Below are positions 1 through 64,000 of a DNA stretch of 64,000 nt, piece after piece. The notes below the pieces were generated by a model. It was not told the origin of the DNA. It was given only the letters and a program-made list of their open reading frames with translations, and searched no databases. Source of the DNA: Callorhinchus milii (taxonomy: Eukaryota); contig NW_024704743.1 in the NCBI RefSeq assembly GCF_018977255.1, forward strand, positions 9,302,001 through 9,366,000. The letters run 5' to 3'. Position numbers and translations under genes: made by a program. Each line of letters begins with the position of its first letter. The first letter of the stretch is position 1.

Positions 1-230
1 GAGTTACCATCCTTTGAAATAGATATTAAACCAGGGGCTACCACTTTAGGTGACGGTTAAGGATTCCATGGCACTATTCAAAAAGAAATGGGAAGGTTTT
101 CTTGGCTTCCTGGCCAACAATCCCCCAAATAAAATTCATCATTCACTTTGTGGATGTTTGTGGGATGTTATTGTGCACAAATTGCCTACAAATGTACACA
201 CATAATTTACAGTACAATTTGAAGCATCCT
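1..230 (+). mobile_element. Deu-core SINE fragment (SacSINE1/AmnSINE1-like), diverged
   Basis: gatattaaaccagggg...ttaaggattccatggcactattcaaa core followed by the shared tail. Boundaries approximate. Confidence 0.7.
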
Positions 231-554
231 CCCAACATGAAATTCCACTTTGTTAAGACAAGCGCAGTTCGTTTTAAATTTAAGATGGTACAAAATGGCG
301 TGAACAATTCTTAAATTGATTCTCAATTTGGAAGCTGGTTTTCTGCAGCTTTTCAATTCCTGACCATTCTCGTAGTAAAAGAAAAATGGCCGAATTCCAA
401 GCCAACAGGTTACCGCTGATATCTGTGTATGCTACATGAAAAGCAGGAAGTGACATTGATGGCAACCTAATGACTTGGAAGATGGCCATTTTACCATGAA
501 AATCTGACAGTTACAAGGGAAGCCAATAAGTTGAAAGAAAAGACCTCTGCAATG

Positions 555-940
555 TTGAGGGGCTGGGTAGACTAGAGCTGCATTCTTTACAGCTGAAGAG
601 GTTATGAGATGATCTGATTGAGATATTTAGAATAATTTGAAAGGAACCGACAATATAGACAATAAGAAGAGATCCCAAAAAAAGCAATCATCTTAAAATT
701 AGTACTAAACCAACTAGAAGCGGGGTATGAATATGTGGGATGCAATGTCCAAGACGGTCTCACTGGCAGAAACATCTGGGTTGTTTAAAAGGAAGATCAT
801 CTTCAAAATGTCCAATCACATTGGGAAATAAGGCTATTTAAGGGCTACAGAACAAAGCCAGGAAAATGGAATTAGAAAATCTGCCAATGATCAAATAAAC
901 AGGCGGAACAAACGCGATAGGCTCCTCTTGGTCCTATAGT
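555..940 (+). mobile_element. CR1 LINE 3' fragment, highly diverged
   Basis: Similar to the CR1 3' end at 23040-23469 (gactagag...gaagaggtta..gatctgattgagatatttagaat). Boundaries approximate. Confidence 0.55.
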
Positions 941-2039
941 GCAAAATTCTGTAAGGCCTTAAATTTTAAGTCAGTGCTGAGACCCAGTGAGATTTCTAGC
1001 CACTGAAGTATGAATGCCGATTGATCTTTGTCCTCCCTGGCCCACAGTGTGGAGAACAACTGCAGCACCACGATGTGAGAGGGGAATGGAAAAGTAGCTT
1101 AACTGCTTGAAATAAGTGACCGGGGAATACGAGATCTGTGAAACCTGTGAAACAATAATTAAAACAATGTAATGAAAAGGACGACTTTGCCACTGAGGTT
1201 TAGTTGTTTAATATTGCCAAAGTCATCCGCTGTTTGACTCGTGAAATCACTGAATAATAAAATTAGAGGGATGCATAATTCATCACGTCGAGCTCCGACA
1301 TAGACTAAAATGCACACAACACACAGGAGGTAAAAAAAAAGTTGCTTTTGACCATGCAGCAATAACACAAGAACATTCATAAGTGAAACAACCCTAGAAA
1401 AGCGCCCAGGTTACTCTGTTTAGAGAATCCCAACATAAAGCAGTTTAAACAAGCGATAAAAGCTAATTCATTGTGATTAACTGCAAGGTTCTAACTGTGA
1501 TAGATCGAAAAGCAATCATCTGTAAATAATGACATTTGTTGATGGCACCGACGCTTACTGGCTATAAATGCCGTGCGATACTTATTAGCTAAATCAAAGC
1601 ATAAAAGCTAATGAACTGGAATGCATTGCCTCTGAAAGATAATTAAAAGACATAGTGAACAATCAAAATAAGTTTGCTTTCCTTGCAGAACAAACATTCT
1701 CTCTTTCCTAATCACTCATATGGATTGTTTTAAATATATAAAAACACACACAATAAAAAAATTAAGAAATTCAAAATAATTTTCCTCCCCCCTTTTTTTG
1801 CTGTCTCAAGTCCACACACTTCCTCCCACAGCTGCCATTAATCTCCCTCCCTGGATCAGGTAACAGGAAATGTATTTCTCTGGCATGGGAGCCAGGCCTG
1901 CTGGGCTCTTTCCTCCATTGATGAATAACAATCGTCCAGCAAGCAGTACTCCATCGAGTGGCCTAACTGAGAAGTGCTATAACACGGCCAACAAATACTC
2001 TGATGTTTGAATGTCGAAGCCTAGATTTGCCTTCTCAGA

Positions 2040-2110
2040 CAGAAAGAGAGAGAGAGAGACAGTGAGAGAGAAACAGACAGAAAGACAGAGAAACACAGAG
2101 ATTGAGAAAC
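2040..2110. repeat. GA-rich degenerate microsatellite
   Basis: agaaagagagagagagagacagtgagagagaaacagacag. Confidence 0.8.
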
Positions 2111-2884
2111 ACATACATGGGGACAAAATTAACACCCGATCATATCAAAACATCTCAAAATGCTTTGAGGACATTGTGTTAAGTTTAATGACAATTTGTT
2201 TTTGGTCAGCTCAATGTTTGACACATTCAGAACCTGTCAGCATGCTTAAGAGTATCTAAACCCACCAGCGTTCCACATGTGTATGCCAGCTACACATGAA
2301 AACATCCTTGCGTCTGGAATGGAATGCTCACTCTCTCCGGGTGGGAGACAACCTGCTTACCTCATTCCGTATTAGCTACAGGTTGGCAAGAGCCAAGACT
2401 TGGGAGACCCCTAAAGTGTGCATAGGGTACTATTGGAGTGTAACTAACACGGTACAGTTTCTCATTATCTAGCAAGTCCCACTGCTTGTTCAGCTAGAAC
2501 CACTCAACTTGTTGGAACTTTGGTTTGCAGGGTTAATAGGAGCTGCATTGGAGGGTTAAACCTCTAAGTACAGCCAGAACATACCAAAACAAAACACATT
2601 TATTCTTGAATATAACACTAACTGTAAGCCAAAAAAAACTTAAATCATTGACAGAAACATTTTTAAAAGAAATTAATATTACTCTGTGTTCACGATTACA
2701 GGATGCTGGTAATTAGGCACTGATACTTCACAATTGTTCATCAATTTCTCCCATTTACATGCATCATTACTTTTGGGGCAATATTTAGACATGTCAATGA
2801 TAGCAGAAAAACGCTTAATATTAGGTGTTCGCATGAGGTATTAAGGAACAAACAATATTCGTGCAATCCTACTTGTCAGATTGT

Positions 2885-3320
2885 GTAGTCCTGTAGCTTA
2901 GTGGTTAGAACACTCGCTTGCAAGCGAGAGGACCTGGGTTCGATTCCCGGGCAGGGCGAAACGTTGGGCAAGTTTCTTTACTCCACACGCCTCTGTTTAC
3001 CTAGCAGTACGTAGGGACCTGGCTGTTAGTCGATTGGTGAATTGCTTTTCCAGGGGTAATAATCCCTTCAAAAACTAAAAATAATAATAATAATTTGGTC
3101 ACTCAATCCCCGACTGTTTGTGGGACTCTGCTGTGTGCGATTGGCTGCCGCGTTTCACCCACAAAATACACAGTCAATTCACTTTACAGTATATTTTGTG
3201 AAATTCTTTGAGACAACAACATCAACTTGCATTGATATAGTGCCCCATACGCAGGGTAGCATCCCAGAGGGCTTGAAGACGCGATGGGGCTCTGTACCAA
3301 ATGCAAAGATTATTATTATT
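2885..3320 (+). mobile_element. tRNA-derived SINE (family A, resembling chimaera SINE2-type elements), near full length, with a short inverted L2 tail inserted at 3214-3274
   Basis: A-box tagcttagtgg, B-box ggttcgattcc, body gggcaagtttc.ttactccacacgcc, tail ...aaatgcaaagattattattatt. More than ten related copies in the window. Confidence 0.9.
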
Positions 3321-3557
3321 AATAAAATAAAAATAACGATTCACCATAACGTGACTGATTTTAGCACTGACAATGCATTGAGTAACTATATTCATGCAAT
3401 TTGCTATACTAACTAACGTGCTTTTGGTCATATAGCCCCTCCTCCCCTCCCCCACCTCCCAACCACAACACTGGTGCCCAGTTGAAATTGTCAAGGGCTT
3501 TAGGAATGCTCCCGATGTGAAAGTCTCCATATAAGTGTAAATTGTATTGTAACTTAA

Positions 3558-3930
3558 TAATAATCCCTGCATTTGTTACAGCAGCTTCTCACCCCGGCCA
3601 AATTGCTCAAAGTGCTTCCCATGACTGTACCATGAGGCCCACTGACAAGTTGCAGGCAAGTGTGCAGACAATTTGTACACAGCAAGGTCTCAAACAGCCA
3701 TAAAGTAAATGACCATTTTTTTNACACAAGGGAATCACTGGCCAGGTCATAGGGAGAAACTTCCTTCTCTTTTCAAATAGTGTCAGCTGAACAGGCAGAG
3801 ATGACCCCTGAAAATGCAGCGGTCCTCCAGTACTGTATTGGAGTGTCAGCCTAAAATGTGACCTTGAAGTCCTGAGGTTGGGCTTAAACCCAGAAACTTC
3901 TGATTCAGAGTTGAAAGTGCTACCAACTGA
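3558..3930 (-). mobile_element. Deu-core SINE, diverged
   Basis: Reverse-complement head (...ctcagagttgaaagtgctaccaactgacac), core and aataataatcc tail. Confidence 0.7.
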
Positions 3931-4399
3931 CACAGGCTGATACCCAACTAAGCTCAAATGCCTCTTCCTCCACAACAATCCATTGTTGGGTAGGAAGAGA
4001 CATTTGAACAAAGCCGCTCTATCCATTGTTCTTTCAGACCGCTGGTGGGATGCTCTAATGTTTCTTTCTTGCACTCCCTGGCCTTCAGGTAATAGATCTT
4101 ACATGCCCACATACATACAATTCCCTATTTGAATTAATGAGTGAATACCCCTGTCATTAACTAAAATACTAATTAAATTGCACAACCAAGCGTATTTTTC
4201 TGCAAATATTTTAATTAATTTCAGCCTTTCTAGCTTTCTACGCTCCCCTCCTGTGGGTGCTGAATCTTGATGACTTACAGTTCCATGGTGCAGACAACTT
4301 TCCACTTCCTTGCTCCCATTACTGTTCATCATGTGTAATGTCAGACAGAGAGTATTCTTGTCCACTAAGAGTAACACAATTTTTATTCTATTATGTATA

Positions 4400-4635
4400 T
4401 TCTACTTCAACCATTACGTGCCCTAACTATGGAACTCTCGGCCTCAATCCCTCCATCTTGCCTCCTTCCCCATCTTCAGATTACACCCTGAAGATCTACC
4501 TTCTTCTTCGACCATGTCTATGGTCACCTCACCCTTCTCCCCAACTCTGCGTCAAGCTCTGCTACTGTGAAGCGCTCTGGGACGCTACCCTACGTGAAGG
4601 GTGCTATATAAATGCAACTAGTTCTTGTTGTTGAT
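4400..4635 (+). mobile_element. L2 LINE 3' end
   Basis: tatggaactctc...ctgaagatctacct then gaagcgctctgggacgctaccctacgtgaagggtgctatataaatgcaa...(gtt)n. Confidence 0.75.
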
Positions 4636-7525
4636 ACACATCCTTTCCCAACAAAAGTGAAGCACATGGGGTAAACACACATGGAACTCTCAGTCTGGTT
4701 TGGATATTCTAAAGCACAAGAAAGGTTCGAATGAAGAAGGTCCTTCAGACCATTCGATCTCATCCTTCTAGATTACCCATGCCACAGTCCTCCCATCACA
4801 GCATCAAGTTCCTAACAGAGAGAGATGGAAAACAAAATGTTTAACACAGCAATGGTGGGAGCAGAATGTGTGAGAACCAGAGAGGATATTACAATAGGAA
4901 ATAACAACAGCAATACCTTTAATTCATTTTTAAACAGCTTGAGACTTATATGTCCTGTAACTGAAGAATGAGGAAATTACCTGGGATACAGTCATAAAGC
5001 AATTCGTTGCTCTGGAGGTATTTTAATTATTTGTTGTTTAAAGGAGTCAGTAAGGAAATATGCCAACGTTTTAAGTGTCAGTGAACTTAAAATTCTGGAC
5101 ATTAGAAAGTTCACAAAACATGTAGGAGTCTCATAACAAACTCTTCTGAGTGGCACTCCTATTACAACTGGCATTTAGCCAGAGTATCACATCCAGCAAG
5201 TCTGTGGTCTACAGAATTGGCACAACGCGCTGTTTCTGACAGGCAGAGCCATGCATAACTGCAATAATTTAACATGCAAGGAAGAAAAATTCAGGCTTTG
5301 GCTATGATACAAAGTAGTTTCCGCAAGAAATACCAGCTTCCCTATTCAGTAAACGTTGGTAACAAACAATAGACTATAAATCAGCACCTTAACAAAGCCG
5401 TCTTATATAAACAAATCTGAGAATAGCACCAAAGCAGGAAAATGCTACAAGTCGTTCTCCATATTAGGCAGTGAGCCTACTTTAATACATGTGGAAACAT
5501 CTGCATATTCGTAGCCTAAAACCTTCAATTTGATAACCTTTGTCTGTTCTTTTTCAAACCCATTATACAAGTTATTTGATTCAAAATATTTAAACATCAT
5601 ACTGTTATGTGGGTAACAAATATGCTTGGAATCCCAAACAGAAAACATAACAGACTGCTGCAAGCGTGCTGCATGCGAGCAGACACACACACAAAAATGT
5701 GCAAGTACACAAATTTGCACACGCAGGCACACACAAACATCTTGATAAAATTAGTCATTCACTTAATAATAATAATCCTTGCATTTGATATAGCGCCTTA
5801 TCACATCTTCGAGTTGTCTCAAAGCACTTCACAGGATATACTGTAAAGTGTCCTACAAACAGTCGTGGATTGAAGTGACCGGGCATTTGCAGGACAAATT
5901 GCACAAATTGACTTCCCAGTCACTGCGCTTCACAATTATTCATATGAAGCGCTTTGAGACAACTTAGCAACGTGATAAGTCATTATATCAAACACAAGAA
6001 TTATTATTATTTCAAGACTTCCATTAATCCAATATTCCATAATTCTTCCTGGCATTCATAAAAAAACGTTAGCCTCTTTGACTCATTATTTTCCCATTGC
6101 TTTACTTTGTTCAGACACAAGGTAGAAATTCCATCTGGGTCTAGTTTTGCTCTATTTTCTTAGAACTTCAGAGTATAGAATTTGGCGAATTCTAACAATT
6201 CAAAGCTGGTTTTCTGCAGTTTTTCTAAATAAACTATAGAAAACCAGCTTCCGAATAAGATGAAATTGAAGAATTTGCCAACTATTGAATAAGGAATCAA
6301 TAAAATAAAGGCAATATGAAAATAGCAACAATATCAAATATGTCGGATTCTCAGTGGGAGAGATCTTTGATTGATGGGCATCATTTTAAAACAACATTTT
6401 AAGCAACAAATGCAATTTCAGAAAAATTCATATTCTGATGAAAAATTATTATTGGGACATGAATGCAATGGTTCAAAATAAACCAAAATGTTCTTCTAAG
6501 TCTACTTCTTCCATTGATCTTTGAGGCCACGAGTGGATTAAGATATCGGTTCACTGCCTCAATGTTTCAGAGTTTCTTGTTAAAAGATTTACTTCCACGT
6601 TCAACAAGCCGCCACGCATTGAAATCATTCAGAAATGAAGACGATCTGTCTGTGTAAGTTCCTGTGCCCATCCAAATGACTTTGCTCCCAGGTGATGTGG
6701 TGCGTTTTCAAACACATGTATATATGGTTTCCATTATGAACAACTTTGAAAAGCAACCATCAGCAGATGGTCACAAACTGCTTACAGTACCAAGAGTAGT
6801 ACAGACACCGTGACAGGTTTAAGTTATTATGTGGAAGATTTATTCATTTCTGATACCTGCAGCGATTTTGTTTTCTTTTTTGGAACTCAAAAACTTACAC
6901 TTTGTGCCTTTCATGTCGCAAAGAGCTTTGCAGAAGGAGATTAATTAGAAATGATGTGGGTGTGATTGGAGGTAAGCCTGGCAGCTAATTTGCACCAGCA
7001 GCACCCTACAAACCACACTGCGATCAGAAGCCAATTATTCAGGATTTGGGGGGATGAATTTGTGCAAGGAGAATCACATGCAAAAATAGCTGATTTATAA
7101 TAAAGATTGATAAGTTTTATAAGCAGTTGTCATTATCTTAACCATACGCTATTCAGACTTTACTTGGAGCATTCTGCTGGGAAGTTCCCAAATTTAAGGA
7201 GGACATTGTTTCTATTTTAAATGGGTTCTCTAGAGTTTAGGAGTACAGATCCCCAGAAGTCGTGCCCAAACTGTGCAGTGGTCTGGATGGTCAGACTTCA
7301 CCTACATTTACAGTAATGTTCGCCATGTTATGCTGGAGGTAGGGCAGATAACAAGGATGATCCCCAATAGTACAGGAATACGCTATGAGCTGGGCCAATA
7401 GAAGTGTGGAAATATTTGCCTTACAGGGAGATTTGCCAATTTTGCAGGGAATTTGCCAATTTTGCGGGTGGTGGGGGGGTTAAAATGCCGAGGAGTTGAT
7501 TAGTGCTGTTGAGGTACATTCGCCC

Positions 7526-8800
7526 ACAACAACATTACATTTGTGTAGCGTCTTTCATGTCGGGAGTCCCAAGGCACTGGACAGTGTACAGCATTTCAGA
7601 CCCGAGCTGCGGTCAGGAGGGAGAAGGGAGGGGAGGGAATGGGGGTGACCAATGGCATGGTCAAAGAGGCGGAACTTGGAGGAGACTAAGGAGGGGGCGA
7701 GGCAGAGTGATTGGGGGATGGAGGGATGGAGTTCCAGAGGTTGGGGGCAGAGTGGCTGAAGGCTCTCCTGTCAATGGTGGGGCGGGAGATATGGAGCAGA
7801 CCAGAGCCGACTGAGCGGAGGGAGCGGGGTTAGGAGGTCACAGAGATAGGGTGGGGCGAGACCATTGAGGACTTTGTGGGTGAGGACCAGGATCTTGAAC
7901 TGGATCCTCTGAAGGATAGAGAGCCAATGGAGTCGGGCGAGAATGGGGGAGATGGGGTCATAAGAGTTTGGTGCAGGAGAGGACACGGGCTGCAGAGTTC
8001 CGGATTATCTGCAGCCTGTGGAGGGAGGCGTTGGGAAGGCCGACAAGCAGGGGTGAGGTACTGGTGGAGTCGGGCAATGTTACGGAGGTGAGGGAAGGCA
8101 GAGCGGGTCATGGCTTGGATGTGGGGAAGAAAAGACAGTTGAGGGTCGAACAAGACACCTAGGTTCATGACTGGCTTGGTAATTTGAAGTGTGCAACCAT
8201 GGAGGTTGATGCTGCCAGACCCTGAGGTGCTGAGGCACTGGCGCGAGCCAATCAGGAGGACCTCAGTCTTCTTCATATTCAACTGTGAAATTTGCCCTCA
8301 TCCAGGACTTGATGTCCGACAGGCAGTCTGTTAGGACACGAGTGGTCCTGGAGTTGAGGGTGGAAGCAGAAAGATAGAGTTGGATGTCATTCGCATACAT
8401 ATGGAAGTTGACCCCATGTCTGCGGATGATGTCACCAAGGGGGAGCATGTAGATACTAAAGAGGAGAGGGCCAAGGACACAGCCCTGGGGGATGCCAGAC
8501 GTGACAGTGCGGGGGCTGGAGGAGAAACTGTTAGAGGCAACAAAGTGGAGATGGTGAGAGAGATAGGAATCGATCCAGGCAAGGGCAGGTCCGCAAAGAT
8601 TAAGTAAGGAGGAGAGGCGGTGTATTGGTTGACGGTGTCGAAGGCGGCAGAGAGGTCAAGGAGGACAAGGAGGCAGAGGGAGCCCTGATCACAAATGTTC
8701 AGAATGTCATTAGTGACTTTGACCGAGCTTGTTTCCATGCTGTGAGCAGCGCGGAAGACGGATTGGAGGGGTTCAAAGAGGGAATGAGGAGACAGAAAGG
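7526..8800 (-). mobile_element. L2 (CR1-clade) LINE, 5'-truncated ORF2/RT fragment with 3' tail, frameshifted
   Basis: ORF pieces read LLDLSAAFDTV, HMYANDIQLY, KTEVLLIG, NLGVLFDPQLSF and LHWLSILQRIQFKILVLTHKVLNGLAPPYLCDLL, which are typical L2 RT motifs. Confidence 0.92.
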
Positions 8801-9104
8801 AGTGTACAGTCAATTCACAAGTATACACAAATGTACAGTCAATTCACTTTACATTCTGTGAAGTGCTTTGAGACATTAGAAGATGTGAGAAGCGCTATAT
8901 CAAATGCAAGGATTATTATTATTATATTACTGACAACCTATATTTTTTCACTTCATTGATAAAAAACAAACATGAGGAAATAACACATATTAGATTGTTG
9001 CAAAAAAAAGTAATTGCTTCTTTAACAAAAACTGGATGGCCTTTTTTTGGGAAGGGAAAGGGGGGAACCCCAGGGAGACTATAGGAGCTCTCAGGGTCCA
9101 GTAC

Positions 9105-9282
9105 CGCACACAGACCCAGAGAGAGAAAGAGAGACACACACTCACAAAGAGACACTCACAAAAACATAGACACACACACAGACACGCCCACAAACACACA
9201 GAGGAGACACACACAGACATATTTATACAGACACACATACACAGAGATACAGAGATATACACACAGACAATCATATACATAC

Positions 9283-9315
<33 letters not shown>
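9105..9315. repeat. Compound (AC)/(AG)/(TA) low-complexity microsatellite
   Basis: Directly visible; produces the spurious C/V- and H/T-rich ORFs at 8990-9422. Confidence 0.9.
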
Positions 9316-9359
9316 ATCACAATGGAATTAAAAGTAAACAGAAGAATGCTACCAAATAC

Positions 9360-9690
9360 GATTAGGTAGCAGAAAAGAGGGCACAGGATCAGGGTTGCAA
9401 AGAGCAATTTCAGGACAGACATTAAAACATATAGAATGATTAATGACTAAAACAAGTTACCGGGGAGGGTGGTTTAGGCCAGTATGCTGGACTCATTTAA
9501 GAAATAGCTTGACATTGTAATGGATGGACAGTAGCGAGGGTATTCTGGAGGGATAAGATTAAATGTGCCGAAGGACTTTCTTCATCCAAAGCACTTGTGA
9601 TCTTGTGAAATAAAATAAGAACATAAGAATATGCCAGGCGAAAGAAGACCAAGGTCCATCTAGTTCGCCTTCCACCATCCTGGTTGTCGA
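9360..9690. mobile_element. CR1 3' fragments (plus-strand fragment followed by a minus-strand tail)
   Basis: ataagaacataagaa...aagaccaaggtccatctagttcgccttccaccatcc is the reverse complement of the tail seen at 45145-45213. Confidence 0.65.
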
Positions 9691-10415
9691 TTGACATGTC
9701 ATGTCCCAAACTATACACTGTATCCCAAGATATTATTTTATAGCTGAAATCTATCTAATTTAAATAAAACCCACAGTTTGATACGTTTAAAGTTGTGAGG
9801 TCATGTAATTCTCCAAATAATAATGATTTGAGTTTACATGAAATCAGAATAGATCCCTCAACTCAAGAGATACATGTAGCATGTAAAATACACAGTCAAT
9901 CCACTTTACAATATATTCTGTGAAGGGTTTGAGACATCTAAACAATATGATAGGCGTATAACAAATGTAAGTATTATTATCCTAAAGCGGTTTAAAAGAT
10001 ATTGACTAGAAAAGTATGGAGAGGAAAATGAGCTGGAACAGCTGGGAGCAAAACAAATCAAACATAAAAAAAAGCCTAGAATTTTTTTCCTTTTTCAGTT
10101 ATCAACAAGGCTCATCAAATTCAAGTTCTCATCAAGTATGTTTCTTCAGATCAAAACAAGTTGTTCTAACTCTTGTCTACTTTATTGCTGATATCACATT
10201 GGAACACTGTGTGCAATGTGTTCCACTTTCAAAAGTGGGCCTGTTGCATTGAAGAGCTAACAGTGCGAAATCTAGAGCTTACAAACTGTGAACAAACAGA
10301 GAGGAACACTGACACCCTGGGCGCTTAACAGAGCACAAAGGATATGGGTCCAAATGCCCCACTCTGCCCAGTTCTTGATTTGAGCCGCGCGTCAGGCAGG
10401 GAGGCTGCAATGTCT

Positions 10416-10880
10416 GTGTCAATCAGTAACGCTCCTGCCTCTGAGTCAGAAGGCTGTGGGTTCAAGCCCCACTTCACAGCGTTGAGCTCACAGTCCAGGC
10501 CTGGCACTCCACACAGTGCTGCATTGCCAGAGGTGATGGACTGAGATGTTAAACTGTGGTCCCGTCTGTCTGTTCAGGTGGATGTTAAAGATCTCACGAC
10601 ATTAGTTGAAAAGAGAAGGGAGTTCCTCCCGGTGTCTAGGCCCAGAATCCCCCAGATAAAATTGGTCATTCTCTTCATGACTGTTTGTGGGGCATTGCTC
10701 TGGGATGCTACCCTGAGTGAGGGGCGCTATATAAATAAAAGTAATTGTTGCTGTGCGCAAATTGCCACATTTGCCCACAAAAATACACAGTCATCAGACT
10801 TTACCGTAAATCCTGAGAAGGGTCTTTTGACGTTCTCCCAACGTGAAAAGCTCTACTTCAAATGCAAGTATTATTATTTA
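10416..10880 (+). mobile_element. Deu-core SINE, near full length, with a short L2-tail insertion at 10697-10750
   Basis: Head gcctctgagtcagaaggctgtgggttcaagcccc; core gagatgttaaactgtggtcccgtctgtctgttcaggtggatgttaaagatc; ATT tail. Confidence 0.85.
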
Positions 10881-11539
10881 TCAGGGTGTCAGTGTTCCTC
10901 TCTGTTTGTTCACAGTTTGTAAGCTCTAGAATTTGCACTGTTAGCTCTTCATTGTCCCACTTCAGGGAAGAGCAGGGAGCAAAGATAGAACAAGGACTTC
11001 CTGCCTGGACATTTTGCATCTCTAGAAAGCTGCTCACAAAGACATTGCTGGAGAATGTGGCTCCAGCAGCAAGCCCTAGCAGAGCAAGAAAAAAAAACAG
11101 GAGGATAATTACAAAAGAGCCATCATTTTCATGTCACCATCTGGAAACAGTCCATTAACTTCTTGTTTTAATAGAATTGGTTTTCTTCCTGTACTTAGGG
11201 TGTTTGCGCAAGAGATGATCCACAGTTGTGAATTGCTGATTATAGTTAAATGATTCAGGTTGGACCAGTTGAAATCATTATGAAAATTAGCTAGAAAACA
11301 GCTCCAAAAGATGTTAGTGGCTATCGTAGGGGTATTCGGACAGTGGAGTCTTGCTCTACCATTTTGTTAGATCATGTCTGATCTTTAACTTAATACATAG
11401 AACAATACAACACAGAAACAGGCCAATTAGCTCCCACCACTGGTACTGCTATGGATTTCACTCATTGTCTTTTAAAAGCCCAGTTATAGAGGCAATATAG
11501 TCGTATATGTTTTAATGGTGTTCTGTAGCTGTAAAGATT

Positions 11540-11680
11540 ATCATAGAATCATAGAATTATACAGCACAGAAGGAGGCCATTTTGCCTCTCGCGTCTGTGC
11601 CGGCTCTTTGAAAAGAGCTATCCAATCAATCCCACTCCCCCTCTCTCCCCATAGCCCTGCAAAATTGTCCTCCCCAAATA
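11540..11680 (-). mobile_element. CR1 3' terminus
   Basis: atcatagaatcatagaa = reverse complement of the (TTCTATGA)n CR1 tail; matches 23380-23469. Confidence 0.8.
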
Positions 11681-11924
11681 ATTATGTAAGAACAGGAGCA
11701 GGCTTGCTGCCTTTTCTCCCATTTGCCTGCCTTTTCTCCCTGATGCCTGAACTTGCCAACTTGAAAATGGCCTATTTAAAGGGAGAAGGGGTTACAGAAA
11801 GATTATTCGATGGTTTCAGAATTGCTGATGCTAAAATTTTAGAAGCAAAGTATCTAAGGGTGGCAGTCTGGCTTGGCTGAAAGCACTTTCCTCCTGTATT
11901 CAACCGATTCTGATCCATCCTTTT

Positions 11925-12265
11925 GGTGAGATGTTAAACCAAGGTTAAGCTGGGCATTAAAGATCCCGTGGCACTCTCTGAAAAGATCAAGTTAATATAC
12001 AAGGTTTCCCATTTCTGTGTTATCACCAACATTTACTATCAGATATTGACTCTAACAGACTCACTGTCCTGGCTACAAATTTCTCCAGCTAAAATTGTTC
12101 ATTTGCTTCATGCCTGTTTGAGCTACATTGCTGCGTGCAAATTGGCTGCCACGTCACCTAGAAATATACAGTCACTATATGTTACACTAAATCTTGTGAA
12201 GTGCTTTGAGGTGTCCTTCCTATGTGAAAGGCACTAATATCAAATTCAAGGATTATTATTTATTA
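11925..12265 (+). mobile_element. Deu-core SINE 3' half
   Basis: gagatgttaaaccaagg...taaagatcccgtggcact... followed by the shared tail. Confidence 0.7.
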
Positions 12266-15200
12266 CTAAGGTGCCTGAAACAACCCAAGGCAGAAATGTA
12301 TTTTAATTAAATGCAAGTGTTTTAATGTGTTATGTTCATTCCAGGCATTTAAGAAGCTACGAAGACATGAAGCATGGATGGGAGGATCCTTTGAACTGCG
12401 AGTGGTTTCCTTTCAATAGTCAGGCATCAACTGCAAGCTCATTGGGCAAGAGAGCAGAGGTGAAAGGAGAGATTTAAATCGCTGGAAGATCAGAGATGAA
12501 ACCAGAAAGGCATAAGAGGTTGATCATCATCTGAAAGAAGAAATTTGGTTAATGCGCTGGATGTGTCCTTCATCAAAGCTTCCGTCCTTCCGACCTCATA
12601 AACGGACAACAACAAGGGTGAGCAGAAGGGGTTATCAGTCGTTGTTGCTAACTCCATTGAAATCTTGTGCAGCACATCTGAAATCATGTAAAATGTGTGC
12701 ATAGAAACCTTGGTTTCCATGGAAACTGAGTATCCAGCTTCATGTCGCTGTGACCTTGGCTCCCACAATACAGCAGGCTTTGTTCTGTACAAAAATAGAC
12801 ACTTTCAGCTTTCATGGGAAAAGAGGGTACTATCCTTTTAGGGATGTGTGTAAGTGTGTGTGGAGGTGGTATTTCTAGTGTGGCAGATGAGAGCTTGTGT
12901 GGTTAATGTGCTGATCTTCTGACAATACAACACTTAAAGCAGCCATTCCCCTTTAACACGCTCGGTCCAAATCTATAATAACATGGTGGACGCAATAATC
13001 TTTATTGCCCATAATATTTCAGATGAGATATTCTGTGCTATAAGAAAAACTTTCCCTCCTACATCTCAATGCCTCATTGCCTCCCTTCCCTCTTTCAAAC
13101 CCCATAAAAACCTCTCTCTTTTTCTCAGTCTTCAAATATCTCCCACCTACACTTGATCTCCTACTTCATTTCTACCTAGCATTTTGAGAAGTGTTAGAAA
13201 CATGCAAATTATTACTGTTGTTCAATGCATAATTATACTTTAAAGGACGCATAGATGCCAGTGGGTCATGAAGCTACCAGGTATGTCAAAATGAAAATGC
13301 ACGTCAACCCACCTCATACCCACTGATGCTCTGATTTGAAAAGAGTTAGCTATAAGGCTCAGTGAGACCTAATCTACTCTATAACATGTCGTACCTACTA
13401 TTCAGTTTTACACTTGTGATAAACAGTACGACTAAGAATATAAGAAAATGTTGGACGAGGGAAAGCCGTTCGACTCTTCCAAGCTCACTTCTTCCACGAA
13501 CCATCCTATCATGGAACCCACGCCACACAGACACAAGAGGTGGTCATCAAAATGCAAGGATTATTATTATCATGCCTGTGATGGCACTCTGACAGAATCA
13601 TCGAGATAGTCCCATTTTCCTGCCTTTTCTCTAGACCCTACGACACACCTCCTTTGAGAATATTTACCTATTTCTCTCTTAAAAGCTAATATGAATTCAG
13701 TCTCGACTACAGTTCTAATATCAACCGCTCCGCAATATTTGCTCGTTGCTCGGCAGGAGGATCTTGAAGATGATCCGCTGCGGGGGAATTCCCCTCGCTG
13801 GGGTTTACTACAATTGTGGGGACAAAGTTGAAATTAAGCAGTCTGTAACAACTTCCACCCAGCTTTCTGTCACTGGCATCATATTAAATTAATGCCTGGA
13901 AGTATACTATAATTGCAAAGAAACCTTATTTTTAATTCAGAAATATCCATTAAAATTACTGATTTTCATATTGACAGAGTAGTGCCTCGACAATGCTGAA
14001 GTGCCAATCTTCAGATGAGACGTTAAACTGAGGTCCCGTCTATTTGTTCAGGTGGATGTTTAAGATCCCATGGCACTATTAAAAAAGAGAAGAGGGTTTC
14101 TCCCAGGGTCCTGGCCGACAATCCTCAAGATCTAACATCCTGGGGATGGAGAGAAGAGAGGAGAGGTACATAATTTTCTTTGGAAATGAAATGGCTTTCT
14201 TTAAGCTAACATGCTTGACAACAGAATGTCAGAATTGACTCAATTCTCTGAGGCAGCGAGGTGGGTCCACAGCACTCCAGGGCACTGCTACAACAGGCCA
14301 AGCAGCCTGACCAATCGATAGGACTTGGAGGGGTAGGTCATTGGGAGCAGGGATTCTTCCCACCACAGAAGAAAAGATAAATAGACTGAATGCATTGCTT
14401 TTTCAAAGAGCCAGCAGAGACACAATGGGCTTAATGGCCTTTTCTATGCAGTAAGTTTCTATGGTTCTAAACGGGCAGCACTGTAAGCCACTAGGGTATC
14501 ATTTCCAGTGTTTCTATTGACTACCATACTGACGGTATCCAAGGGCTTTTGCTCCTTACCATCAAATACGTACAAGCTACAAAACTTAGCAGAATTTATA
14601 AAATGCACCAGCACATCTCCATTTTGACTACCTGCCAAGAAATACCCAGATCCAGAAAGGCGCCATGAGCATTCTTATCTCTCCAGCCCACCAGCATACT
14701 TCCCTTTGTAAAATATTTCCAAAAACAAGAAATGCATTTATTAACTGCATGTTTGACATGCAAGGATACACTTGATACTATCCATCATGTAAAAATGTGG
14801 GATTAGAGGTCGCACACTGAAGCCATCAAGCATATAATACAGTACCACTACAACTCTGGCATCACTTGAATGCTAATTGAGATCACCATGTTCGTACATT
14901 TGGGTCTAATACCAGCAGGCACCAAATAGTCATTTTCTTTTATACTTTGGCCGAGTTGCTTGGCACCCTCACTTAAACCGATTCTCGGTTCAGGTGGCAT
15001 GTTAAGCTAAGCTCCAAACAAAATAAATGTTCTTGATTGAATATTTCTTGATTTATAACCACAAATCAAGAACTATTCAATCAAGAAAAAAAATGAAAAT
15101 ACACCACCGATCAATCGAACACGGACTTAACCTAGACTTGTGCAAATGTTCAGGCAGATGCTATTTGATGGCCGCATGGGCCACTTCTGGCCCACGGGCT

Positions 15201-16809
15201 ACAGGTTGGCCACCACTGCTCCAAGGAGACCCTGCTTACCTCCACCCCAAGGAGGTAGTCCCTTGTCATATGACATTCGACAAGCACTGGTTTGAGCCCT
15301 CACTTAATATCAGGAACTGCCATCAAACACCTTGGTGAGCATGAAATGTGCAAAAGGCACCATCCTCCTGCCCACAACTCAGACACACATCCCTACCCAT
15401 CGGACAATTGATCCACCATTTGGAGGTGCAGAGTATAGCAGCTGCTTGCCATACTGTCTACAATTAAGGTGGACACCAAGCCCTGGATATACAAGTGTGT
15501 GTTCACAAACCCACAGTCGAGGTAATGTCTTCCAGCAACTCTCATCCCAAGCCTCAGAGATTCTTCATCAGCCATTCAACAGACACTTGTCTGTCTTCAG
15601 CTTGGTGGGAGGACCTTTGCAGAACAGCTTGTAACAAGTCAGCTAACTTGATGACTCATTGGCATTTCTTAACAGATGGGTGGCAGATGTGAAATTATCG
15701 AATGTCTAAAATTTACAGAATATGATGGAGTACAAATGATTATAAAATATCATTAACTGGGTTCTGCAGCACCTCAACTTTTTTTAAAATTACACATTTC
15801 TTAAGAAACCTGTCCAAAAAATACCGCAAACTACAAACCTCAATGCGCTTTTGAATTTTACATCAACTTTCAAACAACAATCGAGCTCAGAACAAACCCC
15901 ACTTATCCAAACAAGTTAGACCATAATCCAATTATCAGAGTTTTAGAACATTAAAAGCTCTTCTTGTTCATTCCAGCAGGATTTAGTTTATGAGTCGATT
16001 TAAATTCCTAATTGTTTTGAGGTTAAAACTGTCACAGATAGGCACAACTACTTTGAATAACACTCACACGCACAGCATTTCCTTAATTCTTTGCAGAGCT
16101 GGCTGAGAAGTGGGAGTCTCTGCGATTACTTTTATGAATAGCAAAATATATTAATATCTGAACAGCTTTGAACTTCAAAGTTAATCCTTTAATTTATTTT
16201 TACCTGTTCTCCCAACATCCTTACAATCAGGTCTCATTGATTTCCACCTTCTTTACACTACATCCCTGCTAATTTGGTTTGTTTTTCTTATTAACTTGCC
16301 ACGCGCAAGGTTATTGCACAGTGCCCATTACCAGCATAGCCTCTGTACACATTAATGTTCCTGGCTTATGGGTGACAGGTCTGACTGTAGGAATCATTCC
16401 TACTAATCCATCAGTGTTCAAATCCACACAGCGGGATATACAATGCAACCATAGCAACGGTTTTACCCACACTTAATTCATCCACAACCCAAGAACTGTC
16501 TGAAGTAGAATTAAAATTACAATTATACCTCGCATCGCTGGGACCTTCAGGCCACATTTTCACAGGAACCATTCCCCTCCTTCCTCCACCTCTCCCATTC
16601 AATAACCAAAATCCCAAACCAGCTAAAAAGGACAGAATAGATCAGTCTTTTGATTGCCCTTACCTGCTACTTTTCATTGTAAAAAGAAAGCCACCTAGTT
16701 CAGAAATACGATGAGGCTCCAGGCTAATGTCTTGTGAGTTTCATGCAAAGATTCAAAAGCTTCCTGTTGCTTATAGTTAGGACCACCCTACCTGTTAGGG
16801 CTATGGTTG

Positions 16810-17050
16810 AAGCTCTCTGGGATGCTACCCTGCGTGAGGGGCGCTATTTAAATGCAAGTTGTTGTTGTTATGGTAGCTTTAGAACTCTCTCCCCCAAACC
16901 CTCTGCCTTGCCCCCTCCTTTTACTTCGACCTTGCTTACAGTCACCTCCTCCCTCCCGCAGCTCAGCATCAGGCTCTGCCACTATTAAGTGCTCCAAGAC
17001 GCTACTCCATGTGAAGGGCGCTATATAAATGCAAGTTGCTGTTGTTGTCA
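16810..17050 (+). mobile_element. Two tandem short L2 3' ends
   Basis: Two copies ending gggcgctat.taaatgcaagttg(ttg)n at about 16869 and 17049. Confidence 0.75.
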
Positions 17051-18142
17051 TCATAGTAACGTTAACAGGTGCGAGTGGGAAGACTATTTGCTCCCAGTGT
17101 CCCAGCGCTGATGAGCCAGACTAGCTGATCTGTCATCAGCAATGTTTTGGAGTACTGTAAACCCTCCCGACTGAGACCACCACAGACAGTTGACTCTATT
17201 CCAACATTCTGTTGCCAAGCACACCACCTTGAAGTCAGCTTCAGCTGCAAAAAAAACCCTGCTTAGTTTCCTCCCACTCACTCTCCCCCGACCCACAAAC
17301 ACACACATTGAAGGAAGATAATCATTGGAAGAATATGGTTATTATGTCCCTCTATGCCACGTACTAACTGACAAGTTTTCATTCTGCTATATTCCATAGG
17401 TACACAGTTGATCAGTAATGTACGAGTTCATAAACATGAATAAAATTATTGAAAACAGTTTCTGCTTGCAGAAATGTTTTTTTGTCATTCTAATTTTCTT
17501 CAGTCGCTACCGGGGCAGCAGTAAGCAGCAACCTTTAAATGTATTATTATTACTGTAAAAGCAAAGGGTCTTAGTAGTCATGTGTGAAGTTTGCATTGGC
17601 ATTGTCTCCATTTGTCTCCAAACTATTTTGCAGTCAGATCAAAGGAAGTTGGGTTTATAATTCTTACATTTGATATTTTTATGTATAACGTTAACTGTCA
17701 CCAGTTTAACATTAAGGGCCACCAGTTTAGCGTTCACTAACTTGATAGGATTATTTTACACACCATCCATTTGCTTCGTCCAAACTTACAGCCATGTTTT
17801 AAAGCCACATTAGATGATCTGATTGTAAATGAGATGACCATCTGTGGCGCTCAGTACATTGACACTCAGCAGATTTTAAATGTAAAAAGGTGTACTTCAG
17901 TGGATTTCAGGTCCATTTGGTTACTGTTTGATGCTGTAAATGAGTTAAGACTGTACTTTCCTGAAATGGAAAACAAATTCTGAGCAAGAATCACAATCTA
18001 TATAAATACATCTCAATCACTCTGCGAGTGGAATTTAAAGGAAAGCTGAACTGTTATTTCCACGCTCTTCATTTCCTCTATTTAACCCTTTCCAAATGTT
18101 ACATTCGTGCAGGCAAGCGCTCCCAGAAGTAACCCCCTTTTA

Positions 18143-18375
18143 CGTCAGGAGGATGTCCCAAGGCCATGGACAATCAGTGTTCCGGATCCGAGTTGAGGGT
18201 TGGGATCAGGGAGGGTGGAAGGCAGGGGGGGTTGAAGGGTGACCGAAGGCACGCCGAAGAGGAGGGTCTTGAGACGGGTCTTGAAGGAGGTAATGGAGGG
18301 GCTAGGCGGAGGGACTGCGGGATGGAGTTCCAGAGGGTGGGGGCAGAGTGGCTGAAGTCCCGCCCACCAATGATG
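18143..18375 (-). mobile_element. L2 3' fragment
   Basis: ORF reads GGRDFSHSAPTLWNSIPQSLRLAP, the L2 ORF2 C-terminus. Confidence 0.85.
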
Positions 18376-18834
18376 CGCATGCATAGGCCATCGGTCCATA
18401 GCCTATTCATCCAAACCAATAGCAAGCCAACAGTTACTGGACACGCTGCAATTAATTTTTACAACTTGCAATCTATTATGGCCCTTCAATTACCTATCTA
18501 CATTCAAGGTTAGTGTTATGAAGTCTCTCTGCATTTACTTGTTTTTAAGCCCTCTGATATTAAAATTCAATCCAATAAAACCAGACAAGTATCTCCAAAA
18601 GATATTTTCCATAACTTAGGTGTCAGGCAAACAGTCTTCAGTAAGACATTAAGACAGATGTAGAAGTTCCAGCAAGATCCACAGGAGGAAGTGCTATGCA
18701 TGAGGGCAGATTGACTAAAGCAAGTGAAAGCAAAGTGTGAACTGAGTCTCTCTGTCCCACTTTGGTCACATCCTCATTAGCAATTACAGCCGCAAAATCA
18801 GCTGCCTGACATCTGGATCAGATAATCATAGAGT

Positions 18835-18967
18835 TTGGGTGTGTGCGTATGTGGGTGTGCGCGTATGTGAGTGTGTGCGTATGTGGTGTGTGCATATGTG
18901 ATGTGTGAATATGTGATGTGATGTGTGGTGTGTGTACATGTCGTGTGTGTGAGTATGTGTGTGGCAG

Positions 18968-18999
<32 letters not shown>

Positions 19000-19000
19000 T
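18835..19000. repeat. (GT)-rich then (GA)n microsatellite
   Basis: Directly visible. Confidence 0.9.
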
Positions 19001-19824
19001 AATATGTGCCGGGTGGAGGAGTGGGTCAAAAGGAGCTTGCACTAAAATAAACTGGATGTCTTTTGCAATGACTGGTCATATATAGTTTCAATCTTTTCAT
19101 AGAAATTGCAGAACAGCACAGAAAAAGACCGCTCAATCCATCGAACCTAAGCCAGCTTCTCCAATAGAGCTGCCGGCTGTAATAAAAGGCATAAGCGAAA
19201 GGTTTCAGGGATCAAAAATCTAGCTAGGTTGTGTATTACAGCACAACTTTAAAATACTTTGAATCTGGTATAGGGTTACAAGTAAATCATGGTTTTGTTT
19301 GCTTGACGCAATACACATTAGCTACCGGCAGGATTTGATAATTATGATATTTGTTTTGGCCTGAAATAAATCGAGGTCGACAGAAACTTCAGTCTTCCTG
19401 CGCCAACTAGTTCTGCAAATCTTCAGCACATGCAACATGAGCTGCAAGGAAGTCACCCCACAACAGTTTAAATGTCAATCTCACTGACTCCAAATAAACG
19501 CGATTCAGATCGAATTGTAGAATTCCAAAGCAATGAAAAACATCTCTCATTCACTCTTGTAGTATGAAGCCTGCCTCAGTTTCTGCTTTTTGGCCAATGT
19601 CCTCTTCTCTCCTGCAGTCACTGACTCTGTTCTTGGGGGGAGGTTTATAGGACCAACAGCTCTCCAAACCCTCAGACAGGTGGCTGCTTTTCAAACACAA
19701 GCCTACGCTTGCACAAGGCCACACCACAATGGACCGCACCACAAGGAAATGTCCAGATCCAGTCCTCACAAATGATTACAATAGCAATTTGCAATTATAC
19801 ATTACTGTTCACACAGAATAACAG

Positions 19825-20112
19825 AATGTATTGTAAAGTGGATTGAGTGTGTATTTTGTGGGCAAAACACAGCAGCCAATTGCACACAGCAGTGTCCCAT
19901 AAAACAGTCATGCAGTGAGTGACCATATTCTTGGGGGGAGGAATTATTACTCCACAAAGCGATCTGCCAGTTGACTAATAACCAGGATCCTACTTACTGC
20001 TAAGTAAACAGAGGGTTGTGGAGTAAGAAAACTTGCCCAATGTTTCGCCCTGCCCGGGAATTGAACTTAGGTCCTCTCACTTGCGAGGTGAGCACACGAA
20101 CCGCTATTCCAC
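19825..20112 (-). mobile_element. tRNA-derived SINE family A
   Basis: Reverse complement of the 2885-3200 element. Confidence 0.85.
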
Positions 20113-20629
20113 GCATAGCTGGAAGTTTAAAAGTGGCTCTGCCCAGTCCCTGAACTGTAGCCTTCTTCCTCACCTCAGATGGCTGAGTTCTTTCCCTCAA
20201 AACATTGGAAAACGATTCTCTTCTGAAAATTATCTCAGAACACAATCTTAAAAATGATCATAAATAAAAAAAATCAAGTGGTTTTTAGGAGCACAGTGCT
20301 GAATGGTTATTGCTCACTCCAGGTCATATCTGCAACCATTACAGCAGCTTTTAGCATTTAAAAGCAGAGAAGTCAATATTCATTTTATCGCACCATGCAG
20401 CTAACATGCCAGTCCTTCAACTGCACCAAGATAATTTGTTAAACACTGAAGAAAATCAGTCTCTTTGGGACAGCAGAGAGTATCTGACCCACTTGGCATT
20501 TCCTTGAAGCGTGTGGCCCTCTTTGGAAAACCCAAGTTGTAAATGGAAAGCTAATGGAATGGGGAATCTTTTACCTATTACACCTATGGGTCAAACCGAG
20601 CAGTCCGCCAACTAACTCTGTTATTCTTA

Positions 20630-20983
20630 TTAAGAAGAATCTTGCATTTGATATAGTACTTTTCACGTCTTCTAGACGTCTCAAAGCGCTTCACAGAATA
20701 TACTGTAAAGTGAACTGACTGTATATTTGTGAGCAAAATGTGGCAGCCAATTGCGCACAGCAGTGCCCCACAAACAGCCATGGACTGAGTGACCAAATTA
20801 TTATTGTTTTTTTTTACCGATTTTTACCCCCGGAAAAGCGATCCTCCAATCCACAACCAACCAGGTTCCTACTTACTGCTAGGTAAACAGGCCTGTGGAG
20901 TAGGAAACTTGCCCAACGTTTTACCCTGCTGGGTCTCCTGCTTGTGAGGCGAACGTTCTAACCACTGAGTTACAGGACTCCAC
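20630..20983 (-). mobile_element. tRNA-derived SINE family A, near full length
   Basis: Tail aatcttgcatttgatatag through head aaccactgagttacaggactccac. Confidence 0.88.
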
Positions 20984-21021
20984 AAGGTATTGGGTAAATG
21001 GCATGCACTAAATGCCAAATA

Positions 21022-21449
21022 TAATAATAATCCTTGCATTTCATATAGCAAATTATTACGTTATTGAGAAGTCTCAAAAGCACCTCACAAGATTTACTGT
21101 AAAGTAGTGTGATTTATTTTGGAGTGAATGCAGCAGCACACAGCAATGTCCCACAAACAGCCATGGATTGAGTAACCAATTTTATTTGCAGGATTGTTGG
21201 CCAGAACACTGGAAGTAACTCCCTTCTCTTGTTGAATAGTGCCATGGGATCTTTAATGTCAACCTGAACATGTCAACCTAAAATAAAGTTTAACATCCCA
21301 CCCACCCAAAGAACAGTATCTCCAACAAATGCAGCACACCCTCAGTACTGCATTGGAGTATCATCTTATACTATATGGGTTCCTAGTCCTGATGAAGAGC
21401 TTGGAATCACAACCACCTGACTCAGAGACAAGAGTGCTACCAACTGACA
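21022..21449 (-). mobile_element. Deu-core SINE, near full length
   Basis: aatagtgccatgggatctttaatgtcaacctgaaca core; head gagtgctaccaactgac. Confidence 0.85.
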
Positions 21450-21709
21450 CACAAACAGTATGATGAAGGAGTCATTTGGTTACATTTGCAGGCATTTCTC
21501 CAGAATTTCACTTGAAACATTTTTATAAATAAAATGCATAAGAATCGAGACCTTTGCAGGGAACTTAGAGGGTTTTCTGTTCAGCTACCAAACAAAAAAT
21601 TGAATATAAAAAAATGTGCCTGTGGAGGGGTATACAGTTTCAGAGTATGTTACAATGCCTGAAGGCTTTTATGAACATATTCTTTTTATGAAAGCATTTC
21701 CTTCGCCAG

Positions 21710-21900
21710 TTTCTCTCTTCCTTTCCTCAAGGCGTCCGATTAATTTTTCTTTCTATTGAGATATTGTTCCACACTGGTTCCAAGTCATTGGAGAGGCTAT
21801 TCTCCATGTTGAGTCACGACAGGGATCACCTGCAGGCTCTTCAATCGCAGGGGGCGGCTCAATGGCAGAGGTGCACAACCTGCCTTCACACATCCTTTCC
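21710..21900 (-). mobile_element. Ancient SINE relic (AmnSINE2-like, name tentative)
   Basis: Similar in reverse to 55180-55457 (ccttcaggagaggaagggagaaa end). Confidence 0.4.
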
Positions 21901-22039
21901 ATTGCTTTTTTTTATAATAATAAATAATACCTGCATTTGACATAAGCTAATGACCTCCTGAAGTGAAACGCGCAAAACAATGTCATTTGTCATTGCTTCC
22001 TTTCCAAGGTCCTAAAACGAGACATTGCTTCCCAGCTTC

Positions 22040-22325
22040 ACTCCTTCCTCTCCCGCCACTCCCTTCTCAAACCCCTCCAATCGGGTTTCCATACCTCCAC
22101 AGCACAGAAACAGCTTTGGTCAAAGTGACAAATGATTTTTTTGTCCATCTGTGATCAGGGCTCCCTCTGCCTCCTCATCCTCCTTGACATCTCTGCTGCC
22201 TTTATACCGTTGACCACTCTATCCTCCTCCACCGCCTCTCCTCTCACCTCAAACTTCACGGTTCTGTCCTTGAATGGTTCAGATCCTATCTCTCACACCG
22301 TCTCCAATTCATCTGCACAAAATTT
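22040..22325 (+). mobile_element. L2 RT fragment (5' part of an element interrupted by CR1)
   Basis: Reads HSTETALVKVTND...CDQGSLCLLILLDISAAF. Confidence 0.88.
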
Positions 22326-22329
22326 CTCC

Positions 22330-23469
22330 TAGGTTACTGAGGGAAGTAAGGATGGAAATAACGGAAGCTCCGGACACAATCCAGTAGCATGGACACAGAA
22401 TGGCTGGGAGACAGAAAGCAGAGTGGTGATAAACAATTGTTCTTCTGACTAGAGGCAAGTGTGCAGTGGTGTCCCCCAGGGGTCAGTATTGGGACCACTG
22501 CCGTTTTTGATCTGTATAAATGACCTGAACTTGGGTATAGGGAGTACAATTTCCAAGTTTGCAGATGATACAAAACTAGGAAAAGTAGTAAACAGTGAGG
22601 ATAGTAGCAGACTGTAAATGGACATAGACAGACTGGTAACATGGGCAGACACATGGCAGATGAAGTTTAATGTGGAGAATTGTGAAATGATGCATTTTGG
22701 AAGGAAGAATGAGGAGAGGCAATATAAGCTGATGGTCGAATCTTAAAGGGGTGAAGGGACAGAGAGACCTGGGGCTTCATATAAGCAAATCTTTGAAGGT
22801 GGCAGGACAGGTAGATAAAGCTGTTAAAAAAGCAAAGGGGGATACTAGGCTTTATAAATAGGGGCACAGAATACAAAAGTCAGGAAGTTATGATGAACCT
22901 TTATAAATCACTGGTTAGGCCTCAGTTAGAGACTGTGTTCAATTCTGGGCATCACACTTTAGGAAGGATGTCAAGGCATTGGATAGTGTGCACAGCATTT
23001 ACCAGGATGGTACCAGGAATGAGGGACTTCAATTATCAGGAGAGGCTAGAGAAGCGAGGATTATTCTCCTTGGAGCAGAGAAGGTTAAGAGGAGACTTAA
23101 TAGAAGTTTTAAAAATTATGAGGGGGTTTGATAGGGTGAACAAGGAGAAACTATTTCCATCGCGGGTTGGTCGGTAATCCAAGGTCACCGATTTAAAATA
23201 GTTGTTGAAAGAAACAGAGGGGAGGTGAGGGGAAATCGTTTTTACACAGCGAGTTGTTTGGATCTGGAATGCATTTCTTGAAAGGATGGTGGAAGCCAAT
23301 TCGATATCAACTTTTAAGAGAGAAGTAGATAATTATTTGGGGAGGAGTTTGTTTGTAGGGCTATGGGGAGAGAGTGGGGGAGTGGGATTGAATTGGATAG
23401 CTCTTTTCAAAGAACCGGCACAGACATGATGGGCCGAATGGCCTCCTTCTGTCTGTATGATTCTATGAC
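22330..23469 (+). mobile_element. CR1 LINE, 5'-truncated, with intact 3' tail
   Basis: [57 protein letters not shown]; ends ttctgtctgtatgattctatga. Confidence 0.93.
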
Positions 23470-24130
23470 ACCCAACTCTATCTCTGCCTCCACCCTTCAC
23501 TCCACGACCACTGCTGTCCTGACAGAATGTCTGTCAGACATCCTGGATGAGCGCTAACTTTCTACAGTTGAACATCAATAAGACCGAGGCCCTCCTGATG
23601 GTCTCCCGTCAGTGCCTCCACACCTCAGGCACTGGTAACATCAGCATCCAAGGATGCACACTCCACCTTAGTAAGCCAGTCCAGAACCTTGGCATCTTGT
23701 TTGACCCTCAATTATCCTTTGTACACGACATCCGTGTCATGACTGTCTCTGCCTTCCCCCACCTCTGCAACATCGCCCGGCTCCGCCACTGTCTCACACT
23801 GCAGGCAGCCAAGACCCTCAAACACACATTCATAACATCCAGGCTTGACTATCCAAACTCCCTGCTTGTCAGCCACCCCAACTCCACTCTGCCCCCACCT
23901 TCTGGAACTCCATCCCGCAGTCCCTCCACCTCGCCCCTCCCTTGCTTCCATCAAGACCCGTCTCAAGACACTCTTCGATCGTGCCTTTAATCACCCTCCA
24001 TCCCCCCCTACCCTCTACCCTCGTCGATCCTGACCTCCAGTTCGGGTCCATAACACTGATTCTCCAGCTTCTTGAGACGTCCTCTCGACGTAAAAGGCGC
24101 TATACAAATGTCATTTTTTGTTGTTGTTGA
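23470..24130 (+). mobile_element. L2 RT/3' fragment (continuation after the CR1)
   Basis: TQLY...NFLQLNINKTEALL...NLGILFDPQLSF...FITSRLDY; ends ggcgctatacaaatgtc...(gtt)n. Confidence 0.9.
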
Positions 24131-24623
24131 TTGCCTTTCACTTTGGGAGAAAGCGCTTCACAAGAAGTCAATTCACTTTACTGTATATTCTGCGAAGATC
24201 TTTGAGCCGTCTACGAGCACGTAAAAAGCGCTATACCAAATGCAAGGATTATTATTATTTATTATTATGCAAATAAAATAGCCAATTTGTGCACTGCAAT
24301 GTCCCACCAACAACCATGTATAATAATGATAATAATAATAATCCTTGCATTTGATGCAACTCTTTAGCATGTTGTTGAGGCATCTCAAAGCGCTTCACAG
24401 GATATACTGTAAACGGGTGTGACTGGATATTTTGTGGGTGAACAAAATATCTGGGGGGTTATTATCCAGGACACTGGCAGAAATCCCTTTCCAAAAAGTA
24501 CTCAATACTGCTAGACAGCTGCCGAACTACTTAACAGACTTGACTTTTATATTTGGACAGCAAATCAGACTGCAAGATGCATTTCACATGTGACGCAAAT
24601 TAAACCCAATCCAGAAAGAAAAT

Positions 24624-24754
24624 ATATAATACTGCAGATGCTGGAAATCTGAAATCTGACGAAGGGTCGTGGACCCGAAACGTTGACTCACTTTCCTTTC
24701 TCCATAGATGCTGCCTGACCTGCCAAGTGTTCCCAGTGACTTCTGTTTTTGTTA
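24624..24754 (+). mobile_element. Short Penelope-like non-autonomous insertion with hammerhead-like core, flanked by a 12-bp TSD
   Basis: Direct repeats CAGAAAGAAAAT at 24612-24623 and 24755-24766. Contains CTGACGA-A-GGGTC-GTG-GACCC-GAAAC-GTT at 24656-24684. Confidence 0.7.
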
Positions 24755-27123
24755 CAGAAAGAAAATTACAGGTTATAATGCCAGCGTGGTACAGAGGATT
24801 TCATTCATAGCCTCATGGATTATTTAAGTAAGGCTCAAGGAGTTTATGGCTTGTAGTCTGATCCTTTATTTGTTTTTTTTATTCTTTGTAATCGAAAGAA
24901 CAATGTGAATGTGAAGTCGCTCGGAGATTAACAGTAACAGTGCTGCAAGTTACTTTAAGGCACCTTCTTCACAGAATTAAAAGCTATTAAATTTCCACAA
25001 AGCTCCTTTGGAGAAAGCACAGGTTGTACTTTATCTACGCTGCAAATTAATGGTATTTTTGCCAGCTTGTATATACCAGTGCCTTCACCATTTATGGGAA
25101 GTAGTTTTTTTTCTTAATTGACAACTGACACATAGAAAGGAGACTTTGCTCTGTCGCAATGATGTCAGAATTTATATGTGAGGCACCTGGGTAAGTTATA
25201 TTCTGAAAGAAACTAAATTAAATTGATGACTTTTTTTCCAATAAGCACACGAAGAACTGGTTGTAAGTCGTAAGGTTAAAAAAGGCCAGCATTACCATGG
25301 ATCAGACGGATCAAAATGATTGAATACAATTCTGAACCTGACCACCTTGCCCTCCTCAAGGTTAAGGCTATGTATCACGGCAACAAAGAGAAACCATTGG
25401 AGTCTATCATAGGCTGATCACTTAAAATCAATGATATTTTCCCCAGACTTTTATACTGGGATTGTCCCTTTATGCAGAAAACTGCCAGGTTCATACAATC
25501 CCAACCAGTGTTATAATGGGGCATGATTACTAGTCAGTGCTTCAAACACTTCACTGTGTATGTGCGCAGAAAGCCCATGCACCACAAAGCGCCGGCTGGC
25601 TTTTACCCCCTAAAAGATAGCCATCATCTGGGTCATCGGGTCACCACTGATGTCACCTCTTGTGCGATGCGCATCTGTAGAGTGCATGTAGGTGGTAAAA
25701 TGATGACCCACAAGCTGGCCATTTTGTAGTGTACAGGAAGTCCAAATGGGCAATTTCCAAATCATCAGACCACTACCGTCCCTTCCTGCATGTACTCAAG
25801 CATATTAAGGACTACCGACATCCTAGAATTCTTTCAATTTTTNAAGCAGGCGAAAAGCCGGCTGATGTTTTGAAATTAGCTCGCTGGCTTTCTGCCCTCA
25901 TTTTGGATATTTTGTTAAGTAGATGTCAGGGTTCACGTCCCAATCGGGCTATAAGCAGAACCCACATTAAAATCAAATACACTGTAATGGGGTCTCACTG
26001 TAGTTCCTTTGAAATATTTCTATGAAATCGTGTTCCACTATCTTCAGGCTGAGGGCTGGTGTGATAAGATTTTTAGCAAATTGGAGAATCAAAAGTCAAC
26101 AAATTGATCTTACTATGTATATATGCATCACTAAAATAGCAATAAATATTAAATTACACAGAGAAATATTTTAACTATGAATGAGCCTGGTTAATATCTT
26201 TTGGTAATTTCACACATGGTAACTCTTCAATAATGTTTCGACCATCACTGCCAATAAGACCATCTAACACCCTTCTCTCTTTCCCTCCAACGCAGAGTGA
26301 ACTCCCTCCCTCTACACTTCTGTCTTGTTCCCCTCTAACTGCCTTTAAGTCACACTTCAACCATATCCACAGTCACCCCCCGCCCCACACCCTCCCTTGC
26401 TTCGTGCTTCATCTCTGAAGCACTCCAAGATTTTATCCAACATGAAGGGTGCTGGATAACAAGTTGTTGTGTTTCTCACTGACTACAAGGGCCACGCTCT
26501 TTCTGTGTAAATTGAATCACACTCCCATAGGTTTTCTTTTTCAAAAACACAGTATTTCTCCAACCCATTTTCTCCCATCCCCTCTTCCCACGATGGCATG
26601 AATTCCTTGCTGGGGTTTGGTTTCACGATCACCTAACTGAATCTTCAAAGTCGCTTCCTGACATCCAGACACGAGCAGGAGAGGTAACTCTGGTGATTTT
26701 CCCACCTCCCTGAACTGGAGCTTGGAGAACAAATGTAATAATAATAATCCTTATACAGTAAAACTCATTCAGTTTCCTACCAAAAACACTTAGATTTCTT
26801 TACACAACTTGTATTACGCAACTCCTAACTGGTAACGCCGCTCCCCTTCCCTCTATTACTCCCATGCTTACCGGAAGCCTTGAAACTTGGGAAATGACGC
26901 CCTGACCTGTCGATCCAGGTGCACTTACATTGAATCCCAGGAAACATCGTCTTCATCTGTCGACACAGAACTTAATTTCCCGCGATTCAATGCGATTCCA
27001 AAGTTTGCTGGTACAACAACAACAACAACAAGATTCCATTTATAAAGCGCCTTTCACGTCAGGAGGACGTCCCAAGGCGCTGGTACGTGCGCAAGCAGTG
27101 ACAGGTGAAGACTGATCGAATCA

Positions 27124-27136
27124 TGGGAAATGTAGT
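27124..27136 (-). promoter_or_regulatory. ZNF143/THAP11-type promoter motif (ACTACATTTCCCA)
   Basis: Plus strand TGGGAAATGTAGT = exact ACTACAnnTCCCA on minus; ETS-type CCGGAAG at 26871-26877. Function not shown. Confidence 0.5.
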
Positions 27137-27396
27137 CTTAACCAGTCATTGCAAATGCACTTACCGGCTACAATGACGAATTACTACATGTGCACTTACC
27201 AACTGATTTAAGTTTAGTGTGCACAATGTAGATTATTGATTAAATCAGATTTTCTATGACTTCCACAGTTTGCCTGCATCCAAGACTTCGCGTAAGTCAT
27301 ATTAAATGTTATGGTCCCAACCAATACGACTTATGAGAGTTTTATTGTATTTGATACAGCGCCTTTCATATGTAGGATGTATATATGGAGGATGTA

Positions 27397-27503
27397 CAGG
27401 GTGACCAAAAAGTCATGATACCATTACAATGTCTAATAAGTCTTTAAAAAAAAAAGTTTTTTTTGAATAATAGGGTGGTTATCATGACTTTTTGGTCATT
27501 TTG
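27397..27503. mobile_element. Tc1/mariner-type MITE (107 bp)
   Basis: TA|CAGGGTGACCAAAAAGTCATGATA...TATCATGACTTTTTGGTCATTTTG|TA: 24-bp TIRs with 3 mismatches and TA on both sides. Confidence 0.8.
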
Positions 27504-28289
27504 TATGTGACTTAACTTGGCATCTTCCTGGTCTGTATAGCTCATTGCATTGTTGGAACTGTCGAATGAGCCACAGGGGCTAAAGCTCAGTTTCTCAATG
27601 TTTCAAATTAAATTTCACATAGGTTTTATGAGCAGAAAATGCAGTTGACTTTCGCTCGACTCATTTGTCTTCGCTTCCACTTTTGGTGAAAAATATCATA
27701 CACAGTCCTAATCTCATTTCAGCTGCCTGATCCTGTGAAAAGCCAAAGAATGCATTCAGAGCCGAGTGTCACTAAGGTAACAGATGTGGAAAAAATAGCT
27801 GCAATATGAGCAATTTTGTTTTTCCGTTAACAAGTCATTTTTTTCCCCCAGGTTTTTTATTACGTGTAGATGCAGCCAAACTCCAGAGTAAATACAGAGA
27901 GTGAAACTCCTGTAATAAAGGCTATAAGCCATGCAATCCTGACAGTTTCAGCCCATTTTTCCTGTGTTTGAGCCTCAACAATCACACAGGACACAAGCAG
28001 ATCTCATGGGTTCAGGACTCAGACCTACCGATGGCAGACTTACTGACAGCAATCTGAGATGGGCAATCACACGGTTCCTCAGCGATCAGGATAGCCAGCC
28101 CAAGTACTGTCCAAATAGCAAAATAAACCCAGCAAAACAGGATTTCCGCTTCAAAGCTCCATTGCACCTACACGGCACTGAAATAGATTTGCATCGGAGA
28201 TACCAAACTTCCTTCCACCATCTTCGCCTCTAATTAATGAATATTTCTATTTTAAAGGACACTGTACGTAAAGAGACACTGGATTCTTA

Positions 28290-28600
28290 TTGCCCAACCC
28301 ACTACCGGCTGCCTTCGCTTAACGGGCTCTAGCCTCCTGCTTGTCCCTCGGGCACTCAGTTCCATCTTTGGTGGCTGCGCTTTCGGCCACTACGCCCTGA
28401 AATTCTGGAACACTATTTCTCTATCTGTCTGCCTTGCCCCCTCCTTCCCTATCTTCAGGTCGCGCCTGAAGACCATCCTCTGCGACCGTGCCTACGGTCA
28501 TCTCCCCCTCCCCCAGGTCGGTGTCATGCTCCATCACTGTCAAGCACTCTGGAGCTCTACCCTCCATTAGGGGCACCATATAAACGCAAGTTGTTGTTAA
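28290..28600 (+). mobile_element. L2 3' fragment
   Basis: ctttggtggctgcgctttcggccactacgccctgaaattctggaac...atataaacgcaagttgttgtt. Confidence 0.8.
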
Positions 28601-30069
28601 TGTCTCTATTATCGCCTTGGCTGAGATCAGCCTACTCAGCGCACAAATCAAGATTTGAACCTGCGATGGCCTGGTGTGTGCAGTGATGGCTTTTACCACT
28701 GGACCATTGGGGAAGGTGGTTTTCTTCTTTTACATTTTAAACTAACTGTCAATCGATCACTAGTTTTAAAAAAGCGTGTGATGGAAAATAATTGCAACAT
28801 GCTTTAAAGAATAACTTGCACAAATAATCTGCAGCAAACACATTTTTAAAAAAAAAAGTGTCTCAAGTCTTTAAAGTATAACTAGACTCCGAATGGCTGT
28901 CAGATTTAGTTAATCCTTTGACTGACGCTATCTGCATACCCACATCAGACTATACATGGGTGAAATAGCATTCTTTACCGCAGAATGAGAAATCAGCTTC
29001 ATTTCTTGTGCAGTTGCACAGGATTTCATTAAATCGATATACAGATCACTCAAACAGCCACTGCAGTAATCTGCTCACGTCTGCTGGCAACTTTTCCTAA
29101 ATGTTCAAGGGCAAATTTTGTAGCTCGGTGACAAAATGCAAAGCAGAACTGGAAAGTTCAAATGTAAGAGGAAGATGGGGGCACTACACTAGGGCAGCTG
29201 AAGAGACCACACTCTGAGAGCAACAGAAACACATGAGAAAATGTGGAATGACAAAGGCTCATTCGCACCATCAAACTCCACACCATCAAATCCTTCCACA
29301 TGCCACACAAGACCTCCACAATTGTGGGAGAAAGACACGGAACAGACACTTCCCCAATCTCCAGGGTAAATCAACAAAGAGGAAACAGAATGTTTATCCA
29401 CCAGTCAAATCCAGCCTGTTTAACCACAGACTTTCTCCATCCCCAGTCAACCACAACCCATTGTGTCCCATTGAGTAATATGTTTGTCTCAATCTGCACC
29501 TATTCCTCTGACCATCGATATTATCCAGCAGCATTATTCCGAGACAGATACATACCCAGTTCATTTTTAAAGTATTAATCGGTGCAGCATTGATGTTGGG
29601 TGTATATCCCACGTGTCACCAAGCTATGATAAAAACATTTCTCAACCTTGAGGATTATTTAAAGTCTTTTAACAAAGTTGCATATTGTCTTATATCTGGG
29701 TTTTGTTGGTAAAGAGTCAATAGAAGAAGCACACTAAGTCCTGCTTGAAATATTTCCCATTGCTGATAGTTTTATCCACTATTTTTTCTGTTCAGTCTAT
29801 CCATTTCACTCTTTCATTCCTATGATACTTGCTATTTTTACAGTCCCATGCCCTGAATTGGCCCTTTACATTTTGATAGTGAATCCCACTTCGCACCACC
29901 CCCCCCCCCGCACCCTCCACCCCACACATACACAGCCTCACATCTCTGCACCTCTATCTCCAGTGTCCTGGTCAACAATCTCTCTAAAACCGGTCATTCA
30001 TTTTATGGCTGTTTGTGAGACATTGTATTGCCTTGGGACGTCCTTCAGGCATAAAATGCAATATACTAC

Positions 30070-30276
30070 TAATAATAATAATAATCCTTGCATTTGATAT
30101 AGCGTTTTTCACGTCGGGAGGACGTCCCAAAGCGCTTCACAGAACACACTGTAAAGTGAATTGACTGTATATTTGTGGGCGAACGCGGCAGCCAATTGCG
30201 CACAGCAATGTCCCACAAACATTGAAAATGACCAATTTATTATTGTTTTGGGTTTTGGAGGGATTATTATTAGCCG
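30070..30276 (-). mobile_element. tRNA-SINE family A, young subfamily, 5'-truncated
   Basis: Near-identical to 37440-37650 and 55663-55860, with CpGs retained. Confidence 0.88.
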
Positions 30277-30429
30277 TATTAATTAATTATTAATTAATAA
30301 TTATTAATTAACTTCTTGTTTCTGTGAACAAACTGGCTATATCATTAACCTACAAAATACACGTTCACTGCAATCCACAGTAAATAACGCTAAGGTCTTT
30401 AAGACATTTTGACAATGACAATGAGAGAA

Positions 30430-30731
30430 GGCGGTTAGAGCACTCGCCTTGCAAGCGAGACACCTGGATTCAATTCCAGGCAGGGCGAAACTTTGGGCAA
30501 GTTTCCTTACTCCACATGCCGAATAATCATCCCTCCAAAACAAAACAATAATAAAATTGGTGATTTTCAATCCACGACTGTTTGTGGGGCACTGCTGGCT
30601 GTCGCGTTTCGCCTACAAATATACAGTCAATTCACTTTACAGCTTATTCTGTGAAGCGTTTTGAGACATCTAGAAGACGTGAAAAGCGCTATATCAAATG
30701 CAAGGATTACTATTATTATTATATTATTATA
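30430..30731 (+). mobile_element. tRNA-SINE family A
   Basis: ggttagagcactcgccttgcaagcgagacacctggattcaattcc...gcaaggattactattatt. Confidence 0.88.
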
Positions 30732-30799
30732 TTCACTGAGTCCAACCTAACCTATAAGGCATGAGAGATGACTATAATAATAATCCTTGCATTTGATAT

Positions 30800-31331
30800 A
30801 CAACAACAACTTGCACTTATACATAGTCCTCCACACAGGGTAGCGTCTCAGAGTGCACAACAGTGGTGGAGCCTGACTCTGAGCCGGGCGAGTGAAAAAA
30901 GGTTTTCAGGCGGGACTTGAAAAAGGGGAGAGAGAGAGCACGGTGGAGGGATTGAGCGAGAGCGTTCCACAGTTTCAGGACGTACGATGTCAAATGGTGG
31001 AGTGGAGGGTGCGAGGGACGTGCAGGAAGCCAGTGCCAGTCGAGCGGAGGCACATGGTGGTGGATTGCAAAGTGAAGAGGTCGGAGAGGTAGGTAGGTGC
31101 CAGGGATTCAATGGATTTGAACACAGTGTGAGGATCTTGAAGTCGATCCATTTGGTGATGGGGAGCTAGTGGAGCCTGGCCAGACTTGGTGAGATGGGGT
31201 ACGGAATTTGGTCCAGGTAAATATGTGGGCAACAAAGTTCTGAATGAGCTGGATCTTTTGAAAAGTGGAGCTGGGGTGACCGGCGAAGAGTGCGTTTGAG
31301 TAATCCAGGTGAGAGGTGACAAACTCTTCCA
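30800..31331 (-). mobile_element. L2 3' fragment inserted into a SINE tail
   Basis: FVTSHLDYSNALFAG...FKSI.SLAPTYLSDL; flanked by TGATAT at 30794-30799 and 31332-31337. Confidence 0.85.
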
Positions 31332-31655
31332 TGATATTGCACCTTATCACATCTTCAAAACGTCTCAAAGCGCTTCACAAAATCTACTGCAGAGTGAATT
31401 AATTGTATATTTTGTGGGCAAAATGTGGCAGCCAATTGCACACAGCAGTGTCCCACAAAGAGTTGTGTTTTTTTTGAAGGAATTATTACCCACGGAAAAG
31501 CAATCCGCTAATCAACAAACAACTGGGTTCCTACTTTCTACTCGGTAAACAGAGGCTTGTGGAGTAAGGAAACTTGCCCATCATTTCGCCCTGCCAGGAA
31601 TCGAACCCAGGTCTCTCGCTTGCAAGGCGAGTGCTCTAACCACTGAGCTACTAGA
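31332..31655 (-). mobile_element. tRNA-SINE family A (its distal tail is displaced to 30775-30799)
   Basis: Head gaatcgaacccaggtctctcgcttgcaaggcgagtgctctaaccactgagcta. Confidence 0.88.
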
Positions 31656-32949
31656 TTTCACAATGCCCATGGTACACAACACAGTCGACATACTGTAGAT
31701 GGATTGGGTTTGAAGTGTTCAGTAATTCTTTGGAGAGTTTTGGAAAACCAATTCTAGTTGGGATTTACTGATGGACTTGGACCAGCTCCAACTGTGGTAC
31801 AGAAACCTCAACCTTATATTATTTTGAGCTGCTTGACTCTCCACACCAAACCAATGTGCTTTCTGTGCACGTCCATCTGCATTAATTGAATATTTTACAT
31901 CTATTTCCTTTTGAAATATTACACATACATTGCATACTTCACACAGCGTGTAAATGATAGATGATATGGGTGATTAAAAGGCTGGGATTCAGTTACTTGT
32001 GAACCTGGCAGGCTTCACACTTTTGGTCGGTGTTATTTTCTGAACCCTTTGACCATGTTACAGGTAGCTTTGTATCTCACTCCTTCAAAGCTTGTACAGG
32101 ATTGTGGTTCGAGTCTTAACATGCAAACTCATTTACATTATTCCTCTTTAAACAATTACAAAAGTGCGATTTGTAACACTTTATGCTTGATTAAGTGAAA
32201 ACAACCATAATATGCGTGTGCTTTTACACAACTCTGGATAGAATATTTGCATAAGGCGGTCAGCTGACAATCAGTGAGGCTGAAGCTGCTAAACTATGCA
32301 GTTTATTCATACATTATTTAGTATTAAGACTCCCATTCATTCATTAGGAAGCATCTGTTTGAGATAGCTGCTGGCTACTGCTCACCAAAGGGAAGCCAGC
32401 CAATCCCAAACTTTGTTCACAGTGTAGTTGAAGGAACTGTATTCCTGTATTCCTAGTGCCACAAAACAAACCAACATTGAACACTTTCTGACAGACTGTC
32501 AGTCAGCAAGTGTACGTGGATAGTTGGAACAGCTCATACAGAACTTGAGTGGTGTTAGGCTTCTTGTAATGGTTGCAAGAGTGATGACACACAGATGTCT
32601 GGGCCTTGCATTAATAGAATACTTCTTCCAGCCTCCATTTTAAATACATCTCAGTCCCAGACTCCAGAAACCCAAGCTCTACATGCTTTGGAGGAACACA
32701 ATCCACCTCTTCCATGCTGTTTAAGTGCTCCGAGATCCTATCCTGCTCGAAGGACATTATATAAATGCAGGTTGCTGTTGTCGAAAGGTCAGTGAAACAC
32801 AGCACTAAGTACGGGGGTGCGACTCATCCAATTTAGAAAGGAAACAATTTTATTCTGAATTTCAGTGGTTATTTCCATTGTATAACAAAGGAATATTTTT
32901 GCCAATTTATTTGACTAAATAATCTCTCCCTCACTCTTGTGCCCCCTCA

Positions 32950-33177
<228 letters not shown>

Positions 33178-36100
33178 CTATAAAATGCAACATACGGAAG
33201 ATAATGTAACAATATTCCCCCTTTGGCACATAAATTTTCTATTGATTCTCCAGGTGTTGAGATTGTACTCGAAGACTGTAAATGAAACCCTGATTGTTGC
33301 TTTTTTTAAAAATATATTCCCATGGCGTCAGAAATTCTTCACATGGTCACTGCACTTCATAGTGAATCCTGTGAAGCACTTTGAGATGTCCTTGCAACAT
33401 AAAAGATGCCATATTTAACACCAGGATTATTATTATTATTTATTGCTCATGGACAAGGTTGGCATTCCACTACAGTAGTGTGGAAAGTGCTGCATTATCA
33501 GTGCTGCTGTCCTTCAGATGCGATGTCCTGTCTGCGTGTTCTCAGCTGAACACAAAAGATCCTGTGACACTTTTGAAAAAGAGAGCTTCAATCACTACTT
33601 CAACAATCCTTCAGTTAAATTGGTCAATCGTCTCACTGGCTGTGGGATCTTGCATCAGCTGCTGCACTTACATACAAAACATAGTCACTCCACTTGATAG
33701 TAATTACTGTAAAGTGTGTTGAAATGTTTCAATGGGACAAAGCACTCTAAAAGTGCAGATCCTTTGTTGTTACTTAGAAATGCTCATGGTTTGCCTCAGT
33801 GATATTCAGGACAGTGCAACATTTCACTTAGCCCATTCACACACAGGATCTATTTTTTGTGTGGATTCAAACTTTCATGGAAAACACCATCTCCTTACTT
33901 ACTATATAGACATCGTCAACTTCTGATGTCTCAATTTGCTTTCTAGTTTGACTATTTTGAGCAGTAAAACAGGGTGACTGCAATGACATGAATCTACTCA
34001 CTGACTGACTGCGAGACATTTAACTCGTAATTAATTTAAAAATACAGAAGAGGATTGTCTGTGTGACATCTAGCTTTGCTAATGGACAAGATGAGCTGAT
34101 AGAAATGTACTCAAGCAGCATCCCCAGTACACTGGGATCAGGCTGCGATTCTCTTACTTAGCAGCAGCCTTAGAGTCTCGAGTCTCAATTTTGCATGAAA
34201 GGTTTCCATTAAAACTTGTATTGCAATAGTTAATTTGCCGCTGCAATCATATACTGGATCATTTTCTGTTTTACTGCTGTAGTTTTGCTTTTCCCAAAAA
34301 GCAATTCCATGAATTAAATAGAATCCATAATGTGTTTGTTTCTTCGTAAAATACAACTTCTAAGACTCAAGAGTGACCACTTTGAGTTCAAGCTTCCCCA
34401 GCTATTTAAATCTGCACAAAGACTTGGATACAAACTGAGGCAACTCATACTTCATGGCTCTTTGTGGGATGTTGCTGTTCGCAAAATTGGTTGCCGGGTT
34501 TGCTTACAAAAACACTGTCCCTTCTTTTCATAGTAAAATCCTGTGAAGCTCATTGAGACGTTTCAACAACATGTTTAGCGCTGTATCAAATGCAAGGATT
34601 ACTTCTATTTTTGTTCTAATTATGCAAAATTTGGGGACTACCAAAAAGCCATACATGCAATAATAAGATTGCCCACGTATTTATTGTCTGCCTCACTCTT
34701 TGAATGGTGCAAAACCTCCACATAAAATACTCTGCTTCTTCTATAGGCTAAAACAACTGGAACCACATAGATTTATCCTATCTTTAAGGACCTTTAAGTT
34801 TTTTTGTATTCAAGAGGTGGAAAAACCCAGGTATTTTTCGGGGCCTATTATTCTCGTCAAAAAACAGGCGAAAATTTAATGCAAAAAACAAAAGTAAAAT
34901 CGAGGGTTAAAAAAAATCAGGATTCATCTTGGAACATTGAAAACGTCAGGGAAACAAGCCAGGTACTAACAAAACATGTTTTTACAACACAACTGCAAGC
35001 GCCTTCAGTCTCAGACCACAAGCTGGAAATACAAGTGATTCTGGCAACACGAAATTCACAGAATTTACTGTAAAGTTAATTGACTATGTATTCGCCGACA
35101 AAATACAGTCAATTTACTTTACAGTATATTATGTCAAGAGCTTTGAAATGACTTGATAAGGGGCTATATCAAATGCAAGGAATATTATAATGTGTCCTGA
35201 AGCAGATTACATCTGTGCGGAGGGCATATGTGCACGATCACAGAGGTCATTTATGACTGTAACCTGTGCGACAATCGGCAGAACTGTATCTCCTTGGGCA
35301 TCCCAGAAGCTGAAAATAGCCATCAACAGTTGAATAATGTTTTTGAGAAAACTTTTTTTAATTATCACTTTTACCAACCCAAATTCCCCGCGACCAGCTT
35401 TTCATGGTTTTAAAATAAAAAAAGGTTGAAAACTAACATTAAATGTTCCGTAAACATCTTAGTGATGGAATTTTTCCTCATCAGTGTGCACAAAGTCTTG
35501 TTCATGTCAAGCATCGAAGTCACATATCGCCAATCATAGTAGTGATACAAGCTCCTCCTACAACATGTAAATGTGGAATTGCGCATTGAATCACATCATC
35601 TCATTGATTACATGATCAATATTGTAATATATCTGCTGAGGTATATTACAGCAATGACGCAACAGGTCCCACTCATGTCCCAAACTCCCATTTTAACCAG
35701 TAAACTGGTAAGAGTGAAGGACAGTGGTCAACCCCTCCAGTTGGGAATCGTCCTTTGCTAAATCTAGCAAGAGGCAACAAAAACTCCAGAATGTCTCTCT
35801 CACCTAACATTCTACATGATTCACCTGTGACAGTTCCCTGCATCATAAGGTATCCCATTGACGCACCATCATGCACTTGTGTGGGCATCACGGTCACATA
35901 TCCATTGCTGTGCAATGAAAGATAACTTACAAGGTAACCCCCAAAGGTGAAAAGTTCACAAAGAACTCTTAGGCAATTTTCCCACGGGATCATGGAAGCA
36001 TCCACTTGTACATGAAGGTTGAACAAACAAATAAGAATCAAGTTTTCTTTATCCAGTAAGTGGTCATTTCCTCTGCTCAAACCCTGTGAATGTTGCTGGG

Positions 36101-36404
36101 CATGTGAGGAAAGGGTGTGAAGACTTACACATAAACGCTCATTTCAGGAGACAGTTTTGTTTAACAGATCCAATTCCCCCAGAAACAAAATCTGCCAATC
36201 TTTTTCCTAAAGTATTTCCTGACTGATTCTTACAAAGATTGGGTTGTCAGAAAGGATTTGGATGCTCTTACAATGGAATAACCCCTCAATGAACAACTGA
36301 GTGATATCCATTAAAAGATTGTAATAGTGTGTGTCAGCCTGGCTCATTTGGTAGCGATCTCAACTCTGAGTCGGAAAGTTGTGGGTTCAAGCTCCACATC
36401 ATTA

Positions 36405-36720
36405 GGAGTCCTATAGCTCAGTGGTTAGAACACTCGCCTCGCAAGTGAGAGACCTGGGTTTGATTCCCAGAAGGGCGAAACCTTGGGCAAGTTTCCTTAC
36501 TCCACACGCCTGATAATAATCCCTCAAGAAAAAAAAACAATAATAATTTGTTCACTCAATCCACAACTCTTTATGGAACACTGCTGTACACAAATGCTGC
36601 TGCATTTCGCCCACAAAATATACAGTCAAATCACTTTACAGTATATTCTGTGAAGCGCTTTTGAGACGTCTTGAAGACGTCATAAGATGCTATATCAAAT
36701 GTAATGATCATTATTATTAT
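36405..36720 (+). mobile_element. tRNA-SINE family A, full length, preceded by a Deu-SINE head (36331-36400)
   Basis: ggagtcctatagctcagtggttagaacactcgcc...ttattattat. Confidence 0.88.
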
Positions 36721-37439
36721 CAGAATATGGTCCTTGAATCTGTACCACACTAAAGGTGACAGTCCCATCTTTGGTTTCTAAAATAAAGGGAGGATGAAGG
36801 GGGAAGTAATCTATCAAGTGCCCAAATCCTACCTCCAACAAGGTGATGGGGGCAAGATGTACCCGCAACTTTCGAACTCAGTGGTGAGAGCGCTACCAAC
36901 TGAGCCAGACTGATACCTGCTCTTATCCTGTTTGTGACACCATTTTGTCTTTGGTCACTTCAATCCATGACTGTTTGTGGGACACTGCTGTGCGCAATTG
37001 GCTGCTGGGTTTCGCCCACACAATATACAGTCAATTCACTTTACAGTATATTCTGTGAAGCGCTTTGAGACATCTCGAAGACGTGATAAGGCGCTATATC
37101 AAATGCAAGGATAAATTAAGCTGAAAGATCTTAAAGGTAATGATACCAGTTAATAGAGGTTCAAGCACTGGCAGCATCCAGAACCTTTGAAAACACGATT
37201 CTTGATTGCCTGTGCAGTCTTCAGAGAAGGTCCTGATGTGCAGCTGTCTAAATAAGGGTAACAACCGAGGTGTCACATGATGAGAAAGCCCACCATGGAC
37301 CTTTATAGTGGGATTCTCGTTACATGACACCACCTTTATGAGCTCTCTGGGCGTTGATGTGAAGCTGAATAGGAAAAGCATGGATTGAAAATGGACTCCA
37401 TCAGGTTTCATCTCCAGTGCTTTGTGAGGGGTTTGCATA

Positions 37440-37762
37440 TAATAATAATAATAATCCTTGCATTTGATATAGCGCTTTTCACGTCGGGGGGACGTCCCAA
37501 AGCGCTTCACAGAACACACTGTAAAGTGAATTGACTGTATATTTGTGGGCGAACGCGGCAGCCAATTGCGCACAGCAATGTCCCACAAACAGTCGTAGAT
37601 TGAAAATGACCAATTTATTATTGTTTTGGGTTTTTGGAGGGATTATTATTAGGCTCTGTGTGGAGTAAGGAAACTTGCCCAAGATTTCGCCCTGCCTGGA
37701 ATTGAACTCAGGTCTCTCACTTGCAAAGCGAGTGCTCGAACCACTGAGCTCCAGGACTCCAC
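37440..37762 (-). mobile_element. tRNA-SINE family A, young full-length copy
   Basis: (aat)n tail through head ccactgagctccaggactccac. Confidence 0.9.
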
Positions 37763-40234
37763 AATCTTGATGTGAAACTACTTTGAGGTGGAAAGCTGGT
37801 AGACAGTCCCCTGGATGTATGCCCTGAATTACCTGAAGTACCATTAACTTACCTTCATAATGACCTGAATGGATCGGATTTTTCTTGTTCTCCACCAACT
37901 CCATAGGAGGAGAAGCAGATTTAAGAATATTCCTGACCTCAGGGTTATCCTATTTCCTTATTTGTGTGTGTGTGTGTGTGTGTGTGGAAGCGGGAGGGAA
38001 GGAAAACAAGAACAAAAGCTTTGCATGCAGATGGATGAAAAAAAAGTACATTTAACCAGCCTGGGAAGAGAATCAGCAGGACAGGAGATTGAGAAGACGA
38101 GCTCAGGCTGCCAGTTTATACTGGCAGACTTCTAAATTGGCCCCCTAGGTGAAACCTACACTTAGACAGATCCCACTGACTGCAAGACAATCTTGAAATA
38201 GGCAGCACGTTGCAATTTTAGTGGAAAAGGAAGCTGGATCTCTGGATGAACCCAGCTTTCTTCTGACCCTGTGAGCAGGCTATTCCAGCTAAGTCAGTCT
38301 CACTCAGATGAGTTGCTGTACCAACAGGCTTGAAGTCAAAAATCTTCCCATTGTTGCCTTGATTAGATACGACTGTACTCTTCCAGTCACGCTTAATCAT
38401 TATACATTTACATCATTAATTTTAGCAACGGTCTATGAATGACTGTACAGTAAAATCTCCTTCATCCAAGAGCTCTAGAGGATTAACTAACAGCAGAAGC
38501 TCTACATTTCTTTTAGGCGGTTTTAGGCTTAAAACCATTGTCTTTAAATGTCAGATTGCGTAGACATTTTGGAAAGGTCTTATATATAGTCTTAATTTGA
38601 CAGCCCATTTTCCATACTTCGGGTTTGATTCCCGGGCGGGGCAAACCTTACGCAAGTTTCCTTATGAAATATTAGACTTTAAAGATCCCATGGCATTACT
38701 CGAAAAAAAAAACTTTTCCCAGTGCCCTGGCCAACAATCCCCCAGAAAAAGTAATCATTCATATCAAGGATATTTGTGGGACATTAATGCTTGCAAACTG
38801 GCTGTCAGTTTTGATTAATAATAAGGATTAATAATAATAATCCTTGCTTACAGCACCTTATCACATCATTGCGATGTCTCAAAGCACTTCACAGAATATA
38901 CTGTAAAGTGAATTGACTGTATATTTTGTGGGCGAAATGTGGCAACCAGTTCCACACAGCAGTGTCCCACAAACAGTCATGGATTGAGTGACCAAAGACA
39001 AAATGGTGTCACAAACAGGGCAAGAGCAGGCAACATTTCAGGTCATGGTGGCTAGGCAGACAGGCAAAAGGGTAAACAATCGACTCGTACATATTCATGA
39101 ATAAGGGAACAAAAAAAATCCAGTGTCTTCACTTACAGTACTAGACTTTACTACAGTACTAACACAGTTACTAGACTTTACAGAAACTTTGTGAAACGGT
39201 TTGAGATGTTTGAGACATTAACAAAGCTGTATCAAATGCAAGGATTATTATTAATTACTGAAAGCTGCTGAACGCAAATTATTACTTCTATTCCTTAGGA
39301 AGTCCACAGCAAGTTTCCACCTATAAGCAGGAGCTATGGCGCCATTGCATTTTGTCCACAAAGTATACAGTCAATTCACTTTACAGTATACTCTGTGAAG
39401 CGCTTTGCGACGTCTTGAAGACGTGATAAGGCGCTGTATCAAATGCAAGGATTATTATTTCAAATGGGATGTGCATATACAAACCCAGGATAATATAAAT
39501 ACAAGTTGTTGTTGTTATAAAGCTATAAGCAGGAGCTTGACAATGAATAATGCACATGTATTAGCGCCTCAATCATGATTGTACAGCAAGAACCTCAGTT
39601 TGAACCCGCCATGGATTTCCTGAATGTACATCTAAATATCAGTCATTGCTGCTGAACCCATTTGAAATTTCATACCTTTTGCTGCTTTTTCAATCCAGTT
39701 CCATTTATTAGCTTAGACATTTTATCGTGTGAGCAGAATTGGAAACTTCGTAATCAGGCAGTTAGAACAAGCCAACAAGACGCATTGTGCGCTTTAGAGA
39801 AGGCAGTCTGCAGTGAGCTGCAATTTGGCCAAAACATAACAATTTAGAAAAATAATATATGGAGGCTGCAGATGTACAGCTTCACTTTTTTTTCCACAAT
39901 TGCTGGTTTGAAGGACAAGCATTGTGCAAGATTGAAGACAGCACTGACATAATATGTATAGAAACAGGATTATAGAAGAAAAATTTTAAAAGTAAGTTAA
40001 TAGAAAATTGTCAACATACATCACTTCACCGTCTGCAACAATTTAGTATATTGCTATTTTGAGAGCAATTTTTAGTGGTATAAATCTACCTTTGCAGTAA
40101 GTAAATTAGGCCGGTTCCTTAGCCCTTGAGAATATACATAAGACTAAACTCATTAGGCCTTTTAAAGGAAGTACAGAGATGATTACATTGCACTTACCTT
40201 TCCCTATTAACCCCATTTAGTTAGTTAACATTCA

Positions 40235-40531
<297 letters not shown>

Positions 40532-41904
40532 TCATGTTTTTGTAGTGTTTAAAATACAACAACTTGCATTTATATAGTACCCTTAACACAGGGCAACGTT
40601 TCGGAGGACTTCTAGTGATACATCATAGGGTAAAAAGTTAAACATAGCTCCAGTCTGGGAGATGGATAAGACACAATGAAACAGCGAATGAGAAGACCAT
40701 TCAGTCCATTGAGTCTACAACACCAAAACTAATCTTTCTCTTTCTCTGTTAAAGAACATCCCTTCATTTTATACACATATTCACTGTTTCTTCTTCCAAT
40801 GCACATCAGTGTTCATTTATCAACATTAAAATCAATCTGCCTACTTCAAGGCCCATCTGCTTTAATTGGCCCAAATCATCTCAGATTCTATTTGCAACAT
40901 ACAATTTACATTTATGTAGCACCTTTCACATTGGGAAGACGTCTCAAGACACTATATACAGAGCTTGCTGGGCATCTGAGCCCAGAAGTGGGGATGGGAT
41001 AGGTGAGAGGAGGAGCTGAAGAGTGTTGGGGATGGGGGTGGGAGGCAAAAGATAACTGAAAGTCTGATTAAAAGCAAGCTTTGAAACTCTTATAATTCAC
41101 CGATCCATATAGCTTGGCATAATCAGCACATGGATGTTACAAGAAGTGGGCTCCGGGCATTCATTATTGGTACAAAAAGCAAGGAGCTCTTAACACACTA
41201 GCTAGCTCAATTCATTCCATGAATTTTAGTACTTTCAATGCAACTCATCTCCTTATAAAGAATGCTACCCCTTGTGAAGGGGTTATACAAGTTGTTGTAG
41301 TTCTAGTCTGCTGGTAACTGCTCTTCCTTTGGAATCTGGAGATGTTTCAATTTTAACAAAAACAGTTTATTTTACTGTAGATCTTCAGAGTATTTTTTTT
41401 CAATCTCAGTACTAGTTTTTGGAATGTAGAAAAAACACTACATACCTGATTTAGTTAGTGTTCGTGGCCCCTGTATTAATACAGGGTCAGATACAGTGCT
41501 TACCAGAAACATAAACCTGTGGAATACTTTGCATGAAAAGTGTAATTCCCCTTTGAAGCTGTAGACTAATGCAAACAATATGGTTGTGTGATTTTTATAC
41601 TAACCAATGGATCATTGGTTTGGAGACGTCCTGGATTTTTAGCAAGCCCCAACACACTGGATGGAGTTTCATTCATCCTGCAATTAGGATATTGATCAGG
41701 AGTTCACTTCCCAGCCTTTCACAGAGGCTCCAGTTTGTGCTCAGGTAACAGTTCTGGAACACTAATACAGATTTCAAAGGAAGACTCACCATTGATCAAG
41801 AAATAAATGACGTGGTGGACTTTCCTACTATATTTACTTATTTACTTATAATACCCACTAAAAAAAACATTATTAATTTAGTTTTATCACACTCAATTAA
41901 GCAA

Positions 41905-42200
41905 TACCACGTCGGGAAGATGTCCCAAGCCCTGGACCGTCAGGGATTTGGACCCGAGCCGGGCGGAGGAGTTGGGATCAGGGCGGGTGGAGTGCAGGGA
42001 GGTTGGCCGAAGGCACAGTCGAAGAGGAGGGTCTTGAGATGTGCCTTGAAAGAAGCAAGGGAGGGAGCGAGGCGAAGGGAATGTGGGATGGAGTTCCAGA
42101 GGGTGGGGGCAGAGATGCTGAAGGCCCAACCGCTGATGGTGGGGCGGGGCGGGCCGGGCAGGGGACGTGGAGCAGGCCGGAGCCTGCTGAGTGGAGGGAT
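41905..42200 (-). mobile_element. L2 3' fragment
   Basis: SGWAFSISAPTLWNSIPHSLRLAPSLASFKAHLKTLLF. Confidence 0.87.
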
Positions 42201-43234
42201 AGCAATTACAAATGAGCAGGGAGTTTCTCCCAATGTTCTGGTCAACAATCCCCCAAATAAAATTGGCCATTAATTTCATAGCATTTGTGGGACATCTACA
42301 AGTACAGTTACTATACTTTACAGTAATTCCTATGAAGTACTTTGAGATGTCCTCCCAATGTGAAAGGCATGATATCAAAAGCAAGGATTACTGTGATGTT
42401 TTATTACAATCCTAACTATAAACAGTTTTCATTTTGTAGTGTCACCACAGATTGTTCCACATCAGTTCCCACTGACAGACTATGAAGCAACATTGGCAGA
42501 AATCTGAGAGGCAGTAACCACCCACCCGTAATATCTAACAAAGGGAAACCCAAGGGAGCAGTACTGAGTCTGAAATATAATTCCTCCGTCAGCTTTCAAG
42601 ATAAATCCTCACTGACTCCTGTAGTGCTTTGAGATGCTATCCAAGTGTTGTTATTCAATGCAATATAGAGAGATAGAGAAATAATTACAATAATAATAAA
42701 AATAATAATCTTTGTATTTGATATAGGGCCTTATCACGTCTTCGAAACGTCTCAACGTGCTTCACGGGATACATTGTAAGGTGAATTTACGCTATATTTT
42801 GTGGCCAAAATGCATAGAAAAACATCAAACCTGTAAAACTAAAACTGCCATAAGCAGTTTTTTTTAAACGCCATTCTTTTTTGAATAAAGAATTAGAGTA
42901 GAAAGCCCCTTATCCACATCCCAACCATCCATGGTTGCAAGATTGAAATTCCAGCAAAAAAAATAGTTCCATGTAAGGTTACTAAGACCACAATTTATTT
43001 GTGACACGTGACTGCCTGTGATTAATTATCTATAGTGATTATTATCTATAGAAATAGAGATGGGGAAAGAGTCCGAGAAAGTTTGAGAAAGAGAAATCCA
43101 GAGATGGAGAAACAGAGGAATAAGATGTCATAATAATAATCCTTGCATTTGAGTTAGCGCCTTATCACGTTGTTGAGACGTCTTAAAGTACTTCACAGAA
43201 TATACTGTGAAGTGAATTGACTGTGTATTTTTGC

Positions 43235-43350
43235 TGGAGAAAGAGAGACTCACAGAGTTAGAGAATGTTAGAGACTCTCAAAGAGAAAAACAGTCAGAGA
43301 AAGAGAGAGAAAAAGAGAGTATGAGAGAAAATATTGGAGAGAGAGAGATA
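43235..43350. repeat. GA-rich low-complexity tract
   Basis: Directly visible. Confidence 0.7.
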
Positions 43351-45009
43351 ATGGGTAGCACAATGTGGTACTCTAAAGATGATAGAATTCTTGAGGAAAG
43401 AATTTTGGTTATCTTTCTTATCCACAATGGAGCCGGTCTCTTTTACTGCCGATAATCAGCTCTCAAATGTATCTAGGTTACAACCCAAAGACTTTCAATG
43501 GGGAATCGTTTTAAGTTGAACAAAAACAGTTTACTTCATCTCAGTTCTCCAGACCATTTCCTTTCCAGGGCTTTTTTTGGAAAATAGAACATGACATGCC
43601 TGATTTAGGTGCCCTCCCAACCTCTGTCCTAATCTAGAATCAGATACAGGACAGTGCTCGACAGATAGTAAACACTGTCCACATACCACTTGCCCCATTG
43701 TTGAGCAGTGACTTTCAGTAACATTTCCTGAGACTAGGACGGAACAAGGTTAATGAGCCTGAGACAAATGCACTGAAAAAGCATCACCATTTTCATAGTT
43801 TTCTTTATTCTATTAAAAACAAAGCAACTGCCTTTGACGAATAGCTGTAATAATGATTCCACCACTAGACGCCACCCAGAAAGGGCAGCTTCTCTGAGAT
43901 GAATGCATTATTTGATATCATGCAAATTGACCCAGCAATGCAGCTTCCCATCTGATATACACGTTTCATACTTTAAGGATATGTCATGTTTTTTTTCCGT
44001 TAATTCCCAAGCAAGAGTCCACGCTGTAAAATATTCATGTCTCCCAGATTAGTCATGCATAAAACAACCTTAGAAGTATTTATGCCATGAAAATTTAAAA
44101 GCCTTAAGGACTTTCTTTCAGACAAATTACATCTCGATTTCACAATAACTGGGTTCTCATTAAGACACTGAAACCAGGAGCTGCGAATTGTAGAACATAT
44201 TGCACCTTCAGAAGGGACACCCCTCGTGTTTGTCTAACAAATGGAGGGAAGATACAGAGGTCAGTCCTTAATCCAGGTATTGCCGAGAAAGTACTGTATT
44301 CTCCCCATCTCTGAGCTCAGAAATTAGTGAATTATATTTGCCAGAAATTGTTTAGCTAAAAACAACAACTGTGTTTAGCAGTTTAATCTCTAGTGCAAAT
44401 CCCGAAAACACTGATCCAACTGCATTCCGTTTTTGTTTCTTCAAGATTTTGTTTTGTTAGAGGCCATCTGAAATGGTCTCAATGGAACGTTTTTTTAAAC
44501 TTGCTGACCACCTGTCTAGAAATATATTTTATTAGCCTGGTAATAATAATAACCCTTTGATATAAAATAGCACCTTATCACGTTGTTGAAATGTCTCAAG
44601 GCGCTTCACAGAATATACTGTAAAATAAATTGACTGTATATTTTGTGGACGAAACACAGCAGTCAACTGCACACAGCAGTGTCCCACAAACAGTTATATA
44701 TGGTACATCTGAGCAGGTTTAAATAGGACGAATGATTATATCATCAAAATTACAATTCCAACCAAGGAAGACGTTTGCCCAATTAAGTTTAAACTGGTTT
44801 CAGCTATTCAACTGGAGCTTATTTCTCTAATCCTAAATCTTTCTCTGTAGCCTTTAATAATTTTCTTCACTGTTTAAAGGGAATTTAGTTCTTGAAGAAT
44901 GCCGATCGGTTATTTCATTCTCACTCTTTGCCAGTTCTTAAAGTTGGTGGTGGCAAGTCAACAGCTTCAATAAATGTCTCTACAATAATATTTCCATTGC
45001 ATCACCAAG

Positions 45010-45213
45010 GTTCTTCAACTGTGCTTTTGATCATCTTTCCCCCAGAAAGTGTTGTGTGCTTCAAGAACAATCTAGACAGATTTCTGCTAGAAAATATCTC
45101 AGGATACAGTATATAGTTTGGGACATGACATGTCAAGCAATTACTAGGATGGTGGAAGGCAAACAAGATGGACCTTGGTCTTCTTTCGCCTAACAAAGTC
45201 TTATGTTCTTATG
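45010..45213 (+). mobile_element. CR1 3' end
   Basis: ttcaagaacaatctagacagatttctg...tcttatgttcttatgt tail. Confidence 0.7.
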
Positions 45214-46214
45214 TACTGATATTAAGTAGAAAAAATGATGGATGTTAACAGTTTGACTAGCTGCTTTTGGTTTTTAAAAAAAACTCCCCGTTTACACACA
45301 GGCCAAGGTTCTTTGGACTCTGCCAAATGGTTTGATATTGCAGGTGACATTGCTTGCAATTCCTATTGCTCAGAGAGATTTATTTTTACACCGACTGGTT
45401 GTTAAGTCTAATGGAGAAGCTATGAGGCCTCAAAAAACAGAGCAAAATTCAAACTGTCAATGGTTATTATCCATGCTCTTTAGCTGACATAGCGGGCATA
45501 AATTATCTGCCATTTTCAGCTGCGCTCTGTGGGCACTGCATTTAAATTTACCATTCATTCAATTTCTAATCTCAGGCACTTTGAAGAAGAACTGCACTTT
45601 TAAACCAATTCTATTCATTGCATCGCAGGCAGCACATTGGACTCTCTCTGTGGTGTGTCATCCGGACACAAGTACTCTCCTCCCACCATTGGGTTTCCAT
45701 TCTCAGTCAAGCGACACGTTAAAGCACTATATCACATGCAATTATGATTATTATTATTATTATTATATAAGCACAATCAGGATTTAATTTGAATTCGTCA
45801 GCAGAGCAATTTACTTACTGTACCAGCAACCAACTGATTTTCTGAGTTGACTCCAAGTGTGTGAACATTTCTCTCGTACCTACTCTCAGTCTACAGTCAG
45901 CACTGTTTTTGTATAAAATGCATTTCTATAGCGGCATAAATTATTCTATTCATAACTTTTTTTAAAAATCTTGTATTTTGCTTCCGCCTCAATGAAAATA
46001 GCTTCCTTAGCCTAATAATCTAACAATCATATTCAAAATTTAGATACTCTTAATGTAGTGCTCACAATAAGATCAATTATAAATCCTAAAACAGAAGAGA
46101 TTATTCCCTGGGGTGTTCTACTGATTGTATTTGTGAATTAAATCTATCGTTGATCTCTTCTCTTAATTTCCTTCAAAGTTATCATTTATCGTTTATATAT
46201 TTTTAATGACGGTT

Positions 46215-46725
46215 TGACTCAAATGGAGGCAGTACTATTGCCATTGGGTCAGCAGGTTCAAGCCTCTTGTTGGAGCTTGAGCTTATAGTTCAAGGAGGCA
46301 CTTCAGCGCAGTACAAGAGCACTCTGCAATGTGAGGTGTTGTCTTTCAGATGACTTATCATGGTAAAGCGGGGGAATGGGATTAATTTGGACAGCTCTTT
46401 CAAAAAGCCAGCACGGATACGATTGGCCAAATAGCCTCCTTCTGTGCTGTATAATTCTATGATTCTATAACTCTAAGCTCTGTTTGTCTGTTGTTAAGGT
46501 AAATATTAAAGACTCTTTTCGAAAAGAGAAGGAAGTATCTCCCGGTTCCCCAGTCAAAAATTCCCCAGATAAAATTGGCATTTACATCATAGCTGTTTGT
46601 GGGACATTGCTAGGTGCAAATTTGATGCCACAAAATACACAGTTGCCACACTTTAAAATAAATCCTGTGAAGAGCTTCAAGCCAACATGAAAGGCGCTAT
46701 ACCAAAATTCAAGGATTATTATTAG
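46215..46725 (+). mobile_element. Deu-core SINE interrupted by a CR1 tail (about 46360-46470)
   Basis: SINE head/core, then gacagctctttcaaaaagccagcac...attctatgattctat, then the SINE core and tail resume. Confidence 0.7.
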
Positions 46726-47554
46726 TAGTAGTATCGCTATTCAAAAAGAGAGCAAAGATTTTTTTCTCAAGAGTGAAAATCCTCCAGATAAATTGGTTGT
46801 TCACCTCAAATAGTTTGTGGGACATGGCACTGCGCAAAGTGAACCTTCAAAAAACAGGTATTACACTTGACAGTTATGACTGTAAAATACTCTGAGACAT
46901 TTCAATATTAGACACTAATGTAAAAAAACACAAGTTCGCTCTTACTTTCATCCTAGGTTTTCATCGCACGTGAGTCATCTCATCAAAAGCCTTCAAGATC
47001 TATAGCCACTAGCATCTGTCAATTTTATAATATCCGCAAAAAAAATCCAATACATTTGTGTACCAATGACCCAAATATTTCATAAATCCATGCTGACTTG
47101 CAAGCATTGCCATTACTTTTGATAGCTTTCTTCATTAAAACAAAAATGTTTTCCGTATTCTACAGGTGAAGCAAACGGGCCTACAATTTGCAATATCAAA
47201 TTTCTTAAACACCTTACATCTACAAAAACCCATCTTTGTAAACTCATTGGTGCGGGGATGTCAGGAGAGAGATGTTTGCCTCTGGCACTTGAGAGGCCCA
47301 GGAACATATTTTGATGGGAACCTTTGTTCCATTGTACAATTGTATACAAATTAATTTTGAAAGAGTATTCTTAATGAAAACTGTAATGATTTAATTATCT
47401 TTGGGCATGTTCCATTTGGTCCCATTGTCTTATGAATATTCAAGCCCCCTCCCCAATTGGAGTCCAGTTGCGAATTGGTTGGAGCACTTGCTTCATTCTG
47501 GCACAGACTCAATGGGCCGAATGGCCTCTTTTTTGTGCTGTACGATTCTGATAA

Positions 47555-47864
47555 GCAAGCGGATCTAAGTTCGATTCTTGGGCAGAGCGAAACCTTAGGC
47601 AAGTTTCCTTACTCTACATGCCTATTTACCTAGCAGTAAGTCAGAACCTGGTTGTTATTCGATTGGCAGGTCGCTTTCTGAAGCCAATAAGACCTCAAAA
47701 TTTTTTTTTAAATTTGGCCATTCAATCCAAGACTGTTTGTGGGTCACTGCTGTGCGCAATTTGCTGCCGCCCACAAAATATAGTCAATTTATTTTACAGT
47801 ATATTCTGTGAAGGGTTTGAGATGTCTCAAGCACTATATCAAATTCAAGGATTATTATATTATA
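47555..47864 (+). mobile_element. tRNA-SINE family A
   Basis: gttcgattcttgggcagagcgaaaccttaggcaagtttccttac...aaggattattat. Confidence 0.85.
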
Positions 47865-48512
47865 ATTTTTGAATTAATTGACTAAGTTGTTAATCTCCAT
47901 TTTGCCAGGTACGGAATGATACAGTAAGAGACAATTGCTTTCTTTATAGTCAAAATAATGTCTGAGAAGGATTATTTTGTTTCATATTTCCCACTTATTG
48001 GATAAGCTAAAGCACTTAACAGGATTTTTACTGTGAAGTGTAGTGACTGTGCATTTGTAGGCAAATAGGGCAGCCAATTTGCACACAGCGATGAGCCAAA
48101 GGATGAACATCAAATTCAAATTTAATCAGATTTGTGAGTGATGCTCACAATAAACACACATTTGACAGAGATTTTCCACAAAAGGTTGTGACGAACCTTT
48201 CAGAAAAAAGAGGGGAATAGAAGGGAGGAACAAATGGGTGGAAACTTATGTGGAGTACAAACATCTGTATAAACACAGGTGTGGATTGGTTAGACTGAGT
48301 GGCTTATTTCTGTGCTGTACATTCTTAGTAAATCTTTGTAAATAACCCTCTGCAGGCAAGTCAGGCTGCTCCTCAGCCTCAGGCAAAGCCACAACTCCAT
48401 CAGTCACATGGAGCTTTGTAAAATAGGCAGAGGCTGACTGCCCCCTTCCCAATTCCTTTCAACTCTCCCAAAGGCAGCACTCCTGCTCAACATCTGCCTG
48501 ATGGATGAACTC

Positions 48513-48663
48513 ACTGTGTGGAGCATCACAAGATCTGGCAGATATAGCATTTTACTGTGTGGGGTATCTCAGGATCTGGCAGATTTAGGAACGCCCTATG
48601 TGGGGCATCACAGGGTCTGGCAGATATAAAAACACACTGTGCGGGATATCACAGAATTTGGCA
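48513..48663. repeat. 41-bp minisatellite, about 3.7 units
   Basis: Units start at 48513, 48554, 48595 and 48636 (consensus actgtgtggggcatcacaggatctggcagatata...). Confidence 0.85.
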
Positions 48664-48665
48664 AT

Positions 48666-49035
48666 GTCAGTCTGGCTCAGTTGGTTGCATTCTCGCCTCT
48701 GAGTCGGAAGGTTGTGGGTTCAAGCCCCATTTGGAAGTCATATAGGTTAATCTGACATTTAATCTGAGGTGCTGTCCTTCATATGAGACATTAAATCAAG
48801 GCCCGACTGCCTGTTCAGGTTGACGTCAAAAATCCTGTGGCACTATTCGAAAAGAGTTACGTTTCCTGGCCAACAATCCCCCAAATAAAACTGGCCAATC
48901 ACTTCATGGCTGTTTGTGGGACATTGTTGTCGGCAAATTGGCTGCTTTGTTCTCCCACAAAGACCACAGTCACTTTACAATAATTGGAAACCTGTGAAGC
49001 GCTTTGAGACGTCTTCTTGACATTATTATTATCAT
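48666..49035 (+). mobile_element. Deu-core SINE, near full length
   Basis: gtcagtctggctcagttgg...ctcgcctctgagtcggaaggttgtgggttcaagcccc; core ctgttcaggttgacgtcaaaaatcctgtggcactattcg. Confidence 0.87.
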
Positions 49036-49109
49036 CATCGAGAACTCACAGGTATAAATGAGCAAGATGACAATAATTAACCAAGAAACCATTTTGAAAC
49101 TGTCAATAA

Positions 49110-49322
49110 ACTGTTGTGGATTGAGTGACCAAATTATTATGATTTTTTAAGGGATTATTATCCCCAGAAAAACAATCCGCCAATCAACTAACAACAGGTT
49201 CCTACTTAGAGCCTGGTAAACAGAGGCGTATGAAGTAAGGAAGCTTGCCTAAGCTTTCGCCCTGCCGGGGAATCAAACCTAGGTCCTCTCGCTTGCGAGG
49301 CGAGTGCTCTAACCACTACACG
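49110..49322 (-). mobile_element. tRNA-SINE family A 5' half
   Basis: Reverse-complement head and body. Confidence 0.8.
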
Positions 49323-50274
49323 ACACCATGAGGCTAACCAGCACCTCATACAGCCCTGACTTTTTAAAAGATTTTAAAAAAAAGTCAACCTTCCTCAGAA
49401 AAGACCGGGGCAGAGAGAATGATGGAGCAAATAATACCAGGTGACTTATACCACTCTGGTGGTGACAAAATATTTTCAAGGACTGACACCTCAAAATATC
49501 CATGTCTCTTCCCCAATTCAGGCAAACTTGAAAAGAAACTCAAAGTGGAGTGGCAGATAAGACCGGATTGTATTTGAAGTTATGAAAGAATTTTTTTCAC
49601 TGCCAGGACCGTTTTAATATTAATACCCAACCACACGTCTGTGGGGAAAGCATACGTTTTTCAATTGAAACCCTACGGGTATCATCTTCAAAGATGAAAT
49701 ACATCACTGAATTGTCCTTATGCAATCTGTATCAATGACCTTGAGAAGTCATATTTCAGCATAAATAGAGAAATGTGATGGAAACATGCGCGTCTCTCAG
49801 ACAGCCCATTTCTTCCATCCTCCAAGGACTGAGGTTTATATTCAACTAAATGTGGTGGCTTTTGTTTTTTGCATAATCAGGCTCTGGAAAGCAGCTCTGA
49901 AAAATCCTAGGCTTTTAAGCCACTGCATATCATTTTTTAAAAGTCTGCACTTTTACTCTTCCTGAAACAGTTGCAAAGTACATTTAAAGAGTACAATTTT
50001 GTGAGTCACACCTAATTTGGTTTTGAAACTTGAACAAATACTAACAGCTGTAACTTTGTTGATATTCCTGGCATTTGGATCGCTGATATTTCAGCTCCTT
50101 GAAAGCCACAGCAACCCCCAAGTGATATATTCAACAGGCCAGCCAACTGGCTTATTACAAGATTGGAGTAAAACATTTGGTGTTTTTAACAGGGTTTGGA
50201 AATATAGCATCCTATCAGTAACCAGTTGTGCATCACGCTGACCTGTTGGAACTCTGCTCTGACAAGCAGTACAT

Positions 50275-50825
50275 CGACTGACTCAGACGGTAGCACTCTC
50301 ACCTCTGGAAAAACATTTAGAAGTTAGAAGGTTATCAGTTCAAACCCCACTTTGAGCCTATGACCTCTTTGATTGGCCAACAAAATGAATGTTTCTTGAT
50401 TGACAGCATTAGTTTATGTTATTTTGTTATTCTATAATTATTTTGTTGGCCAACCAAAAAAAGATTGGCTACCACTGGTCCAGAATGACACTCCAGTGCT
50501 GTGCTGGCAGAGCGCTGTATTGTCAGAAGTGCCCTCTTTCGATGAGATGTTAAACCAAGGTCCAGTCTACCTTTTTAGATGGCCATTAAAGATCCCATAA
50601 TAATCTTCGAAAAGACAAGTACATTTCTTCGTATATTCTGCCTGTCAACCCTCCAGATAAAATTGATTATTGACTTCATGGCTGCTTGCAGGACGTTGCT
50701 GTCAACGTTGCCACGTTCATCTACAAATACAGTCACAACGCTTTACACAAACACTTTCCACTTAACTTTGTGATGCCATTGGAGCCACATTGACATTATA
50801 GGCGTTTATCAAATGTAAGAATAGT
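50275..50825 (+). mobile_element. Deu-core SINE with an internal insertion (about 50365-50478, possible hAT remnant)
   Basis: SINE head and core flank a segment ending attggctaccactg. Confidence 0.65.
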
Positions 50826-53356
50826 TACTCTTATAAGAGCTCAATAGGTCAGCAGGACACACAGCACGATGCAATGTTGAAATACACTTTGTGAATATTA
50901 TGTTTTGAACCCAATGCGGATGAAATGTTCTTTAGTTTAAAAAGTTCACCGGTACTACTTTGTAACTCAAGTGAAACATTTAACAAGTCTCAGGAGAGTC
51001 TTAAGATCAGAAGAAACTATATTCCTCTCACAGATTAATGAGTGTGTAGAACAGACAGCCAGCAAAACCAATTCATGCCATCTCATTTGATTCTTATGAA
51101 ACAAAAGTGCTGCATGGACTGAAGGTTCTCTGGATAAGAATAGGCAGAGATGATCCAATACTCTATGGAACGCAATAGGTCACATTTTCTGGGACCAAAG
51201 AAATACCACACCACTCGAGGCTGATGTTGAATAAGAGAGCAGTGTGAATAGATAGCACTGTGATTTGCTTGATTACTTAAGGTCACTGCCGCCACCACGC
51301 AAAGGAAGTGGCGCTACTTGCTCCACAGCATGCAGGAAGTGATGTCAGCAATGCTTCCTGGGCATAGGAATGTGAGGAAGGGATGGCAGGAGTGATCCAA
51401 CAACCCAGACGTCTGCTATTTTTTCACCCTTCACATACAACCTGGTCTCTGAGCTACCAGAGCAAGAAGGCTGCCACAATGATCTATTTAAGATAAAGTG
51501 ACTGGCTGGTTTGCAGATGAACCACACAAGCCAAGCACAATAATGGACTCAGCTTCTTTTAGATGCAACAGGAAGCATCAGTCAGACGTCCTTATCTTGC
51601 TCCTTGGCCAGAGCAACTTAAGTTGGCTGAGATCGAGATTGGGTTTGCCTATAAATGCCTTCACCCCCCCAATATCCTGTTGAAACTTGTCCACAATTCT
51701 ACATGAAACGTATCACTTGGCTGAGTTACTGGATGCCACGCAACTTCACCAAGTGTGTACTCTTTATATTGAAGTTTGGACAGCGAAGTCACAAAGCTAT
51801 TGCAGTGTGTGTGGGTGGGGGGGGAGAGACAGCCAAGAGCAATCCCGCTCCATTCTAGCAGTATTAGGCGCATATTTCTCTTGGCCAACAATTATCCAGA
51901 TAAAATTGGTCACTCATTTCATGGCTGTGGGTCTCACTCCAATGCTGCTTGTGGGACATTACTCTGCATAAAATTGGTTACTGTGGTCACCCACAAAACA
52001 CACAGTGACTGCACTTCACAGTAGATCCTGTGAAGTGCTTTGGGACATCCTCCTGATATGAAGATGCTATATCAAATGCAAGGATTTCTTAAAATTCACC
52101 AAATATTAGATTGTTCACCCAGTAACAGGGAAAGTAAGCTGGGCTTAGAACCTTGAGAGACAAGTTAGTTTTGATGTGTTGTTGCAGTAGAAATCCCCAT
52201 ATTACAAAAAAAAAGTTTTGTTTTTAAAGTCAAAAATGTGTATGTTAAATTTGGGCTCTTTTTAAAATTCAGTATCAAGTTAAATACCGGGGGAGGATAA
52301 ACGCAAAGCATAGGGTAAAAGATGATGAACAAGTGTCATCTTTCAAAGACTGATAGTACCATTTGATATTCCACCGAGCCAGTGTTAAATCCCAGTAAAG
52401 TCATGCTCATTTTCTCTTCGCTAAGTACTGTAACCAGGTCCCTAATGGCTTGGGAAGGTGCTGATGAACGGGGGACTGAGCATTTGAGTGAATTACCATT
52501 TCAATGCAAGCTAATCACAAGCCCTCAGACATCTCTTAGCCACATTATACTCTTCCAACTTTGACAGCTTGAGTAGGACAGGCTCAGCATAGTAAAAATA
52601 ATACAGGATGCAATAATAGCTCAAGCATTCTTTTAAAAAATAGTTAAAGCTTTTTAGATGCATATCTTCAGAATATAAATGGGCGTCCCTTTGGACTGGC
52701 GAGAGTGAAAAAGCTGTCCTTTTTCACAACGCCAGCCTTCACATGACACAAACACACTCTGCGGTGCTCTCGTTCCTGTTCACAATACTCAGAACTGTCA
52801 GTCACCACAATTAAAAAACAAAGACTCCCTCCCCAATCGGCGACAGGCTGAAAAGCTGACAAAACCATTTCACATGGGGCCCCATGGATTCTCAGCAAAA
52901 CCCGTCAACCTTCAGAAGGTAATCCACAAAGCAACCAGGAGTAAGCTGCAATGTTTCGTGACAAGTTCCCTTAAATGCACATGGTACTGCATTGAAAACA
53001 TCGGACCCCAGAATAAATAGTTGAACTGGTAGCTTTCTATAACCAGAAACAAAATATTTTCTACCTCTCCTTGTTTCTCCCCTCTATTCATGCACACATT
53101 CACGTGCACAGCAAAGAAAGCAACCCTCTCTCTTCTCATTTTTGTACAGATTTGTTTACAACAACTTGCATTTTTATAAAATTCTTTGTGTAGGATAATG
53201 TCTCGGAGAGCTTTAGGATGACTGGGGTGGACACTGAGGGGGAGAATACTATGGGTGCATTCAAAGAGATAAAGAGGGGTAGAGGTTCCAGAGGTCATGG
53301 GCATAGAATCCAAAAACCTTGTCTCGCTTTCAGTCATTTTCTAAATCATCTTCGAG

Positions 53357-53708
53357 GTTAGAGCACGTGCCTCGCAAGCGAGAGACCTCGGTTTGATTCC
53401 CAGCAGGGAGAAATGTTGGGCAAGTTTCCTTACTCCACATGCCTTTGTTTACCTAGCAGTAAGTGGGAACCCGATTGTTTGTCGATTGCGGGATCACTTT
53501 TCCGGGGGTAATAATTCCTTCAAAAAAACTAAATAAAAATTGATCACTTCAATCCATGACTGTTTGTGGGACACTGCTCTATGCAGTTGCCTGCTGCATT
53601 TCGCCCACAAAATATACAATCAATTCACTTTACAGTATATTCTGTAAAGCTTTGAGACATCTCGAAGACGTGATAAGGCGCTATATCAAATGCAAGGATT
53701 ATTATTAT
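53357..53708 (+). mobile_element. tRNA-SINE family A, near full length
   Basis: ggttagagcacgtgcctcgcaagcgagagacc...gcaaggattattattat. Confidence 0.88.
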
Positions 53709-54527
53709 CTCTCCACACTCCTCCGCTCCCATACCTGATCAACCACAGTGTACAGCAGTGAGTTCCACACTCTCATCACCTTCTTTGTGAAGAGGCTCTT
53801 TCTGAACTCCTTATTAGACTTGCTATTTATATTTTTGCTATTGATACATATTATACTTGTATTCTATTTATACATGAATACATACCCTCTAGTTATTGGC
53901 TAACCAGCAAGTGGAAACATCAACAGATTTGAAGATTATTACATTGAAATGGTTACTTGCAGCAGGACTTATAAAGTCTGGGTTATAAAGTCTTGTCTGA
54001 TTTAAACAAAGAATTAAGGGTGGCAGAATCACAGCCTAGCCCTCACTTCCAGCCGGTGCCTATTCCCCCCTTCTTACATAAAACCATTTCAAAGGCAGCC
54101 TCCACGTTACTCTCGCCATCATTGTTATATGCCAAGACTGGTAGAGGAACAGCTGGAGCCTCACAGAAATGTTTCAGAGGCACACAGTGCATTATTATAT
54201 TAGCTTCATCAAAGTGACAATTCACTTAACAGAATCTTCCAGGGTGCACGCATCAATTCTCAGACACGACAGCACAAGAGGGTTCACAGCACAGGCCACA
54301 GCGTACTGTTCAGTCTGAAACAGGGCATTCTCCTTAATGAGCAAACCCATGGCACATGATCACAACCAATTCATAATAGGAAGACTAGCGCATCGAGTCG
54401 TGCATTTGCTTGGGATGGTAAGAAAGATTTACACTTTTGTAAGGGAAAAAAAACAATGTTAAAAACAGTGACATTCTGAGAAGCAGAAACCCTGTGAGAA
54501 ATCCCTTCAGGACTAGCTTTTGACTTG

Positions 54528-54925
54528 CATCAGCTTGGCTCAGTTGGCAGTGCTCAACACTCAAGAGTCAGGAGGCTGTGGGGCCAAGACCCACATCGAG
54601 ACTTGAGTTAATAATCTAGGCCGATACACCAATACTGGAGCAGCTGTGATGGTCAGCTGTGTCCTTTCGATGGGATGTTAAACCTGGGGTCCTGTCTACC
54701 TGCTCAGAGATCGCTTGGCAAAACTTGAAAAGAGAAAGGAGTTTCTCCCCTTGTCCTGACCAACAATCCTCTGGCAAAAATTGATCATTCACCTCAAAGA
54801 TGTTTGTGGGCACTGAGGCACGCAAAATACCATTTTTGGGTATGGAGACATAATCCTCACAATGACCTGTACGGTGTACAATCAGTTGAAGCACTTCGAG
54901 CCTTCCGTTGGGAGGATATGACAAA
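54528..54925 (+). mobile_element. Deu-core SINE
   Basis: tcagcttggctcagttggcagtgctc...gatgttaaacctggggtcctgtctacctgctcag. Confidence 0.8.
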
Positions 54926-55179
54926 ACACTTCACAGAATATTGTAAAGTGGCGTGACTGTGTTTTGTGGGGAAGAATCATCAACACTATATCACATGTAA
55001 TAAATCATGAGAACCAAGAGCATTGGAAACAAGGTGGTGAAATGGGGGAGACAAAGAAGAGAAAGTTAATTCCTTCACCAATTAACCGAGCTGGTAACTC
55101 AAAGGTAGGTGAACTCCTTCCCTCCCACCCCCAAGCTAACTCAGCATAGACCAGGATTTGACCTTTGTCGCCTTCCATA

Positions 55180-55457
55180 TGATCAGGTGCCCAGCTGTTA
55201 GAATACTATCATTGGCTTCAGTGCCCCCTGGGTTTGGGAGAGGAAAACATCAGCCAGGGTTTCTACTCCTGACAGCTGCCCAGAGATTCTGATTGAGTGT
55301 TATGCAGGTGAATGTAAGATCGCTGTGTTTCACTTAGAGACAATTAACCTAACAACACTCGCTGTCGTGGCTCATAAATGATTAATCGACATTTGGGTGA
55401 GGTACTGAAGGGCAGCAGAGGAGAGAACACCTTCAGGAGAGGAAGGGAGAAATTTGG
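55180..55457 (+). mobile_element. Ancient SINE relic (AmnSINE2-like, name tentative)
   Basis: attggcttcagtgccccctgggtttgggagaggaaaacatcagccagggtttctactcctga resembles a recalled ancient vertebrate SINE core. Related relics at about 21710, 28600, 56885 and 60800. Confidence 0.5.
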
Positions 55458-55662
55458 CAGAGAAAGGCAACAAGAACCATGAACCCCTGAAAACCTACAT
55501 CATGAAACTAGCTCCCAATCTGTTTTTGGCCCTTTCTGATCTCCTGAAGATGTTATGCACCTTTTCTTCATGTGAGAACCCATTGGCTAATTACAATCTC
55601 AACCTGCTAACAAGACCAGTTACATTACACGATAGGTTACAGGACACAGTGACGTCTTCCTT

Positions 55663-55971
55663 ATAATAATAATAATAATCCTTGCATTTTTTGATATAGT
55701 GCTTTTCACGTCGGGAGGACGTCCCAAAGCGCTTCACAGAACACACTGTAAAGTGAATTGACTGTATATTTGTGGGCGAACGCGGCAGCCAATTGCGCAC
55801 AGCAATGTCCCACAAACAGTCATATGACCAATTTAATTATTGTTTTTTGGAGGGATTATTATTAGGCATGTGGAGTAAGGAAACTTGCCCAAGGTTTCGC
55901 CCTGTCTGGAATTGAACTCAGGTCTCTCACTTACAAAGCGAGTGCTCTAACCACTGAGCTACAGGACTCCA
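55663..55971 (-). mobile_element. tRNA-SINE family A, young full-length copy
   Basis: Near-identical to 37440-37762. Confidence 0.9.
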
Positions 55972-56135
55972 TGACATGAAAAGCATAATATAAATGTAAA
56001 TTGTATTGTACTGTAATCCACACACACATGTGATCTACAGATAATTCACATCTTTCTGCACTTTGTGCGCAGCAAAGACTGCTTTCTATGCCCAGAACCA
56101 GCAGAGACCTCATTTTGTCCATCTCTCAAGCAGAA

Positions 56136-56858
56136 CTACAACAAGGTACAACAAGATTACATTTGTATTGCGCCTTTCACGTCGGGAGGATGTCCCAAGA
56201 CGCTGAACAGTGTACAGCATTTCAGACCTGAGCTGGAGTCAGGGGAGGAGAAAGGGGGTGGCCGATGGCATCGTCGAAGAGGAGGGTCTTGAGGCGGGAC
56301 TTGAAGGAGGTTAGGGAGAGGGCGAGGCAGAGTGACTGGGGGATGGAATTCCAGAGGTTGGGGGCAGAGTGACTGAAGGCTCTCCTGCCAATGGTGGGAC
56401 GTGAGCCGGTTGAGCGGAGGGAGCGGGTGGGTTGGTAGGGTGTTAGGAAGTCGCAGAGGTAGGGTGGGGCGAGGCCATGGAGGGCTTTGTATGTGAGGAA
56501 CAGGGTCTTGAACTGGATCTTCTGAAGTATAGGGAGCCAATGGAGTCGGTGAGAATGGAGGAGATGCGGTCGTGGAGTTTGGTGCAGGAGAGGGCTCGGG
56601 CTGCAGAGTTCTGGATTATCTGCAGCCTGTGGAAGGAAGAGTTGGGAAGGCCGACAAGCAGGGGTGAGGTAGTGGCAGAGTCGGACAATGTTACGGAGGT
56701 GAGGGAAGGCAGAGCGGGTCATGGCTTGGATGTGGGGAAGAAAAGACAGTTGAGGGTTGAACGACTGGCTTGGTAAGTTGTAGTGTGCAACCATGGAGGT
56801 TGATGTTGCCAGACCCTGAGGTGCAGAGGCACTGGCGCGAGCCAATCAGGAGGGCCTC
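56136..56858 (-). mobile_element. L2 LINE 3' fragment
   Basis: LHWLPILQKIQFKTLFLTYKALHGLAPPYLCDFL...AFSHSAPNLWNSIP...FKSRLKTLLF. Same subfamily as 7526-8800. Confidence 0.92.
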
Positions 56859-57773
56859 ACTAGAGAACTAAATGAGAACCCAGACAGCTCAGTTGATAAA
56901 CCTCTGCATGAAACGGGGTCATTCAGATCCACAGGTATCGATTCAATCTGCTCTCTGTGCTTAATTAGTTGATATCAGTCAGAACAGTATTTTGGCTCCT
57001 ACAATTGACCACAGCTGGCCACTGTTGAATCTTCTGCCAGTGAGAACTTCCTATCCCAGGTTCACACCTGAGAAGGCACTTGGATGCGGCAAATGAATGA
57101 AGAAAAAGTCTGAAATATTACAGTAGCCTGAGCGACCCTGTTATTAAGCATCTCATTAAAGCCCGAGTTTGATTGGAACGTGGGTCTCCTATGGACCTGT
57201 GGTTACTAGCAGCAAAATACAATTTCTGCTTCCAGCACAGATCACCTGGCTTCCAACACGCATGTACCAGAAGCCAGAGGTGACATCAGAAGTGACCACC
57301 AGACTATGTTTTATACACCCATACTAACACAGGGTCTACATTTTTGGATCCGAAACACCTTAAAAAGAGCTAGACAGATATTTGTGTAGTATAGGTATAA
57401 AGGGGTATAGTGAAATGGTATGACATTCGGATTAAAAGATCTGCCAATAATTCAGTAATTAAACTCATCTAATTGAGCAGCAATGAGTTGTATGGACCGC
57501 ACACTCAACTCCTGATTTTAACACTTTCCCATCTCCGTGCCTGAGCTGCTAAGATAGTTATTCTGGCCCACACACATTTTTTTAAAAAAACTAAATCCAT
57601 CCTCTGACCACAAGAGCAAAATTCAGATCAGAAGAGAAAGTTATGTCTCAAGCCCAATGTTGGGTTTACAGCTCATGGTAAAAGCTGAAAATCCAGTGCA
57701 TTACGAGGGGGAGTGTGAGGTGAGATGTCAAACTGAGCACAAGTCTACCTGTCCATCTTTGCCAACATATAAT

Positions 57774-58205
57774 CAGCAGTGTCCCTCAAACTGACATGGA
57801 TTGAATGACCAAATTATTATTATTTTATTTATTTTTTGAAGAGTTTATTACCCCAGGAAATGGGATCCACCAATCGACTATCAGTTGGCATCCTACTTAC
57901 TGCTAGGTAAACTGAGACGTGTGCAATAAAGAAACTTGCCTAAGGTTTTGCCCTATCCAGGAATCAAACCCGGGTCCTTTCACTTTTTCGGGGTAATAAT
58001 TCCATCAAAACAAAATTTTAAAAAATAATAAATTGGTCACTCAATCCACAATTGTTTGTGGGACACTGCTGTGCGTAATTGGCTGCTGGATTTTGCCCAC
58101 AAAAAAATCAGTCAGTCAATTCACTTTACAGTATATTCTGTGAAGCCCTTTGAGACTCTTGAAGACGTGATAAGGCGCTATATTAAATACAAAGATTATT
58201 ATTAA
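57774..58205. mobile_element. Two abutting, oppositely oriented SINE family A segments
   Basis: Minus-strand head/body 57774-57983 joined to plus-strand body/tail 57984-58205. Confidence 0.8.
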
Positions 58206-58769
58206 TATGAACAATTTGTTGATGCAGCAAATGCAGAATGTTAAAGGCTTACCTGGGAAGCCGAGCAACATCAAGTGGCCAAAGCAACAAAGAAATTTAA
58301 CGGATGATGATAATTGCAAATGAGGCCTTTAATTGCAAAAGAGGCATTTAACAACAAGAGCCTTTCTGAACACCTGTAAAATCAAGCTGAAGATGAGCAG
58401 AATGCTCCTCGAGTGTGAAAATTGGACCTCAAAAACTGAAGTGAAGATTGGAGATATCTGAGCTGCATGTTGCAGATCTATCTTCGAATTAGATCAACAA
58501 GTAGGAGAGTCCTTGAATTAGCTCAAGAAATATTAACGCTGATCATGATGAGAAAACTTTGCTTGTGCAGTGACCAGTTCAGCGCTGTGTTGTGAGATGC
58601 CTGCAAAAAGAACACCTCCGCAGTTTAATTTGTTTTTCTGCCCATTTGCCACAGGCATTGGATTCAAACTCCACCAGTGCACTCAATTACATGACCTGTG
58701 GTGGATGAGTTTGAATCCTGCCTCTGCTGCCAACCAGCCCTTTGCAAATGAGTTCGACCAGCAGCGAGC

Positions 58770-58980
58770 AAACTTTAATAGGTTGTTTCCACTTGCTGGT
58801 GAGTCCAAAACAATGGGATGTAAACAGCTAGTCATAAAAGGGAGGTTAGGAGCAACTTCCTTACCCAGACATGTGGAAGAATGTGGAATTCACTGCGAGA
58901 AGCTGCGATTGAATCAGAAAATATCAATATATTTGAGAAGAAATGGGATGCATGTATGAGAGAGGAGGGAATAGAAGCGT
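58770..58980 (+). mobile_element. CR1 3' fragment, diverged
   Basis: tgtttccacttgctggtgagtccaaaacaatggg...gaatgtggaattcactg. Confidence 0.65.
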
Positions 58981-59089
58981 GTGGGACAGATGCAAAATTG
59001 CATTTACGCAGTCTTTTGGCTGGAAAATATATTGCAGTGGGACGGATATTGGCAACTGCTTGTCAGATGCCTTCAATCAGCGCTTCTTT

Positions 59090-59440
59090 CAACAACAACA
59101 ACTTGCATTTATATAGCGCCAGATAGCGTCCCGGAGTGCTTAACAGTGGCAGAGTCTGACCCCTAGCCAGGGAGAGAGGGAGGTGGCTGTAAGCACGATC
59201 AAAAAGGAAGGTCTATAGGCGGGATTTGAAAGTGGGGAGGCAAGGTGAAGGGGTTGGGGGAGAGAGTTTCAGAGCTTTGTGGCGTAGTGACTGAAAGCCC
59301 AGCTTCCAATGGTGGAGCGGAGGTGGGAGGGTCAAACAAGAGGCCGGAACCGATCAGGCGGAGGCACCGGATGGTGGAGTGGGGGGTGAGCAAGCCAGAG
59401 AGGTAGGGAGGTGCGAGGGCATGAACGGATTTCGATCTCT
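59090..59440 (-). mobile_element. L2 3' fragment
   Basis: (caa)n cttgcatttatatagcgcc tail; ORF reads HALAPPYLSGLL. Confidence 0.82.
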
Positions 59441-59924
59441 GGGAACATGATATAAATGCACCAATGTGACTGTGCACCTGCCCTGGCAGAAGCAGCAGTC
59501 CCTTCATTGATGCTACGCCTTAATACTAAAATGCAAGTGCAGCATTAGTCACACGCGAGTCATCCAGTCAACTTTGCTTATCGCTCCTCACAGCTTACTG
59601 TGACGAGACATTCCCCATCTTCCTCAGAAAAAAAATGTTTAATAAGATTAGATACCGCTCAGATTGCAATTAAAACATCAAAATACTTTGACTGAAGCCA
59701 GAGACAGAAATATCTTGGGCATCTGTAAATAGTTCAAACTCTAATGAGCAACCCAAATGAAACAAGTAATTTACACCCACTTACACCTAACTGTTTCTGA
59801 GTTACTGGGTTCTGCACATTGCAAGAAATAAACACCTTCAGGGCAAACCTTCCAATTTAAAAAGAACTGTTATCGGAAAATTACTCATTTTTATATTTAA
59901 AAAATATTTTGCAATAAACTCAAA

Positions 59925-60210
59925 GTAAATAATTCTTATATTTGATATAGCCCCTTTAACGTAGGGAGGACATCTCAAAGCTTTTCACGAACATAGCAAC
60001 ATCAACGCTGTGCATCAGTGCATCATCGCCACTTCTCCCTCCACATCAAGAAACAGGAACACAACAAAAACCCGCAAATAGCCATAAAGTGAATGAGCAA
60101 TTTATTTTGGGGATGGTTGGCAGGAACGGGTGAAGAAACTCCCTTCAATTTCAAATAGTGCCACAGGATCTTTAACGTCCACCTGAACAGGCAGCAGAAA
60201 CCTCAGCTTT
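59925..60210 (-). mobile_element. Deu-core SINE fragment with an internal foreign segment
   Basis: aatagtgccacaggatctttaacgtccacctgaacaggcag core. Confidence 0.75.
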
Positions 60211-61019
60211 GTAGAATTGTCTGCAGCATCTGAGCTGCGGTCTCCTCTCCCATTGCAGACAGTACACAGACGGTGAATACATGAAGCAGATCCCTACAAT
60301 CAAGGGTGTTAATTGTGCACAAAAGGAGTGAAGGCCAGAGTTTCAGGAGAATAGAGCAGAGCTGACAGCACCAGCAGCAAGGCCGTTCTTTGCCAGGCTC
60401 CCAGTCATCCTGGCTATTGCCATCAAACTAATGTGAGAGATCTAAAGATTTCCTTTCCTCACCTCCAGAGGGGAGAAGTGGGGAAGATCCATTGATGCAC
60501 AGCGTTGATTAACTCCTTCAAAGAAGAATTGGATATCTGTCTTCTTTGGAGAGGTTACAAGGCCACGTGCAGATTGATGACGCTTTTATGTTATGAATCC
60601 TGGAGAGGTGTCGAGAGACCAGCTCTCCTTTCTCATTTGAAGGCTTCAAATCTGTGCTTTATGGGATAGGTACATTTCGCCCACAAATCACAGTCACTGC
60701 ACTTTACAGTATATTCTGTGAAGCGCTTTGAGACATCTCAAAGACGTGATAAGGCACTGTATCAAATGCAAGGATTATTATAATTATTATGTGAGCTGGG
60801 AGAGGAGGATTGACCACTTGGGCTGCCAAATCATCACCCAGTACCCCTCAAAGGTCAGGAGCAGGAATCACACCCACTCCCTTGTCTGAGACCCAAACAT
60901 CTCAGCTGAGATAAATCTAATATCATTTCTATTAGTTAGTGTGTTGGTACCAATACAGTGTTGCAGACACGCTTGAAGTAAATGATTTTAATGTTCTGCT
61001 AAGATGCTTCCTTTGGAAA

Positions 61020-61245
61020 ACTTTAATCTTGCTACTGCAAATGTCTCCCACCACGTTGCCCACTCTTTTGCTCACCTTCTTCATTCAGCTACCATCTCAC
61101 CCCTTCTCTGTCTAAAGTTCTGCCTTAAAATCTACTTTTCGACTGTGTCTATGGTCACCTCCCACTTGCTCAGTGTCTGTTCAGCCACTATAAAACGCTG
61201 CGAGATACGTGAAGGGTGCTATATAAATGCAAGTTGCTGGTGTTG
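61020..61245 (+). mobile_element. L2 3' fragment
   Basis: Ends cgtgaagggtgctatataaatgcaagttgctggtgttg. Confidence 0.65.
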
Positions 61246-61264
61246 GGGCTGTTCAATTGCCCAT

Positions 61265-61580
61265 TGGCAAGTGAGAGATACCGGATTCAATTACCAGATG
61301 GGGCAAATCCTTAGGCAAGTTTCCTTACTTCACATGTCTCTGTTTATCTAGCATTAAGTAGGAACCCAGTTCTTAGTTGATTGGCGGATCAGTTTCCGGG
61401 AGTAATAATCTCTCAAAAAATATTTGGTCACTCAAAGACTGTTTGTGGGACACTGCTTTGCCCAATTGGCTGTCGTGTTTCACCCACAAAATGTATAGTG
61501 TATTCACTTTACAATATATTCTGTGAAGCGCTTTGAGATGTCTCAATTATGTGAAAGGTGTTATGTCAAATTATTATATT
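61265..61580 (+). mobile_element. tRNA-SINE family A, diverged
   Basis: ggcaagtttccttacttcacatgtctctgtttatctagc body followed by the tail. Confidence 0.8.
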
Positions 61581-62124
61581 ATTGTTATATTCTCCATTAT
61601 ATCAAACGTTTTGTGCTTGATGTTTGCTTTTCCCGATGTTGGTAACAGCTGACAGAATCAAACAGTATTGCCCCATTGTACAAAGCAAGCACAAGAATTG
61701 AGTGCACGTGACCAAACTAATTCAGTTTTAAAGAATCATTTGGAACTATCTGGGGGTGAATCAGTCGGCAATGGATTTTAGTTTCCGCAGGCACAATATG
61801 GTATTCAAAAGAAGTGCACTGCTACTGCTGGAATTAGCAACAAATTACAGCAATTGTAGCAATTTTACATCTTTTCCTGGCACAATTGATAGTCATCTGC
61901 CCTGGAATGGCACACTGTAATAATGTCCATAATGGTTGAATTAAGCTGTCACGAGCGTGAGTTTATACAATCCTAATGGCACAAGGATTAGGATCATGTA
62001 ACATCAGGCAAAATGTGTCCAAGAGAATAATGCTGCAAAGTACGTCCAGCAAAGGGAGAGATTTCAGAATGAATTGGTAAAAATACTGATTAACAGCAAG
62101 GTTTTTATTTCCCAAGATCGCTAA

Positions 62125-62545
62125 GTGCCAGCCTGTCGGTGGAACTCTCGCCTCAGAGTTCGAAGGTTGTGGATTCGATCCCCGTATCGGGACTTTGATC
62201 TCATAGCCTGGGGGGATGCCACTCGAGTGCAGTTGCACTGTGGGAGATGATGTACTTTGAACAAGATGTTAAACTGAGGTCAAATCTGCCCGTTCATGTG
62301 GATGTTAAAGATCTTATGGCACTATATGAAAAGGTAAGGGTGTTGGCCCAGTATCTGGGCCAACAATCCCCGAGATAAAATTGGTCATTCACTTTATAGC
62401 CGTTTGCAGGACATTGCGCTGTGTAAATTGGCTGCCAATTTTGCCTATAAAATACGCAGTCTACACTTTACAGTATATCCTATGAAGCACTTAGAGATGT
62501 CTTTCCAATTTGGAAAGCTTCATATCAAATGCCAGGATTATTATT
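62125..62545 (+). mobile_element. Deu-core SINE, near full length
   Basis: ctctcgcctcagagttcgaaggttgtggattcgatcccc head; gatgttaaactgaggtc...gatgttaaagatcttatggcact core. Confidence 0.85.
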
Positions 62546-62559
62546 TTGGAGAATGCAGA

Positions 62560-62980
62560 AGCTCTTTTTAACCCATTTGAACTGTTCCTTTTTGAATACC
62601 CACACTACCATCAACCCATCAGAGCATCAAGCTATTTCTTAAGTAGTCCTGGCCTCTACTACTATTTCCTACCACTTGTTCCAGCTACCAATTATTCTTT
62701 GCATCATTAATTACTTCATGTTGTCACTATCCCTCCTTAAACGTTGAACCTTTGCCTCTTTGTCCTATTGTCTTATCATATCTGAAAGCATTGCTCTGAG
62801 TTTACTTGTTCAATCCCATTTAGTATCTTTTTAGCAACTCTGTAAGGGTTGCCCTCGGAGATGTCCCTTTTCAAGGTTGATGAATTCTGGCTCATCCAGT
62901 CATTCCTCATCAGTCATCCCTCTAATCACTGGAGATCATCCTTGTTGCTCACCTTTGCAGAGCCTTAAGGGGCTGCATTT
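62560..62980 (-). mobile_element. CR1 fragment, diverged
   Basis: Reverse-complement CR1-like 3' region (ccttttcaaggttga...ctcatccagtcattcctcat). Confidence 0.55.
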
Positions 62981-64000
62981 TAGAATTGGCTGCTCTTTGT
63001 GACTACCTTGGGCAGGACAAACAAATATTCGATGCTTCAGTTTAATACAATACTTCAACAAAAAGCAGCCCTCAGCTACCAGGAATTTATCACAAGCCAT
63101 AGATTCTGTTTAGCCAAACGTTTGCAAGATTTATCGCCCTCTGTTGCACTTCGGCAAGTTATGATCCATTTAAGCCCACTTAAAGTGACAGTGACAGACA
63201 ATGGCTACTTGAGGTTGCATTCTTAGTGTGTGAAAATTGATTTTCATATTGTCGGGAGAAGATTGTTGAAATTGTGTCTATATCGAGGAGTGTGCACTGA
63301 GCGAAAACATTTTTAAAAAGGTCATTAAAAAAATTCAACCTGAAAATCTGTATTCAATCGTTCACATTTAGCCAACAGAATTATGGTTGTGGATAACTAT
63401 TTCCTTTACTGAAGTTTAACTTCAATCTCAATGGGATATAGAAGCAAACTGCATGGACATTGATCATGTACTACTGTCAGACTTAGAATCAGAAGTAACA
63501 GCACACGCTTGGCCAATCCGGCTGGTGTGGTTAATCTATCTCGTCCTTGAATCCCAAATTCCCTTCTTTCCCTTTTACATTAATTCTCTTCAAACACTTG
63601 CCCCGTTCCCTTTAAATACCTCTGTCCAACTAAAATAGCAAAGAGTTCCAATATTACAAAATTTAGGAGGAATAATCAGGGCATTTGAAAGTCTATGCTG
63701 ACACTGGATGTCTTTTACCTGCAACCCATCTCTCATTTTTAACAGCGCGTAAAAAGGTGTAAAAGTGAGACTTTCTGTGTTGCTGGGGAAAAGAAACACT
63801 AACAATACAACTGTTAAAGAAGAAGAGGTGTTTATCCAGTCAGTCTGTGCTACATGGAAACAGCTCCCCGAAAGAGAAGGATGGGTAGTTAAAACCAACT
63901 GTTATTTCCAGATAATAATTAATAGTTTGTGTTTGCTTCTCCCTTCCCGTTTCAGCGGCTGAACTATAAATCACTTATTGCTTTCTGAAACAAACGCTCT

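Follow-up and report, generated by a model that had tools for sequence, protein, structure and literature searches.

Results

The window analysed here, a 64,000-nucleotide stretch of Callorhinchus milii DNA (contig NW_024704743.1, forward strand), contains two coding exons of PARD3 and a 131-bp insert (24624-24754) that carries a hammerhead-like core. The nearest upstream exon, with approximate bounds of 33016-33177 on the minus strand, was located by a protein match and has a visible splice donor; across 54 residues, its frame was 100% identical to a PARD3 model that bears the label Callorhinchus. A second exon was found at ∼40337-40528. As no further exon was detected in 1-33015 with full-length shark PARD3 as the query, the insert was placed downstream of both exons, where it likely occupies a long intron. 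The exons lie on the minus strand and the hammerhead on the plus strand, in agreement with the first-pass annotation, which had described the motif as antisense to PARD3. One PARD3 model (P0002) continues past the splice donor and terminates within the intron (32950-33177), and this database model looks truncated. The window is rich in copies of a SINE of ∼330 bp with a tRNA head, and the heads at 2888-2958, 20046-20119, 31593-31651, 36407-36478, 37687-37758 and 55897-55968 were called as tRNAs by ARAGORN and Rfam.

The perfect 12-bp repeat annotated on either side of 24624-24754 was confirmed at 24612-24623 and 24755-24766. The match does not extend on either side, and the 12-mer has no third occurrence in the window. 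Perfect 12-mer pairs at a spacing of 100 to 200 nt occurred three times within the 64 kb, and hence the repeat alone constituted weaker evidence of a target-site duplication (TSD). Its identity as a TSD was established by the orthologous empty site of a related organism, organism D. A contig from this organism (run X16, record 25) holds a single copy of the site and aligned in two blocks, 24480-24603 and 24753-24880, which are separated by 5 letters. This contig was shorter than the window by 144 nt, compared to the 143 nt expected for the insert plus one target copy, and the flanks differed at 17 of 252 letters. In a same-species run, two contigs contained the left and right junctions. The element was also absent beside the right flank in organism B, but as the left flank of this organism could not be aligned, it was not scored as an empty site. 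The first 4 nt of the right TSD copy are also family sequence, so that the 12-nt duplication includes a 4-nt microhomology. These results indicated that the 131-bp stretch is a genuine single insertion that is missing at the orthologous site of organism D, and they bear out the earlier proposal of one insertion event. The unique flanks (24480-24603 and 24760-25045) can be aligned in related organisms at ∼86% to 93%, making further empty-site tests feasible.

The abundance and structure of the family were examined with contigs from 4 of 24 listed sequencing runs, one each from organisms A to D, which were aligned to 24445-25045 at 80% similarity. The four runs yielded 6852, 19099, 18232 and 7788 aligned contigs, with nearly all of the depth falling within 24613-24759. 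These numbers imply thousands of family copies, the contig counts themselves not being a copy number. No second copy was found elsewhere in the 64-kb window, and four weak BLAST matches there were to tRNA-derived SINE heads. The family traits given below derive from loose-end consensus sequences with an agreement of 0.39 to 0.66 and from the listed entries, which are a minority of the 21 variants, 57 joints and 754 loose ends.

The order of parts within the insert is target copy, filler, inverted tail, sense body and target copy, and the 3' ends of both family pieces point outward. The filler of 4 nt (24624-24627) has no match to the loose-end consensus of the family tail and may be untemplated or a product of slippage. 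It is followed by an inverted copy of the 28-nt family 3' tail (24628-24655, minus strand, 3' end to the left). The loose ends behind 24750 and 24758 demonstrated that the family sequence continues into this tail, the reverse complement of which was identical to 24628-24655 at 28 of 28 positions and which extends a few bases more in the family. The first ∼30 nt of the element had been suspected of being an inverted terminal segment, and this identity upholds that suspicion. An opposite-strand joint between 24654 and 24751 was present in three of the four runs. The remainder is a 5'-truncated, tail-less sense body of a putative pseudo-LTR (pLTR; 24655-24758, plus strand), a span to which depth and pieces were confined in all four runs. 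The inversion junction (24644-24659) forms a 7-nt tandem, and the sense body opens with five letters that can pair with the start of the tail; this complementarity could help joining or allow an alternative RNA fold.

Other copies had different arrangements. Among the listed entries, the tail was joined to the body at 24699, 24709 or 24726, or longer inverted pieces were present, and the fixed ends and shared internal layout of a SINE-like family were not found. The variety of tail-body joins indicated that the 131-bp layout is a truncated product and not a family unit, a fixed mini-element or a retrozyme. There was a tentative and rather doubtful suggestion, from the sequences of the joints, that family 5' starts may cluster before the hammerhead; the few junction inserts agree with it, but a reference that starts at 24655 biases the view.

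All of the core elements reported in the first-pass annotation were present in a minimal type I hammerhead core (24656-24684, plus strand), with a predicted cut after 24684. The core consists of CUGACGA (24656-24662), an extra A (24663), a 5-bp stem II (24664-24668 with 24672-24676), GAAA (24677-24680) and C-G-U-U (24681-24684). A generic descriptor of minimal hammerheads, independent of the stem sequence at this site, matched once on the two strands of the 64 kb, at 24656-24684, and in none of 200 dinucleotide shuffles. A pattern derived from the core also detected a single core in the window and no match in 100 shuffles, a result that is circular because the pattern was taken from 24656-24684 itself. 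The layout agrees with that of the minimal hammerheads (min-HHRs) of Penelope-like elements (PLEs), as described in PMC4209133, in having CUGANGA and GAAA boxes with U16.1 and H17, an extra base after position 9, a G10.1-C11.1 pair and a palindromic 15.2-16.2. This layout and the descriptor match favor the proposed assignment to the Penelope type. The suggested Rfam check found no hammerhead match in either the region or the whole window, and a snoR66 match (E 0.88) was taken as chance.

Two of the helices required reinterpretation. The palindrome AACGUU, described as taking the place of helix III, is present, but A14 and U17 belong to the core and an intermolecular helix III would therefore be limited to the 4-nt ACGU at 24680-24683. 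The poor pairing of helix I was likewise correctly noted, as the 3' strand (24685-24689, plus strand) lacks its partner and retains 1 bp; the cause, however, is not decay but the replacement of the 5' strand at the inversion junction. In the family, the partner strand was found in loose ends before 24655 and 24672. Those before 24655 ended in CAGT in all four runs, placing AGUU opposite GACU in a 4-bp helix I, with 5 bp in one X1 line (consensus agreement, 0.39 to 0.45).

The variants listed for the core region were located at 24660 (position 7) and 24668 (top of stem II), both of which are CpG sites. Selection on the core is not demonstrated, because four G>A places in X1 beyond those listed may hit the core. 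The C>T change at 24668 keeps a wobble pair but falls on a CpG site, as read from consensus lines rather than from a copy-level alignment. At the base of stem II, a two-sided change of A-U for G-C in the loose-end consensus of both X10 and X16 is a hint of covariation only.

Folding of the region was no more stable than that of shuffled sequences (z scores of 0.53 to -0.76). The core was buried in the predicted folds of both monomer and dimer, and the active-like dimer had an energy of -17.5 kcal/mol compared to -27.7 kcal/mol for the best dimer. The hammerhead of this copy is likely to be unable to cut, because it has lost helix I and has no partner nearby, runs antisense to the host gene and has its core buried in the predicted folds; the earlier expectation of an inactive copy is thus supported by the lost helix I strand and the modelled folds. 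Even intact min-HHRs in the literature show weak cleavage, which requires multimers or a protein (PMC4209133, PMC11167929 and PMC6765202). The hammerhead of intact family copies, with a helix I of 4 to 5 bp, would need a second copy, pairing through ACGU, or a protein to cleave.

Just past the predicted cut, 24685-24710 contains a branch-point-like motif, a pyrimidine tract, an AG and an ATG and resembles a 3' splice site followed by a start codon. The pLTRs of PLEs can hold introns. An intron acceptor and ORF start of a PLE at 24692-24710 was not supported, as a comparison with 31 PLE-type proteins gave no convincing match to the element and as the AG in 24692-24710 is variable at its A, in 36% to 42% of the depth in three of the four runs.

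A scan of metagenome contigs for the core detected 47 matches at 45 loci, with only the 28-nt core being common to these loci and the window. The core lay 98 nt past the stop of long frames in L003, L009, L021, L025 and L039 and 163 nt past it in L012. GIY-YIG was detected above the cutoff in three of seven proteins scanned, and an RVT_1 match in L023 (E 2.4e-6) was below its cutoff. The relatives of the L012 protein were reverse transcriptase (RT)-bearing proteins of 492 to 955 residues, and a Cys motif before GIY-YIG in the core-sharing loci fits Neptune/Nematis as described in PMC8557442. Helix I, which was outside the search pattern, paired over at least 3 bp in 40 of the 47 matches versus 5.5% of random pairs, with different letters in different families. 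The matches come down to roughly four independent families of animal type; helix I is paired in three of them, while L012, with its GIY-YIG frame, has 0 bp. At L012:109-153, the core follows the GIY-YIG frame without a helix I in the usual register and may be a shifted-helix variant. Two contigs of other animals (L013:473-838 and L040:40-441) contained two opposite-strand cores ∼340 to 370 nt apart, an arrangement of head-to-head pLTR pairs. The matches in prokaryote genomes (L046 and L047) were 18-nt matches in GC-rich bacterial coding DNA and were attributed to chance, as was L045, which is likewise bacterial. Viral contigs gave no matches with two patterns, and no PLE protein or ORF remnant was detected in the 64-kb window at an E value of ≤0.01. 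The proposed link to an ORF encoding RT and GIY-YIG was therefore found for different families having the 28-nt core in common, but not within the window for the family under study. Based on these sequence comparisons, we infer that the family descends from a PLE.

Discussion

The most probable reading, to which we assign a probability of about 85%, is that the locus carries a single 131-bp insertion with a 12-bp TSD, in which a 28-nt tail in inverted orientation lies head to head with the 5'-truncated body of a high-copy repeat, and that this insert is a probable dead by-product of a PLE, with a hammerhead that would not cut. A mechanism for its formation can be drawn from PMC11167929, which describes a PLE protein that acts at AT-rich targets, nicking and extending both strands there, and two RT start sites that bound the tail. 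The GIY-YIG endonuclease of the PLE protein would nick the two strands of AT-rich DNA with an offset of 12 nt. From one of these nicks, reverse transcription would be primed at the inner start site, which precedes the tail, perhaps helped by the 4-nt match, and the cDNA of ∼100 nt would halt just beyond the hammerhead core. The other nick would prime at the outer start site, from which the tail alone would be copied. Head-to-head joining of the two short cDNAs and filling of the gaps would then give an insert whose 3' ends both point outward. The 4-nt match may be due to chance, because an Anolis element primed in vitro without homology between RNA and target (PMC11167929). Self-priming is discussed in PMC3846280 as another route to head-to-head junctions.

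The closest hammerheads are the min-HHRs found within pLTRs of PLEs from metazoans (Cervera and de la Pena 2014, PMC4209133), which share the CUGANGA/GAAA core, the extra base between positions 9 and 10.1, the G10.1-C11.1 pair, the palindromic 15.2-16.2 without loop 3 and a helix I of 4 to 5 bp, the last being found here in the family but not in the copy at 24612-24766. Most are single dispersed copies from truncated PLEs and occur across metazoans, fishes included. Helix II is 7 to 8 bp in Schistosoma compared to 5 bp in this copy, which also lacks the 5' strand of helix I. The searchable supplementary files of PMC4209133 held no shark or Callorhinchus row. Among insertions, PLEs have been described with an inverted 5'-truncated copy and a tail of 30 to 40 bp at one end (PMC8557442), a trait matched by the 28-nt inverted tail, and with TSDs of 8 to 10 bp, a tail of 31 bp and head-to-head junctions, as well as solo pLTRs and empty sites (PMC3846280). 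The 5'-truncated units of EN+ PLEs (PMC8557442, PMC3846280 and PMC11167929) resemble the insert in the head-to-head inverted piece, the one-end tail of ∼30 nt, the TSD and the AT-rich target. The present copy differs in being more extremely truncated, without an ORF, in having an inverted piece that is the tail alone and in having a slightly longer TSD (12 nt, against the 8 to 10 of PMC3846280).

Three other explanations were weighed. The annotation of the element as a tiny non-coding PLE derivative that moved as a unit would make it a mini-element or retrozyme monomer, spreading with its own 131-nt RNA as the template. The single insertion event with a TSD and the thousands of short copies agree with this idea, PLE pLTRs can be moved in trans (PMC3846280), and two records of X1 (records 2 and 3) and one of X16 (record 26) span tail plus body in the same arrangement. 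Animal non-LTR retrozymes (bioRxiv 10.64898/2026.07.22.740005) derive from pLTRs, occur in a chondrichthyan and are similarly non-coding, hammerhead bearing and dependent on PLE protein. They are, however, head-to-tail tandem repeats with complete hammerheads, whereas the locus holds one head-to-head insert with an incomplete hammerhead. A search of 22000-27500 detected no tandem units, the core is the only one in the window, and the helices are not of canonical sizes, all of which argues against the retrozyme-like label. The other joins, at 24699, 24709 and 24726, and the longer inverted pieces indicated that the 131-bp layout is not common to the family; the single insertion stands, but movement as a discrete unit is improbable.

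It is very improbable that the insert came from the 3' portion of a LINE or a SINE and was inverted by ordinary twin priming, its hammerhead-like core being a coincidence. LINEs and SINEs dominate such genomes and the window, Rfam found no hammerhead and the window contained no parent ORF. In twin-priming inversions of L1, a single RNA gives rise to two oppositely oriented pieces, with 3' ends outward, between TSDs, and the insert has the same opposed pieces, outward ends and duplication. Unlike these, it has no poly(A), its inner end coincides with the boundary of the PLE tail and a different endonuclease is probable. The absence of any poly(A) or simple-repeat tail or of a match to the SINEs or LINE pieces of the window counts against a LINE or SINE origin, as do the lack of a descriptor match in 200 shuffles, the presence of all four unforced traits of PLE min-HHRs and the occurrence of the same core after RT/GIY-YIG frames elsewhere. 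It is hardly credible that the motif has been exapted as a ribozyme for the regulation of PARD3 or of an antisense transcript. Conserved intronic hammerheads are known in amniotes, and all core letters, including four CpGs, are intact in this copy; the motif is nevertheless antisense to PARD3, has lost its helix I partner, is absent in organism D and is buried in the predicted monomer and dimer folds.

The by-product reading involves no novel trait, as the TSD, the head-to-head inversion, the ∼30-nt tail and the minimal hammerhead are all already published for PLE insertions. PLEs have been detected in all vertebrates compared, the elephant shark among them. A description of the present family was not found in the literature searched; it may already be catalogued in repeat libraries, which were outside the scope of that search. 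As one dead copy, the insert at 24612-24766 has little significance. The family extends the set of known PLE hammerheads by an example from a cartilaginous fish, and its short inserts, which are bounded by TSDs and have empty sites that can be recovered from related species, constitute a clean data set for PLE integration, a process that is only partly worked out (PMC11167929). If the clustering of 5' starts before the hammerhead were true, the junction statistics of the family would test how PLE tails and head-to-head inversions form.
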